From an uncultured Nitrospiraceae bacterium (GTDB lineage: Bacteria; Nitrospirota; Thermodesulfovibrionia; Thermodesulfovibrionales; Dissulfurispiraceae), in assembly GCA_963727805.1 (NCBI GenBank), contig CAVSHF010000003.1, forward strand, positions 576,001 to 640,000: a stretch of DNA of 64,000 nucleotides. Reading direction: 5' to 3'. Below the pieces are notes generated by a model, which was not told where the DNA came from, ran no database searches, and saw only the letters and a list, made by a program, of their open reading frames with translations. Numbering within the stretch: the first letter of the stretch is position 1; every line of letters starts with the position of its first letter. Shown here piece by piece: positions 1 through 64,000 of the stretch. The translations under genes and the position numbers were made by a program.

Positions 1-651
1 TGGCTTATCCTTTTTATGCGGTCTGTGGCAATAGTGGCAGGAAAAGGTGGCCATAGCCCCCTTTTGAGGCATACCCGTATGGCAGCCGGTGCATTTCTCT
101 TTCGGCGTCATGGCAACTTCCCGCTGGGAGAATCGGTGGCACTTGAGACATGAGAAGTCATCCACAGTTATGCCGTGCACCTCTTTATCGGCATGGCATT
201 TCACGCAAACCGACTCATCAGGTGAGAAGTTATGCTTTACGACCGTGTGACATGCCTTGCAACCCATCTTCTTATTAAGAACATGTTTCGCATGACCATA
301 TGACTTAGTGGGAGTGACAGCTCCCTGAGACAGAGTTTCCTCATGACAGGTTCCGCATTTCTGCCAGGGTGTTGTTCTACCGTGAGCTAGTGCCACAGGG
401 TTTTTTCCCGTGGCTATATATGTCCCGAGGCGCTGATTCTGCTCGACAATACCTATTTCGTGGCATTTCTGACAGATGACATCCCTGTGCTTACCCATCT
501 GTACATCTACGAATGATTCCTGGATTGCATGGCAGGAGGCACAAAAGTCGGGATCATCCTGAGTATATTGATAATATCGATACCCATATAGAAAGAGGGA
601 AAAGACTATGATGGCGAGAACAAACCCCTTAATATTGTTAGAGATGGGCAT
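1..651 (-). CDS. Multiheme cytochrome c with N-terminal membrane anchor (NapC/NirT-like N-terminus), truncated by the window edge
   Basis: Manual translation from ATG 651 gives MPISNNIKGFVLAIIVFSSF... with 8 CXXCH motifs (CASCH, CQKCH, CGTCH, CKACH, CVKCH, CLKCH, CTGCH, CHYCH). The frame is open to base 1. Confidence 0.88.
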   Translation of the reverse strand, partial: MPISNNIKGFVLAIIVFSLFLYGYRYYQYTQDDPDFCASCHAIQESFVDVQMGKHRDVICQKCHEIGIVEQNQRLGTYIATGKNPVALAHGRTTPWQKCGTCHEETLSQGAVTPTKSYGHAKHVLNKKMGCKACHTVVKHNFSPDESVCVKCHADKEVHGITVDDFSCLKCHRFSQREVAMTPKEKCTGCHTGMPQKGAMATFSCHYCHRPHKKDKP

Positions 652-911
652 TCGAATACCTAAGACCCCTCAGGGGTTTATATTTGTAGTAAGTTGAAAT
701 AAATTTCATTTTCTCGTTAGAAATAATCATCATTATAGCAGATTTTAGGGCAGAGAGCTCTAACCACTTGATGAATACCGATCATGTCCACCCATAGGGT
801 TCTGACAATGCGAATATTCAGAAACAGCTTACCTACTGAAAGTTAACCCGATTTTCGTCTATGCGTGCATCGTTTGCGAAGAATTTGAACATACGACACT
901 GATTTGCAGAC

Positions 912-2693
912 TTACGCCTTGGGCATCTGTTCACATTCATTGAAGATTCGCACTTTGCAGTAACGGCATCTTTCGGGGTCGAGTTTGGGGACGATATTTT
1001 TTATCGCCTCTAATTTTGATTCGAAAATATTCTTTTCCCCAAAGCTTTTCATACAGCCTCCCCGACTCATAATATCGACGACCTCTCCTTTAAGCGAACA
1101 AAGATAGACTTCCCTGCCGCCAAGTCGGAGACGGTGTATTTCCTGATTCATCATCTGACATCCCGCAACATCTATGAAATTAATACCACCTCCAACAATC
1201 AGGATATGGGCCTGTTCTGGATTTTGCTTTGTAGTATCATCCAGCATTTCAGCAACGTGATTGACAGCTCCAAAAAAAATTGAGCCGTCAATCCTGAGAA
1301 TCTTGAGCTGGGGGCATTCCGGAAGTGCCTTTTTCTGCAGATTGACAAAATGTCTCTTGCCTCTCTCCGGATCTGGTACAAGTGTGATAAAGCTGGGATG
1401 AGACGTACGGCTAAGATAAATCAGTAAAGAGAGAATTACCCCCACATAAATGGCAAATTCCAATTCTACAAATAGTGTGGACAAAAGAGTAGCAAGCATA
1501 ATTCCGGCTTCTGGCTTGCTTGTCTTGATAATGGTATTAATATGGTGAAAATCAACAAGATTATACGCCACAAGGAGCAGAATTCCCGCCATAGCTGCGA
1601 TGGGGAGGTAGGCAGTCAGTGGGGCAACCAGCAGAAGAATGAGAGCTAATGCTGCTGCTGAATAAACGGCCGCCATCGGTGTCTTTGCGCCAGCATTATA
1701 ATTCACCCCGGTACGGGTAAAAGAGCCGGAGGCAGCATAACTCGAAAAGAAACTCCCTACAATGTTCGAAAGGCCCTGTCCGATAAATTCCTGATTGCTG
1801 TCGATGCGCTGTTCTGATTTAGCGGCTACTGAACGCGCTATCGATACTGCCTCTGCAAGTCCCAGCATCGCAACTGCCAATGCTCCCGGAGCAAGCTGGC
1901 GCAAAGAGGATATGGTTAAATCAGGGCTTGTGAGGGGAGGCAAATGGCTGGGCAGTGCCCCGATAAGTTCGACCCCGTGGTTCCTACCGTCGAGGAGTAT
2001 CGCCATAACACTCCCGCAGATCATTGCAAAAAGCATCCCCGGCCAGTTAGGCAATATCCTTTTAAAAAGCATAGCGATTAACAAGGTTGCCAACCCTATG
2101 GCCAGGACATAAACGTTTGTTTCAGATAGTCTCGGAATAAAATCAGACCACACATGGAAAAAGTAGTGTCCCCCGCTAAGTTTAATCCCAGTCAGATTGC
2201 CCATCTGGCTTGTAGCAATGAGAAGTGCTGCCCCCGAAGTAAATCCAACAACTACGGAATGGGAGACGAAATTCACGAGAGCACCAAGCCGCGCAAAGCC
2301 CAAGCCCATCTGGAAAAGTCCAACAAGGAATGTAAGTGTGAGGACCATCTGTATATACTCAGGGCTTGATGGAGTGGCCAATCTGCCCACCGTCGTAAGA
2401 ATCACAATGGATATTGCAGTAGTAGGCCCCGAGATAAGATGATATGAAGAGCCGAAAAAAGCGGCAATAATAGCAGGCACTATCGCCGAATAAATACCGT
2501 ATTCAGGAGGAAGTCCTGCAATCAGCGCGAAAGCGACTCCTTGCGGCAACACAATAACCGCACCAGTAATCCCGGCCATCATATCAGCGCGAGTACTGCG
2601 GCGATTGACGAGAGGCCACCAGCGACGGAAAGGACAGAGTTTTTCCAGAAAAGTCCCCTGCCGACAAAACCCTGCCAGTTTCTTAAAGTCCAT
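912..2693 (-). CDS. SulP family anion transporter with STAS domain
   Basis: DMMAGITGAVIVLPQGVAFALIAGLPPEYGIYS and GSFTRT SulP motifs; C-terminal STAS (LRIDGSIFFG, FIDVAG). Confidence 0.95.
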   Translation of the reverse strand: MDFKKLAGFCRQGTFLEKLCPFRRWWPLVNRRSTRADMMAGITGAVIVLPQGVAFALIAGLPPEYGIYSAIVPAIIAAFFGSSYHLISGPTTAISIVILTTVGRLATPSSPEYIQMVLTLTFLVGLFQMGLGFARLGALVNFVSHSVVVGFTSGAALLIATSQMGNLTGIKLSGGHYFFHVWSDFIPRLSETNVYVLAIGLATLLIAMLFKRILPNWPGMLFAMICGSVMAILLDGRNHGVELIGALPSHLPPLTSPDLTISSLRQLAPGALAVAMLGLAEAVSIARSVAAKSEQRIDSNQEFIGQGLSNIVGSFFSSYAASGSFTRTGVNYNAGAKTPMAAVYSAAALALILLLVAPLTAYLPIAAMAGILLLVAYNLVDFHHINTIIKTSKPEAGIMLATLLSTLFVELEFAIYVGVILSLLIYLSRTSHPSFITLVPDPERGKRHFVNLQKKALPECPQLKILRIDGSIFFGAVNHVAEMLDDTTKQNPEQAHILIVGGGINFIDVAGCQMMNQEIHRLRLGGREVYLCSLKGEVVDIMSRGGCMKSFGEKNIFESKLEAIKNIVPKLDPERCRYCKVRIFNECEQMPKA

Positions 2694-3237
2694 CTGATTT
2701 AATGTGCGAATCGCTATTTAATAAATAGAAAAGGTCCCTTGCCAATAAAAAAAACTTGCTATACCGTTCATCCTTATAATCATTGTAAGTATTGATATTC
2801 GGGATAAATTTCCCTTCCGACTTTGAAAAGATCAGCGTCACCTCAGCAAAAATGCCTTTTTTTAGATAAATACGGTGAGAATAATTCTTGGTCGAGGCGA
2901 GAACGACCTTTGCAAAAGTAAGATAACCCGGATCGAGATTAATGTTTCTCTTGCCTTCCGTGGTGAACTTCATCTCAAGATCATTAGTCATAAGTTTTAT
3001 TTCGGACAGCTTATCGGGTTCGATAAGATCCTTAAAGAAAAGAAACCTCCGGAACAGGGGTTCACCCATCTCCTCCTTGTAGTGCTCTGAAAAATCCCAT
3101 CTTACGGGAGGAGTTTCCATAATCACTTCACCGAAGGCTTCCTGTAAGGCATGGTATGCTTCGAGATAATAGTCCTTTTTGGAGAAAAGCGCGCCGACAA
3201 AAAGTAGGGTTTTTCCAGGAGAGCGGGGTATACCCAT
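2683..3237 (-). CDS. DUF4416 family protein
   Basis: RNINLDPGYL and LASTKNYSHRIYL motifs. Confidence 0.85.
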   Translation of the reverse strand: MGIPRSPGKTLLFVGALFSKKDYYLEAYHALQEAFGEVIMETPPVRWDFSEHYKEEMGEPLFRRFLFFKDLIEPDKLSEIKLMTNDLEMKFTTEGKRNINLDPGYLTFAKVVLASTKNYSHRIYLKKGIFAEVTLIFSKSEGKFIPNINTYNDYKDERYSKFFLLARDLFYLLNSDSHIKSDGL

Positions 3238-3251
3238 AAAAAGATCAGTCT

Positions 3252-3779
3252 TTAACTCTCGTCTTCGAGTTTCTTGATGGCAGCCCTCACGTCAGGGTTA
3301 TCCCAGCTTATGGGACCGATGATCTTACGCTCGACAGTGCCCCTTTTGGAAAGGATAAACGTTTCTGGCACCCCGGTGATGCCGTAATCATAAGATGTTT
3401 TTTGGTCATCGATCAGGACGTTAAAGGTGAATCCATTATTTTTAAGATACGAGGCGGCATTCTGAGCGGAATCATTATAAAGTATTGTCACGGCTACAAA
3501 GTTTCTGTTGTCTTTTTCAGATTCTATAAATTTTTGAAAAGATGGATTCTCTTCCTTACAGGAATCACACCACGTCGCCCAGAAGTTCACCAGCACAACC
3601 CTCCCTCTGAGATCAGCGAGTCGCCAAGTCTTTCCACCAATATCTTGTAGCTCAAAATTGGGGGCACTCAGGCCGATACTCGCCTTCCTTTTCGCGGACT
3701 CCTTTTTTCCGGGGAGTGAATAGGTCAGCACGATTCCGACTATGACAACAATTAAGAGTATTATTCCTTTATTTTTCAT
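3252..3779 (-). CDS. TlpA/ResA-like thiol:disulfide oxidoreductase
   Basis: N-terminal TM segment, LVNFWATWCDSC, GVPETF cis-Pro motif. Confidence 0.93.
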   Translation of the reverse strand: MKNKGIILLIVVIVGIVLTYSLPGKKESAKRKASIGLSAPNFELQDIGGKTWRLADLRGRVVLVNFWATWCDSCKEENPSFQKFIESEKDNRNFVAVTILYNDSAQNAASYLKNNGFTFNVLIDDQKTSYDYGITGVPETFILSKRGTVERKIIGPISWDNPDVRAAIKKLEDES

Positions 3780-4029
3780 ATTAGTAAAAGAGGCGACTCC
3801 GCAGAGATTCTCACTTGGCTAATAAAAGAATTATAAATCAATTACTTTAAATAAATCAATAATGGAACGTCACTTGAGCGGTACTTACAAGGGTATTTTC
3901 TGTTTTTATAAGGAATATTCTGTGTGAACACCAAAGGCTTACCTCAGCAGCCATATATTCAAAATTCATCTCAAGATTTCTGGCCTCTGGATGCAAGACA
4001 TACTCAACGCCCTGTACAATAAACCAGAC

Positions 4030-4187
4030 ACAAGCAGATCAGGTGACGACCGGCTGTCCTGCGTGCATGATGCAGTTGCTCGACCGCGTGGGGCGTTTTG
4101 ACGGGGGCAGAAGATCGTGCACTACATATCCCTGCTTGCGGAATCTTACCGGAGGGGGAAGAGTGGAGGAAATGGCTATGTTCGATG
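4030..4187 (+). pseudogene. 3' remnant of a CCG-domain Fe-S oxidoreductase (GlcF/LutA-like)
   Basis: Reads ADQVTTGCPACMMQLLD, then after a frameshift QKIVHYISLLAESY*. The stop overlaps the lutC start and there is no 5' part. Confidence 0.7.
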
Positions 4188-4729
4188 AGTTCAAATCCCG
4201 CGCTGAGGCGGTCAGCGCCGAGGTGCACCGGTTTTTCACGAAGGATGAGGCTCTGGTGTTCATCATCGACGTCTTGAAGAAGGAAGGGGTGTCAAACCGC
4301 CCACAGGCATATGCAGTGTGGGCCGATTGTCCCTTCCTCAAGGGCATCGACCGGGCGGGGCTCGCGAGAAAAGTCCCGGGTCTTACCTTCGATGTTACCA
4401 GAGAGACGGCGGCGGCGGCCCATGTAGGCATAAGCCAGATGGACTGGGCGATAGCGAATACCGGCACGCTAGTCCAGAATTCAACGCCTGTCGAACAGAG
4501 ATTGGCCTCGTCTCTATCATTTATTCACATAGCAATGATAGCTACCGATGGGCTCCTGGCAGACATGCCCTCTCTTCTGACAAAGATAAATCCCAAAGAG
4601 AGCGGCTATATAGCGATGATAACAGGACCGAGCCGGACAGCGGATATCGAGCGCGTGCTCACCATCGGCGTTCACGGGCCTCAGAGGCTCATAATCGTCT
4701 TTGTCGATGACCTTAGAGGAATGAACTGA
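4172..4729 (+). CDS. lutC: Lactate utilization protein C (LUD domain)
   Basis: ITGPSRTADIERVLTIGVHGP motif. RBS GGAGGA lies before ATG 4172; the longer ORF-track start belongs to the upstream remnant. Confidence 0.9.
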   Translation: MAMFDEFKSRAEAVSAEVHRFFTKDEALVFIIDVLKKEGVSNRPQAYAVWADCPFLKGIDRAGLARKVPGLTFDVTRETAAAAHVGISQMDWAIANTGTLVQNSTPVEQRLASSLSFIHIAMIATDGLLADMPSLLTKINPKESGYIAMITGPSRTADIERVLTIGVHGPQRLIIVFVDDLRGMN

Positions 4730-6861
4730 TGAATAAGGAATTCAGAGAGTCGATAAACAATGCACTTCACAATATGAACCTGACAGGCGCGCTCGGAAAG
4801 TTCTCGGAAGCTTACAGGGCTAGTAGACTGAAGGCATACGAAGGCATTGATTTTGAGGTCTTAAGGACAAGGATTGCAGAACTTAAATCCTACGCTGCAT
4901 CACATCTGGATGTTCTTTCGGAGCTGTTTGTAAAGAATGCCGAGGCAAAAGGTGCAAAGGTCTTCAGGACTAACAGTCCCGAAAAGGTTAAGGAATATAT
5001 CCTACAAGTTTCACTGGAAAATGATGTCAGGAGTGTCGTCAAATCCAAGTCTATGGCCTCTGAAGAGATCCATCTGAACCCTTATCTGGAACAGCACGGG
5101 ATTTCGGTGAGAGAGACCGACTTGGGCGAATGGATCATTCAACTTGCAGGACAAACTCCTTCACATATGGTCTTGCCTGCAATCCATATGACCAAGGAAG
5201 AAGTCTCGGACCTTTTCAGCAAGGAGATCAACGAGAGGCTTAGTTCCGACATCCCGAAGCTCGTGAAGGTGGCGCGGAAAGAGATCCGGGGCAAGTTTCT
5301 CGAAGCGGACATGGGCATATCGGGAGCGAACATAGCCGTGGCTGAGACAGGAAGCATCGTACTTGTGACCAATGAAGGAAACGCCAGACTCGTCACCACC
5401 CTACCAAAGATCCATGTGGCGATTATCGGCATAGAAAAGCTGGTCGCTAACTTTGAGGACATCGTACCGATTCTTACAGCTCTGCCGAGGAGTGCAACAG
5501 GCCAGCTGCTTACGAGCTACGTCTCGATCATAACCGGCCCTACTCCCAATACCGACGGTTCGATGAAGGACCTCCATATCATCCTCATGGACAACCGCAG
5601 AAGCGAAATGGCGAACGACCCAAAGTTTAAACAGGCGCTTCAGTGTATCCGCTGCGCCTCATGCCTTAACGTATGCCCGATATATAGGCTTGTAGGCGGT
5701 CATGTATTCGGGAAGGTCTATACTGGGGGTATCGGCACCATCCTGACCGCATGGTTTGATGAGCTAAAGAAATCCGAAGATATCCAGGGCCTCTGCATCC
5801 AGTGCGGCAACTGCAAAGAGGTCTGCCCCGGCAAGATCGACATCCCCGAAATGATACTTGAGATCAGGCGTCGTCTCGTCGTGGATAAGGGACAGTCGCT
5901 GCTCCAGAAAGCCATCTTCTCGGTGGTGAACAACCGCAGGTTATTTCATTCGATGCTGCGCACCGCATCACTCGCGCAGATGCCAATTGCAAAGGGAGGC
6001 TTTATCCGCCACCTGCCGATGTTCCTGTCTGACCTGACGGAGTTCAGGAGCCTGCCTGCCATAGCTGAAGTTCCTTTCAGGGACAAGTACAAACAGATCA
6101 AACAGCCGAAGCTGAAAGAGAAAGCTGCATTTTACGCCGGATGCCTCATCGACTTCGCCTATCCTGAAACAGGGGAAGCGATTGTAAGGATATTGAATAA
6201 GGCCGGAATCGAGGTCGTATTCCCCGATGAGCAGACCTGCTGCGGGGCACCTGCGAGGTACAACGGCGCTTACGAAGTTGCAGCTCAGAATGCTGTCGAC
6301 AATATCAAGGCCCTCATGCAGGACAAGACTCAATATGTGGTCTCTGCCTGTCCGACATGCACCGTGGCCCTCAAGCACGAGTTCATCAACACCTTCGAGA
6401 GTCTCGGGAAGAGCGAGTGGATGGACCAGGCGCGTGAGCTATCTGCAAGGACGATCGATTTCTCCACCCTCATAAAGAAGCTAGTGGACGAAGGACGCCT
6501 GACCCTTAAAGAGGGACAACAGCTCGGGAAATTCACCTATCACGACTCCTGCCACCTCAAGAGGACCCTTAATGTCCATGAGGAGCCGAGGGAGTTGATG
6601 AAGAAGGCTGGGTTCGAGCTGGTTGAGATGTTCGAGTCTGACATGTGCTGCGGCATGGGAGGTTCCTATTCCATAAAGCTACCGGAGATCTCAGCGCCGA
6701 TCCTGCAAAGGAAACTCAAGAACATCAAGGATACTTCTGTCCAGATAGTAGCTATGGATTGCCCTGGCTGCGTCATGCAAATCCGGGGAGGCTTTGACAA
6801 GGACGGAGCGGCAGTTAAGGTCAAGCATACTGCCGAGCTGCTTGAGGAGCAATTCAAATAA
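4729..6861 (+). CDS. lutB: L-lactate dehydrogenase large subunit: LutB (LUD + 4Fe-4S) fused to LutA-like CCG domains
   Basis: ETDLGEWIIQ, PSHMVLPAIH, CIRCASCLNVCP, CIQCGNCKEVCP, two CCG motifs, YHDSCH. Translationally coupled to lutC. Confidence 0.92.
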   Translation: MNKEFRESINNALHNMNLTGALGKFSEAYRASRLKAYEGIDFEVLRTRIAELKSYAASHLDVLSELFVKNAEAKGAKVFRTNSPEKVKEYILQVSLENDVRSVVKSKSMASEEIHLNPYLEQHGISVRETDLGEWIIQLAGQTPSHMVLPAIHMTKEEVSDLFSKEINERLSSDIPKLVKVARKEIRGKFLEADMGISGANIAVAETGSIVLVTNEGNARLVTTLPKIHVAIIGIEKLVANFEDIVPILTALPRSATGQLLTSYVSIITGPTPNTDGSMKDLHIILMDNRRSEMANDPKFKQALQCIRCASCLNVCPIYRLVGGHVFGKVYTGGIGTILTAWFDELKKSEDIQGLCIQCGNCKEVCPGKIDIPEMILEIRRRLVVDKGQSLLQKAIFSVVNNRRLFHSMLRTASLAQMPIAKGGFIRHLPMFLSDLTEFRSLPAIAEVPFRDKYKQIKQPKLKEKAAFYAGCLIDFAYPETGEAIVRILNKAGIEVVFPDEQTCCGAPARYNGAYEVAAQNAVDNIKALMQDKTQYVVSACPTCTVALKHEFINTFESLGKSEWMDQARELSARTIDFSTLIKKLVDEGRLTLKEGQQLGKFTYHDSCHLKRTLNVHEEPRELMKKAGFELVEMFESDMCCGMGGSYSIKLPEISAPILQRKLKNIKDTSVQIVAMDCPGCVMQIRGGFDKDGAAVKVKHTAELLEEQFK

Positions 6862-6896
6862 GGTATTAACGTACAACAATGTTTATGGATTACACT

Positions 6897-7014
6897 AATA
6901 GATTTACCAAACCAGACGAAGTATCCAAAGAGATTGTCTGGTTGGCAACGGAAATGTCCAGAATATATTAATGGAACATGTTTGGATATCAACAATGGAG
7001 CATTCCCTCGTTGA
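6897..7014 (+). pseudogene. 3' remnant of a short-chain dehydrogenase/reductase
   Basis: Reads NRFTKPDEVSKEIVWLATE, then after a frameshift CPEYINGTCLDINNGAFPR*, resembling the SDR C-terminus. Confidence 0.65.
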
Positions 7015-7355
7015 CATGGATGGCTCAATCTAACAATACCACTGCACGCGGCACGCAAGTGAGCGATTGGCCGTTAACAGCTTTCAGTCTAAGAGTAATC
7101 TTATCTCTTCACTCATATGTTTGCCAAGTGTTGTGTCAGCCAATCATCAGTAGCGCCAGTATCGCCAATTTAGCAATTTCCGAAATAAACTGAAAGCAAA
7201 ATGGCAGAACATACGCGTTACCTTATTTATAAAGGTGGCGATAAGAGTCATTGCCCCATGTTTGTCTTCATGTTATTGGGATATTCGCATTTGCAGCAAA
7301 GTAAAATGGTGTATAATTTTGAATACAAAAGAAAACCTTTTTGCGAGGAGTTCGG

Positions 7356-7925
7356 ATGGAGAAGAAAATATTATATTTTGAAAAGACTGGAAAGGACAAC
7401 AGTAGCGCTTGTCTCGCATGCGTGAAGGACTTAGTGAGGGACGGAAGACAAAAGCATTTGGTGATTGCCTCGACATCCGGTACTACAGGACTTCTGTTTA
7501 CAGAAGCGTTTAAGGAGAGCGGCCTGAATCTCGTGGTCGTCACGCATTCAGCTGGTTTTAAGGGCCCGAATACATTTGAGATCGAGGCAGAGATGCTCAA
7601 AAAAATACGGGCAAACGGTGCACAGATTTTCACCGGAACGATTCTCACCCATTCAATAGAGACGTCGCTTAACGCACAGTTCAATGGCATCTATCCTGCG
7701 ATGATCATAGCCAATTCTCTGCGAAGGTTCGGTGAAGGCGCCAAGGTCTGCTGCGAAATAGTCATGATGGCCGCCGATGCAGGTCTAATCCCGGAGGGTG
7801 AAGAGGTAGTAGCTGTAGCTGGAACGGGGTACGGAGCGGACACTGTGATGATCCTAAAGTCGGCCGTATCGAAGAGGTTCTTAGATTTACGCGTCCTTGA
7901 AATCCTCGCTAAGCCGAGGCTGTGA
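7356..7925 (+). CDS. Pyruvate kinase alpha/beta (PK_C-like) domain protein
   Basis: VIASTSGTTG, GAKVCCEIVMMAADAG and GTGYGADT motifs of the stand-alone PK_C family. Confidence 0.85.
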   Translation: MEKKILYFEKTGKDNSSACLACVKDLVRDGRQKHLVIASTSGTTGLLFTEAFKESGLNLVVVTHSAGFKGPNTFEIEAEMLKKIRANGAQIFTGTILTHSIETSLNAQFNGIYPAMIIANSLRRFGEGAKVCCEIVMMAADAGLIPEGEEVVAVAGTGYGADTVMILKSAVSKRFLDLRVLEILAKPRL

Positions 7926-8336
7926 AGAAAACGAGACTTTCTAGTTAATGAAGTACACCTTGTGACCAGGAGGGATGACCATGTGGATGCGCATTTCATC
8001 GGATGCTCTGCACTGCTGTTACATCCCCATATGTGCGGTTCTTCAAAAGTAACATTCAAGATCAAAACATCAGCTTAAAGTCAACACTGGTGAACGCGAC
8101 TAAGTGCTCAACTATTTATCCTGGAATATGCAAGATCCTCTGTAATCATTCTAAAAGAATACATCGATTCGTTATGCTGTGACACTCCTTTTAGTTATGT
8201 TCATAATAACCCGTTATAATTATGGTAAAGAGACCGTTAACCTGACAGCTATTCTAAAGGACTAAACGGATATAAACTCATTGACGCTTAAGCTTCGAGA
8301 AGGGAATATCTCTTTAACATCGCAGTAGGAGAAGCA

Positions 8337-9248
8337 ATGTCCGGGGAAAAGGAAACCACGAAGAAAAACAGGATTCAACCACCAGACAAAAGGCTGCGGG
8401 GTGTGTTTGCTGACGCCGGTAGAAAGAGAGATTTAGGGGAAGCGATTCCAGTTCCTGATGCTGAGATTTCAGGTGTACCCCCGGCATGCCGTGCTTTAAA
8501 AGAGGCGACAGAGCGTTCAGGGCATGGGAAGGCGGTGACCAATTTAGAGAAATCCCATGATCAATTACGCCACTTGACAGCTCATCTGCAATCAGTCAGG
8601 GAAGATGAAAAGAAGCACATCGCTCGCGAAATCCACGACGACCTTGGCCAGAGTCTCACCGCTTTAAAAATGAACTTATCGAGGATAGCGGCAAAACTGT
8701 CAACCACTCCAGGGAACAAAGCGATTGCCGAAGAGTTGAATGTGGCAATAGGCCTTGTCTCTTCGACTATAGGGACTGTTAAACAGATTTGCACAGAACT
8801 GAGGCCGCCGCTATTAGACCATCTCGGTATCGGGGCGGCTATTGAGTGGCAGTGTGAGGAATTCCAAAAGAGCAGCGGAGTGGAATGCCAGATTGCGATG
8901 CCGTCCGATGTATTTACCGTTGACATGGATATCGCTATCGCACTTTTCAGGGTCTTTCAGGAGGTGTTAACAAATGTGCTCAAGCATTCACAAGCAACAA
9001 AGGTTGAAGCTAGCCTTAAAGAGAAAAATGGCAAGATCATTTTCAAGATACATGACAATGGCGTGGGAATTACTGAAAGGCAAATGTCAAAACGCCATTC
9101 TTTTGGGATTCTAGGAATGTGCGAACGTCTTTATTCCCTCGGCGGGACGATTTCGATCAATGGAGAAGAACAAAACGGCACCACCGTGACGGTGAACATT
9201 CCGGTATCAGGTGCGAGTACCATTTTTGATATTTCATCGAAGAAATAG
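8337..9248 (+). CDS. Cytoplasmic histidine kinase (HisKA_3, NarX/UhpB type)
   Basis: IAREIHDDLGQ, ELRP, FQEVLTNVLKH, DNGVG. Confidence 0.9.
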   Translation: MSGEKETTKKNRIQPPDKRLRGVFADAGRKRDLGEAIPVPDAEISGVPPACRALKEATERSGHGKAVTNLEKSHDQLRHLTAHLQSVREDEKKHIAREIHDDLGQSLTALKMNLSRIAAKLSTTPGNKAIAEELNVAIGLVSSTIGTVKQICTELRPPLLDHLGIGAAIEWQCEEFQKSSGVECQIAMPSDVFTVDMDIAIALFRVFQEVLTNVLKHSQATKVEASLKEKNGKIIFKIHDNGVGITERQMSKRHSFGILGMCERLYSLGGTISINGEEQNGTTVTVNIPVSGASTIFDISSKK

Positions 9249-9286
9249 GAAAACTAAGAGACCTTAACAACGACGTTGAAGTACTG

Positions 9287-11614
9287 GTGAAGAAAATGGT
9301 CGAGCGCAGACAGTTGGAAGAAAAAAACCCTGATGGCGAAGAACGCTGTCGTCTATTGATTCATGGACTCGACGCTATCATATGGGAAGCTGACCCGACG
9401 ACGTTGCAATTCTCCTTTGTGAGTGCGAGAGCTAAAGCTATCCTGGGGTATCCTATCGAACAGTGGTTGAAAGAACCCAATTTCTGGGTTGACCATATTC
9501 ATCCCGATGATCGCGAGCAAGCTGTAGCCTTTTGCCGAGCTGCAATCAATGAAGGAAGAGACCACAGGTTTGAGTATCGAGCTTTGGCAGCGGATGGTCG
9601 AGTAGTATGGCTACGCGACATCGTTCGCATCATTCCAAGCGGAGAAGGAAAAGGACAGAGATTGCTCGGTTTGATGATCGACATTACCGAGTACAAACGA
9701 ATGGAAGACGCCCTGCAAAACAGTGACATGCGATTCCGCATGGCTTTTGCTCAAGCTGCTGTTGGCCAAGCATTGAGCGATGAGAAAGTAAATTTCATAC
9801 AAGTGAATAAGGCTTTTTGTGATATCACCGGCTATACAGAGCAGGAACTACTTTCAATGAGCCTTGAGTCAATTACTCATCCCGAGGATTTCCCAGCATG
9901 TATGGAGCAAATTCGAGAGCTGTTGTCTGGCATGACAGACAGCTTCATTATAGAAAAAAGATTCATAACAAAATCTGGAGATCCAGTATGGGTCCGCAAC
10001 AGCGTTGCCGCTGTACGCGATAAACTTGGAGGCATCAGTAACTTCATCGCACTGAGTGAAGACATCACCGAAAGGAAAAAGGCGGAGGAGTGTCTCAGAT
10101 CGTCTGAAGAAAAATATCGCAGCATATTCGAAGACACCAAGGATGTCATATTCATAAGTACTCCGAAGGGAGAGTTTGCCGATATTAATCCTGCCGGCCT
10201 TGAATGGCTTGGATATTCATCCCTGGAGGAACTAACAAAGATTGATATTGCCACTGACTTATATGTAAATACTGAAGACCGTTTTCTTTTTCAGCAATCG
10301 ATAGACCGACATGGATATGTTAAGGATTTTGAAGTGGAGTTAAAAAAAGCAAATGGTCAAAAGATAACGGTCAAGATAACGGCTACAGCCGTCCGCGACG
10401 AAAAAGGAAGAGTTGTCAATTACCGCGGGATTATGCGGGATGTGACTCTAGAGAAAACCCTTGAGCATCAAATTATGCAGGCCCAAAAGATGGAGGCGGT
10501 GGGGCAACTTGCCGGGGGCATTGCACACGACTTCAATAACATACTCTCAGCAATCATTGGTTACGGACATCTTGTCCTTATGCAGATTCAAGAGGACAGT
10601 CCACTTCGAACCTATATAGAGCAGATACTCGACTCTTCGGAAAGGGCAGCTGTGCTGACTCAGAATTTACTGGCATTTAGCAGAAAACAAATCATAAATC
10701 CTCAGCCGTGCAGAATCAACCAGATTATAAGAAATGTAGCTCCAGTCTTAACAAAACTCATTAGAGAGGATATTGAACTTAAACTCGACTTGAGTGTAGA
10801 GGATAGCACTGTAGTAGTGGACCGTTTACAAATTGAACAAGTACTGATGAATCTTGTAACCAATGCCCGAGATGCCATGTCAACTGGAGGCATATTAACG
10901 ATAAGCACACAAAAAATGGATATGGACGCGACATTTGTCGAGGTCCACGGGTATGGGAAGATTGGCAAGTATATAATCATATCGGTAGAAGATACCGGCG
11001 TAGGCCTGGATGAAATGACTAAGGCAAGGATATTTGAGCCTTTTTTCACTACTAAGGATATGGGTAGAGGAACAGGACTTGGCTTGGCAATGGTATATGG
11101 GGTTGTTAAGCAAAATGATGGTTTTATCAACGTATATAGTGAAGTGGGGAAAGGAACCACATTCAGAATATATTTGCCAGAAGTCCTCGTCAAAGTTGAA
11201 CAAAGCAACGATGTAGAGATTAAGTCACCGGTAGGTGGCACGGAAACAATTCTCGTAGTTGAAGATGACCGGGCACTAAGGAAACTTGCTGTTACATTGC
11301 TTGAGAAGTATGGATATACCGTGATTGAAGCTATTGATGGCGATGACGCGTTAGTTCGCTTTGATGAATACAAAAAGAGCATTGATCTTCTGATTACAGA
11401 CGTAGTAATACCCAAGAGGAGCGGCATCGAGGTGTTTGAAGAGATAAAGAAGTTCAACCCTGGAACGAAAGTACTCTTCCTGAGTGGTTATTCAAAGGAT
11501 ATTACACAGAAGAAGGGGATTCTTGACACGAGTGTAAATTTTCTTCAGAAACCAGTTAGTCCAAATACTTTGCTGAAGAAGGTCAGAGAAATCATGGACC
11601 ATAAGCTTGGATGA
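9287..11614 (+). CDS. Hybrid PAS x3 histidine kinase-receiver (CckA-like)
   Basis: Three PAS/PAC domains, AHDFNN H-box, FEPFFTTK, GTGLGL, C-terminal REC. Confidence 0.95.
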   Translation: MKKMVERRQLEEKNPDGEERCRLLIHGLDAIIWEADPTTLQFSFVSARAKAILGYPIEQWLKEPNFWVDHIHPDDREQAVAFCRAAINEGRDHRFEYRALAADGRVVWLRDIVRIIPSGEGKGQRLLGLMIDITEYKRMEDALQNSDMRFRMAFAQAAVGQALSDEKVNFIQVNKAFCDITGYTEQELLSMSLESITHPEDFPACMEQIRELLSGMTDSFIIEKRFITKSGDPVWVRNSVAAVRDKLGGISNFIALSEDITERKKAEECLRSSEEKYRSIFEDTKDVIFISTPKGEFADINPAGLEWLGYSSLEELTKIDIATDLYVNTEDRFLFQQSIDRHGYVKDFEVELKKANGQKITVKITATAVRDEKGRVVNYRGIMRDVTLEKTLEHQIMQAQKMEAVGQLAGGIAHDFNNILSAIIGYGHLVLMQIQEDSPLRTYIEQILDSSERAAVLTQNLLAFSRKQIINPQPCRINQIIRNVAPVLTKLIREDIELKLDLSVEDSTVVVDRLQIEQVLMNLVTNARDAMSTGGILTISTQKMDMDATFVEVHGYGKIGKYIIISVEDTGVGLDEMTKARIFEPFFTTKDMGRGTGLGLAMVYGVVKQNDGFINVYSEVGKGTTFRIYLPEVLVKVEQSNDVEIKSPVGGTETILVVEDDRALRKLAVTLLEKYGYTVIEAIDGDDALVRFDEYKKSIDLLITDVVIPKRSGIEVFEEIKKFNPGTKVLFLSGYSKDITQKKGILDTSVNFLQKPVSPNTLLKKVREIMDHKLG

Positions 11615-11867
11615 TTTTGTTGTCCTTGCGCGTCCTGACGACATCCGTGCAAATATCTGGCATTCCATAACAGTTTCCTCGGGAATAAACTATTAGGCAG
11701 ATAGTTAGCAGCAGATTCTGCCTCGTCAAATTTCGATTAGTATCGGGAAGTAACGAAGCGTCTTCGCCGTGTAGGCCGCTGGCTAGATTGTGAGTACCCG
11801 AGAATCCTGATTTAACAATTATTTTCGGAATTCAACAGTCTTGCTCAGAGGTTCGAAGTATCGATAA

Positions 11868-12224
11868 TCAGGCAGAGGTATTTGCCTCTCGAATAAAGTG
11901 AGGCATTGATGCAGGAATCTCGATCACTATCTCCACAAAACCGCGATATTCATCATTCACATGCCAAGGGGTTTGATAAATCAGTTTCTTGACTCCTTTT
12001 TTTTCGATAGTGTAAATATTCGTGCCCCGCTCTTCCATTAGTTGTTTAAGCTTTAATCGGGCGGGTTCGGGGTGGCAGTCCAGTAAATTGGAACCCAAGA
12101 GTTGTCTACCTCCCCTTTTTTGAAATACGGTTACTGCTTTTTCATTCATCTCAAGTATTATCCCGTCAGGATCGCAGACAATAACCGACCCTGGAAATTC
12201 TTCTACCCATGCATATTTCTCCAT
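11868..12224 (-). CDS. Single PAS-domain protein
   Basis: VCDPDGIILEMN, LLDCHPEP, YTIEKKG; RBS before MEKYAW. Confidence 0.8.
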   Translation of the reverse strand: MEKYAWVEEFPGSVIVCDPDGIILEMNEKAVTVFQKRGGRQLLGSNLLDCHPEPARLKLKQLMEERGTNIYTIEKKGVKKLIYQTPWHVNDEYRGFVEIVIEIPASMPHFIREANTSA

Positions 12225-12496
12225 CGGCACTGCCCTCCCGGTTTGTCTCATATTATACTCCGATTTTCACAGTAACTCCCGAAGGAGCGGATCCTGAATA
12301 CACTGATTGTTAAAACAGACAATCGGGGGTCGTTTCAACACTCCGCCAAGTAATGAACAGTGCCAGAGAGTCTCTCCGACCTTTTATTTCTGAAGAAACA
12401 TGACAACAGCGTGAGCGGTTGTTGCAATAGTCAAGAGTTGCCTTTACAACATCTGTCAACGCAGATTTCAACTTTTTCCTATCTGCCCCTGATTTT

Positions 12497-12883
12497 TTAC
12501 TTTTGGGGTTTCGCAAGCAACCATGTGAATGTGCTTTCAAAGGTGACGTTCTTCCCTTCATCCACGATCTTTACCATGACGTCCACAAGGGCCGATCCCT
12601 TTTCCGAGAGTTCTTTCTTCGCCTTCATGGCTCTGTCTGCTTCAATAAAGCCTGTTGAAAATAGTCTTCCCTTTGCTGGGTTTCTATACTTGACTTCAAC
12701 CCTCCTCACCACTGGGAAATAAGCTCCGTTCCAGTCACCAAAGTTTCTTTCCAGGATCTTCCCGCTTGAGGCTTCAGCCAGTGCATATTGAGCAGATGCA
12801 TGCATAGTGCCTAAATAATTCTGATATATTACACGGTCTTCAAGCATAAGAATCGTGTCGGGGACATCCGACTTCTTTATCAA
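12497..12883 (-). CDS. Hotdog-fold thioesterase (DUF4442/YiiD-like)
   Basis: NYLGTMHASAQYALAEA and VKYRNPA. The coding frame appears to extend upstream to a CTG at about 12919 after an AAGGA RBS. Confidence 0.75.
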   Translation of the reverse strand: MIKKSDVPDTILMLEDRVIYQNYLGTMHASAQYALAEASSGKILERNFGDWNGAYFPVVRRVEVKYRNPAKGRLFSTGFIEADRAMKAKKELSEKGSALVDVMVKIVDEGKNVTFESTFTWLLAKPQK

Positions 12884-12995
12884 TAGGATCTTGTTAAAAG
12901 GCAGGTCTAAAACATTCAGTTTCTTCCTTTCGTATAGGCTGATAATAATAGCAAGTCAAGAGTTCCGTTACAAGGACTGCAGACATGATTAGTGT

Positions 12996-14699
12996 TCAAG
13001 GCATCTTTGGAATGAGGACTGTCAGAATAGTCCCTTTATTTTGACTTCCAGTTATATGCACTTCACCTTTCCAAATGTGCACGCGCTCGCGGATCCCCAG
13101 AATACCAAAAGAATTAGCTTTGGAGATTTGTTCCTCAGTAATTCCGATACCATTATCAGAAATCTCAAGTATGATACTGTCGTCTCGTTCAGTTAACGTC
13201 ACCCTAACCTTCGTCGCATTTGCATGCCGCAGCACATTTGTCAATGATTCCTGAAATATCCGAAACAATGCGATTGCCATATCAGAACTGACACTAATAT
13301 TCTCAGGATCTAAAGCCACTGGGCATTCAATGCCCGAGCTTCTATTAAATTCCTGTGCCTGCCACTTGATTGCAGAACCTAACCCGAAATGATCCAGAAT
13401 GCTTGGTCTTAATTCCATGCAGATTTTTTTCACTGATTGAATAATCGTATCGATCGTCGCAATATCCTTCTTCAGCTCTTCCCCGAATACAGCAGCGGAA
13501 TCCATTGATTCCCGTGTGGTCCTTGATAAATTAAACTTCAGCGCTGTCAGCATCTGTCCAAGCTCATCGTGTATCTCACGAGCAATTAGGGTTCTTTCTT
13601 CCTCTCTTATAGATTGCAGATGTGCGGTAAGGTCATGTAATCGCTCATGAGACACTCTTATTTCTTCCTCTGAGAGCCTGTTTTTTTCGCGCATCCTCAG
13701 AGACGTGATTGCAAATGCTACATTGTCGGCAAGTTCTTTAAGCAAAATGCACTCTTCCGCAATGAAGACGTCAGCTTGCGAAGCATAAATTGTGAGCGAT
13801 CCAAAGCATTTTTTACCATTCAAAAGAGGCAGACCGATTGCAGAAGCAAATCCCCTCCTGATTGCTTCTTCACGCCATGGTGCCATAAACGGATTATCTA
13901 ACCTGTTGTTCTGAACACACATGTTACCCGTTCTTATCGCTGTCCCAGTCGGGCCCCGGCCCCATTGATTATCTTCCCAGGTCACTTTTATGGCGCTGAG
14001 ATAGCTGTCCTCGTGGCCCGCATATGCGTATGGCAACACTCTCTTTTCCTCATTATCCTGTGGATAGCCGATCCATGCCATCAGATACTTTCCTTCCTCT
14101 ACGACTATCCGACATATTTCATTGGCGAAAGTTTGTTCGTCAGTAGCATGAACGATTGCAGCATTACTTCTGCTAAGCGTCCTTAATGCACGATCTACTT
14201 TGACAAGCTCCTTTTCTGCTTGTTGTCGATGAGCAATTTCATCTTTCAATTCAATGTTAGCCTGAATCAAGTCCGAGTGGGCTATCCTCAGCGCTTCTAG
14301 TGTCTTTCGACGCTCCGTATGCTCCGCCGCCTCTTTTAAAGCTCTGCGCACCGAAGGTACCAGCCTTTGACTGCCGCTTTTCAAGACATAATCCGTCGCA
14401 CCTCTCTTGAGTGTTTCAATAGCTAATTCTTCACCAATTGTCCCTGAAATGAAAATAAAAGGTATGTCGGGACATTTTTCTTTTGCAATGGCGAGTGCGT
14501 CGATTCCATCAAAGCCCGGTAAGGCACGATCGACAAATATTATGTCAAATCGGCCCTGATCGATCGCAGTGATAAATTCATCGCGGCCTTCTACACGGAA
14601 GATGTCCGTTGTGATGCCCTCTGCGTCAAGAATCGCTTTCACGAGTTCGGCGTCAAGAGGGTCGTCTTCGAGGTGTAGAATCCGCAAAGGCGAATTCAT
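12996..14699 (-). CDS. REC-GAF-HisKA_3 histidine kinase
   Basis: LRILHLEDD receiver, GAF (WGRGPTGTAIRTG), IAREIHDELGQ, DNGIG. The ORF-track 5' extension belongs to the upstream remnant. Confidence 0.92.
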   Translation of the reverse strand: MNSPLRILHLEDDPLDAELVKAILDAEGITTDIFRVEGRDEFITAIDQGRFDIIFVDRALPGFDGIDALAIAKEKCPDIPFIFISGTIGEELAIETLKRGATDYVLKSGSQRLVPSVRRALKEAAEHTERRKTLEALRIAHSDLIQANIELKDEIAHRQQAEKELVKVDRALRTLSRSNAAIVHATDEQTFANEICRIVVEEGKYLMAWIGYPQDNEEKRVLPYAYAGHEDSYLSAIKVTWEDNQWGRGPTGTAIRTGNMCVQNNRLDNPFMAPWREEAIRRGFASAIGLPLLNGKKCFGSLTIYASQADVFIAEECILLKELADNVAFAITSLRMREKNRLSEEEIRVSHERLHDLTAHLQSIREEERTLIAREIHDELGQMLTALKFNLSRTTRESMDSAAVFGEELKKDIATIDTIIQSVKKICMELRPSILDHFGLGSAIKWQAQEFNRSSGIECPVALDPENISVSSDMAIALFRIFQESLTNVLRHANATKVRVTLTERDDSIILEISDNGIGITEEQISKANSFGILGIRERVHIWKGEVHITGSQNKGTILTVLIPKMP

Positions 14700-14719
14700 C
14701 TTAAAGCTTCTCATCTTAT

Positions 14720-14955
14720 AAAGCCTTTTTGTTTTGCATACGTTTCTTACCGCAGGTTCGCTGACGATAGCCCCATAGGCCCTTATGAGTTTGATAATGC
14801 CCGAACTCATAGAAATCGGCCGACTGAATTACAATAGGGCTTGCCAGCCGATACTGCTCCCTATGTCTCGACCCTCATAAGAAGATGTCAGGATTACCAC
14901 AGGCATGCACTTAAGCCTACTGTCGCTCTTCATAGTCTGAAAACTTCCAGTCTAT
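14720..14955 (-). pseudogene. Degraded response regulator (3' half)
   Basis: Frameshifted segments MKSDSRLKCMPVVILTSS and IKLIRAYGAIVSEPAVRNVCKTK match the intact REC at 45250-45714 (MKSDAQLKCIPVVMLTSS ... AYWAVVSEPPPSIVCKTK). Confidence 0.8.
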
Positions 14956-15941
14956 TCATCTATTGTGCTCCCATATTAATTCATGCTTTATTTCATCTTT
15001 CAAAAACAAAGCGTCAATGACTCGTATTGTAATTGGAAGTGTCAAGAATATTATTAAGCCAATTATACATTCGGACTTGAGAAATGTGCTGAGTGCCATT
15101 ATCAGTAAATAACATATCACAATCAAGATAAATTTGGAATATCAATATTCCTGAGGAAGATGCTCTATGAAAATGCGCCATTGATAGGCGAAATGGAGCA
15201 GCATGATAATAATTCCGATAAATAAATTTAATATCATTAGAATCTCACTCATAATTATGGAACAAATGTATTAGCTTGTCCCTGAAGAGACAAAATATTT
15301 TCTTGGCCATGCCGGCCCATTTTCAATATGTTAAGAGTATAATTTCTCATCCTTGTCTTACCTTATAAAAGCTGCTCTTCGATTGTAATATAAATCCAAC
15401 TGCTCTGGGCGTCATCACCTGATATAATATTTGCAATAACTCTGCCATAACTATCTGGCCAATGCTCCATATAAATAAAATAATGAGCGCAGAAACTAAA
15501 TCGATGACAATTGTGAAAACGCCGGACAAACTCGATCAACCTCGGCAGTGTGAACACTAGGAAGTAAATGCTTCGTGAAACTCTCTCAGGATGTTTGTTG
15601 CCCAGACAACTACGTTTATCATAAAGCTGCACCAGCAAAGATTAAATGGAGCACTTCGCTCAGTAACAAGGTTCCCGCGTGGGCAGCTTGAGTCTCGGTA
15701 TATTTATTCATTAGCAAAGACTTCTTTGATCACAAACAACACATATTTGTCGAATTTTGCTCATATGGATAGGTCTTGCAGACTGACATGTGAGAGATTT
15801 CATCTAATCGTGGCTTATTTCAGTAAGCGTCAACACTTTTCCGCCAAATCACCAAAGGCAGCTAGTTATTTCACCAATTGGATTTAGCGTAAAGTCTGCA
15901 CCAAGACGGTGGATTAATGTCATGTAAGGGGAAAATAGTGA

Positions 15942-15957
15942 TGGCACGGTTATTGCA
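15942..15957 (+). promoter_or_regulatory. Sigma-54 (-24/-12) promoter
   Basis: TGGCACGGTTATTGCA matches TGGCAC-N5-TTGCA with GG-N10-GC spacing. Confidence 0.7.
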
Positions 15958-16045
15958 AAAAAAATTAGAGTAGATAAATGCCGGAATGCGATTACTATAA
16001 CACTGTAGCATCAGTTTGCATATAAAAACTAGACAAGGATAAAAA

Positions 16046-16249
16046 ATGAAAACACCAAATTATCAGTGCGCTAAAGACGATCCAGCTCATATCATCGAGA
16101 AAGCGTATGCTTACGAGAAGTGCTATATGTATAGAGCATTAATGATAGTTGGTGATTTTGGCGCAAATCTCTTAACTCCTGCTGATACCTTTCGCAAATG
16201 GGCCGATAGGGCAAATAGAATTACTTCCTCACGGTTTGGGCGAAGCTGA
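16046..16249 (+). CDS. Small hypothetical protein downstream of the sigma-54 promoter
   Basis: 67-aa ORF with an AAGGA RBS, about 90 nt after the sigma-54 site. Confidence 0.45.
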   Translation: MKTPNYQCAKDDPAHIIEKAYAYEKCYMYRALMIVGDFGANLLTPADTFRKWADRANRITSSRFGRS

Positions 16250-16531
16250 TACTTTAATTAATACCTGTTTAAGTATTGGAAGAAAGCGTGGCAAAGCCCA
16301 GAGCCGGCAGGATCTATTTACAGTTGAAGTCAGCAGAAGGTTAACAGTTTTAAGAATATTGACGTTAGGAAGTATTATTGTTGCAAGAGCATAAAAGAGC
16401 AAAGACCAAAGTGAGCGGATTTACAACACAAATCTTTATAGCCCCGAACATTTATTTAGGCTACTTTCTCCCAATCCGAATTGCCCGCTTCTGGTCAAGC
16501 TGAATTGACGCTTCAGTTTCGATATCGCAGC

Positions 16532-16837
16532 CTAATCAATGAACTCGATTCCGTAAAAACCCTTCCGACTCCAGACTACACGCCCTCTTGTTGCAGACGG
16601 CGATTGGAACTTAATGACATCTCCGACCTTAAGTTGGGCTTCAGTCGTTATTCTACATCCACCAAGCGACGACTCTAGAATGCCGGGAGCATACTTATGC
16701 CCGCTGTAGGCGAACTTCGCTTTAGTTTGATTTTTCTGAGGCTCGCAGCGCGGCATTTCGCGTCGCTCTTTTTTGACGCAGGACTGACGAATGTTAGTTA
16801 TTTTCTTTTCTTCTAATATTCTTTTTTTGATAGTCAT
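16532..16837 (-). CDS. PilZ-domain protein
   Basis: ERREMPR (RxxxR), ESSLGGC (D/NxSxxG-like), GRVVWS...YGIEF. Confidence 0.7.
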   Translation of the reverse strand: MTIKKRILEEKKITNIRQSCVKKERREMPRCEPQKNQTKAKFAYSGHKYAPGILESSLGGCRITTEAQLKVGDVIKFQSPSATRGRVVWSRKGFYGIEFID

Positions 16838-17107
16838 GTTCACCCCCCCCAAAAGAATATTTTTTTATTGTGGAAACGTCTATGTATTATTATCGGGAGT
16901 AAACTACAGACCTTTAGAGAGGAAAGCTTCCGGAGCATTGCTCTTATCTGGTTAAGTAACGTATTTCTTGCTTCGATATGACGTAGTCGGTGGCACTTCG
17001 TAAAATAGCCATACTCATTTCTGAGAGAAATTTCATCTCTCAATATGCTGTTTTGCTCACCCTGCCCTTACATCGCTCTGGGAAATATTAAGTCTGCACG
17101 CGGGGCT

Positions 17108-17385
17108 TCAGCTAAAGTGCAAAAAATAAAGACTGGCTGCCTTAAAGGTGCTACACTGTGCAAGATCTCCTGTCTCAATGCCCCTTCTGAACCAGCGAAA
17201 CCGGTGTTCAGGGCTATCATGGGTAAAAGAATCAAGGACAACATATCCTTGGCCCTGATTCTGGAGGCGGTCGTCACCGATGTTCCTTGCTGTGCAAAGT
17301 TGCTTCAACATCTCCAGCTTCAAGTATTTTCTTGGTTCTGTTTGCATGGTAACCCCAAATGTCGGCAAGACAGTCAGCCCGGCTT
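17108..17385 (-). pseudogene. 3' remnant of a YpfJ-type neutral zinc metallopeptidase
   Basis: Reads ADCLADIWGYHANRTKKILEAGDVEA, then after a frameshift IGDDRLQNQGQGYVVLDSFTHDSPEHRFRWFRRGIETGDLAQCSTF. Confidence 0.8.
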
Positions 17386-17798
17386 TATGATAGTGCTTGT
17401 TTAGTTTTTACAGGCTGGCTCTCCCCCATCTGTGAAATCATAGACTTCAAAATCACACGTCTGGCCTCCGAGGAGCTTACTATGCAAATACTCTATATAA
17501 CCTGCACAGTCAATAAGAAGCCGGTCAGTGTCAACACAGGCAACATTTGTGATCTTCGTATCGAGTTGTTCTCCGGAATACGCTGGATCACGTGATCTTA
17601 TATGAAATCTATTCACCTTCCTAATGAATGGAATCAATTTCTTGGCCGGTTGCGAGAACTTATGTTAAGTTGTGATCGTAAGAACTATAGATGGAGAGTT
17701 AAGGGAATCAACCTCGAAAGATCGAACGGCAGAAAAGCGTATATTGGGAGGCTATCTCTTTTTATTCACAGATCCCCACCGGGCATTATGCTCGCGGC

Positions 17799-18476
17799 TC
17801 ACTTATGCATAAGAAACGCGGCCAACTTGTAATTGAGCAAGTCCCCGATGTGCTCAATAGTTATATCAGCAGGCGGATAAGCGGCCATATTTTCGGGATC
17901 GAGCGCATATCGCCCTTGTCGTGGAAAAACCGTCGTAAGCTTGTCCCCCCATATTTTTTTCATCGCGGTGAGAATGCGCAGCTTATCGTCAACCATGATG
18001 TAATGGCGGGCAGGATAGCGCAACTCGACATCCGCTAGCATCTGCTCTTTATGGATGTAGATCAGGACACGGCCGCCGACCGCATCCCACAGCCCTGACA
18101 GTTGTATTTTGCGCGGCTGGAAGACCACGTCGCCATCGGACAGGATAACCGTCGTCCCCCACTTGCCCACGTACTCAAGAGCTTTTAGAGAGCCAGGGTA
18201 CAATCTGTTGGCAAATGGATAATCCACCAGGAATGAAGAAATCAACAGCAGTCGCGGGTCGCACCCTTCCTCAAGCCGATAACGCTGCAAGGACCCCAAG
18301 TAGTCCGCATAGCCCAACTCGGCGCGCAACTCCTCGAGGATGACAAAGTACCGGTCCCTGCTTTGGGCCCCAAACTCACGTTCGATATGGCGCCCAAGAT
18401 CGCTTATTACTCGGTCATTGTCGAGTAGCGTGTTATCGACATCAAACAAGAACACAACTTCTTTTTTCGAGATCAT
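17799..18476 (-). CDS. HAD family hydrolase
   Basis: FDVDNTL motif I, ILSDGD, MVDDK motif IV. Confidence 0.9.
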   Translation of the reverse strand: MISKKEVVFLFDVDNTLLDNDRVISDLGRHIEREFGAQSRDRYFVILEELRAELGYADYLGSLQRYRLEEGCDPRLLLISSFLVDYPFANRLYPGSLKALEYVGKWGTTVILSDGDVVFQPRKIQLSGLWDAVGGRVLIYIHKEQMLADVELRYPARHYIMVDDKLRILTAMKKIWGDKLTTVFPRQGRYALDPENMAAYPPADITIEHIGDLLNYKLAAFLMHK

Positions 18477-18756
18477 CGCATTGCCCCCCCTGAATATGCT
18501 ACATGGGGAACCTCCCAGAAATGATGCCATACTTATTTGCACAGCGAGTTAGTGCATTTTCTTCGTGGGGGTCCGACAACAACACATGAACAGTCATCAT
18601 CATGGTCAATGATCTAGTAGTCAGGGTTTGTGCTATTTCCAATTTTCTAGGTGAGCTTAAAAAGGAAAAGCAAGACCTGAACTTGCGCTTTTGTCAGATC
18701 AAATAGGTTCAACCGCATTTTAGGAGTCCTGCCATTGCTAGAAGCCATTTGCAAAT

Positions 18757-19212
18757 CTATACTGGCGTCGCTTCTTGCACTGCTTTTCTAAATGCAAGCG
18801 GATCTTCTATCCCCTTATATAATTCTTTCGTACCGCCACTTCCTGTTATTATGATATCTCCATAATTCATCATTTTACCGAGGAGAGTTTGATTTACCGC
18901 TAACGCTTCGACTTTGTTCAATAGGATCTCCAAGGAACGAGTCTGGACCACGCCTGATTTCATGATCACCCTCTTATTCGTTACTGCGAATTCTGATGAT
19001 CTTTGAGTAATATATGCTCTCAAAACGAAGAAAACAGCGGGAAGGAGCAAAAGCAGTTCAAGGTGTTTATATCCCGCCTTGGCTACAATAAGCGCGAAAA
19101 CAGCTAAAACTATGACCGTGAATGCAACTGGAATAATGAAAACCTTCCAATGCAGCTGTGTGCGATAAATAACTATTTCATCCTTAAGGAGATGGGGGTC
19201 AACATAGCTCAT
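18757..19212 (-). CDS. Bacterial PH-domain (bPH_2) membrane protein
   Basis: Two TM segments, then SEFAVTNKRVI and LGKMMNYGDIII. Confidence 0.85.
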   Translation of the reverse strand: MSYVDPHLLKDEIVIYRTQLHWKVFIIPVAFTVIVLAVFALIVAKAGYKHLELLLLLPAVFFVLRAYITQRSSEFAVTNKRVIMKSGVVQTRSLEILLNKVEALAVNQTLLGKMMNYGDIIITGSGGTKELYKGIEDPLAFRKAVQEATPV

Positions 19213-19630
19213 AACTGCTCCTTGTCTTATCCCCTTATTATACTATTTTTTAATGCTTGCCAAGTGGCCTGTGAAGTTATCCATCGACAATTAACTATTT
19301 TTTCGCTTGATAGCATCCAAAGATCGCAAATGATTATGGTTTCTTATCAAGTAAACAAATTGAGACAGATTAAAGATGTTTATTTCAATTACAGCGAAAC
19401 ATCGTCAAAAGCCGGCAAGGTATTTGATTCGATAAGAAATACTAGTTTTGTAGGCATATGATGAGACAGAGCATAATTAAACGAGAGTGCATACTTAACT
19501 ACAAAGAAACACTTTTAGGTGTGCCCGAAAAAGTGAATGTCTATTTATCCTCTTCGTTCTTATAGCAGCATATCAGAGATGCGGAGGAAAGAAGTGTTGA
19601 TAACAGATGAGTGCATGCGTTGTATCATCT

Positions 19631-22195
19631 TCACTTCGAAACATAATGGCGGAAAAACCAATGTTTCACGCGTTGGACAATCAACAAATATAGCACCACC
19701 ATCCCTGTCAGAACAAGGAAAAATAGGGGCGGGAGCGGTTCGAATCCGAGGTACCCAGCCAATGGCGTGAAGGGAAGAATAACGGCAAGTGCCACTACCG
19801 TGAGGGAGGAGGCTGTCAGCCATGGATTGGGACGGCTTTTAAAAGGGTTTTTATGTGTACGAATTATAAAGATCACGAGCACTTGGGTTGCCAGGGACTC
19901 TACGAACCAGCCCGTATGAAAGAGGGCCTCACCGGCATTAAATATTTTTAGCATTACAAAAAAAGTGAGGAGATCGAAAATGGAACTGACAGGACCTACC
20001 GCCAGCATGAACTTGCGCACAAAGCCTATGTCCCACTTCCGTGGGTGGATCAGCTCTTCCTCATCGACGCTGTCCAGAGGGATTGGAACTTCCGAAAAAT
20101 CATAAAGCATATTGTTGAGTAATATCTGAGACGGGAGCATCGGAATAAAGGGCAGAAACACAGAGCCTGCAGCCATGCTGAACATATTCCCAAAATTGGA
20201 ACTGGTTCCCATCATGATGTATTTCATGACATTGCTGAAGGTTCGACGTCCCTCAATTACACCTTCATAGAGAACACCCAGGTCTTGTTCCATCAGAATC
20301 ATGTCCGCCGCAACTTTCGCAACATCGGCCGCGCTATCCACAGAAATACCTACGTCAGCCGAATGCAAAGACGGCGCGTCATTAATGCCGTCGCCGAGAT
20401 ATCCAACAGCATGCCCTCGTTTTTTTAACGCCAGAATGACCCGGTTTTTCTGGGCTGGGTTGACACGGCAGAAGAGGTTAACTTTCTCTGCCTGCGCGGC
20501 CAAGGAATCATCGTCCATGAACTGGATGTCTGTCCCGGTAAGGACCCCGGTAACCGTTAAATTCAGCTGGCTGCAGATTTGCTGGGTAACCAGTTCATTG
20601 TCACCTGTGACGATCTTGACAGAGACATTACTTGCGGCAAGCTTGGCCAGAGCCTCTTTGGCGCTTTCTTTTGGTGGATCAAGAAAAGCTGCGAAACCAG
20701 CGAAAACGAGTTCCGTTTCATCGCTCACGATTGCGTGAGGATGATCCGGCCCTACATTCCGACACGCAACACCGAGCACCCGGAACCCTTCCCGTCCCAA
20801 GCTTTCAAACAGGGCCTGAATAGGCGCCTTTGCTGTTTCGTCCAAGGGACGAAGATCAGAATCACTGTCTCCCTCATACTTGGTCGAAAGGCGCAGGATG
20901 TCTTCAGGCGCACCCTTAACCACAAGGAGTCTTGTCTCTCCATTATCAACAAGTACCGACACCCGGCGACGCTCAAAGTCAAAAGGCACCTCATCGATTT
21001 TGTGCCATGCCTTCACATCGACTTCAACATGCTCAAGGATAGCGTTATCCATGGGGCTTTTGAGACCTGTTTCAAAAAAGCTGTTCAAGTATGCGAGTTC
21101 CAGGACACGTTTACATTCCCGTCCAGAGCTGTCTAAATGCCGTTCCAGGCGAATATGCGCTTCTGTGAGGGTGCCTGTTTTGTCGGTGCAGAGGATATCC
21201 ATGCTACCCAGGTTCTGGATAGCGGGCAACCGTTTGACAATCACCTTTTTATTAGCCATACGCTGGGCGCCACGCGCAAGCGTCACAGAAACCACCATTG
21301 GGAGAAGTTCAGGAGTCAGACCCACAGCAAGAGCTACCGCAAAGAGAAAGGATTCGAGCCAGGGCCTATGGAAGATAGCACTCACGAGAAGAACAAAGAA
21401 GACCATGAGAATAGTAAGACGCATAATTAGTATCCCGAAGTGACGAGTCCCCTGTTCAAAGGCAGTGGGCGGGGCCTTGGCTATGAGCGAGTCGGCAATA
21501 TCACTCAAAGCCGTATTTGCTCCAGTGTTGCAAACCAGAACCTTTGCAGTACCTGTGATTACCGAGGTCCCCAGGAGCACGGTATTTCCAGCAGAGAGGA
21601 TCTCAGGTTCCCCAGGTAACGCACCGGGGATCTTTTCGACGGGGTATGGTTCGCCGGTCAAAAGGGCCTGGTTAACAAAAAAGTCCTTTGCCTCCATCAG
21701 ATAGCCGTCACCAGGAATGAGGTCGCCAGCGGCAAGGAGCGCGATATCTCCGGGTACCAGTTCAGCCAGAGGTATCTCATGCATCTTGCCATCTCGCAAC
21801 ACCTGCACACGTACAGCCACAGACTGACTCAGGCGTTCGGCCGCCTGACCAGCCTTATGTTCCTGAATAAAGTCCAGAGTGACGCTTATAAGGACGATAA
21901 CGGAGATGATAATGAAACTCGTCACATCCCCAGTAAGAGCCAGGACGGTGCTTGCTACGAGGAGGATAAGGACAAGTGGGTTGCCGAACTTGGCCAGAAA
22001 TTGCAGAACCAGCATTCGCTTTTTTGCCGGATGTAACACGTTGGGTCCGAATCGGGCAAGACGAAGGGCAGCTTCAGTGCTTGATAGACCAGCGGAGGTT
22101 GTCTCGAGAGCTTTAAGCAATTCAGCAGTATCCTGCTGCCAGAAAGCAAATCCCTTTCTAGCGGACTCTTCACTCTTTTTTCCCCGGAAAATCAT
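19631..22195 (-). CDS. mgtA: Magnesium-translocating P-type ATPase
   Basis: AVGLTPELLP, DKTGTLT, GDGINDAP, TSSNFGNMFS, GWFVESL (P3B signature). Confidence 0.95.
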   Translation of the reverse strand: MIFRGKKSEESARKGFAFWQQDTAELLKALETTSAGLSSTEAALRLARFGPNVLHPAKKRMLVLQFLAKFGNPLVLILLVASTVLALTGDVTSFIIISVIVLISVTLDFIQEHKAGQAAERLSQSVAVRVQVLRDGKMHEIPLAELVPGDIALLAAGDLIPGDGYLMEAKDFFVNQALLTGEPYPVEKIPGALPGEPEILSAGNTVLLGTSVITGTAKVLVCNTGANTALSDIADSLIAKAPPTAFEQGTRHFGILIMRLTILMVFFVLLVSAIFHRPWLESFLFAVALAVGLTPELLPMVVSVTLARGAQRMANKKVIVKRLPAIQNLGSMDILCTDKTGTLTEAHIRLERHLDSSGRECKRVLELAYLNSFFETGLKSPMDNAILEHVEVDVKAWHKIDEVPFDFERRRVSVLVDNGETRLLVVKGAPEDILRLSTKYEGDSDSDLRPLDETAKAPIQALFESLGREGFRVLGVACRNVGPDHPHAIVSDETELVFAGFAAFLDPPKESAKEALAKLAASNVSVKIVTGDNELVTQQICSQLNLTVTGVLTGTDIQFMDDDSLAAQAEKVNLFCRVNPAQKNRVILALKKRGHAVGYLGDGINDAPSLHSADVGISVDSAADVAKVAADMILMEQDLGVLYEGVIEGRRTFSNVMKYIMMGTSSNFGNMFSMAAGSVFLPFIPMLPSQILLNNMLYDFSEVPIPLDSVDEEELIHPRKWDIGFVRKFMLAVGPVSSIFDLLTFFVMLKIFNAGEALFHTGWFVESLATQVLVIFIIRTHKNPFKSRPNPWLTASSLTVVALAVILPFTPLAGYLGFEPLPPLFFLVLTGMVVLYLLIVQRVKHWFFRHYVSK

Positions 22196-22285
22196 ACTCC
22201 TCCCGCACTTGGATAATAGGGACTACTGGATTATAGCAAAACTAATCATTTCATGGAAATCCAAAAGAGCCGCTGAGCATGGCGA

Positions 22286-22313
22286 GGACTTGCACCCATA
22301 TGGAGGTCAGGTG
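22286..22313 (-). promoter_or_regulatory. Short or degenerate copy of the motif also found upstream of the USP/P-type ATPase unit
   Basis: Minus strand reads CUGACCU...AUGGGUGCAAGUCC; 14/14 identity with 43961-43974; about 90 nt upstream of mgtA. Confidence 0.35.
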
Positions 22314-22523
22314 AATGTTTCTTTGCGACTACTCATGTGCATTCACTTATCATGATATGAAGTTGTCAAAACCGATGTTAAGAGTTACTTTTTTTAAGTG
22401 GAGACGTCGTGGATGATTCGCCTGCTGAGAAAGATTCTATTGTGCACTACATTCTCTGCCAATTTAGGCATATTATCAGTCTCATGATAAAATATTCCTT
22501 AGAATTCAAAGAGAGGTGATGCT

Positions 22524-23492
22524 ATGAAACGGGCTTTGTTGGTTATCGATGTTCAGAATGAGTATTTCACAGGAAAGCTGCCTATCACATATCCAAACAA
22601 TAGTCTGGTAAACATACTCAGGGTAACGGATGCCGCCATCGAGCACGGCGTCCCAGTCATCGTCGTCCAGCACACATCAAATGCCACGGAGTCTCAAGTC
22701 TTCAGAAAAGGGAGTGCTGAATGGCAGCTTCATTCTGAGATTAGAAAGCGGCCCTTCGATCTACTGCTTGAGAAGAACCTCCCTGGAAGCTTCACCGGGA
22801 CTATTCTCGAAAAGTGGCTTAGGGAAAGAAACATCGATACCATCGTGATAAGCGGATATATGACGCAGATTTGCTGCGATACCACTGCGAGACAGGCCTT
22901 TCATCTTGGCTTTGCGGTGGAATTTTTATCTGACGCCACCGGCACTCTTGCCTTCACAAATAATGCCGGCACTGTTAACGACGAAGAGCTACACAGGAGT
23001 TCACTCGTAACGCAAGAGATGCGTTTCAGCAAGGTAATGAAAACAGTCGAGTGGATACATCTTGCGAAGACAAATAGTCGATTCGAAAAAAAGAATGTCA
23101 TCATGGAGCATGATAGATATTCACGGGGCCTTGAGAAGCTAAAGGAAATCGATGGTGAGGCCGGTGAAAAGGTGATAGAAAGCATGAAGGACATAGCGCC
23201 GGATCTGGCTCGCTATATAATCGAATTTGCGTTTGGTGATGTTTACAGCCGCCCTGGCCTCGACTTGAAGTCGCGGGAATTTGCTGTAGTAGCTGCGCTT
23301 GCGGCCTTAGGTAATGCAGCCCCACAGCTGAAAGTGCATATTAATGGGGCATTGAACGTCGGATGTTCGCGTGAAGAGATAGTAGAGGTTATTATCCAGA
23401 TGGCAGTTTACGCTGGCTTTCCCGCTGCACTCAATGCCATTTTCGTGGCTAAAGAAGTTTTTAAGGAGCGGGACGAAAAGATGCTTATTTGA
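22524..23492 (+). CDS. Isochorismatase-family cysteine hydrolase fused to a carboxymuconolactone decarboxylase (CMD) domain
   Basis: N-part [11 protein letters not shown] and [14 protein letters not shown]-part [31 protein letters not shown]. Confidence 0.85.
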
Positions 23493-23602
23493 ACATCAGT
23501 GTTATTGATATGATATCAGGCTGAAAGCGCACTAGGTTGCAAAGGTTACGCCACTTTTGTTGCTTGGCCAACTGTGAATAGGCAAGACTTACTAAACACC
23601 AC

Positions 23603-23880
23603 TTGAGATCATCCCTGGCATAAATGCCAAAGATGCCCAACTCAACTTGCGGTTGAAGACCCTAGTTCCTGCTTCATCGAGAATTCTTAAAGCCCTGTAT
23701 CTGCACAGACTAACAGGTCAAGTCCCGCCCCTAGCATATTCCTTGCCGCATTTGTATCCGCATTCGCTTGGTAGCCATAAGCCCGGCAGGGAACTGCAGC
23801 TCGGGAAGGCCGATTGCTCTTGTCGGGATACCCGCATGCTGAGCAAATTGACCTCAACTCCGTACTGTGACCACACACAG
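23603..23880 (-). mobile_element. tnpB: IS200/IS605-family remnant: tnpB 3' end plus right end
   Basis: CSACGY...C..YGYQANADTNAARN (Zn ribbon/RuvC-III), followed by GAAGCAGGAA, a hairpin and a terminal TCAA typical of IS605 right ends. Confidence 0.75.
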
Positions 23881-23908
23881 TATATTAGGCTACTATCGTG
23901 AGCCTGAC

Positions 23909-24199
23909 TCAGTATTTTAAAATAGCACTAAACCGCGGATCGCTTTTCATAGGATTAAATTCCAACACCTCATATTGAGCAACCCCAGCTTTATTGAAGG
24001 GATCACGGCTCAGATAAGCCTTAAGCTCATCAATACTCGGAGCTTGCGCCAAAAGGATACCGCCCGTTCGGGGCACCCGCGGTCCGGAAGCCAGCAAGTA
24101 GCCCGCAGCATAACCTTCATCAAGAAAACGCCGATGGGCCTCCAGGTTCGCATCGATGTCAGCCAATGCTTTGACATAATTCACCAGCATGACAAACAT
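23909..24199 (-). CDS. YciI family protein
   Basis: LEAHRRFL, ASGPRVPRTGGI, DPF motifs. Confidence 0.9.
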   Translation of the reverse strand: MFVMLVNYVKALADIDANLEAHRRFLDEGYAAGYLLASGPRVPRTGGILLAQAPSIDELKAYLSRDPFNKAGVAQYEVLEFNPMKSDPRFSAILKY

Positions 24200-24417
24200 T
24201 CTCCCTCCCTGGTATTAGTAACCCATACTATCAGTAGTGATACCACGAGATGTTGATATGATTATAGCCTTGCAGCTATTGTCCTTGTCGAAGATTCTCT
24301 TTCACAACGTTAAGGCTATGACAAAGCGCTCTCTCTATTTCAGAATCTTATGTAATCATATTTCCAGAATAGTCATTCTGATCTGTCTATCCCCTAAAAT
24401 GAGGTGAGTATAAATCC

Positions 24418-25062
24418 TCATCCTTTTACTAGTCTTTGCCCCATCTCAAATGCTTTATGACAATCATGAGGAAACACTTCCTTACGCCTCTTAGCCTTAC
24501 TCTCAGGGTCAAATCGAGGAGCAACATATTTGGAGTAATCCTTAAACTGCAAAGTATCAAAGCAGCACAGTGACTCTGAATACCCAAACGTCCTTGTCAG
24601 GAACATTGAAATCAAATTCATGAACTGACTGTAGCCTAACTGGTTCATGATTTCTTCAGTAACACCCATTGTATAGATGAACCCCGTTTTTATCTGCTGG
24701 TTAAAAAGCGAGCCGGGCGGGTCCGTATATGTCAGATATTGGAATACGAGCCTCTCCAAAAATGAGCGCATCTCACCTGTAACACTTCCCAAATAAATAG
24801 GAGAGCCAAAAATGAGAGTATCAGCGTCCTCAATTTTCTTGAAAATAGGCTTCAGGTCGTCAGCAACAGCGCATTTGCCATAACTCTTTCCGCCCTTTTC
24901 CTTGCAGGCAAAACAGCTTATACATCCTTTGTAGTTGAGGTCATAGAGGTGTATAAGTTTTGTTTTTGCTCCCTGAGATTTTGCACCTTCCAAGGCCTTT
25001 TCAAGCAGCATGGCTGTGTTCCAGTGCTTTCGCGGACTACCATTAAATGCAATAACTTTCAT
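24418..25062 (-). CDS. Flavodoxin-like iron-sulfur flavoprotein (NADPH-dependent FMN reductase family)
   Basis: NGSPRK..NT, CISCFAC...C, GSPIY. Confidence 0.92.
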   Translation of the reverse strand: MKVIAFNGSPRKHWNTAMLLEKALEGAKSQGAKTKLIHLYDLNYKGCISCFACKEKGGKSYGKCAVADDLKPIFKKIEDADTLIFGSPIYLGSVTGEMRSFLERLVFQYLTYTDPPGSLFNQQIKTGFIYTMGVTEEIMNQLGYSQFMNLISMFLTRTFGYSESLCCFDTLQFKDYSKYVAPRFDPESKAKRRKEVFPHDCHKAFEMGQRLVKG

Positions 25063-25245
25063 GGGTAACTCTCCTTAGTTGATAATCTTGTGGTTAACTC
25101 TAACTTGGTCACCCTTAAAATTAGGGATTTTTTCGGCAATACGTGTAAAACTTCAGATTTCTCCGGGATATTTGTCCCTATTTATCTGCTTTCCGACCCA
25201 GAAGTTATGGAGGAGGCCCATACAGGAGCCTCCTCTTTTTTAGCT

Positions 25246-25503
25246 TCAATATCTAACGTTTCTTTCGCCGGCCTCTATGCCTGCTCTTACCTGTTCAATA
25301 GCGTGATTGATGAGTTCAATCGCTCTTTCCCTGTGCCCTCCCTTATTAGGTTCAGCCCTTTGCAACTCCTCCCTTGCCGCTCTTAAATCTTCCATAGCAG
25401 CTTCCATGCGAGGTTGACGAACAACCTGAGGGCCAGCGCATCCTGCCATTAACCCAATTAATAGTAAGCTGATGACAAAGGCCAGGATTGGTTTGATTTT
25501 CAT
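25246..25503 (-). CDS. Small helical-hairpin lipoprotein, paralog of the adjacent gene
   Basis: Lipobox MAGC; QPRMEAAMEDL...AEPNKGGHRERAIELI. Confidence 0.8.
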   Translation of the reverse strand: MKIKPILAFVISLLLIGLMAGCAGPQVVRQPRMEAAMEDLRAAREELQRAEPNKGGHRERAIELINHAIEQVRAGIEAGERNVRY

Positions 25504-25512
25504 GAAGATCTC

Positions 25513-25767
25513 CTAATATCTCTCATGGTGTTCATGGTGCTCGCCGAACTCAATACCTCCTTTTACCTGTTCCATAGCGCGATCGATGAGTTCAATCGCT
25601 TTTTCCCTGTGCCCTCCCTTATTGGGTTCAGCTTTCTCCAATTGTTCCCTTGCTTCCCTTAGACGTTCGAGAGCGGCCCTCATATGTGGCTCGTCAGCCG
25701 CACAAATGCCGACTGTTCCGCCGACAAGAAGCATTGCAACAACAACTACTGCGATAATTCTTTTCAT
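25513..25767 (-). CDS. Small secreted helical-hairpin protein with His-rich tail
   Basis: RBS GGAGG, signal peptide, EPHMRAAL...AEPNKGGHREKAIELI...EHHEHHERY. Confidence 0.82.
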   Translation of the reverse strand: MKRIIAVVVVAMLLVGGTVGICAADEPHMRAALERLREAREQLEKAEPNKGGHREKAIELIDRAMEQVKGGIEFGEHHEHHERY

Positions 25768-26120
25768 CCTAATTCCTCCTTGATTTGAATTTTAGTTATA
25801 CTAATTTTACTTAGTTTGGATTCCTGATTCAAGGTACATAGTTTCTTCCTGAGAACCTTGTAGCGCCATATCTTTCAATTCCTAAACCACCTCCTTTATC
25901 CGTCGCAACACATTGACTACTTCACTTGGCGTAAACTCCAAGTCTCTAACAGTGAAGGCTTTCGGAGGAACCATGCAAACGTGACAATCCCAAATTGCCA
26001 TCAAAAGTAATGGAATGCCGCGCCAACATATACTGATTTATGTTATATTAGAACAATAATTGAAAGATTCTTGTTCAATTACTGATTCATGGATAGATTC
26101 ATCGAAAGGAGGTGAGAGAA

Positions 26121-26384
26121 ATGAAATTTCTGAAAGAATCAGCGCTCGTTCTTGCTATGATCTTCTGCGCAACATCCTTTTCCCTAGCTGCAGGATGGGA
26201 CTCATGCAAGGGTTGCCACAAAGATGGTGACAAGCCGGCTCCTTCTAAGACCACTCTTTTAAAGAAATTCAAGACTACGAATGATTTTATCAAAGCGGCG
26301 AAGGAATCGAAAAGCCCTATGATGAATAGCTTCAAGAAAGACGATCAACTGACTGCAGCTGCAAAGGACCTTGGATTGAAGTAA
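26121..26384 (+). CDS. Monoheme cytochrome c
   Basis: AGGAGG RBS, signal peptide, CKGCH, distal PMM. Confidence 0.85.
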   Translation: MKFLKESALVLAMIFCATSFSLAAGWDSCKGCHKDGDKPAPSKTTLLKKFKTTNDFIKAAKESKSPMMNSFKKDDQLTAAAKDLGLK

Positions 26385-26394
26385 TCCTTTTATG

Positions 26395-26431
26395 AGGGAT
26401 GGATTCTCGAATGTCTCCATCCCTTCTTTTT
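26395..26431 (+). terminator. Rho-independent terminator
   Basis: AGGGATGGA...TCCATCCCT stem followed by a T-run, after the cytochrome gene. Confidence 0.6.
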
Positions 26432-26550
26432 ACTGTTCCTGTACACTTATGGCCAATCGATTTTTTCTGCTGGCTAATTCTATAAATATTTATAAGGGAA
26501 CCTTTGGCTTTCATCTGAGGAACTGTGATTTAAGGCTAACAGGCTTCCAT

Positions 26551-27732
26551 TTAATCTGCTCTATGGATATCTCTCTGAGTAAATCTCACCCTCTCAGGGG
26601 GTAATGCTATTCTAACGCATGCTCCTTCAGGCAAGTTGTATAAAGACATGGTGCCGCCATGCGCTTTGGCAATTTTCTGTGCAAGATACAATCCAAGGCC
26701 AGACCCTTTCGATCTCTGAGTAACGAAAGGGTTTAATAATTCTCTTGTATCATGGTCAGGGGAAAAACCGCTCCCGTTGTCTTCAAGCAGAATATCGACA
26801 GCCGGAGAGTCTTTGGATGGCATATTTATTCTAAGGGAAATGCTTGTGGCACTCGCCTGTAAACTGTTCCTCATGAGATTTTCGAATAATAAGCTGAGGT
26901 AAAATTCATCACCTGAAATTTCCGCAGGAGTATCGACACTGCAATCGATGCCGACCCTGCGTGCCACGTCCTTCATGAAATGCTGCAGAGGTATCCATGC
27001 GCTTTTCTTTACCTTGAGTTCTTTCCCGTAAAATATAAGGTTTTCGATAAGTTGCTGGGTGCGACTTATTTCATTATTGACTAAAGTTGTGAAACGATCA
27101 ATGAATCCGGTATCCGATGCACGAGAAGGCAGGGCATGCACAAGGTTATGTATTGTGGATATCGGAGTTTTAAGTTCATGCGCAAGTGTAGCAGTCATGC
27201 GCCCGAGGAGGGCCAAAGATTCACTCTCTTTGAGGGCCTTTCTGAGTTCAGCACTTCTCTCCTCAATTTGTCTTTTATTTTCAGAGTAGGAGAGGATGAC
27301 AATGAAGATCGTGAAGGTTGAGATGAGGCCTACAAGAATTTCAGGTATATCAGGATAATAAACCTCTTCCATAATAAATGACTTCTTGATATAAATGTCG
27401 ATATTCTTGCCTGCTTCAGAAAATGCAAACAAATATTCCTCTTTGCTCTTGTCAATCTTATAACTTTCGCTTGAATCAACAGCGGTGAGCCGGTCGTTCA
27501 TTACAGGAGAATTAATAAAGTCTTTCAAAAAGATTATTGTCTGACCGGAAGTTGCTATTGGATAGGATTTCTTAAAGGATGCTGCTGCCTGCTCGATTTC
27601 CAGCTCTATTTTCTCTTTTAATCTTTTTTCCTCGCTAATGTTTTCCAGTGTTGCTATGACAAAGTAGACGGCGATTCCGCAACATATCGAGATTAGAAGA
27701 TATTTTGTGTATCGATATACTTGCTTCAACAT
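26551..27732 (-). CDS. Membrane-bound sensor histidine kinase
   Basis: Two TM segments, LAHELKTP, DNGSG, GSGLGL. Confidence 0.92.
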   Translation of the reverse strand: MLKQVYRYTKYLLISICCGIAVYFVIATLENISEEKRLKEKIELEIEQAAASFKKSYPIATSGQTIIFLKDFINSPVMNDRLTAVDSSESYKIDKSKEEYLFAFSEAGKNIDIYIKKSFIMEEVYYPDIPEILVGLISTFTIFIVILSYSENKRQIEERSAELRKALKESESLALLGRMTATLAHELKTPISTIHNLVHALPSRASDTGFIDRFTTLVNNEISRTQQLIENLIFYGKELKVKKSAWIPLQHFMKDVARRVGIDCSVDTPAEISGDEFYLSLLFENLMRNSLQASATSISLRINMPSKDSPAVDILLEDNGSGFSPDHDTRELLNPFVTQRSKGSGLGLYLAQKIAKAHGGTMSLYNLPEGACVRIALPPERVRFTQRDIHRAD

Positions 27733-27972
27733 TGTCTGCTAGTATAATCGAACGTCTTCTCTGCCAACAAGTATCCATGACGGACAGCATATTCCCCTAT
27801 CGGAGGCTTTTCTATCCCGATGATTAGCCTGTGCTCACGAATATCCCCATCCTTAGTCTTGGTCTTTATTGCACTGATATATATCTGTATAACAAAAGTA
27901 CTGTTCAGGACCAGAAATGGGCTATAATGAAATTATGGAACTGTTCAAATTCAATTGCAGCGAAGGTAAATC

Positions 27973-29055
27973 ATGACCAACAATGAACAGGAAATGCCAT
28001 CACCAGAGATATGTGTAAGTAAGATATTTGAGATCAGCGGCACGAAATTCGATCCCGACATAGCCGCTGACTTATGGCCCAAGATATTACAGCATAAATG
28101 GCTCATGTCTGAAAAACTCCATCGAGATGTTGGATTAAGAACTGCGTGCACCGACTTTCTCGAAAACATGGAGCAAGCCCTCAAGGAATATATGGACTAT
28201 AAGAGAAGGGATATACTAGCTGAGATGGGCGCTCAGACAATCAGCAGAGAAGTGTGGGATACCATTTCCGACTCCCAGCCGCCAAAGCAACTGGTCCAGC
28301 GGAGAATTATCCTCCCACTCGTGGAGGAGGATCTCGCCAGAAAGCACGGCGTCACTCCGCCGAAGACGATCATTTTCTTTGGCCCCCCGGGCACGGGGAA
28401 GACCCATTTTGTGAAGGCAATAGCGGGCGTCCTGTCCTGGTGGTACATTGAGATCCTGCCTAGTATGTTGATGGTGGACGGCTTGGAGAAGATCGGTGCT
28501 AATTTACACGCTGTAATGGAAAAGGCTCGAAATCTGGAAGATGCGGTCATCTTTATTGACGAGTTTGAAGAGATTGCCAGCAATCGGGATGAAGCCAGCA
28601 GAATTGACAAATCAATTACCAATGAATTTCTCAAGCAAGTTCCCCTGCTCAAAAATCAGGGAAACAAGGTGCTGCTAGTTTGTGCAACCAACTATATCAG
28701 ACAGTTGGATGCCGCGCTGCTTCGTCCCGGCAGGTTTGATTGCATTATCCCGGTTGGTGGCTTGGACGAGGAAGGGCGGAAGACCATCCTTCAGCATTAC
28801 CTGTCCAGGCTTAATACCGGCAACATAGACCTGAATCTCATTGTGAAGAAGACATCCGGGTTTACACCCGCAGATGTAGAATATCTGTTTCAGCAGGTAG
28901 CGCAATTTGCTTTTGAACAGGAATATGGCATAAAGCAGGATTACCAGGTGACTACAGATACATTTCTTAAGATTCTGCCGAAGATTCGTCCGTCTCTGGC
29001 CGATACAGTCATCGAAGAATTTCAAAAGGATATCATCACCTATTCTCGAACATGA
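27973..29055 (+). CDS. AAA+ ATPase (classic clade) with DUF4032-like N-terminal domain
   Basis: GPPGTGKT, IFIDE, LDAALLRPGRFD; N-terminal HKWLMSEKLHRDVG. Confidence 0.85.
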   Translation: MTNNEQEMPSPEICVSKIFEISGTKFDPDIAADLWPKILQHKWLMSEKLHRDVGLRTACTDFLENMEQALKEYMDYKRRDILAEMGAQTISREVWDTISDSQPPKQLVQRRIILPLVEEDLARKHGVTPPKTIIFFGPPGTGKTHFVKAIAGVLSWWYIEILPSMLMVDGLEKIGANLHAVMEKARNLEDAVIFIDEFEEIASNRDEASRIDKSITNEFLKQVPLLKNQGNKVLLVCATNYIRQLDAALLRPGRFDCIIPVGGLDEEGRKTILQHYLSRLNTGNIDLNLIVKKTSGFTPADVEYLFQQVAQFAFEQEYGIKQDYQVTTDTFLKILPKIRPSLADTVIEEFQKDIITYSRT

Positions 29056-29285
29056 AGATGGAACTGAGAAAATGATTGGCAGTTTTTAGTGCTCATTTAA
29101 CGGATAGGGTACTTCTGAAGTGCTAGGAGTTGCCAGAGGAGATTATAACCTCCAAAGCATTTGATGATATTTTTGTGCAGATTATCGGAAAAAGCCCGCA
29201 TTGCAATTAAATAAAGTAATGATTCAACCTATCCCAATACTCTTTCCCTTTGTCCGTTAAAAAATAAGCTGTAAAACAGTCAACA

Positions 29286-29483
29286 CTATTGTCTCTTGCT
29301 CATCACCTCTATGGCCAAGGGGATTGTGCTAATCGCTCCGATGAGTAACAGAGTCCACCCTATAGCCCTTCTCTGATCATCATTAAGTTTATCCGCCAAT
29401 AACAGACCGGCTCCTGCTCCGAGCAATCCGCGTGTGCCAGCTATAAGGGCGATTTGCGGTAATGTCAATTCCGCTTTTTTCAT
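29286..29483 (-). CDS. Small membrane protein
   Basis: GGAGG RBS; LIAGTRGLLGAGAGLLL...GAISTIPLA with two TM segments. Confidence 0.8.
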   Translation of the reverse strand: MKKAELTLPQIALIAGTRGLLGAGAGLLLADKLNDDQRRAIGWTLLLIGAISTIPLAIEVMSKRQ

Positions 29484-29547
29484 AGTTACCTCCCTTCATG
29501 ATGTATATTTTTACCCATGTACCGTCAGGCAATCGGGTCGTGTCTCC

Positions 29548-29682
29548 TTAGCGTCGACCCTCATGTTCTCCGTGCTCGCCTCGATGATGCTCCCCATGTC
29601 CCTCGTGATCAACCTCCCAGAAACAGCTACAGCATTCGATCAGCATAATCGTGGCAAGAATTAACGGAAGCATTCTTCTCAT
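29548..29682 (-). CDS. 44-aa His/Gly/Glu-rich putative lipoprotein (not in the ORF track)
   Basis: Translates to MRRMLPLILATIMLIECCSCFWEVDHEGHGEHHRGEHGEHEGRR. Confidence 0.6.
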   Translation of the reverse strand: MRRMLPLILATIMLIECCSCFWEVDHEGHGEHHRGEHGEHEGRR

Positions 29683-29691
29683 ATTGTCCAT

Positions 29692-31016
29692 CAGAAGCGT
29701 CCCAACGTTAATCGAACAATATCAACTGGTTCTCGGACAACGTGTCGTTATCGCCGATCTGTGTATCTGTAAGTATCTGTATTAAAGGTGTTCTCTCAAA
29801 CATGGTCACGCTCAATATCTGTAGAATCGTATAGAGACTTGCCTGTAATTTGAGACGTTTCTTTATGATCGCCACCAGAACATATATCGATACGGCGATC
29901 CAAACCTGAGTTTTGACTGCATTGTCGCTTGTTCCGTAGAAACTCTTGATTCTGAGGTTCTGTTTGATCCACTTGAAAAAGAGTTCCACCTGCCACCGGC
30001 ATCGATATAGTTGAGCTATCGTCATTGCTGGAAGCGTGAAATTGTTGGTAAGAAATACCAGAGTCTTGTCCAATTCGGCGTCGTGATATTTGATCTTGCG
30101 AATTTTCTCCGGATAGTGAGAGGCCGAATAGAATCCGGTTAGCGTACCGCTTTGATCGCAGATAAGCCCCGTTGTCCGATCTACAGGATGGGAATACTGT
30201 CTGCGAAATTTGAAATTGGATTTGCCTCGGGTGACGAAGAACGCCCTGCTCAAATGCAACATATACAGTCTGGCAAAATCCAGATATCCTCGGTCCATTA
30301 TGTAGAATGCTCCTGGCTCTATAACAAGACAATCCAGAATATTTACTTCGTGCATCTTGCCATCGCTTATATGAATGAACGTTGGGATGTTGCCGCGAAG
30401 ATCCAGTAGCGTATGGAGCTTGACTGCAGCCTTTGTCTGACGAAAATGCGCCCATGGGAATACTGATAGACACAGGTCGATAGTCGTTGCATCCAGTGCG
30501 TATACCGTCTGATCCAGTTGCACGCCGAAGTCTTCGTCCAAATAAAGTGCACGGGCTTTCTGAATCAGGCAATGAGCGAAGTCGGCATAGATGCGCCAGT
30601 CCCTTACCTTGTTGGCGTTGGCCAAGGTGTTTCTGGATACATTGCCACGAATGCCCATGTGATAGAGTTTGCTTCTTTGAGATCGAAGGCACGATTCGAT
30701 ATCTCTCAGACTTTCCCGATAGGTCAGTTGCGCAAAGGCCATGCATAGATACTGATCCAGACAAGTGAAGTCTTTGATCTTGTAATTCCCACGATAACGG
30801 TTGACGCTCCGATGAAAGGCTGGTAGTGGTATGTGTTCGACGACCTGAGAGAAAATCAGCTTGCCTGTATACATGGGTACGCTCCTCGTGTTTGTTACCA
30901 CGAGAATGACGGATGCCCAAACTTCTTTTCAAGTCGTTTTCGTGCTCCATTATCAATTCCATATGTTATTTCAATATGTTAAACTCAATCCGTCATTAAA
31001 CGTTGGGACACTTCTG
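29692..31016 (-). mobile_element. IS4-family insertion sequence (1325 bp)
   Basis: Terminal IRs CAGAAGYGTCCCAACGTT; 9-bp target duplication ATTGTCCAT at 29683-29691 and 31017-31025. Confidence 0.95.
29708..30874 (-). CDS. IS4 family transposase (DUF4372 + DDE)
   Basis: DATTIDL, MDRGY, YRCRWQVELFFKWIKQ (YREK motif). Confidence 0.95.
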   Translation of the reverse strand: MYTGKLIFSQVVEHIPLPAFHRSVNRYRGNYKIKDFTCLDQYLCMAFAQLTYRESLRDIESCLRSQRSKLYHMGIRGNVSRNTLANANKVRDWRIYADFAHCLIQKARALYLDEDFGVQLDQTVYALDATTIDLCLSVFPWAHFRQTKAAVKLHTLLDLRGNIPTFIHISDGKMHEVNILDCLVIEPGAFYIMDRGYLDFARLYMLHLSRAFFVTRGKSNFKFRRQYSHPVDRTTGLICDQSGTLTGFYSASHYPEKIRKIKYHDAELDKTLVFLTNNFTLPAMTIAQLYRCRWQVELFFKWIKQNLRIKSFYGTSDNAVKTQVWIAVSIYVLVAIIKKRLKLQASLYTILQILSVTMFERTPLIQILTDTQIGDNDTLSENQLILFD

Positions 31017-31099
31017 ATTGTCCATCTTTAAAAATTAAATTGATGTGCGATCATCCGATTGCAACGTCAATATGTAACCCAACCTTCTTTGAGAGAAGG

Positions 31100-31240
31100 T
31101 CATCGCCTCTGAAAAAAACCAACCACCAGCACAATAATTGCAATAACGAGCAAAATGTGGATGAATCCGCCCATCGTGTAACTGCTCACTAATCCCAACA
31201 ACCAGAGAACCAGAAGTATTACAAAGATCGTCCAAATCAT
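31100..31240 (-). CDS. lmo0937-family (DUF5670) small membrane protein
   Basis: Translates to MIWTIFVILLVLWLLGLVSSYTMGGFIHILLVIAIIVLVVGFFQRR; AGGAGG RBS. Confidence 0.88.
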   Translation of the reverse strand: MIWTIFVILLVLWLLGLVSSYTMGGFIHILLVIAIIVLVVGFFQRR

Positions 31241-31899
31241 AGTGACCTCCTTTCCGGCAGCTACAGTGCCAACATCGCACTCAGCCGTTTTTTATTTAAT
31301 GGTATCTTTTTTTCAGCAAATTACAAAGAGGGTTGAAAATATTTACCGGTTTCAGAAGCGCAGCGATCGGCTATATTCGATTCCAAAGACATAAATTGAC
31401 AGAAAGTAAGTTATGTCTTGCTACTTTCGACAGCAATAGATGGATAACAGATTGGCACAAAAAAACAAACAGGCTGCGATTCTGCTGAGAACCGCAGCCT
31501 GCAAGGGAGGGTTAGGATTAATTATATTATAAGATCTTAGAGATACAGGTTCTATCAGATTTTAGCTGTTTTTCATGTAAGGAAATCCCCTACAGGCCTA
31601 TAGTTTTGACACTTACTAAGAAGACCATAAGTAAAGCCCCAGAATATCCTGGCTCCCTCTCTTTAGAAGAGGGTAAAGTACGTGGCTTTACTAATGACCT
31701 CATTAGTAATTCCCTGCTTACTTTGATTTGGGCATGACACTAATTGATAGTATAATTTTACCAAGCTGGCTGGATAGTCGACAAGATGACTAACCGCCAG
31801 ATTGGGGCAAAGGTTCTGAATTACTTCCAGCAATAGGGTACCTGCACAGTGATCCTTACTGCAGTTTATGTAATAAAGTAAAATGACGAGGGATATTTC

Positions 31900-33384
31900 A
31901 TGAAAGCACTCCTCATTTATCCTGAATTCCCTGATACCTTCTGGAGTTTCAGGTATGCCCTGAAATTCATTCACCGAAAGGCAAGCAGTCCACCCCTCGG
32001 ATTGTTGACTATAGCAACGATGCTTCCTGAAGATTGGGAGAAAAGACTAGTCGACATGAATGTGGAATGCCTGAATGACGACAACCTCAGGTGGGCCGAT
32101 CTCGTCTTGTTGAGCGCGATGTCTGTCCAGAAGCAGTCGGTAAAAGAAGTGATTGCGAGATGCAAGGCGGCTGGCGTAAGGGTTGTCGCAGGAGGTTCTC
32201 TGTTTACGACCGAATACGAGGGGTTCGGGGATGTAGATTATCTGGTATTGAACGAGGCCGAAATCACCCTCCCCCGTTTCCTAGAAGATTTCCGCAAGGG
32301 AGATGCAGAGCATTTCTATACCACTGATCAGTGGGCAGACATACGTAAGACGCCGATTCCGCTGTGGGAGCTTATTAATCTGAAACACTATGCCTCAATC
32401 AATATCCAGTATTCCAGGGGCTGCCCCTTCAACTGTGAGTTCTGCGACATTACCTTGCTCTGCGGACATGCACCACGCACCAAGGACAAGGACCAAATCA
32501 TCAGGGAACTCGAGAGTGTGTACGCGTCAGGGTTCAGGGGTCAGGTCTTCTTTGTTGATGATAATTTTATCGGGAACAAGAAAAAGCTAAAAGAGGAGAT
32601 CCTCCCTGCCATCATCGAATGGACGAAAATGAGAAAGCATCCCTTCTCTTTTAATACGCAAGCATCCATAGAACTGTCCGATCATAAAGACCTCATGGAA
32701 ATGATGGTCAGGGCAGGATTTGATGTCGTCTTCATCGGTATTGAGACCCCGCATGAACAGAGCCTCGCGGAATGCAGCAAATTCCAGAACAAGAACCGCG
32801 ATCTCCTCGCCAGCGTCAGGAATATCCAGAAGTGCGGCCTAGAGGTGCAAGGAGGATTCATACTCGGTTTCGACAACGACCCCCTTACGATTTTTGACAC
32901 CCAGATTAACTTCATCCAGAAAAGCGGGGTCGTCACGGCCATGGTCGGCATTCTAGTCGCACTTCCGGGCACGCAGCTTTACCAGAGACTCAAAAAAGAG
33001 CGACGGCTGTTGAAAGAGACCTCGGGAAACAATACGGATTTCTCGACTAATTTCATTCCGAGAATGGACTATGACCTGCTAATCAACGGCTACAAAAAGG
33101 TCCTCGGCACCCTGTATTCGCCAAGGCACTACTATGAAAGAGTCAGGACATTCCTGAGGGAATACATTCCTCCTCAGAATAATTTGTTTCATTTCCGTTT
33201 CAACTACATCGCCGCGTTCATAAAGTCTATCATAATATTGGGGATCATAGGAAAAGAGAGGTTCCATTATTGGAGGCTTCTGCTGTGGACTATATTTACT
33301 CGTCCGCGCCTCATTCCACAGGCCGTTACTCTCTCGATCTACGGGTTCCACTTCCGTAAGGTTTTTGAGAAGCGTCTTGGTTGA
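31900..33384 (+). CDS. B12-binding radical SAM protein (DUF4070)
   Basis: FPDTFWSF, PPLGLLT, RGCPFNCEFC, FFVDDNF. Confidence 0.93.
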   Translation: MKALLIYPEFPDTFWSFRYALKFIHRKASSPPLGLLTIATMLPEDWEKRLVDMNVECLNDDNLRWADLVLLSAMSVQKQSVKEVIARCKAAGVRVVAGGSLFTTEYEGFGDVDYLVLNEAEITLPRFLEDFRKGDAEHFYTTDQWADIRKTPIPLWELINLKHYASINIQYSRGCPFNCEFCDITLLCGHAPRTKDKDQIIRELESVYASGFRGQVFFVDDNFIGNKKKLKEEILPAIIEWTKMRKHPFSFNTQASIELSDHKDLMEMMVRAGFDVVFIGIETPHEQSLAECSKFQNKNRDLLASVRNIQKCGLEVQGGFILGFDNDPLTIFDTQINFIQKSGVVTAMVGILVALPGTQLYQRLKKERRLLKETSGNNTDFSTNFIPRMDYDLLINGYKKVLGTLYSPRHYYERVRTFLREYIPPQNNLFHFRFNYIAAFIKSIIILGIIGKERFHYWRLLLWTIFTRPRLIPQAVTLSIYGFHFRKVFEKRLG

Positions 33385-33616
33385 GGACGCGCAGGGAAGG
33401 TTATCTATTACACCTGATGTTTGACTACAATGCCCTGAAAATAATCTCTGCCAAAAGACTCGATTTTCCGACGTCACATAATCTTGATAGAATTATTTAC
33501 ATAGCACTCTTTTGGGAGGAGGAGCGCGATGTTCCTTCGCGGTGTGTCATTGTCTTACTTGCATACAACTTTAAATGTTTAATTTACCGATAAACAAGGA
33601 ATGAGGTATAAGAATT

Positions 33617-34051
33617 ATGCCACCACGCATGAAGAGCGTAGAAGTTCTCCTCGTTGAGGATGACCCTGCAGATGTCGAATTGACAAGTGAGGCTCTAAAA
33701 GATTCGAAGGTGCTGGTAAACTTGACTGTCGTTGACGATGGTGTTAAAGCAATGCAATTCCTCAAACGGGAAGCTCCTTACGGTGATGCCCTCAGGCCCG
33801 ACCTAGTTATACTCGATCTGAACCTTCCCAGGAAGGACGGGAGAGAAGTACTGCAGGAGATTAAGAATGACGAAAATCTCAGAAGCATTCCTGTATGTAT
33901 CCTCACTACATCAAATAATGCGTTGGACATAAAAAAGTGCTATGAATGGGGCGCCAACTGCTGGATTACCAAGCCCATCGGCCTGAAGGAATTCACAAGG
34001 ATCGTCAGAAGCGTTCAGGACTTTTGGTTTACTGTTGTAAAATTACCATAG
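33617..34051 (+). CDS. Single-domain response regulator (Rcp1-like)
   Basis: LLVEDD, LDLNLP, LTTS, ITKP. Confidence 0.93.
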   Translation: MPPRMKSVEVLLVEDDPADVELTSEALKDSKVLVNLTVVDDGVKAMQFLKREAPYGDALRPDLVILDLNLPRKDGREVLQEIKNDENLRSIPVCILTTSNNALDIKKCYEWGANCWITKPIGLKEFTRIVRSVQDFWFTVVKLP

Positions 34052-34198
34052 ATAGACTTTCTAATCGGAAAGTCTGTTTGCTTCTTCCGGGCAAACTAAT
34101 AAGCTTCAAACGACGCCTATTATTTAAAGCTAGTATATTGTAGGATCGGCGTCGACCGACAATATATAATTCAGTTCCCGCACGTGCCCTAATATCTA

Positions 34199-35572
34199 CT
34201 ATATCTTTGGAAGGCTAAAGTAAAATGTCGCTCCCTGCCCCACGGCACCTTCAGCCCAGACCTTTCCGCCATGGCGGGCAATAATGCGCTGCACATTGGC
34301 AAGGCCAATGCCTGTGCCTTCAAATTCATCTTGGGTATGAAGACGCTGGAATACGCCGAAGATCCTATCCGCATATTTCATATCAAATCCTACTCCATTA
34401 TCCGAGATTGAGCAGCTGATTTTATCATCCTCATCAGTGCATCCCATCTTTATTTCAGCCTGCAGACGCGTACGTGTGAACTTGACAGCATTGGAGAACA
34501 GATTGAAAATCGCAAGTCTCAATAATGACTCGTCTCCGAGTACATCAGGCAATTTATCGATTTTCCATCTAATCTGCCCTTCCTTGAGTTCTTCATTAAA
34601 TTCCTGAACAATCTCGCTTACCAGGGCATTCAAATTTACTTTTCTTTTCTGCATCTCTTTACTCCCGACGTGCGAAAGGGCGAGTAGATCCTGGATAAGT
34701 TTATCCATCTTTTTTGAGACCTTGATTATTGAAGCCATGTACTGATGAGTTTTCTCGTCAGGATGGTCAGCTATTTGTTTTTGCAGTCGTTCTACAAATC
34801 CTGACATATGCCGTAAGGGTGCACGAAGATCATGAGATACTGAGTAGCTGAAAGCTTCAAGCTCTTTGTTTGCAGCAATCAAGTCGGTGGTACGCTCAGC
34901 TACTTGTTCCTCCAACTGCCTCCGGTATCCCTCCAACTGCGTTTCAGTCCGTTTCCTCTCCTCTATTTCAGCAAGCAGTTCCTCATTGGTTACCGATAGC
35001 TCAGCCGTCCTCCTCATAACTTTCAGGTCTAATTCGTCATGAGCTCTTCTGAGGGATTCCTCAGCTTTTTTACGTTCGGAAACATCGCGTATGACTGCAA
35101 TCACGAACATCTCTTCCTTGGCTTTCAGAGGTCCAAGGGCGATATCCACTGAGAATTCGCTTCCATCCTTCTTTCTGCCGTAAAGTTCCAGCCCCGTGCC
35201 CATCGGTCGGACATGAGGATCAGTCATATAAGTCCGGCGATGTTTCTTGTGTTTTTTCCTGAATCTGTCCGGCAGAAGGATATCATGATCGGCATTAGTC
35301 AATTCATTAGTAGAATATCCGAACAATCTCTCAGCCTGTTTATTGGCCCGAACAATCTGGCCGCTACTATCTACGACTATGATACCATCAGGGGCAAATT
35401 CGAAGAGGCCTTCGAACATAGCCTTTGTTCTACTGAGCTCCTCCTGGTACTTCTTTTTGTCCTCTTCTGACTGTTCCATCTCACTGATTCGTGAACGCAA
35501 CTTCGTCAGGTCCCGTATTAACTGCTCCTTTGTAAGATCGTCGGGTGATCTCATATGGTCCTTTTGGAACAA
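34199..35572 (-). CDS. PAS histidine kinase (Cph1/BphP-like kinase core)
   Basis: PAS (RPMGTGLELYG), FSYSVSHDLRAPLR, FEGTGIGLA. Confidence 0.93.
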   Translation of the reverse strand: MFQKDHMRSPDDLTKEQLIRDLTKLRSRISEMEQSEEDKKKYQEELSRTKAMFEGLFEFAPDGIIVVDSSGQIVRANKQAERLFGYSTNELTNADHDILLPDRFRKKHKKHRRTYMTDPHVRPMGTGLELYGRKKDGSEFSVDIALGPLKAKEEMFVIAVIRDVSERKKAEESLRRAHDELDLKVMRRTAELSVTNEELLAEIEERKRTETQLEGYRRQLEEQVAERTTDLIAANKELEAFSYSVSHDLRAPLRHMSGFVERLQKQIADHPDEKTHQYMASIIKVSKKMDKLIQDLLALSHVGSKEMQKRKVNLNALVSEIVQEFNEELKEGQIRWKIDKLPDVLGDESLLRLAIFNLFSNAVKFTRTRLQAEIKMGCTDEDDKISCSISDNGVGFDMKYADRIFGVFQRLHTQDEFEGTGIGLANVQRIIARHGGKVWAEGAVGQGATFYFSLPKI

Positions 35573-35976
35573 ATAGATAGGCTACTGATCTTTACTTGAA
35601 CTCCTAGTAGGTTTTTCCGGAAGTGAATGTGACCGATGATATCTCGTGCTTTTCCGTCCGAGCGATTCGGCTCTTTTTTCATTTCAGTTTCCTCGATAGC
35701 GTAATATTAGAGCTATTCAAGTATATACCAGTTCAGCATGAATTGAACAACTGGATATTTCGGCTGGCCGAAGACAGAATAAGCTATTTTGCGAATAGTA
35801 AGATCGACTGTTGCAAAGAAAACCACTCGCGTTCTGCTTATATTTTTGACCGAAGAGATCGGGTCGTTTGCGCAATATTTCTTCCTGCTAGACCGACGCT
35901 CTCCTCCTGGAAATATTGCCTGCAAGAAAGTCATCGATTTTACCCGTACCAGGAATTTGGTGATTTCCCGAAGTAA

Positions 35977-36614
35977 GTGCGCCACGAGGCTGCACAGGAA
36001 GATGAGGGTTGGCCCCTCGAAGCCGGCTTGCAGGAGCAGGCTTCAACCCACCTTAAGCTGCTGTAGTCGAAAGGCTCCGGTGGTGAGCGTTAAAGGAAAA
36101 GGCACGACTAGATCGTGTCAGGGATGGATCAGAGAGATGAGCGTAAGCGAACCGCTGATGAGGTGTCGAAAGGAAAAGGACGACGTCAAAACTGATGTTC
36201 TTACTTTGCATCAGGATTAGTTCAGGAGATACCTGTTTACTGCCTGAACGGCGTCCGGCATAGAGGCGGCATGAAGCTGATCTAGGCTCCTGTGTGGAAC
36301 GCGGGAACTCTTCATCTGATGCTAAGAGAAAACCCTATAAGTGCAAACGAAGGGGGAAAGTATCGATGCAGGTGAAGGGGTCGGACCGTCCAATAGTACC
36401 GATGAAGCGGTGATAATAAGCCGTGGAGGGAAGGGGATGGGTCAATCCACAAAGAGTACCAGTCAACTGGGTGACCAGGAGGAACTATCGCTCAATGTGT
36501 ATGGTTGAGACTGCAAAGACTCAACTTGATGATTGACACGAGCCGTATGAATCGAGAGGTTCACGTACGGAATCTGTGAGGGGCTGGTGGTGCGATTCCA
36601 CCGGCCTACTCGAC
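35977..36614 (+). ncRNA. ORF-less group II intron (IIB-like ribozyme)
   Basis: 5' GTGCG; domain V GAGCCGTATGAATC-GAGA-GGTTCACGTACGG (36540-36574); domain VI with bulged A ending CTACTCGAC; EBS1 TTACTT pairs with the upstream exon AAGTAA. No RT ORF. Confidence 0.9.
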
Positions 36615-36788
36615 CTGTAATAGCCGCTTTGTAGGCACCTTTACTAGGTTTTATAGATGTTTTACTCATTGAGCATATAGAATCTTATTAAAGCGATAAA
36701 AAACATTGCAAATGACCCCACCCAACAATTAGGAAATTTATAAAATTCCCCATCGCAAAAATGCCTATTATCTACTATGTGATTCGCA

Positions 36789-37367
36789 TTATTTTTTAGC
36801 TAAGGCCCAAACAACCATCGGGAAACGAGCATCGTTCTCAAGAGAATGTTTACGCTGATCATATACAATCCATGAATCCAGATTTGCAATTGCGCAACTT
36901 TTGTTACCCCATGAACCGGTTTGTATGTGTTCCGCCGGGAAACCGGCCTCTTCCAAGAAATATTTCAAGCCAGTCTCAGTCCAGCGCGTACAATCCTCTG
37001 GTGCCGGATGGTATAGGATAAGAAACGGGGTCGTTATAAGAAAATATCCTCCAGCATTAAGCATTGAATAAACATTTTTTGCTGCACGATGAGGATAAAT
37101 CAGATGTTCAAACACTTGCTCTGCAATAATAAGATCAAACGTTTCATCCAGCTTATCCTTGCAAATATCGATCTCGGGATAACAAAGCGTTTTATAGGAT
37201 TTGAAATTGAAATCCTTCCACTTCACGCCTGATATTTCGAGAATGCTCATTTGGGAATGATCTATTTTTTCGACTAGTCTCTTAGTCGCGTCTTCCATCA
37301 CGATCCGACACCATTGATCGGAAGCCGTTGTTTCTCTGCGTTTCAGCTTTTTTAAGAAATTAAACAT
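36789..37367 (-). CDS. Class I SAM-dependent methyltransferase
   Basis: ILEISG, FDLIIAEQVFEH, LNAGGYFLITTPF. Confidence 0.85.
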   Translation of the reverse strand: MFNFLKKLKRRETTASDQWCRIVMEDATKRLVEKIDHSQMSILEISGVKWKDFNFKSYKTLCYPEIDICKDKLDETFDLIIAEQVFEHLIYPHRAAKNVYSMLNAGGYFLITTPFLILYHPAPEDCTRWTETGLKYFLEEAGFPAEHIQTGSWGNKSCAIANLDSWIVYDQRKHSLENDARFPMVVWALAKK

Positions 37368-37584
37368 TCAATTTATTTCTTTATAATAACCACAGCATTG
37401 GAATTTATTAATCCCCAGTGTTTGTAATCGCTTTTGCTAAATACAGTGATTCCAAAAGATGGCTTAAGTATTGCCCGCCTGCAGCGACCATAGTCGGCAT
37501 ACCCTTCGCTGTGGCCAGGGTAACCACTTGTCCCAGCTTGTCTATCCCATCTGATAGCATAACCATTTTATAATTTAGAGTTAG

Positions 37585-38454
37585 TCAATAAGGCAGCCAC
37601 TCTGTGCCACCCCGCACTGATGAAAACTCATTGATGTGTCTATCATTCTTTTGAATAACCGCTACAAACGGATATAAATGCACTGAATTAATTGAACTTT
37701 GAAAATGCGTTGCTTTTGAAGCTGTGGAATCTTCATTTCTATTGATTACGTTAAGAGCATTCATTAGTCCAAATAGAAACGCAGTAAAATGGTCTGAAAG
37801 TATATCTTCGCAAAGATAAACACCTCCTGGACGAATATGTGGCAGCATTTCTTCAAGAGTTACAACTTGCTGTTCAGGCAAGTGTCCTCCATCATCAATA
37901 ACTATATCTATGGTAGGAACTTTATCCTTAAAATCTTTCCAAAAAGCGCGGTCCCCTTGATCTCCTATGAATATCTTCGTCCTATCATCTTCATGTGCTT
38001 TACAGGCTGGGTGAACGTCAATGCCATATACGTGACACTTCGATCCAAAATAGTCATGCCACATTTCAAGACTTCCACCGCTATGTACACCAATCTCTAG
38101 CACGTGAACATCACGTCCCCTAAAAACATCAAAATGCGTATGATAAATATCGAAATAATTAGAGCTTTTATGAACTCCTTTCCCTTCCTTGTGAGAATCA
38201 ATATAAAGTTTCAATGGGTTTGTAGATTCTATGGATTTTCCATGGCTAGACTTAACGCTATTTTGACATGTGTCTGTACTATCGCTGTTCCAGTCTCTGG
38301 AATAAACTGAACCATTCACGAATGCTGGAATGAGGTTAAGTAGGTGGCGCGTCAATTTTGGCTCTTCTAAAAAAGTCTGGCCTAATTGACGCAGCCGTGA
38401 ACAATATCGTATTAGCTGAGAGACAAATTGGTTATGCTTCTTATTTTCCTGCAT
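37585..38454 (-). CDS. Class I SAM-dependent O-methyltransferase
   Basis: VLEIGVHSGGSL, IGDQ, IDDGGH, GGVYLCED. Confidence 0.88.
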   Translation of the reverse strand: MQENKKHNQFVSQLIRYCSRLRQLGQTFLEEPKLTRHLLNLIPAFVNGSVYSRDWNSDSTDTCQNSVKSSHGKSIESTNPLKLYIDSHKEGKGVHKSSNYFDIYHTHFDVFRGRDVHVLEIGVHSGGSLEMWHDYFGSKCHVYGIDVHPACKAHEDDRTKIFIGDQGDRAFWKDFKDKVPTIDIVIDDGGHLPEQQVVTLEEMLPHIRPGGVYLCEDILSDHFTAFLFGLMNALNVINRNEDSTASKATHFQSSINSVHLYPFVAVIQKNDRHINEFSSVRGGTEWLPY

Positions 38455-38600
38455 GATTATATCTCCATCAAATATCGTCAACCCAAAAACCCAGACAACC
38501 ATACAATACCACAACCAAGCATGAAGGAGGTATTTTGGGGAATTTTACTTTGCAGGTGAAATTCGCCTTCAGTATACGCATATATAAGAGTGCAGGGCCA

Positions 38601-39476
38601 TCACTGGCCACACATAAAGCCAATCTCATTCTCAAGACGTAGACGGTCTGGAACCGCCACGGTATACGTTTCATGTGCCAGCTCAATATGAACCGGAATG
38701 GGCTCAACAGAAGACTCTTTAAAGTTGAAAACAATATCAAATGAGCTGGTATTGCGCCACCCCTTAAAGCTCATGGTTACGTCATAGCTGTTGCTCTTAT
38801 TAAAGACACAACGAAGTTCAACAGTGGGCCCATCGGCAGAAAAAGTAGTGACTATCAATGTACGATGCTGTTGTAAATTCAGCGGGTTAAAGACGAGCAG
38901 ATGAACATTATCGGGCGACAGCGCAGCGATATCGTCTCCATGGTGTACATAAGCCATCTTGCCGCTCCTCGGGTTGATAAGGTACGATCCGGGCGAGTCA
39001 TGCTCAAGTCGATCTTCGACCCTATAATATTTGAAACGGCTGAAGCGCCCAGCGTAGAAGTACTTTGCACCATCCCCTTCACTTTGAGGACCTCCTGGGT
39101 CGGACCAATTAGTGAATGTAATCGGCGAAGCTGATGCAGGAGTTATAGCGAGACGCTTCCCAGATCGACGAACGTGCTGTTTTTCTCCGGTTATAAGAGC
39201 GCGTTCTTTTTCTTTGTTAGCTCCATATGACATAACATCAGGAGAATTCCAGTCATGATCGGGAGAGGAAAGGATAGTCAGAGCAGCATCGCGGGGAAGT
39301 ATTTCGTATCGAACAGGGCGCGACTGCGGGTGTGCCGTATTAGGTGTGTTTGTGCCAAGGAATAGCACAGAAGGGCTTTCAAATTTATACTCACCAGCAG
39401 GTCTGCCATCAGCTTGGCCAAGCAAGGCCAAGAGTAGTAGAAATACCGGGATGAGCCTGCTATGGAAAGTGGACAT
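38601..39476 (-). CDS. Secreted hypothetical protein
   Basis: 291-aa ORF with signal peptide, directly adjacent to the upstream gene. Confidence 0.65.
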   Translation of the reverse strand: MSTFHSRLIPVFLLLLALLGQADGRPAGEYKFESPSVLFLGTNTPNTAHPQSRPVRYEILPRDAALTILSSPDHDWNSPDVMSYGANKEKERALITGEKQHVRRSGKRLAITPASASPITFTNWSDPGGPQSEGDGAKYFYAGRFSRFKYYRVEDRLEHDSPGSYLINPRSGKMAYVHHGDDIAALSPDNVHLLVFNPLNLQQHRTLIVTTFSADGPTVELRCVFNKSNSYDVTMSFKGWRNTSSFDIVFNFKESSVEPIPVHIELAHETYTVAVPDRLRLENEIGFMCGQ

Positions 39477-39914
39477 CTATCGGCACTCAATCTTTCGTAT
39501 ACCCGGCAACCCTGATGGAAAACGCGAGTCTTCATCGTAGGTAACCCGGCAGGCGCTCACCGAATCCGGGAGGCGCCTGGACAGTTCTGCCCGAGTTCCT
39601 ACGTATGAACATCGTATCCAATAGCCACCGGAATCTCTGGGGAAGTTCCATGTACCAACCCATCCACCCTTGATCTTCGACTTTTCGTCATATACAAGGG
39701 ATGCATTCCCCTGAGGAAGGCCACTAAAAAAGGTCACCATCTCAAGCTGGTAGGGTAAGGAGCTGTATGATACGCTCCACTCGGACGATGGAGGTACTGC
39801 CTTCTGGTCAACTTCGATCGTGTCGGGGCACCACATCTTGTCCTCAGCGGAACATATCCCAGTCAACACAAGAGCAAAAACAAACATACACAGACATGTG
39901 CCTGGTTTCATCAC
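39477..39914 (-). CDS. Secreted protein, STY0301-like
   Basis: Signal peptide; CPDTI, FFSG.P...ASL, YWIRCSY, CRVTY, C-terminal CR. Confidence 0.7.
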   Translation of the reverse strand: MMKPGTCLCMFVFALVLTGICSAEDKMWCPDTIEVDQKAVPPSSEWSVSYSSLPYQLEMVTFFSGLPQGNASLVYDEKSKIKGGWVGTWNFPRDSGGYWIRCSYVGTRAELSRRLPDSVSACRVTYDEDSRFPSGLPGIRKIECR

Positions 39915-40383
39915 GGGTCCTTTCTCAACTGCCTGCCTGCCGAGTCAAAAATAGAATTCAGACAGCCACTGACTTTTTTCATAAATCTTAACCGGGGGAA
40001 AAGACGAAGTCAAGAAGAAAACTTCAGTTAATCTTTAGTTGATACATTGACGTGCCTTATCTTGCTTGCCCACATAGATTCAACTAATAAAATTCATCCA
40101 TGTTTTGCATTTGTTCTTGTCATTGTGTTGAGCAGTTCAGAGAGGGTACACTGAAGTTTAGCATTGCCTTTTTTGATATAATATTAACTATATTTGTATG
40201 TGCTAATATTACTTATTCATTATGGAAAATATACCAGGTCGCAGCGTTGATACCTGGTGGTATGTAAGGCATATAAGCAGCAATCGTTAACGCGGGCATG
40301 AAGTCGGCGGACCACAAAGTCCTTGCCAAAGCGACCCCCACGGCTCCACTTTGACAGAATCAACCTTGAAAGGTTCAATAATC

Positions 40384-43047
40384 TCACAAAGCGTGCAATC
40401 GCTTTCTAACAAAACGCTTTCTCATGTTATCAGCAATATGCAGAAGGGCGGAGAGCGGAAAGAGTATAAGCCATATGGCTGATTCCAGCGGCGCAGTGCC
40501 GAAAATACTGTTTCCCAGAGGATGGTATATGATAAAGGTTGCCAACAGGACTTCCACCACGATTCCGATATTGATCAGCCTGTTGGAAAATATCCCTTGA
40601 CCGAGCCCCGGCTCCGTGGCCGACCTGCACGAGAACACGTTCCCTATCTGCATGATTACAATGCCCAGAAAAACGGCGGAAGACGCCTGCCGCTGCAGCA
40701 AATGCCCTTGTGGTAAAACCACGCCCCATTGCCAGCCGCCGCGGTACAGCGTGAAGAAATAGACAAAGAGGACGCTTACGGCGCTTATAAGCCCCAGAAA
40801 GATATATCCCCTGAAAAGAAGCGCTCTGTCTATCAGACCGCCTTTGCGGCGGGGCGGCTGTTTCATGCTGCTCGCCTCCGGCCGTTCCGCGCCGAGTGCA
40901 AGGGCGGGGAGTGTATCTGTGCCGAGGTCTATGGCGAGTATCTGCATGACAGTGAGGGGGAGTGGAATCCTGAAAAGTGCGAACATTATATAAGGTAGAG
41001 CCTCCGATGTCCCATGAGAGAAAATATAGGTGATAAACTTTTTGATATTTTCAAAGATGGCCCTGCCTTCCTCAACCGCATTCACGATAGTGGCGAAGTT
41101 ATCATCAAGAAGAACCATGTCGGCAGCCTCCTTTGCCACATCTGTGCCGCTCAGACCCATGGCAATCCCGATATCCGCCTTTTTCAATGCCGGCGCGTCA
41201 TTCACCCCATCACCTGTCACCGCCACCCGCTCTCCTTCATCCTTCAGGACCGACACAATCCGCATCTTATGGTCAGGGGTCATACGAGCAAAGACAATTT
41301 CTTCGGCAAGGGCCTTCTTCAGTTCATCGTCGTTAATACCGTTCAGCTCAGGCCCTTCTATTAAGCGGGGATTTTCTCCCACCAGGCCAATCTGCCGCGC
41401 AATGGCCATTGCTGTGCGTCCAGCGTCTCCGGTGATCATTATGACCTTGATTCCCGCGTCCCCGCATTTCTTCAGCGCCTCTGGGACTTCAGGACGGGGA
41501 GGATCTTCGAGCCCCATAAGCCCTGTAAAAACAAGATTGGATTCCACAAGGGATTCCTCTTTTTCGGAAACGTCTTCTTTTTTATAGGCAAAGGCGATGA
41601 CGCGAAGACCCCTGTCCATCAGGCTCTGGTAAGCCTGCATGAGCGATGCCTTGCTGCTGTCATCAACGGACTTTTCAGTGCCCCCGGAGAGCAGGCGGCT
41701 GCATAAAGGCAATACCGTCTCTACTGCTCCTTTGGTGAAAACAAAGACCTCTCCATTAATCCTGTTCACTGTGGTCATTCTTTTCCGCACGGAATCGAAG
41801 GGGATATCGGAGACTAGTTCAGCAGTGAGATCGCCGTATACTTCCCGCGCTTTCCTTAGCAGGGCAGTCTCTGTGGGGTCTCCCTTGTAACTGCCTCCCG
41901 CATACACTGCATTAGTGCAGCACCATGCGGCCTTCATGAGGCGCGATTCCGCATCCGCGCCATCCATCCATATGTCACTAACTTCCATAATGTTCCGGGT
42001 GAGAGTACCTGTCTTGTCAGTACAGATGACGGTCACCGACCCCAGGGTCTCCACCGAGGTGAGGGTCTTGATGAGCGCCTTCTTCCGCACCATCCTCTGG
42101 CTCCCCATTGCCAGCGCAAGGGTAACAGTGGGCAGGAGACCTTCGGGCACATTGGCTATGGTAATGCCGATGGCAAAGAGGAGATTATGCCAGAAGCTCC
42201 GTCCGGTAAAAGTCCCCACACCGAAGAAAAATATGCCCGTGGTGATGGCGATGATTGCGATGATCCGCGTCACCGATAGTATCTCCTTTTGGAGGGAACT
42301 CAGCCCCTGCTCAACGCCACTCGTTAGGTGGGCGATTTTGCCGAACTCCGTGGCCATCCCTGTGGCAAAGACCACGGCCCTGCCCGAACCGCTTACGACA
42401 AGAGTGCCCGCAAAAACAATATTGGGACTCTCCATTAGATCACCGTCACAGGGGTGGCAAGTCATTGGCTTTGACTCTGCCTCGCCGGTGAGAGGCGCAT
42501 TATTTACCGCCAGGCGGTTAACAGCAATAAGCCGCGCATCGGCAGGGACTTTGTCGCCTTCGCTCAGGAGCATCAGATCGCCGGGGCAGACATCCCCCGA
42601 GAGGACCTCATTGAGAATGCCGTCCCTCATTACCTTTACTTTAAAGGGCATGAGCTTCTTCAGCGCTTCCACCGCCTTATCGGCACGATACTCCTGGACA
42701 AAGGTGAATAGCGCGTTGATGATAATGACCACAACGATAGCAATGCCTAAGGAGAGCATTCCTTCTCCGTGATGCAGGTACTCCGAGAGGAAACTGAGAC
42801 CAGCCGCAATCCAGAGCAGAAGTGCGAGGAAATGAGTAAATTGTGCGACAAGTTTTCGCCAGAGGGGCATCCCCTTTACCGCGCGTATTTCGTTCTGTCC
42901 ATATTCGTGCAGCCGGCGTTCCGCTTCCTCTGCGAAGAGGCCTTTGTCCGACGTATTGAGAAACTTCAGTGTTTCTTCTTTTGAAAGGCTCTGGATGCCC
43001 ATGGCTGTTGCAGCGACCAGGACCTGCGCCTTGTTGTCCCAGCTCAT
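40384..43047 (-). CDS. Cation-transporting P-type ATPase (P2, Na+/K+-ATPase-like)
   Basis: IANVPEGLL, DKTGTLT, TGDGVNDAPALKKADIG, ILAIDLGTD. Confidence 0.93.
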   Translation of the reverse strand: MSWDNKAQVLVAATAMGIQSLSKEETLKFLNTSDKGLFAEEAERRLHEYGQNEIRAVKGMPLWRKLVAQFTHFLALLLWIAAGLSFLSEYLHHGEGMLSLGIAIVVVIIINALFTFVQEYRADKAVEALKKLMPFKVKVMRDGILNEVLSGDVCPGDLMLLSEGDKVPADARLIAVNRLAVNNAPLTGEAESKPMTCHPCDGDLMESPNIVFAGTLVVSGSGRAVVFATGMATEFGKIAHLTSGVEQGLSSLQKEILSVTRIIAIIAITTGIFFFGVGTFTGRSFWHNLLFAIGITIANVPEGLLPTVTLALAMGSQRMVRKKALIKTLTSVETLGSVTVICTDKTGTLTRNIMEVSDIWMDGADAESRLMKAAWCCTNAVYAGGSYKGDPTETALLRKAREVYGDLTAELVSDIPFDSVRKRMTTVNRINGEVFVFTKGAVETVLPLCSRLLSGGTEKSVDDSSKASLMQAYQSLMDRGLRVIAFAYKKEDVSEKEESLVESNLVFTGLMGLEDPPRPEVPEALKKCGDAGIKVIMITGDAGRTAMAIARQIGLVGENPRLIEGPELNGINDDELKKALAEEIVFARMTPDHKMRIVSVLKDEGERVAVTGDGVNDAPALKKADIGIAMGLSGTDVAKEAADMVLLDDNFATIVNAVEEGRAIFENIKKFITYIFSHGTSEALPYIMFALFRIPLPLTVMQILAIDLGTDTLPALALGAERPEASSMKQPPRRKGGLIDRALLFRGYIFLGLISAVSVLFVYFFTLYRGGWQWGVVLPQGHLLQRQASSAVFLGIVIMQIGNVFSCRSATEPGLGQGIFSNRLINIGIVVEVLLATFIIYHPLGNSIFGTAPLESAIWLILFPLSALLHIADNMRKRFVRKRLHAL

Positions 43048-43886
43048 AGACGCTTTCTTCCGGGTCTGAATACTATCAGATTGCAGGGTGTCTCCCTGAG
43101 CACGTCCTCTACCGCGTTACCGCTCAGGAGGCTCTCGAACAGCCCCCGCTCGCTCGCAGCCATGATGATGAGGTCGTTCTTCCTGAAGGCGGCTTCTGTG
43201 GTGATGGAGCGTGCAACACTACCTCGAACGGTCCTTCTTTCGTGCTGTATCTTGTATTGTTCCAGGTGGGATATGAAATCCTCCACACCCTTTGTCGTAT
43301 CCTTCTCCGGTCCGGAATCTCTCTCCTGCTCCCAGCTTTGGAATAACCCGCTTATAGGGCCGGGAAGGTCCAATATGGTGGCACGCGCGTTGAACCCCTG
43401 CGCAAGTTTTGCAGTAAAGTAAGCTCTCTCCTCTACCTGTGATAAATGGCCCTTCAGGGGCACGAGAATATTCCGCGGGTGTGTCCTTCCCATCTCGACC
43501 ACCCGCACCATGGCCACGGAACATGGAAGTTTTATCATGAATTCCCGTGCATCAGTCCTCAGGAATAATCTCTTCTGTAAGTCCTCTCTCCTTGTGGCCG
43601 TAAAAACGAGGTCGATGCCGTGCTCTCTCACCACACCACTGATGGTCTTGAAAGGGGCGCCCTTTACGGTACTGCTCTCTACCTCGATCCCCATTCCCTT
43701 TGCTGCGGCAAAGAGCCTCAAGAGAGCCCCTTCCGCATGACGGAAAGCGTTCTGGCCTATTACCTCTTCAGCCGCGAATACGAGGAAGAGCCTTGACCGA
43801 CATGCTTTTGCGAGGGCTAGGGCATAGCGTGCGGCAACCTCGGAATTGGTAAACTCATTGACGGCCATAAGTATTTTTTTGTACAT
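43044..43886 (-). CDS. Tandem universal stress protein
   Basis: MYKKILMAV start, two USP domains, GNAVEDVLRETPC; overlaps the ATPase start. Confidence 0.9.
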   Translation of the reverse strand: MYKKILMAVNEFTNSEVAARYALALAKACRSRLFLVFAAEEVIGQNAFRHAEGALLRLFAAAKGMGIEVESSTVKGAPFKTISGVVREHGIDLVFTATRREDLQKRLFLRTDAREFMIKLPCSVAMVRVVEMGRTHPRNILVPLKGHLSQVEERAYFTAKLAQGFNARATILDLPGPISGLFQSWEQERDSGPEKDTTKGVEDFISHLEQYKIQHERRTVRGSVARSITTEAAFRKNDLIIMAASERGLFESLLSGNAVEDVLRETPCNLIVFRPGRKRL

Positions 43887-43959
43887 AATTATGTAAAGGA
43901 TAGCATCAACAGGAGGGTACGGCAACACGGGCGGCAATATCAGGGCAAACGCGCTGTTG

Positions 43960-44004
43960 CGGACTTGCACCCATCTTCTCAATCATTGACGGCAAGGTCA
44001 GCCG
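43960..44004 (-). promoter_or_regulatory. Candidate Na+-I (DUF1646)-like riboswitch
   Basis: CGGCUGAC-[hairpin UCAAU G AUUGA]-AUGGGUGCAAGUCCG with CGG/CCG closing, about 75 nt before the USP/P2-ATPase operon. The family match is from recollection of the consensus. Confidence 0.5.
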
Positions 44005-44201
44005 ACCACTATGGGCAGCAGTCGAGAAGGCGATTCAAAAGTTTCTAACGATTATAAGCATTCTTTGTGATCAGTAGGTTTTGCGGAGGTGCAATTAACC
44101 TCCAGTATTGGGCTCGTTTCCAAACGCGGGTGAAACTTTTTGTGGGGTAGAGGTCCATTATCCAAAGTTATTTTTCACCCCGTCTGCGCTTATCAAGATT
44201 T

Positions 44202-44480
44202 CTAAACAGATTCCAATGCCTCCTGATAAAACTTTCTTGCATATTCTTCTACCATTTCCCTTGCGCTGAACACCGGACCTGTGCTTTTCATTGCTTCTTT
44301 CATGATAGTAACCTAATCGCGAGGAATACCATAATCATCAACTTTATAATAGAGAGGGATTACTTCCTTCTCCAGAATACTATAAATGGCTTCCGCATCC
44401 CCGGCATCTCTGCTTTCTCCTTCCTGCCCGGCAAAGGTCCAGCCATTCCTGCCATTGAAACCCTCTATCCACCAGCCATT
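44202..44480 (-). pseudogene. glgP: 3' remnant of an alpha-glucan phosphorylase
   Basis: Reads GWWIEG, then after a frameshift FNGRNGW...DAEAIYSILEKEVIPLYY...GIPRD*VTIMKEAM...FSAREMVEEY. Confidence 0.8.
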
Positions 44481-44970
44481 AAAATTGACTGGTGACGAAA
44501 TTGCCCAATACCTTGCTCAAGATGATTACAATGACAGCTACTACAATATGTTCCAGCACAGCAAGGTAAGGATTGTTACCCTTGTGCACAGCGATATAAT
44601 AGCTGGTGAATGAGATAATAAACAAACCGAGGATCAAACAACAAACAACCGCCGTCTTGAGTGGTAAGGCCAGAACAAAAAGGATAAATATCAAAGAAAC
44701 GATGAATCTTGAAATAAAATTTGTGAATGAGGAAAGCCATACTTCTTTAGCACTCAAGCCCTCTGCTTCCTGATAAATATGGATACCAAGCGTATCGGAA
44801 ATATTATCGGCGACAGCAATGATAAGGATACTGCCAATGATGGTTACCTTGGCATTCAGACTGGGGAAAAGGCCGACGACCAATCCCATGTTAGTAATTA
44901 TGGCAGCGGTGCTCCCAAAGAGGTACTTATTTTTGCGGGAACAGAATTTTTCTTGATTAATCCGTTTCAT
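44479..44970 (-). CDS. VIT1/CCC1-like membrane protein
   Basis: FGSTAAIITN and IAVADNISDTLGIHIYQEAE; five TM segments. Confidence 0.75.
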   Translation of the reverse strand: MKRINQEKFCSRKNKYLFGSTAAIITNMGLVVGLFPSLNAKVTIIGSILIIAVADNISDTLGIHIYQEAEGLSAKEVWLSSFTNFISRFIVSLIFILFVLALPLKTAVVCCLILGLFIISFTSYYIAVHKGNNPYLAVLEHIVVAVIVIILSKVLGNFVTSQF

Positions 44971-45049
44971 AAAGAAGTTACAAGAATATGTTATATCAAT
45001 TCTACTACAAAAAAAGTTCTAACGTTCCTATTCGGGTAATGGATTAGCA

Positions 45050-45095
45050 CAGACCAGTCATGATGAGAGCCGTCCAGCTGCACCATCTCTCCCCT
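45050..45095 (-). mobile_element. Tiny transposase fragment (ISNCY/IS481-like)
   Basis: Translates to RGEMVQLDGSHHDW. Confidence 0.5.
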
Positions 45096-45249
45096 GCTAG
45101 TCTATTGCTTGACAAATGTTGTAGCCTCAGCGCCCCTCGGCAACAGCATATTAACTACAATCCTAGCAGTGGAAGTGCCTGCATTGACGACTGAATGTGG
45201 ATTTTAGATGGGGACGCGCGGTTCCAGGTTTAATCCTGCTCACCCTACT

Positions 45250-45714
45250 CTATGACGTCTCTTTTGTTTTGCATACGATGCTAGGTGGTGGTTCGCTGAC
45301 GACAGCCCAATAGGCTCCTATCTGTTTGATAACATCAATAAAATCATGAAAATCAACCGGTTTAACTACGAAGCTGTTTGCCCCGAGCCGATACGCCTCG
45401 TCTATATCCCGATCTTCACGGGATGAGGTCAGCATTACCACCGGTATGCACTTTAGCTGCGCATCACTCTTCATATCTTTAAGCACTTCAAGGCCGTCTA
45501 TCTTGGGAAGTTTCAGGTCCAGCAGTACAACGACAGGATTACCATCAGTCCCGCCAGCAAACTTACCTCGGTAGTGGATGAAATCCAGTGCTTCTTCGCC
45601 GTCATGGACAACAACAACTTCATTGGCTAGATTCTTTTCAGCCAGACCCGTAATGATCAGTTCTGCGTCGTATGGATCATCTTCGACCAGGAGAATGCGC
45701 TTCAGTTCAGACAT
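45250..45714 (-). CDS. Single-domain response regulator
   Basis: LLVEDD, LDLKLP, LTSS, VVKP; overlaps the end of the upstream kinase. Confidence 0.94.
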   Translation of the reverse strand: MSELKRILLVEDDPYDAELIITGLAEKNLANEVVVVHDGEEALDFIHYRGKFAGGTDGNPVVVLLDLKLPKIDGLEVLKDMKSDAQLKCIPVVMLTSSREDRDIDEAYRLGANSFVVKPVDFHDFIDVIKQIGAYWAVVSEPPPSIVCKTKETS

Positions 45715-48457
45715 GATTACTTACTACCTTGTCTTTTGGAAGAGTAAAGTAAAAAGTGGCGCCCTGTCCCACAGCGCCCTCGGCCCAGACTCTTCCGCCA
45801 TGGCGTGATATGATACGCTTTACATTAGCAAGGCCGATGCCCGTGCCTTCAAATTCATCCTCGGTATGGAGCCGTTGAAATACACCGAAGAGTTTGTCCG
45901 CATGTTTCATATCAAACCCTACGCCGTTGTCTTTGACAAAACAGATGATTTCGGTTCCCTCATCTTTGCAGCCAATCTGGATTACAATCTTGGAACGTGT
46001 ACTTGTGTATTTAACAGCGTTGGATACTAGATTGACAATCACCATCCTGAGCAGCGATTGGTCACCGGACACATCAGGCAGTTCATCAATTTCCCAAACA
46101 ATATCCCGTCCTTTCATTTCATCCTTGATTTCTCGGACAACTCCCCTTACAAGGGTATTTAAGCTGACTTTTCTCTTTTTCAATTCACTACGTCCCACTT
46201 TAGAAAAACCAAGCAAATCATCAATAAGCATTCCCATCTTCTTTGATGCCTTCGCTATTGCAGTCGTATATTTGTATATCTTTTCGTCCTGTTGGTCCCC
46301 CAACTTATTTTTTAGAAGTTCAACAAAACCCGACATATGCCGGAGGGGAGCGCGAAGATCGTGAGAGACAGAATAACTGAAGGCTTCCAGCTCTTTATTG
46401 ACTACCTCAAGATCTGCTGTGCGAGCGGCCACTCGCTTTTCTAGTTCTTCGTTGATCCTTCTGAGTGCCTCCTCTGCCTTAAGCCGCTTTTCCTCGATGG
46501 ACATTGTATCCAATGCAAAAGAGACATCACCTGTCAAAGAGAGAAACAGACGTATTTCTTCGTCGGTAAAGAACTGTGGCGCTGAGGCGTATACCGTCAA
46601 AGCGCCAATAATCCCCGAACTCGTGTGGATGGGGAAAGCTGCAGAAGAATGAAAGCCTCTGCGGAGTAATTTATCTTTCCAAAGAAGCATCCGAGGGTCA
46701 TTCTCAATATCGCTGGAAATTGAGTACCTTCCTTTGAAAACTGCCTGACCTGTGGGGCCTTTTCCTTCAGGCACATCGTCCGCATATATCTTAACGTCTT
46801 TTAGATAACCATCGCTGTCCCCATAGCTTGCAACCGGCTTTACCAATCGAGTGTCCCTATCTAGTAACCCAATCCACGCCATCTTGAATAAACCGTCCTC
46901 AACAGCGATGCGGCATACACTCTCGTACAGATCCTTTGGGGTGCGGATGCGGACAATTGCCTCGTTCACTTTGCTCAACACGGAATACAGCTGATTCAGT
47001 CTGGAAATTCTGCTTTCTACCTGCTTGCGCTCCTCTATTTCAGCTAATAATTCTTCGTTGATGACTGATAGTTCTGCAGTCCTCTTCAGGACTCGCACCT
47101 CTAATTCTGCATTCGATTTCCTGAGAGCCTCTTCCAGTGTCTTGCGTTCGTTTATGTCCTTAATAGCCCCGAATACCCTCACAGACCTGCCGCCCTCACG
47201 CATAACCTTCCCGGAGACCTCCACCCAAATCAATCGGCCCTTGGCTGTAATCAATTCCAGATCGAGAAAAAACTCTTTGCCCTGCTCAATAGCATCATGG
47301 ACTGCAGCACTAATGACCGGCACACTCGCAGGAGTGTAGAAGGCAATAGCTGTTTCAACCGTCGGAGTGTAATCGGACCGTGTTGTATCGTGGATTCTAT
47401 AGGTTTCATCAGTCCAGAAGAGTTTGTTCGCAATGAGGTCCAGTTCCCATCCACCCACGTGGGCCAGAGATTGGGTCTCAGCGAGGATAGATGCCATCCG
47501 ATGTATCTCTGCCTCTACCCTCTTGCGCTCGGTGATATCACGATTGGTCTCCATCACGTGAGCGATGCCGTCGGCACTATATATAAGCTGAAGCCGGGCA
47601 GATACTATTACTTCTCGGCCATCCTTGGTCCGGTGACGAAGTTCTCCTTCCCAATTTCTGTGTTCGATAAGAATAGATTTAATTTGGGACCATGGAATCG
47701 GATGAATGGTCTGGAGCAACTCGTGAGTCACACGGCCTATTGCTTCGCTTTCGGCGAAGCCGTAAAGTTCCTCCGCGCCTCGATTCCAGCTCTCAATAGT
47801 GCCGTCAAGTTGCCATAGGATAATAGCGTCGAAGGAGAGCCATAAAAGGTCAGCCTGTCGGCGGATTGCCTCCTCCGCCCTCTTGCGCTCGGTTATGTCT
47901 GTGATGAACGAATAGAAATACTCTGGGTTGCCGCTCGAATCCGTTATGAGATGGACCAGTAGTTCGATGGGCACACGGCTACCGTCCTTCCGGACATACT
48001 CCTTCTCGTATCTAACTGGTTGCCTAGTGCGAAGTAGCTCATCAAGCCTTATACGCTCAGGCTCCCGCCATTCCGGAGGAGTGAGGGTTGTTGCGCAGTC
48101 CATTTGCCCCAGTTCATCCCTGGTGTAACCGGTTAGTTCCTCAAAAGCTTTATTAACAAGCCCAAGACGCCCATCTGTATATCCGACGCCGAACGGCTGA
48201 CTAGAGTGTTCTAGGATACTTCCAAGGAATTCGTTTTGTCGCTGGCTATTTAAGAGCGCTTTCTCTGAATACTTTTCGAGTTCCCTCTGAGCCTGCTGCA
48301 GTTCTTCATTTTGCATCTCCAGTTCAATCTGATGAATTTGAAGTTCCTGCGTCACGTGCTTGAGGTCGATGGAGGAGAGATTATTCCGTTCCTCTGTCTT
48401 TGCCCGGAATTTCTCTTCAGCTTTTTTGCGAAGATCTACTGGCTTATTTTTAGCCAT
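45707..48457 (-). CDS. PAS x3-GAF histidine kinase
   Basis: ELQIHQIELEMQNEEL coil, three PAS domains, GAF, SHDLRAPLR, FEGTGIGLA. Confidence 0.94.
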   Translation of the reverse strand: MAKNKPVDLRKKAEEKFRAKTEERNNLSSIDLKHVTQELQIHQIELEMQNEELQQAQRELEKYSEKALLNSQRQNEFLGSILEHSSQPFGVGYTDGRLGLVNKAFEELTGYTRDELGQMDCATTLTPPEWREPERIRLDELLRTRQPVRYEKEYVRKDGSRVPIELLVHLITDSSGNPEYFYSFITDITERKRAEEAIRRQADLLWLSFDAIILWQLDGTIESWNRGAEELYGFAESEAIGRVTHELLQTIHPIPWSQIKSILIEHRNWEGELRHRTKDGREVIVSARLQLIYSADGIAHVMETNRDITERKRVEAEIHRMASILAETQSLAHVGGWELDLIANKLFWTDETYRIHDTTRSDYTPTVETAIAFYTPASVPVISAAVHDAIEQGKEFFLDLELITAKGRLIWVEVSGKVMREGGRSVRVFGAIKDINERKTLEEALRKSNAELEVRVLKRTAELSVINEELLAEIEERKQVESRISRLNQLYSVLSKVNEAIVRIRTPKDLYESVCRIAVEDGLFKMAWIGLLDRDTRLVKPVASYGDSDGYLKDVKIYADDVPEGKGPTGQAVFKGRYSISSDIENDPRMLLWKDKLLRRGFHSSAAFPIHTSSGIIGALTVYASAPQFFTDEEIRLFLSLTGDVSFALDTMSIEEKRLKAEEALRRINEELEKRVAARTADLEVVNKELEAFSYSVSHDLRAPLRHMSGFVELLKNKLGDQQDEKIYKYTTAIAKASKKMGMLIDDLLGFSKVGRSELKKRKVSLNTLVRGVVREIKDEMKGRDIVWEIDELPDVSGDQSLLRMVIVNLVSNAVKYTSTRSKIVIQIGCKDEGTEIICFVKDNGVGFDMKHADKLFGVFQRLHTEDEFEGTGIGLANVKRIISRHGGRVWAEGAVGQGATFYFTLPKDKVVSNHV

Positions 48458-48653
48458 TTCTTAATATACCAAGTTTAAGTAAAGAGAATATTGAAATAAA
48501 TCTATATGTACATTATTATAGCTACATTATAGCTACCTAAAGAAAATACTACAAAGAAAAGGTTTTCGGGCCTAATTTATAGAAAGAAGCCGAGAACCTG
48601 ATTTTGAAGGTTTAGCCGATTGCGTTTCAGGCATATCAGCATTCAATGTCATG

Positions 48654-49109
48654 TCATTTCTTTCCCCGCATAATTGCATGAATGAGCTCTTCCAGCCGCT
48701 GCATAAAGCGCGAGCGATCCCTCGGTTCAAAAGGCCGCGGGCCACCGGTTATGGTGCCCATGTCGCGCAGGAATCCCATAAACTCCCGGTTTGCCAATGC
48801 ATCGCCAATAGAGTCTTCGCTGTACACCCTCCCCTTGGGATCAAGCACTCGGGCGCCTTTTTTCAGGCAGCGCGCTGCAAGCGGAATGTCTGCTGTAACC
48901 GCTATATCGGTTTCAGTGATGTGTGTGGCAATCCAATCATCAGCAGCATCGAACCCCTCATGCACGATAATCAGTTCAATGAATTCCTCAGGAGGTATCC
49001 GCATCGATGAGTTGGACACAAGATACACCTTCAGTCGATGCCGCCGGGCAACGCGGAATACCTCATTCTTGACCGGACAGGCATCTGCGTCTATGTATAA
49101 CTTAGTCAT
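48654..49109 (-). CDS. YaiI/YqxD family protein
   Basis: YIDADACPVK, DAADDWI, TADIPLA. Confidence 0.93.
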   Translation of the reverse strand: MTKLYIDADACPVKNEVFRVARRHRLKVYLVSNSSMRIPPEEFIELIIVHEGFDAADDWIATHITETDIAVTADIPLAARCLKKGARVLDPKGRVYSEDSIGDALANREFMGFLRDMGTITGGPRPFEPRDRSRFMQRLEELIHAIMRGKK

Positions 49110-49744
49110 AGCGATACCTTTCATTACGGACAACCATGTCAATCATTATCGCTTGAAGATTTTCCATCAATTATCCTTGTTAACATTCACCATTATAGCA
49201 AAATGCCATAGGCAAGGTTCCCGGAAGTAGTTGCTGCGGAAAGTTTTTTCCCAGGCCTGCAACTTTCGCCCCGTACTATGCATGGCCATCTGGGCGGCTA
49301 CAACTGCTCACTGTCGGGCATGTCAGAAAAGTGTGTAGTTAAGATTGCAATATGCACAAAATGCTATATTTCGCGGGACACCTGAAAATCACTAGAAAAC
49401 CAGTCCGCCGAAAATAAGAAGACTTCAAAAAAGAAGTTAATATCTTAACCCAGCATCGAGAAGTTAAAGCTTACTGTAACACCAGTTGCTGACGCTTTTG
49501 GGGGATTAGAGAAGGCAGTGCATAGTCCAAATTGATATACTTATAGAAATCGTGCGTAACTGTTGCGAAAGATAAAGTATAAAAAAAAAGTCACATCAAT
49601 GTAGGAGCTACAGCGCAGTAAATGGAGGCAGTGTGCCATGCCGTTTTGACTTGGCAACTGGCCCAGTGAAAATGGGATTTGGATTGACATAGGTAGTCAC
49701 GCTCCGATTCTCATGATGTCACACAAGACAACAGGGAGGCTTTA

Positions 49745-50194
49745 ATGATCAAGATACTGTTTCAGACAGAGGATGACAAGGTGGCCCTTATCCTCAGAGT
49801 TTTTTTGGGTGTCGTATTCTTTCCACATGGCATGCAGAAGCTTCTGGGCTGGTATGGAGGGCTCGGCTTCTCCGAGACGATGAATATGTTTACAACCAAT
49901 ATGGGTATTCCCGCCTTATTTGCGTTCCTCGCTATTATGGCCGAGGGCTTGGGTTCGTTGGGCCTGCTCACGGGCTTCTTAACACGCGTGGCCGCCTTCG
50001 GGATCACCGTAAATATGATTGTCGCTATAAAGATGGTGCACTGGCAGAACGGATTTTTTATGAACTGGTTCGGAACCCAGAAGGGCGAAGGCTTTGAGTA
50101 CCACCTCTTGGTCATCGCTATCGGCATAGCGCTGATGATCAGGGGCGGCGGAGCGCTTTCCATTGACAAGGCCCTAGCTGGACATCTTAAATAA
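49745..50194 (+). CDS. DoxX family membrane protein
   Basis: FFPHGMQKL, GFFMNW, GEGFEYHLL. Confidence 0.93.
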   Translation: MIKILFQTEDDKVALILRVFLGVVFFPHGMQKLLGWYGGLGFSETMNMFTTNMGIPALFAFLAIMAEGLGSLGLLTGFLTRVAAFGITVNMIVAIKMVHWQNGFFMNWFGTQKGEGFEYHLLVIAIGIALMIRGGGALSIDKALAGHLK

Positions 50195-50363
50195 TTGCAA
50201 AGCGACCTTTAACACAGTCGTTCGGACCTTCAATGCCTCAAGAAACCGGTGGTGACTGCTTGCGGGAGGCGTGACTTTAGGAAGAAATGTTGCGACAACG
50301 TCCCAATCTCTTCGGTGCACATTATAAATAGGGCCTCTCAATGATAGGTTCTCAATGTCACCA

Positions 50364-50405
50364 GGAAGCAAACAGCTCGGCGACTATGTCCGGCTGTTTG
50401 CTTCC
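50364..50405. terminator. Strong hairpin between convergent genes
   Basis: GGAAGCAAACAGC...GCTGTTTGCTTCC. Confidence 0.55.
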
Positions 50406-50664
50406 GGTAATATAAATTTCAGGAAGCAGATTCTGCTGTATACTTCTGCCTAAAGTCTTGATCGGTTGCGTTGCTAATATTTGCGGAAGACGGCCTCAAG
50501 TCCGCACTTGAGCCATATCAGCACGCATGTGTATTTAAATGCACCTTTTTATCCCTACTATGCAGTCCGTTCTCCCCATAAAGACTCCCAAGGTACAGTA
50601 TCACAAACGGCTAATCCAAAGAGCATTTTCTCAACTCACCTCACAAGCGTATCAACCTCTAGTT

Positions 50665-52335
50665 TTACTGGAAAACTAAAGGCATGTCGGTAGGCGCACC
50701 CCAGCCCGCACAGACCTCTTTCGTCAGATCCGTAGGCGCTCCACAGCCCGCCCATGTCCCAGTAGCAGCGTATGTCCCCGGATAGTCCAAATACCACATC
50801 CCGTTTCTGAACACTCCTATTTTGGACTTCCCGTCGGCACTGCCGTTCCAGTTGCCTACTACCGGCACATCGATGCTCGCTCCATAAGGTATGCAGGCAG
50901 CTTTCGTCGGATCCGCAGGCGCTCCACAGCCCGACCATGTACCAGTAGCAGCATACGTCCCAGCGTAGTCTAGATACCACGTCCCGTTTCTGAATATGCC
51001 TATCTTGGACTTCCCATCAGCACTGCCGTTCCAGTTGCCCACTACCGGTTTATCGCTGGCAATTCCAAAAGGTATGCAGGCCGCTTTCGTCGGATCTGCA
51101 GGCGCTCCACAGCCCGACCATGTACCAGTAGCAGCATACGTCCCAGCGTAGTCTAGATACCACGTCCCGTTTCTGATTATTCCTATTTTGGACTTCCCAT
51201 CAGCACTGCCGTTCCAGTTGCCCACTACCGGTATATCGCTGGCAATTCCAAAAGGTATGCAGGCCGCTTTCGTCGGATCCGCAGGCGCTCCACAGCCCGA
51301 CCATGTGCCAGTAGCAGCATACGTCCCAGCGTAGTCTAGATACCACGTCCCGTTTCTGAATATGCCTATTTTTGACTTCCCATCTGCACTTCCATTCCAG
51401 TTGCCCATAACTGGAATGTCGCCAGTCGTACCGAAACCATAACATCCGTCCGGCCCGCAACCACTCCAGGTATAGGTGCCAACAAGATCTATGTACCATT
51501 GGCCACTTCTGAAAACACCGATCTTGGTCTGCGTAGAGGTTGGCGGAGGTGGTGTCAATGGATACGGTGCGAGACCGAGAATAAAGGGCTGAGATGCCGA
51601 TAAAGGTGGGCTTAATTGCGTGGTGATTCCAGTACTGGTGTTGATCGTATACGTTTCAAAAGGGGCGTTGACGGTACCACCTTGCAAGAGGGCATATAGT
51701 GTGTTATTAATATAAACCATCGCTGCCCAATCGTTAGAAGAAAGGGAGGTGCCTACCGTAGTAGTACTTCCAGTGGCCGTGTTTATAGAGTAGAACCAAC
51801 GGTTATTTGTACCAGTACCAGCGTTAATCTCGAACAATGAACTCGAGTCTTTGGAGGTTGAAAGAATTGGAAACTGAACACCCTCAGCGAGGCCCACTGC
51901 GGTTGCAGCGCCGTTGGCTGGATTAATCGAAGCAATCGGGCCGCCGATGACATATGCAAAGAGGCCGTTGGTGGTCGAACCGAAAGCTGCGTAGTCAGAA
52001 CCTGATGCTCCAATAAAAGTGGCTGCTCCCGTCGCAGGGTTAATAGACCAGAGTTGGCCGTGGCCATATGTACCGGAGTTGTTACTGGTGGTGAAGTATA
52101 GATTACCGTTGGCTACACCCAAGCCGTAACCGGCCTCCAAAGCATTATTGGGGTTTATTATAGTGGTTTGCCCGGTATTGAGGTCTATGGTGCCGAATTC
52201 ACCATTGTTATCCTGAAAATAGGCAATTGTGTCAGCTGCCTTTGCGGCCGTGCTGGCGCCAAAAAGATATAATCCGACGGCAATAGTAAAAAAAACAAGT
52301 TTAATACTGGAAAATTTCAATACATTAATGAACAT
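50665..52335 (-). CDS. Secreted protein: beta-rich N-domain, Pro/Thr linker, five C-terminal ~61-aa repeats
   Basis: Signal peptide (AKA-AD), INPATGAAT-type repeats, PLTPPPPTS linker, KIGIFRNGTWYLD repeats. Confidence 0.88.
   Translation of the reverse strand: MFINVLKFSSIKLVFFTIAVGLYLFGASTAAKAADTIAYFQDNNGEFGTIDLNTGQTTIINPNNALEAGYGLGVANGNLYFTTSNNSGTYGHGQLWSINPATGAATFIGASGSDYAAFGSTTNGLFAYVIGGPIASINPANGAATAVGLAEGVQFPILSTSKDSSSLFEINAGTGTNNRWFYSINTATGSTTTVGTSLSSNDWAAMVYINNTLYALLQGGTVNAPFETYTINTSTGITTQLSPPLSASQPFILGLAPYPLTPPPPTSTQTKIGVFRSGQWYIDLVGTYTWSGCGPDGCYGFGTTGDIPVMGNWNGSADGKSKIGIFRNGTWYLDYAGTYAATGTWSGCGAPADPTKAACIPFGIASDIPVVGNWNGSADGKSKIGIIRNGTWYLDYAGTYAATGTWSGCGAPADPTKAACIPFGIASDKPVVGNWNGSADGKSKIGIFRNGTWYLDYAGTYAATGTWSGCGAPADPTKAACIPYGASIDVPVVGNWNGSADGKSKIGVFRNGMWYLDYPGTYAATGTWAGCGAPTDLTKEVCAGWGAPTDMPLVFQ
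50668..51526 (-). repeat. Intragenic tandem repeat, 183-bp period (5 units)
   Basis: TACCACGTCCCGTTTCTGA recurs at 50975, 51158 and 51341. Confidence 0.95.
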
Positions 52336-52564
52336 TTTGCCCTCCGTTTCTGCGTTATTAACAATATTATTTTATCTTCTATAACCCGATCTTCTATATG
52401 TGCTATTATGTGCCGCCATATATTGGCCCTTTATCACACAGCAAATCTGACCAAGCTGGAGAAATCATTAACAATCCGGTGAGAACGACGATAAACAGCA
52501 AACCACTACTTCTTCACAGGTTAATCTTCTTCAATTTTATTCAATAATAAGCCCCCCTTTATAA

Positions 52565-52611
52565 TTAAAAAGCCGAGTCTGACGAAGTTAATTCCTTCGG
52601 CAACCCGGCTG
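52565..52611 (-). terminator. Terminator overlapping the riboswitch aptamer
   Basis: AGCCGGGUUGCCGAAG...CUUCGUCAGACUCGGCU followed by UUUU. Confidence 0.7.
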
Positions 52612-52677
52612 TCTTCTACCTGGAAGACCCGTTGCTTTCCGTCCCCTTCTCACGAAAGGTTTGGCCTTATCGAGACC
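52593..52677 (-). ncRNA. c-di-GMP-I (GEMM-I) riboswitch
   Basis: CGAUAAGGCCAAACCUUUC-GUGA-GAAGGGGACGGAAAGCAACGGGUCUUC...GAAGACAGCCGGGUUGCCGA matches the GEMM-I architecture. Confidence 0.9.
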
Positions 52678-52705
52678 AATTATAATTCTTTATTTAGTCA
52701 AATGC

Positions 52706-52750
52706 AAGCAATATGTTTAAAGCAATATGTTTAAAGCAATATGTTTAAAG
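52706..52750 (+). repeat. 14-bp tandem repeat x3
   Basis: AAGCAATATGTTTA three times, plus degenerate copies. Confidence 0.9.
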
Positions 52751-52935
52751 TGTTTAAAGTTGTGTTAATGAACAAATCGTTCTTATATATACAGATTAAT
52801 ACTGATACTTATTTGTAAAATAAGTTATGGAAAGTCAAATCCACAAGACCAGCTTTTAACCAATTGTCAACGCAATTAGTGAGCTGTGCAGTTTGACCTC
52901 TCTGCTTTTTTCCTCTATCGCGTGAATCTTGCTTC

Positions 52936-53052
52936 TTATTTCGCTCCGCTTTTTGGTTGTTTATCCTTCTTCTCTTTTAGATCATGTGCCTGTTTGGTCG
53001 CCTTCTGTTTCTGGCCTTTGTCTTTGTCTTTTTTGCCGCCTTTGTCTCCCAT
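52936..53052 (-). CDS. 38-aa lysine-rich small protein (not in the ORF track)
   Basis: AAGGAGG RBS; MGDKGGKKDKDKGQKQKATKQAHDLKEKKDKQPKSGAK. Confidence 0.7.
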   Translation of the reverse strand: MGDKGGKKDKDKGQKQKATKQAHDLKEKKDKQPKSGAK

Positions 53053-53402
53053 CTGTGCCTCCTTGGGGATCTATCATATTCTTGCCTTTTGAAAACGAGT
53101 CTTCCTTATGATAAATGCTACCAGAACTATGAACCGAAGGCAAGCGAGGGAATGGCGACCGGCCGCAAGAGTCGACGTAAGGAGGGATGTATACTGAAGC
53201 CAGACTGCAAAACCGCAGGCCACACGAGAAGTAACTGAGAGAGCAAGATCCCCTACCACTCCGTGAAAAAGAGTTGCATCCGCCACCGTCAAGTACCTAA
53301 TCCAAGGAGATTGGATTTTCCAGTTTAAGATTATACTGTTTAGTTCTTGGTTCCGGACTCTTAGTTCTCAGCTTTCTTTAAAGACTTGTGGTACAATTTC
53401 AC

Positions 53403-53645
53403 ATGAAAAGCACAATAGGATTTATCATTTTCGTGCTCATTATAGTATTAGTGTTATATTCGGTTTCCGGAAAACGTTATCCGCAAGTTCCCGGCGATGA
53501 CGTTCACAAGGTTCTGGAGATCAGCAACAGCGCAGCGTGTATGGAATGTCATGGTCCCGGCAAAAAGGCCGCACTCAAAGAGCACCATCCGCCCAAATTC
53601 GAATGCATTAAATGTCATAAGGAAGTGCAGAAGAGCGGAAACTAG
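53403..53645 (+). CDS. Small membrane-anchored diheme cytochrome c
   Basis: N-terminal TM segment, CMECH and CIKCH. Confidence 0.85.
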   Translation: MKSTIGFIIFVLIIVLVLYSVSGKRYPQVPGDDVHKVLEISNSAACMECHGPGKKAALKEHHPPKFECIKCHKEVQKSGN

Positions 53646-53677
53646 ATATATTTATATGTATAGAGCAAAGGAGAGTC

Positions 53678-56344
53678 ATGCAAAAAAGAATAGTTGGCAT
53701 TTTGCTTTTGATACTTTCGGTCCATTTTCTAAATGTCTCTTGTCTTCAAGCTGAAACAAGCGAGAGCATCATCCGATCAACGCTTAAAAATGGTCTTCGG
53801 GTAGTTATCGTCAAGAACGAGCTTGCACCAGTGGTGACCGTTCAAATAAATTATCTGGTCGGGGCCAATGATGATCCTCATGGGTTCCCTGGCACAGCCC
53901 ATGCCCAGGAACATATGATGTTCCGCGGAAGTCCAGGCTTGTCGGCCGCTCAAATGTCTGCAATAATCGCCAATTTGGGTGGCGAATTCAATGCCAACAC
54001 TCAGCAGACCATAACACAATATTCATTGACGGTCCCTGACGCCGACCTCGACGTGGCGCTGCATGTTGAGGCAGTTCGCATGCGAGGGGTTCTGGACTCT
54101 CAGACGCTTTGGCAGCAAGAACGCGGTGCAATTGAGCAGGAAGTTGCTCAGGACATTTCAAATCCTGAGTATGTTTATTACACAAAGCTTCGCACAGAGA
54201 TGTTTCATGATACGCCATATGCTCACGACGCACTAGGCACGCGAGCATCGTTTGACAAAATGACTGGTGGAACGCTCAAAAAGTTTCACAAGCGATGGTA
54301 TGGACCCCACAACGCCATTTTGGTCATCGTCGGCAATGTCGAACCTGAAAAGACACTAAAAAAGGTGAAGAGGCTTTTCGAGGCCATCCCCGCCAGAACT
54401 GTACCGCCACATCCTAGAGTCCAACTAAAGCCGATGAGGGCTGCGACGATCAACCTCGAAACCGATCTTCCATATGGCTTAGCTATTTTGACTTACCGTC
54501 TACCCGGATACGAAAGCCCTGATTATGCAGCCGGCCAAATACTCGGCGACATTTTGGAAAGCAAGCGGGGCAACATTTACGCCTTGGTGCCACAGGGCAA
54601 GGCGCTTTCAATCGAAGTCAACATTGAGACGCTTCCCAAGGCTGCGATAGGCTACGTAGCGGCGGCATACCCGAAGGGGGACGAGGGGAATAAACTTATC
54701 TTGACGATGAAGGACATTATAGATGAGTACTCGCAAAATGGTTTCCCATCAGAGTTGGTAGAAGCGGCAAAGCACCTCGAGATCGCAAATAACGAACTAC
54801 AGAAAAATTCTGTAGAAGGTCTTGCGTCATTGTGGTCGCAGACACTTGCTATAGAGGGTCGCAGATCCCCTGAAGAAGATATTGATGAGATCAAGAAAGT
54901 TACTGTTGAGGATGTAAATCGCGTCGCGAAAACTTACTTTGCCAATGACACAGCAATTACTGCGGTACTTGAGCCCCACGTATCTGGTAAAGCAGTCCCT
55001 TCGGCAAGCGCAATGGGAAAGGAATCATTTGTTTCGAGACAGACAAGGCATGTGAAGTTACCGTCATGGGCAAAAAATGCTGATTCAATACCTGCCTTGC
55101 CCACTTCGAAGTTAAATCCTGAAGTAACAATTCTGTCCAATGGAATGCGACTGATCATATTGCCTGAAAATGTGAGCGACTCAGTCAGCGTTTACGGGAA
55201 GATCAAAAATAACCCGGAGATGCAGGCTCCTGAGGGACAGGACGGGGTTGACCGTGTTCTTAACAGCCTTTTTTCTCATGGCACAAAAACGCTGGACCGC
55301 CTTGCATTTCAGAAGGCATTGGACGATATCGCGGCTAAGGAATCAGCTGGGAGCAGTTTTTCGTTGGAAGTATTGGCGAATAACTTCGACAAAGGAATCC
55401 AGTTATTGGCAGATAATATGCTCCATCCGGCACTTCCTGAGGACGCTTTCCGTGTTGTGCAACAGGAGACTAGCGGTGAACTATCAGGGCTTCTTCAGAG
55501 TCCCTCCTACTTGTCCAAGCGCGCCATGATCAATGCACTATATCCTAAAGATGATCCGACACTGCGACAAGCCACAATGGACACTGTCGCTAAGCTTACG
55601 CTTGATGACGTAAGGAATTATTATTTGAAGGTTTTCAGGCCAGACATGACGACCATCGTCATCATAGGCCGGGTAACGCCTGATCAAGCCAAGTCAGTTA
55701 TATTGAAATATTTCGGCAACTGGAAGGCGGAAGGACCAAAGCTGGACACGGATCTTCCTTCCGTCCCACCCAATAAGTCATCCTCAGCGGTAATTCCTGA
55801 CGCAAGTCGGGTTCAGGATGACGTAACTCTGGCTGAGACGCTTAGACTCACACGTTTGGATCCAGATTATTATACGTTGCAGGTCGGCCGCCATGTGCTA
55901 TCGGGAGCATTTTATGCAACCAGACTTTATCAGGACCTTAGGGAACGCACAGGGCTTGTTTATTCGGTAGAAGCAGTGCTTGAGGCTGGCAAACATCGTT
56001 CTCTATTTGGTGTTATTTATGCCTCGGATCCGCAAAATGTTGCTAAAGCGCGCGCCATCGTTGAGCATAATCTTACAGAAATGCAGACAAAACTGGTCTC
56101 TCCAATGGAACTTCGCCAGGCTAAGACTCTCCTTATCCGACAAATTTCCCTTTCGGAGGCCAGCGTTAAAAGCATCGCCGCAAGGCTGCTACAGTACTCG
56201 ATGGCAGACCTGCCCCTTGATGAACATGTGCAAGCAGCAAAACGCTATATGGACATTACTGCTTCAGATGTAAGATTGGCTTTTACCAAATGGATACGGC
56301 TTGATGACCTTGTTCAGATTACGGTCGGGCCGAATCCTGAGTAA
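53678..56344 (+). CDS. M16 (pitrilysin) family zinc protease
   Basis: Signal peptide, HAQEHMMFRG (HxxEH), two M16 halves, LRERTGLVY. Confidence 0.93.
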   Translation: MQKRIVGILLLILSVHFLNVSCLQAETSESIIRSTLKNGLRVVIVKNELAPVVTVQINYLVGANDDPHGFPGTAHAQEHMMFRGSPGLSAAQMSAIIANLGGEFNANTQQTITQYSLTVPDADLDVALHVEAVRMRGVLDSQTLWQQERGAIEQEVAQDISNPEYVYYTKLRTEMFHDTPYAHDALGTRASFDKMTGGTLKKFHKRWYGPHNAILVIVGNVEPEKTLKKVKRLFEAIPARTVPPHPRVQLKPMRAATINLETDLPYGLAILTYRLPGYESPDYAAGQILGDILESKRGNIYALVPQGKALSIEVNIETLPKAAIGYVAAAYPKGDEGNKLILTMKDIIDEYSQNGFPSELVEAAKHLEIANNELQKNSVEGLASLWSQTLAIEGRRSPEEDIDEIKKVTVEDVNRVAKTYFANDTAITAVLEPHVSGKAVPSASAMGKESFVSRQTRHVKLPSWAKNADSIPALPTSKLNPEVTILSNGMRLIILPENVSDSVSVYGKIKNNPEMQAPEGQDGVDRVLNSLFSHGTKTLDRLAFQKALDDIAAKESAGSSFSLEVLANNFDKGIQLLADNMLHPALPEDAFRVVQQETSGELSGLLQSPSYLSKRAMINALYPKDDPTLRQATMDTVAKLTLDDVRNYYLKVFRPDMTTIVIIGRVTPDQAKSVILKYFGNWKAEGPKLDTDLPSVPPNKSSSAVIPDASRVQDDVTLAETLRLTRLDPDYYTLQVGRHVLSGAFYATRLYQDLRERTGLVYSVEAVLEAGKHRSLFGVIYASDPQNVAKARAIVEHNLTEMQTKLVSPMELRQAKTLLIRQISLSEASVKSIAARLLQYSMADLPLDEHVQAAKRYMDITASDVRLAFTKWIRLDDLVQITVGPNPE

Positions 56345-56417
56345 GCAGATGTATTAGAGACGGTGACTATGTTTGTACTGTTGTACGATCTGTTATTTAT
56401 ATCGGTGGCCGTGTTTA

Positions 56418-56960
56418 ATGCCTTTGCTTTTGATAATAGTAGGTCTTATCGGTGCCGGATGTACACATCGAGGAGTTGTCCAGAATGAGGCTCCTGCTCC
56501 AAAGGCTGCACCAGCGCCTGCCGTAGTAAAGAAACCCAGCTCTGCACCAACGGCTGAGAAGGTTAACCCGCAAGAAAATATACGAGAAAGGGAACTGACA
56601 GATACGCAGCGTTTGAAGAACGAGCTACAATCAAAGCTAAAGGATATTCATTTTAATTTTGACAAGTCTGACCTGGAAGGTGACGCAAAACCACTTCTTA
56701 GAGATATAGCGAATATCCTTATGAAATATCAGAAACTGGAGCTTATCATTGAAGGTAATTGCGATGATCGAGGGACCAGGGAGTATAACCTGGCTCTTGG
56801 AGACAAAAGAGCAAACTCCGCCAAACAATACCTGATATCAGTCGGCGTCCCTTCAGCAAACATTGAAACTGTCAGCTACGGAAAGCAAAAGCCCATCTGC
56901 ACGCAAAGCACGGAAGAGTGCCGGGCAAAAAATAGGAGAGACCACTTTGTTCTAAAGTAG
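56418..56960 (+). CDS. pal: Peptidoglycan-associated lipoprotein (OmpA-like C-domain)
   Basis: Lipobox GAGC, IHFNFDKS, EGNCDDRGTREYNLALGDKRA, VSYGK. The start is uncertain. Confidence 0.88.
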   Translation: MPLLLIIVGLIGAGCTHRGVVQNEAPAPKAAPAPAVVKKPSSAPTAEKVNPQENIRERELTDTQRLKNELQSKLKDIHFNFDKSDLEGDAKPLLRDIANILMKYQKLELIIEGNCDDRGTREYNLALGDKRANSAKQYLISVGVPSANIETVSYGKQKPICTQSTEECRAKNRRDHFVLK

Positions 56961-57589
56961 AGTGGATCACATTCCACTAGTTCACACATGCTGCTTATAT
57001 CAGGCCTGCATTTGATAAGGCAGGCCTGATACTGCTGACCAACTGCCTCAAGAAATGTTTCATAAAACATATCAGCTCTGCAGAAGCATGCGAGGCTAGA
57101 CGTCATCGCTCATGTCGTGGGAGCAGAAGTGACAAAACGCTTCCAATCAGCATAACACTCGCCAATGTGTAATACGATGAGATATGTCCTACAGGGTACA
57201 GCAGATTACTAACATTTACAGCAGCCCATGACAGACCATCTATGTACTCAACCATGACTCACCTCCCGATTGCCAATTAACTCATATTTTATTTTGTGTC
57301 TTGCGACTTGATGCCTTATGCTGTAAATGCAAATAGTATGCCATGGCCGATTACATTGATGATATTTCAGAGAATCAATTGCATCAAGCATTCTGGAGGA
57401 AGAGATGTTCTGTCGCGGTCACGATGTTATCTTCATTATTGTAGATTTTACTTCATTTATGTCTCTTTTGCTAACCATGAAGTTTATCAGCGTTGGATTC
57501 ACTGAATAGTTTGCTACGCAGCAATAACCCACAATCACACCTATAGCTGAATTTTACCGCGAGTTACCGCCCATGTGAGTTTACCCAAT

Positions 57590-57622
57590 AAAGAAGCAAG
57601 GCTTTGCCTGCCTTGCTTCTTT
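57590..57622 (-). terminator. Rho-independent terminator of the protease gene
   Basis: AAAGAAGCAAGGC...GCCTTGCTTCTTT. Confidence 0.7.
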
Positions 57623-57648
57623 GATAATGCTGATACTAAGCTGCTTAT

Positions 57649-60219
57649 TTATTTTACTATGGGCTCGTCGCCAGTCATGCCAAAAGTTATGCAGGCTTCC
57701 TTTGTCGGATCATTAGGCGCTCCGCAACCACTCCAGGTGCCCGTAGCAGGGTACGTCCCTGGGTAGTCAAGATACCACGTCCCATTTCTGAATACTCCAA
57801 TCTTGATTGTCCCGCTTCCATTCCAGTCAGCAACAACGGGAATATCGCCAGCAATCCCAAAAGGTATACAGGCATCTTTCGTCGGATCCCCAGGCGCTCC
57901 ACAGCCAACCCATGTGCCCGTCCCAGGGTACGTCCCTGGGTAGTCAAGATACCACGTCCCGTTTCTGAATACTCCAATCTTGGACTTGCCATCTGCACTG
58001 CCGTTCCAGTTGCCTACAACCGGGATATCGCCAGCTATTCCAAAAATTATGCAGGCTTCCTTTGTCGGATCACTAGGCGCTCCGCAACCACTCCATGTGC
58101 CCGTCCCAGGGTACGTCCCTGGGTAGTCAAGATACCACGTCCCGTTTCTGAATACTCCAATCTTGGACATGCCATCTGCACTGCCGTTCCAGTTGCCCAC
58201 AACCGGGATATCGCCAGCCATACCGAAAGATATACAGGCATCTTTCGTCGGATCCCCAGGCGCTCCGCAGCCAACCCATGTGCCCGTCCCAGGGTAGTCA
58301 AGATACCACATCCCGTTTCTAAAAATACCTGCTTTCTTCGTCCCAGATCCGTCCCAATCACCCATAACAGGGACATCGCCAGCCATCCCCCAGGACATAA
58401 CTGCGTCTACATTTGAATCCCATATGCCATTTTGATTAGTATCTATATACCATGACCCGTTCCTGAATACTCCGATTGACACAAGATCAGGAGTGCCGGT
58501 AACGTGGAAATTCGCAGCGACTGCCTTGGCCGTATTCATAGTTTTGGTGCAGGTTGCCGCAGTAACTGTCCCTCCTGTTGAATCGCATCCGCTCCATGTA
58601 ACGGTAGATCCCGTGGATGTGGTAGCTGTAAGTATTATCGCAGTCCCATAATTCAGCATTGTGGACTTGTTGTTAGCTGCAGGATAGGAGAAACTGATGC
58701 TACCCACGTTCGATGATGCCGTTCCTGACCCGTTACCAGCCGCATTAACTGTTAGGCTGTATTGGTTCAGGGTAAATATTGCCGTAACATTCTTTGCGGC
58801 ATTAATACTGTTAATGACGCAGGTCGCAGCCGTTGATGTACCCCCTGTTGTATCGCAGTTACCCGACCATGAAACCGAAGAGCCTGCGGCAGCAGTTGCC
58901 GTTAGCGTTATTGCCGTTCCATAGTTCAGAGTTGCAGACCCTGTATTGACAGTCGAATATGTGTAACTGATTCCTCCCGCATTCGACGAGATCGTTCCTG
59001 ACCCGTTACCAGCTGCATTGACTGTTAGGCCGTATTGGTTCAGAGTGAAAGTTGCCGTAACATTCCCGGCGGCGGACATTGTCACCGTACATGTGCCGGT
59101 TCCTGAACACCCCTCTCCCGACCAACCGGTGAAAGTCGAGCCCGTTGTCGCGTTGGCCGTCAACGTTACTGATGTACTGTCAACGTATGAAGCCGTGCCG
59201 GTATTGCCGCTCCAATTAATCAATCCCGTATTCGGCATAACACTTCCGCTGCCGGTACCTGACTTAGTGACAGTGAGATTATATAGTACCGCTGGATTCA
59301 CGGCATTGCCATATACATATGTCCAATATCCAAATTGAACCAGGTCAGTCATTTCACTGTAGGCAATCCTGAAGAAACCAGACTCTCCCCAGCTTGTTCC
59401 CCAACTATTCTTTACTATCAAATATTGTCCGGCATCATTATATCCAACAACTAATATGGCATGACTGCCCGCAACGTCGGTCACTGTCCGCGTGTATATG
59501 CCGCTTTTGTAAGAAAAAAAATCGTTATATACTACCATCGTACCGACTACCGGCCCATTTGTGCTGATCGCATTTTTTAAAGAATCTATAGAAGGTGCTA
59601 CAAGGTAGGACCAATTTGAGATTTTATAGCTTGAATTTTGCCTGTTCGCACATGCATTAGAGCATACTCCATCGGCAGCAGTATACGGATAGCATGTCTC
59701 AGGAGGAAGCCCGGTGCTGACTATATAGTCGGATGCAGAGCTTGGATACCCACCAGCTTCACAATTGCCCGCGCCGCTGCAGGAGAGCAATACTTGCTCT
59801 GACAGATTGACGTCGACTCCAGGCTCGGAATTCTTGATCAATACCTTTGACTCCAGAGCTGCTGTCGTCGCAAAGGCCCAACATGACCCGCAGTTGCCCT
59901 GATCCCGCACCGGCGTTACATAATTCCCGCCGTTGCTTCTCCAATCGAGTGCTGCGGGTGCTGAAGAGGGAACCTCGGCAAAGGCTATGGCCCCCTGGGG
60001 TATTTCACTGGGGAATACAGCCCCGAGGCGCCTACGTCTATCTTCGGAGGATAACCTTGACATAGACGTCTCGCCTGCCGTCCACTGCGCATTACTGTTG
60101 CTTATTGCCTGTTGTATAGTGGCAAGTTCATCGGCATTCGATAGCAAAGGCGACAGGATAGAAGACATAAATACCGCGAAAAAAACTGCTTTCACATATC
60201 CCTTTGCGTTTATATACAT
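57649..60219 (-). CDS. Secreted papain-like (C1A) cysteine protease with three InlB-B/Flg_new-like repeats and five C-terminal ~60-aa repeats
   Basis: DQGNCGSCWAF, HAILVVGY, KNSWG; FTGWSGEGCSGTGTC repeats; GVFRNGTWYLD repeats. Confidence 0.93.
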   Translation of the reverse strand: MYINAKGYVKAVFFAVFMSSILSPLLSNADELATIQQAISNSNAQWTAGETSMSRLSSEDRRRRLGAVFPSEIPQGAIAFAEVPSSAPAALDWRSNGGNYVTPVRDQGNCGSCWAFATTAALESKVLIKNSEPGVDVNLSEQVLLSCSGAGNCEAGGYPSSASDYIVSTGLPPETCYPYTAADGVCSNACANRQNSSYKISNWSYLVAPSIDSLKNAISTNGPVVGTMVVYNDFFSYKSGIYTRTVTDVAGSHAILVVGYNDAGQYLIVKNSWGTSWGESGFFRIAYSEMTDLVQFGYWTYVYGNAVNPAVLYNLTVTKSGTGSGSVMPNTGLINWSGNTGTASYVDSTSVTLTANATTGSTFTGWSGEGCSGTGTCTVTMSAAGNVTATFTLNQYGLTVNAAGNGSGTISSNAGGISYTYSTVNTGSATLNYGTAITLTATAAAGSSVSWSGNCDTTGGTSTAATCVINSINAAKNVTAIFTLNQYSLTVNAAGNGSGTASSNVGSISFSYPAANNKSTMLNYGTAIILTATTSTGSTVTWSGCDSTGGTVTAATCTKTMNTAKAVAANFHVTGTPDLVSIGVFRNGSWYIDTNQNGIWDSNVDAVMSWGMAGDVPVMGDWDGSGTKKAGIFRNGMWYLDYPGTGTWVGCGAPGDPTKDACISFGMAGDIPVVGNWNGSADGMSKIGVFRNGTWYLDYPGTYPGTGTWSGCGAPSDPTKEACIIFGIAGDIPVVGNWNGSADGKSKIGVFRNGTWYLDYPGTYPGTGTWVGCGAPGDPTKDACIPFGIAGDIPVVADWNGSGTIKIGVFRNGTWYLDYPGTYPATGTWSGCGAPNDPTKEACITFGMTGDEPIVK
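57652..58480 (-). repeat. Intragenic tandem repeat, 171-183 bp period (5 units)
   Basis: TACCAC(G/A)TCCC recurs at 57773, 57950, 58133 and 58304. Confidence 0.93.
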
Positions 60220-60220
60220 G

Positions 60221-60802
60221 TCACCTCTCCTTATCAGCCGTTAATGAAATATCTATCTGTATATTGAAAAGATCGCCAGGCCGGTCCTTGCCCTCCCAAC
60301 TTCTGTACAGACCCATGATCACTTCGGTTACCCCACATCTTTGCGCTCTCAAATACCACTTTTTCACAACAGGTTGTCCCACCTTGTCACGGTCGGTTTG
60401 AGTACCTATTGTTTCTTCCTTTATGAGTTCCAGATATTGCTGATCCAGTTTTGCAACCGACCATTCGTATCCAGTGCCGGCGGGAGTACTCAACTCTATT
60501 TCAATAATGCTGCCTATTGATATGGAGATGCTTCTGCCGTTGTCATTTTTAGTCAACTTCATTTTTTCAGCATCTCCGATTATTGAACTTGCGGCATGGG
60601 ATGTTGTCGTACAACACACGCAAAACAAAAAAATAATCACAAACAGCACATACGGTGAAAAGACGGAACTGGACGGATGCCCCCCCGTTGAGACCCCGTT
60701 CGTTAGGGTTATCCTTCTGGGGAAAAAAGATACCAATTGGAGGCGCCGCAAATAAAATTCCCATGCAACGGTATCCGACATGTTATCAATTACATCCTTC
60801 AC
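60221..60802 (-). CDS. Chagasin-family (I42) cysteine protease inhibitor
   Basis: DNGRSISISIG...IEL.TPAGTGYEW...VG...W...G...LYRSWE pattern. The start is uncertain. Confidence 0.82.
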   Translation of the reverse strand: MKDVIDNMSDTVAWEFYLRRLQLVSFFPRRITLTNGVSTGGHPSSSVFSPYVLFVIIFLFCVCCTTTSHAASSIIGDAEKMKLTKNDNGRSISISIGSIIEIELSTPAGTGYEWSVAKLDQQYLELIKEETIGTQTDRDKVGQPVVKKWYLRAQRCGVTEVIMGLYRSWEGKDRPGDLFNIQIDISLTADKER

Positions 60803-61108
60803 TAAAAGACATTTTAAAACTCTCCTGTAATTTCAAAACACATTAATACCCAACAACAAGAAAAGTTAGTCCTTCTTAAGCATTATTGATGGACATATCT
60901 TGACGTAGTTATTGTCCCCTCAATTACTCTGCAAAGCTTTGCCCCTCTGAGTTAATAATGACACAGTATATTTATGTCTACAGTGACACACGTCACAGAC
61001 AAAAGAAACAGAATTCTCCCCTATCATGCTATGCAGACGGAAATGAAGCACTGGTAGGGTTAAATCGGCAATATTGCAGTCAACCGTCAATAAGGAATAA
61101 ATAACGCA

Positions 61109-61135
61109 GGGGCATTCCCTGACAGGGAATGCCCC
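61109..61135 (-). terminator. clpC terminator
   Basis: GGGGCATTCCCT...AGGGAATGCCCC hairpin followed by a U-rich tract on the minus strand. Confidence 0.7.
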
Positions 61136-61165
61136 CTTGATACAAGAATTGTTCCCAGCTTACGA

Positions 61166-63616
61166 TCAGTTGATTAAAGCGAGTACCGACTCCGGCGCTT
61201 CAGTTAATTGAAGAACACCATCCTGAAGGTCCACATTGACCACCGGACAGTCCTTGAACCTGCCCTTCAGGAGCTCTTCCGAAAGTGGATCCTCAATCTC
61301 CTTGTAGATGGCCCGTCTCATCGGTCGCGCTCCATAGACCGGCTGATAATATTTGTTGAGAAGCCATTCTTTGACTTCAGCAGATACATTAAGCGTCAGT
61401 GAGTATTCTATCAACTTCCTGTTCGTCTCCTCGATGAGCAGGTCGATAATCGACAGCAAATGCATTTTTTCGAGAGTGTGGAACACGACGATCTCGTCGA
61501 CGCGGTTCAGGAACTCAGGATTAAATGTCTTCTTCAGCTCTGACAGCACGTTATCCTTCATCTTGTCATAGATGTTCTCTCCTGTCGCACGGTAAAACCC
61601 GAGCGGTGTTGCCTTCTCGATAATCCGTGCGCCGAGGTTCGAAGTCATAATGATAATTGTATTTCTGAAATCAACCTGTCTACCATAGCTGTCCGTCAGT
61701 ACCCCCTCGTCGAGAATCTGGAGCAGGATATTGAAGACCTCCGGATGTGCTTTTTCGATCTCGTCAAAGAGTATGACTGAATAAGGCCTCTTTCTTACCT
61801 TCTCGGTCAATTGCCCACCCTCTTCATACCCGACATACCCCGGAGGGGCTCCGGTAAGACGCGAGACGGTGAATTTCTCCATGTATTCGGACATGTCTAT
61901 CTTCACCAGTGCTTTTTGGTCATTGAACATGAATTCCGCCAGGGCTTTCGCGAGCTCTGTTTTGCCGACCCCAGTCGGTCCGAGAAAGAAAAATGACCCG
62001 ATAGGCCTGTTCTTGCTCTTGAGTCCCACTCTTGAACGGCGAATGGCCTTAGAAACCGCATTGATCGCGAGATCCTGCCCGACAATCCTCGTATGGATGA
62101 TTTCCTCCATCTTCAGAAGTTTTTCGGTCTCGGTCTCTTCCAACTTATAGAGAGGGATGCCGGTCATTTTGGAGACGGTGTATGCTACATCCTCTTCTCC
62201 CACCGAAGGAATTTCATTCGTCAGAGAATCCTTCCATTTTTTGAACTGAATCTCATAGGCCTTCTTTAACAGATCCTCTTGAGTCCTGATCCTCTGGGCC
62301 TTATCGATGTCGTGCAGCCTGACATAGAGGGTCTTCTCTTTGGAAAGCTGCATGAGTTCGTTTTCCATGTCCCTTAACTCCTGGGGCATGGTCGATTTTT
62401 TCAACTTAATCCTCGAACTCGTCTCGTCAATAACGTCGATTGCCTTGTCAGGAAGATACCTGTCGGTAATGTACCGGTCCGAAAACTTCACCGCAGCTGT
62501 CATCGACTCATCGGTTATCTTTACCTTATGGTGCTCCTCATACTTATGACAGACGCCCCTCAGAATGGCGATGGTCGTTTCACTGTCGGTCGGCTGCACA
62601 TGGATTGGCTGGAATCTCCTCTCAAGTGCTCCATCTTTTTCTATATGTTTACGAAACTCATCCGGAGTGGTAGCGCCGATGCACTGGAGCTCTCCCCGCG
62701 CAAGAGCCGGTTTTAGCATGTTCGAGGCATCGACAGAACCCTCGGCAGCACCTGCCCCGATAATAGTGTGAAATTCGTCTATAAAGAGGATAATGTTTTC
62801 CGACTGAAGAATCTCCCTCATCACAGCTTTGAGTCGTTCTTCAAACTGACCACGGTACTTCGTCCCGGCAATAAGGGCACCAAGATCAAGAGCGATTATC
62901 CTCCTTCCGAGCAGGATATCGGGAACATCGCCAAGCACTATTTTCTGCGCCAACCCTTCTACGATGGCGGTCTTGCCGACACCGGGCTCTCCGATAATGG
63001 CCGGATTATTTTTGAGTCTCCTGCCCAGTACCTGGATGACGCGTTCAATTTCTTCATCCCTGCCGATAACAGGGTCCAACTTTCCTTCCGCCGCAAGCAT
63101 CGTAAGGTCACGGCCAAACTCGTCGAGTGCAGGAGTTGTAGTTTTTCTCTTCTCCTTCTGCTGGGCATTCTGAAACTGAGGCTTGATCGAGAGATTGATT
63201 GTCAGCTGCCTGGCCCCTAACAGATTAGCGCCGAGGTTCCTCAGTATCTTGCCGGCTATGCCCTCGTCTTCCCTGATAAGGCCCAATAACAGGTGCTCGC
63301 TACTAATATAGGCATGACCGAGAAGCCGTGCCTCTTCGATCGCAAGCTCAAGCACCTTTTTAGCACGAGGCGTAAAAGGGATGTCTCCGAAAGTCATGAG
63401 ATTGTTGCCCACAGGTAGACTTTTTTCGACCTCATACCGTACTTCCTCTATTGACAGACCCATTTTCTTGAGGATGGTAATCGGAACCCCGTCTTCCTCG
63501 CGCAGTATGGCCAAAACAAGATGCTCCGTACCGAGATAGTCGTTGCTCCTCTTTTCGGCCTCTTCCTTCGCATATATGATTATCTTTCTTCCCTTTTCAG
63601 TGAACTTTTCAAACAT
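61166..63616 (-). CDS. clpC: ATP-dependent Clp protease ATP-binding subunit ClpC
   Basis: Clp-N repeats (MFEKFTE), [11 protein letters not shown]-like middle domain, [17 protein letters not shown]. Confidence 0.96.
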
Positions 63617-64000
63617 ATGCTTGTCTCCTCAAAGCCTTTTTCTCCTAATAAAAGTTTACTCGCTTTACCCGGCGCTTGTCAAATAATGGCGCCAAATTTT
63701 AGCTTGTATCGTCGTTCCTGCATTGGTTATTCTAACGTATGTTTGCAGACGTCGTATTCCCCTTAAGACTTTCTCCTCTCACATACAAGGTCCCGGAAGG
63801 CTCGCCAGCCGATCTCATAGGTAGAATTGTCAGAGCACCATTGATGAATAGCAGCAAATTGGGATTGGTTGTGGAGGTGAGAGAGACTTCTACCTATGAA
63901 ACAATAAAGACAAAAGAATTAATCAGTGTCCATGACACTTTTGCATCCGCTGACTATCTTCAATTCATAAAGTGGCTCTCCGAATATTATCTTTCGCCAT

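Follow-up and report, generated by a model that had tools for sequence, protein, structure and literature searches.

The window is the whole stretch of DNA that was analysed, 64,000 nt in length. On its forward strand it carries a group II intron that lies in an intergenic region, in antisense orientation to both neighbouring genes. The intron, its target and its flanks consist of the following features.

34199..35572, minus strand: PAS histidine kinase gene (flanking context)
35926..35976, plus strand: 5' portion of the dispersed intergenic repeat in which the target lies; the repeat continues at 36615-36632
35964..35968, plus strand: IBS2, TTTCC, at -13 to -9, with a 2-nt linker to IBS1
35971..35976, plus strand: IBS1, AAGTAA, paired at 4 to 6 of 6 positions at all 10 sites
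35977..36614, plus strand: ORF-less group II intron, class D-type, subgroup IIB, one of 10 genomic copies
35982..36304, plus strand: domain I, 91% identical over nt 1-330 to a co-resident RT-bearing class D intron and presumably acquired by recombination
36031..36034, plus strand: alpha (CAGG), with the predicted partner alpha' (CCTG) at 36232-36235; compensatory TAGG/CCTA variants occur in the family
36062..36079, plus strand: IC1 tip with a GAAA loop at 36069-36072, a patch of the ORF-less-clade type within an RT-type domain I
36172..36176, plus strand: EBS2, GGAAA, paired with TTTCC at 35964-35968 (5/5)
36201..36206, plus strand: EBS1, TTACTT, in a CTGATG/CATCAG stem-loop, 6/6 Watson-Crick with IBS1
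36263..36263, plus strand: EBS3 (G), in an alignment column that covaries with +1 in the family
36303..36307, plus strand: putative breakpoint of recombination where domains I and II meet (intron nt 327-331), from a max-chi scan
36308..36380, plus strand: domain II of the ORF-less-clade type, from fold and sequence type
36386..36440, plus strand: domain III, from covariation and fold
36441..36537, plus strand: domain IV, 97 nt, with a basal stem, a DIVa-like arm and a GCAA-capped hairpin, from covariation
36540..36574, plus strand: domain V, with the AGC triad at 36541-36543, a GAGA loop at 36554-36557 and an AC bulge
36578..36611, plus strand: domain VI, with a bulged A36608 located 7 nt before the 3' end
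36615..36615, plus strand: IBS3 (+1 C), C at 10/10 sites
36789..37367, minus strand: methyltransferase gene (flanking context)

Elsewhere in the window, a c-di-GMP-I-GGC riboswitch lies at 52595-52674 on the minus strand (RF03167, 71.3 bits), and a 397-aa ORF at 29708-30901 on the same strand is judged by eye from its sequence to be a putative IS4-family transposase.

The intron is 638 nt long and runs from GTGCG at 35977 to AC at 36614, which are the 5' GUGYG and 3' AY ends of group II introns; these coordinates were rechecked. RF01999 at 36004-36123 (109.8 bits) and RF00029 at 36538-36614 (45.4 bits) match above the Rfam gathering scores. All six ribozyme domains are present, including the catalytic domain V and a bulged A in domain VI, and A36608 is the predicted branch point. 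Domain I is closed by pairing of nt 6-10 with nt 324-328, as read off alignments, and it contains the CAGG and CCTG segments that we take to be alpha and alpha'. The fold of the full-length intron has a z score of -3.9 against 20 shuffles. When folded separately as drawn, domains II, III and IV each give z scores of about -2.5, domain V gives -2.95 and domain VI -4.35; the EBS1 stem-loop gives -4.56, and the IC1 piece is a weaker fold (z = -1.69). The EBS1-IBS1, EBS2-IBS2 and EBS3-IBS3 pairings of subgroup IIB are all present. An EBS2a-IBS2a pair at -14 is described for IIB1 and IIB2 only in the available text of PMC8643678, and position -14 is A in 7/10 sites of the ten-copy intron.

The usual position of the ORF in domain IV is occupied by the GCAA-capped hairpin (36503-36526), and a GGAGG on the DIVa-like arm is a candidate maturase site. 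A tblastn comparison with 46 class D RT frames detected no RT remnant inside the intron (best E value 0.013). The 3' strand of domain V reads CGG-AA-UC and is one base longer than usual, the extra A at 36571-36572 being placed opposite the catalytic triad. Two bases occupy this spot in 6 of 55 members of the ORF-less clade described below, and the extra base is evidently tolerated by ten recent copies. A G-A at the triad position of domain V was considered as a special feature and rejected, since it occurs in 10/44 RT-bearing and 16/55 ORF-less rows.

A sequence-only reading of this DNA had placed the two intron ends and the EBS1 and EBS2 pairings exactly where they are found here and had noted the AGC triad and GAGA loop of domain V, and the Rfam models it proposed as a check both match. 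EBS3 and the extra base in domain V had escaped it. It had also described domain IV as a short stub lacking an RT. The RT is indeed absent, but the domain is a conserved, covarying structure and not the leftover of a local deletion. It had named a failure of domains I-III to fold as counter-evidence; domains II and III and the EBS1 stem-loop do fold.

The genome contains ten full copies of the intron; nine are identical and one has a single substitution. Flanks differ among all ten, and the ends of the copies are the exact ends of the intron. IBS2 is paired at 4-5 of 5 positions at 10/10 sites, with a linker of 2 nt in nine and 1 nt in one, and columns -12 to -9 hold T, T, C and C at 9, 9, 9 and 10 of the ten sites, respectively. 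A loose target rule (IBS1 at least 4/6, IBS2 at least 4/5, +1 C) applies to about 0.3% of genome positions. The rule of this site, namely fully paired IBS1 and IBS2 with +1 C, applies to 36 of 7.8 million genome positions when G-T pairs are allowed.

When the intron is removed from this copy, the junction aligns across the site to seven empty paralogues, five of which remain under a stricter cut-off. A gap-free junction match to empty paralogues is found for 6/10 copies, at least three empty paralogues exist for 5/10 copies compared with 10/200 random 80-mers, and longer queries with a looser cut-off reveal empty paralogues for 8/10 copies. Because the junctions align gap-free to empty paralogues, insertion is precise and occurs without target duplication. 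To judge from these alignments, the insertions appear to be mostly into a dispersed intergenic repeat. The repeat family to which 35926-35976 and 36615-36632 belong has many copies on contigs C3, C4 and C5. The empty site that had been proposed as a check is present as paralogous repeats in the genome, but no orthologous empty site was found in seven same-genus genomes, where a search did not find the 3' flank either.

None of the ten copies splits an ORF of at least 90 aa; the site at C3:743947 resembles a paralogous gene start, but a stop follows after about 28 codons. Eight of the ten copies, a small count, lie on the G-rich strand, and this copy is one of the two on the C-rich strand; the excess is in the direction that lagging-strand priming would favour. 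Upstream of this copy no promoter-like site was detected, and a promoter and terminator scan performed no better than chance. Neither splice joints that skip the intron nor intron circles occur in the assembled contigs of 8 runs, and viral contigs gave no matches. RNA-library contigs from wetland (five studies; X11, X17-X20) carry a variant that is about 96% alike, covers most of the intron and has changed EBS1 and EBS3. Because contigs cannot show transcription, these were not used as evidence.

Introns of the RF01999 type number 14 in this genome, consisting of the ten copies, two RT-bearing introns (F) and two further introns, O2 and O3. The two F copies are 1835 nt each and differ at 2 positions. 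Their 412-aa ORF is intact (TIGR04416, 437 bits) and matches RVT_1 and GIIM and no other Pfam domain. The F RT has no endonuclease and carries the motif LX3AX3PXLF[V/A]HW, which is the class D C-terminal motif (PMC4615759). F, an intact class D RT intron, is likely to be the helper of the 638-nt intron. The class D feature of an encoded RT/maturase with a class D C-tail and no endonuclease is absent from the 638-nt intron, and because it has neither an ORF nor a remnant, it is class D-type by its RNA only. The RNA groups with class D ribozymes, domain I being nested among RT-bearing class D introns, and the rows nearest to its 3' clade are the class D RT introns L228 and L050, in trees without an outgroup from another class.

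O2 (L004; G000:C3:690343-689720, about 622 nt) is a single-copy ORF-less class D intron in a repeat with empty paralogues; the 5' and the 3' tree both place it with RT introns. It keeps an N-terminal remnant of the ORF and is an independent ORF deletion of the local type. O3 (L001; G000:C3:2011708-2012346) is an unswapped member of the ORF-less clade, present in one copy. It interrupts a TnpB-like ORF in sense orientation, which without the intron is open for 506 codons and matches PF07282, and a c-di-GMP riboswitch lies about 0.7 kb downstream.

The ORF-less clade was searched for with a motif from the start of domain II (nt 328-366). The motif matches at least 80 metagenome loci and 23 genome loci, and among the matches listed the titles name at least six phyla: Nitrospirota, Thermodesulfobacteriota (together with deltaproteobacteria), Pseudomonadota, Bacillota, Gemmatimonadota and Acidobacteriota. 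The 109 matches listed, which include nine rows for three tandem copies (three overlapping loci), comprise 90 that are ORF-less and have domain V no more than 300 nt away (233-241 nt in 83 of them), 11 cut by a contig end, 7 interrupted ones and one (L228) with an RT ORF. Consistently, a motif-independent BLAST screen (398 scored genomes, family of G063; 25 matches) separates the two kinds, as 10/10 matches at 83% or more over 100 nt are ORF-less, 11/11 matches at 68-75% are RT-bearing, and four are short or broken. The element is rare in the host phylum, where 3 of 401 sampled genomes match domains II-III, one of them weakly.

Two other patterns were also searched. A domain III pattern retrieved ten Bacillota loci, nine with RF02004 and eight with an RT that is 30-41% like that of class D; since these loci share only about 40 nt, they were rejected as belonging to another class. 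A domain IVa pattern was too specific and gave no matches. Since L186 and O2 represent independent ORF deletions, neither was kept in the clade.

Among 39 aligned members, domains III-VI are 94.9% paired, a percentage that is favoured because the structure was drawn from this intron, and 47/70 pairs show two-sided changes. None of the 500 shuffles and none of the slid controls reaches these values. Pairing is weaker in the outer DIVa helix (79.9% in the 39 members). In domain IV, 6/7 pairs of the basal stem and 10/10 pairs of the ORF-replacing hairpin covary, and the loop of the hairpin is GNRA in 38/39 members. EBS1 pairs at 6/6 positions with its own 5' exon in 30/47 cognate versus 23/2134 non-cognate pairs, and in the family EBS2 pairs at 5/5 positions in 17/47 cognate versus 50/2136 non-cognate pairs; six rows were set aside beforehand, and four had no 5' end or flank. 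The EBS3 column (G36263) is Watson-Crick to +1 in 36/38 members with all four pair types. Because EBS1 and EBS3 match their own targets across the clade, the clade kept changing its targets without an ORF of its own. Pairwise identity over nt 367-515 in 58 rows of the clade has a median of 74%, and RT-bearing introns at an equal RNA distance encode proteins that are about 64% identical.

Members of the clade are frequently nested, as 24/69 flanked rows (23 places, near-copies included) are inserted in the 5' part of class D-type introns at six positions, one of them at about nt 335 of the host intron. The member on the Caballeronia plasmid NZ_CP049319.1 sits within domain I of an intron whose ltrA is intact and 56% like the RT of F. 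A class D RT match of at least 50% identity is present in 13/18 carrier assemblies (6 of the 13 matches being full-length without stops) and in 1/58 non-carrier relatives, a link that is partly created by nesting and whose control is drawn from the order of the host only. Such a match is absent from 5/18 carrier assemblies. L294 (G074:C2:665899-666538), the only copy in an assembly of 6.4 Mb that lacks a class D RT match, may be stranded with no helper at hand. Clade members are arranged head to tail in tandem at L190 and at L215-L217 in G065, where the three copies start inside domain I of another class D-type intron.

The relationships of the 638-nt intron change along its length. Identity to F is 91% over nt 1-330 and 53% over nt 331-520, and identity to O3 is 68% and 85% over the same two segments. 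In a max-chi scan against O3 the best breakpoint falls at the domain I/II junction, at nt 327, and the first O3-type site comes at 332; RT-type and ORF-less-type sites number 95 and 17 before the breakpoint and 11 and 67 after it. Trees were built from 55 non-redundant ORF-less members (of 74 complete), L228, six local rows and 55 non-redundant RT-bearing class D introns, the latter from 64 usable ones among the 80 best relatives of the RT of F. One clade contains 58/59 ORF-less rows in the nt 335-515 tree (100/90) and 56/57 in the nt 367-515 tree (100/88), which leaves out the search motif and five long or misaligned rows. The exception in the latter tree is L186, which keeps an ORF remnant. 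In the nt 1-320 tree, this intron, L146 and the identical L023 and L210 (counted once) are sister to F (100/98), and the 5' part of a 48-row subset yields the same grouping (100/99). Because F groups with the same RT-bearing introns in the 5' and 3' trees, this intron, not F, is the recombinant. The ORF-less label undergoes 6-9 changes in the 5' trees, 4-5 of them forced by strong branches. With groups named from the tree of the other segment and with no other intron class rooting the trees, the AU test rejects a grouping of this intron with F for the 3' segment (p 3.6e-4), and for the 5' segment it rejects a grouping with the 3' relatives of the intron (p 4.1e-6).

Seven other rows have breakpoints at 317-332, none of them deeper in domain I. 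The signal is good for L146, L023, L187, L211 and L229 and weaker for L159, and the 5' signal of L190 is flat (30:30 sites). Because the search motif at nt 328-366 forbids later breakpoints, only the lower limit of this range is informative. Within domain I of the 638-nt intron, 90 informative sites are F-type and 13 are ORF-less-type, and 9 of these 13 lie in a single run at the IC1 tip (nt 86-103); such clustering arose in 0 of 200000 permutations. The loop of the IC1 tip docks on domain II (theta-theta'). The tip of the ORF-less clade accompanies the domain II type in 54/61 versus 4/56 rows, which are related to one another, with L187 and L229 as exceptions to the rule. IC1 also contacts domain VI, and in the available account of class C chimeras a mismatch between IC1 and domain VI lowers branching about 10-fold (PMC4748821). 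Given these contacts and the association between tip and domain II, it is reasonable to infer that selection for fit kept the IC1 tip. The intron thus has three breakpoints, so that patchwise conversion fits better than one crossover, and collapse of a twintron by a single crossover was rejected as the whole story for this copy. L228 and L050, which are RT-bearing class D introns, carry the domain II type of the ORF-less clade; they are either the nearest RT-bearing kin of the clade or swaps in the opposite direction.

The best explanation, which we regard as probable, is that this is an ORF-less intron that likely spreads by retrohoming, with the co-resident class D RT acting in trans, and that it is likely a recombinant, with domain I from the lineage of the helper and domains II-VI from the widespread ORF-less clade. 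The sequence-only reading had proposed a non-autonomous element that arrived by homing and is served by a maturase encoded elsewhere. The first part agrees with the search for sister copies, which found ten near-identical copies at distinct EBS-matched sites with precise junctions. The second is supported by the two intact class D RT introns in the genome. The intron is a mosaic and not their deletion derivative. Its remark that compact ORF-less introns are uncommon does not stand for this type, which is widespread and not a one-off.

In the proposed mechanism, a copy would be transcribed by read-through and would splice as a lariat at A36608. Domain IV is regarded as the main maturase site, and the helper RT would bind the retained DIVa-like arm. 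Because nt 331-520 is only 53% like the helper, so that domain IV does not come from F, recognition by the RT of F is something that we infer. Domain I would then pair through EBS1, EBS2 and EBS3 with a DNA target, mostly in the dispersed intergenic repeat, allowing the RNA to reverse-splice, and the RT, lacking an endonuclease, may prime at replication forks in an RmInt1-like manner. A co-resident RT intron may have supplied a new domain I through homologous recombination or gene conversion, an exchange favoured by the frequent insertion of clade members into class D introns, and the IC1 tip may have been retained because of its required fit to domains II and VI.

A bolder reading, to which we give slightly less than an even chance, is that the clade is an undescribed, old, single-origin, protein-less class D lineage in at least six phyla that lives as a parasite of RT introns. 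It would home into class D introns, borrow their RT and repeatedly take over their entire domain I up to the domain I/II junction with the IC1 tip alone kept, the swap gaining the protein contacts and targets of the local helper. If true, this would be a bacterial counterpart of SINE partner-switching, and domain I would be shown by nature to be an exchangeable module. In the SINE-LINE system of eukaryotes, a long-lived non-autonomous lineage depends on the RT of its partner and takes over partner sequence. The likeness is an analogy only, because the chemistry is different and the part exchanged here is the 5' target-reading domain.

A rival with a substantial claim, although we would put it appreciably short of even, accepts the same intron and the same clade but takes the domain I exchange as neutral gene conversion without gain of helper or target; it bears only on what the swap means. 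According to the accessible part of PMC3522654, group II intron copies do undergo gene conversion with one another, and according to that of PMC4615759, related class D IEPs can partly replace one another although no swap has taken place. Furthermore, many clade members with an ORF-less-type domain I still have matched targets, and the upper limit of the breakpoints is set by the search motif. However, the recombinant has reached ten copies, whereas the unswapped O3 has one and the helper two, and the seven other rows place no breakpoint deeper in domain I than 317-332. The IC1 tip is moreover the only unconverted patch, at the place where a mismatch with domain VI is costly in class C chimeras (about 10-fold in branching, PMC4748821), and its type tracks that of domain II in the related rows counted above.

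It is improbable that the intron is mobile by means of a different resident RT or spliced by host factors alone. The genome does encode four other intact group II intron RTs, three of 436 aa and one of 490 aa. Clade members L133, L178 and L204, as well as L221, are inserted in RT genes of other intron classes, whose products are 30-37% identical to the class D RT, and some carrier genomes lack a class D RT. However, the resident 436-aa and 490-aa RTs are only 33-39% identical to the class D RT and go with the 5' models RF02005 and RF02012, whereas the intron RNA is RF01999-type like that of the class D helper, and the target consensus of both is similar. The introns with the 436-aa RTs (L019-L021, RF02005) have no RF00029 match at the gathering score, and the 490-aa RT belongs to L018 (RF02012).

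It is very unlikely that the ten copies represent a relic, decayed or immobile, that DNA duplication has multiplied, or that they are an artefact of assembly. In favour of this view one may count the identity of nine copies, the odd extra base of domain V and the best-matching run, X1, which may be the source sample and hence not independent. However, the copies end exactly at the intron ends, have different flanks and are each EBS-matched; a contig of another study (X2) carries 35971-36569 without a difference next to a different upstream flank; and the near-identical relatives L146 and L175 have changed EBS1 and EBS3 together with their sites. A lone copy with a ragged deletion in domain IV, named earlier as the sign of a decayed intron, is not what is found, as there are ten copies without an ORF remnant. 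The least tenable alternative, to which we give hardly any weight, is that the intron derives from the co-resident RT intron by a local ORF deletion, in the way that TeI3 derives from TeI4: BLAST identity to F reaches 89% over nt 1-356 and such a deletion occurred once in this genome, in O2 with its N-terminal remnant, but the low identity beyond nt 330, the lack of any ORF remnant, the AU rejection of a grouping with the helper in the 3' part and the homology of domain IV to ORF-less introns of other phyla stand against it.

Reviews, in the parts available, describe ORF-less bacterial group II introns as rare and nearly always found beside a closely related RT intron, and predict that few have been overlooked (PMC4424553, PMC3245105). 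Co-evolution of intron RNA and RT as a unit is given as the general rule in the available text of PMC12584367. A clade that remained ORF-less and mobile while diverging to a median of 74% (domains II-IV), together with domain I exchange, would break both views. It would model the step from a self-sufficient retroelement to a trans-dependent intron that has been proposed for the origin of spliceosomal introns, and for ribozyme structure and targetron work it offers natural domain I chimeras together with a compact scaffold of 638 nt. The model is directly testable in Caballeronia SBC2, a soil strain in culture in which a member lies within its likely helper.

It is already established that ORF-less introns are moved in trans. 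A trans-moved ORF-less intron in phage LPJP1 is presented as speculation in the available text of PMC12350094. A cross-phylum ORF-less class D clade or a natural domain I exchange was not found in any report, in a search from which subscription papers were mostly outside, and clade members may already be listed in intron databases or supplements.

Nested introns of Methanosarcina acetivorans (Dai and Zimmerly 2003, as cited in PMC4424553) also home into group II introns. However, homologous recombination on nested copies deletes them there and yields no mobile domain I chimeras, as far as the available text of PMC4424553 goes, and most sites of the present clade, unlike theirs, lie in domains I-II of class D introns. 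The Bacillus cereus group (B.c.I7 and B.th.I2) and Trichodesmium (dnaN introns) likewise have near-identical ORF-less copies, with a complete relative thought or shown to supply the protein (PMC2504315, PMC12584367, both available in part). Unlike the 638-nt intron, these are local derivatives, B.c.I7 retaining the first 13 and last 28 bp of the ORF (PMC2504315), and the available portions of the two reports describe neither a wide clade nor domain exchange for them (PMC2504315, PMC12584367).

RmInt1, RmInt2 and Sr.md.I1 of Sinorhizobium (class D / IIB3) share with the helper the C-terminal motif and the lack of an endonuclease, and share with the present intron EBS1/2/3 recognition and multicopy spread into repeated targets, according to the available text of PMC4615759 and PMC5894124. 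The 2-nt linker between IBS1 and IBS2 is also found in RmInt2, and an RmInt-type IEP can act in trans (PMC4615759, PMC5894124). In contrast to the 638-nt intron, which encodes none, all three encode their own IEP, and RmInt1 needs T-15 (PMC4615759, PMC5894124), whereas G or A is present at -15 in 10/10 sites here.

The closest parallel in behaviour is the ORF-less TeI3 of Thermosynechococcus elongatus, which is mobilised by TeI4 IEPs, with action of the IEP in trans demonstrated in the available account (PMC2882425). In both systems the ORF-less copies are more numerous than the RT-bearing ones, their sites match the EBS, twintrons with RT-bearing relatives occur, and domain IV has been remodelled (PMC2882425). 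However, TeI3 arose by deletion from a resident intron within one genome and keeps ORF remnants, and its closest relative, EcI5, has a CL1 RT with an endonuclease (PMC2882425). The whole RNA of the present intron is not closest to a resident RT intron, nor does it keep ORF remnants. Unlike TeI3, the 638-nt intron is of class D, its 3' part belongs to a cross-phylum clade, and its domain I has probably been exchanged with that of its likely helper.
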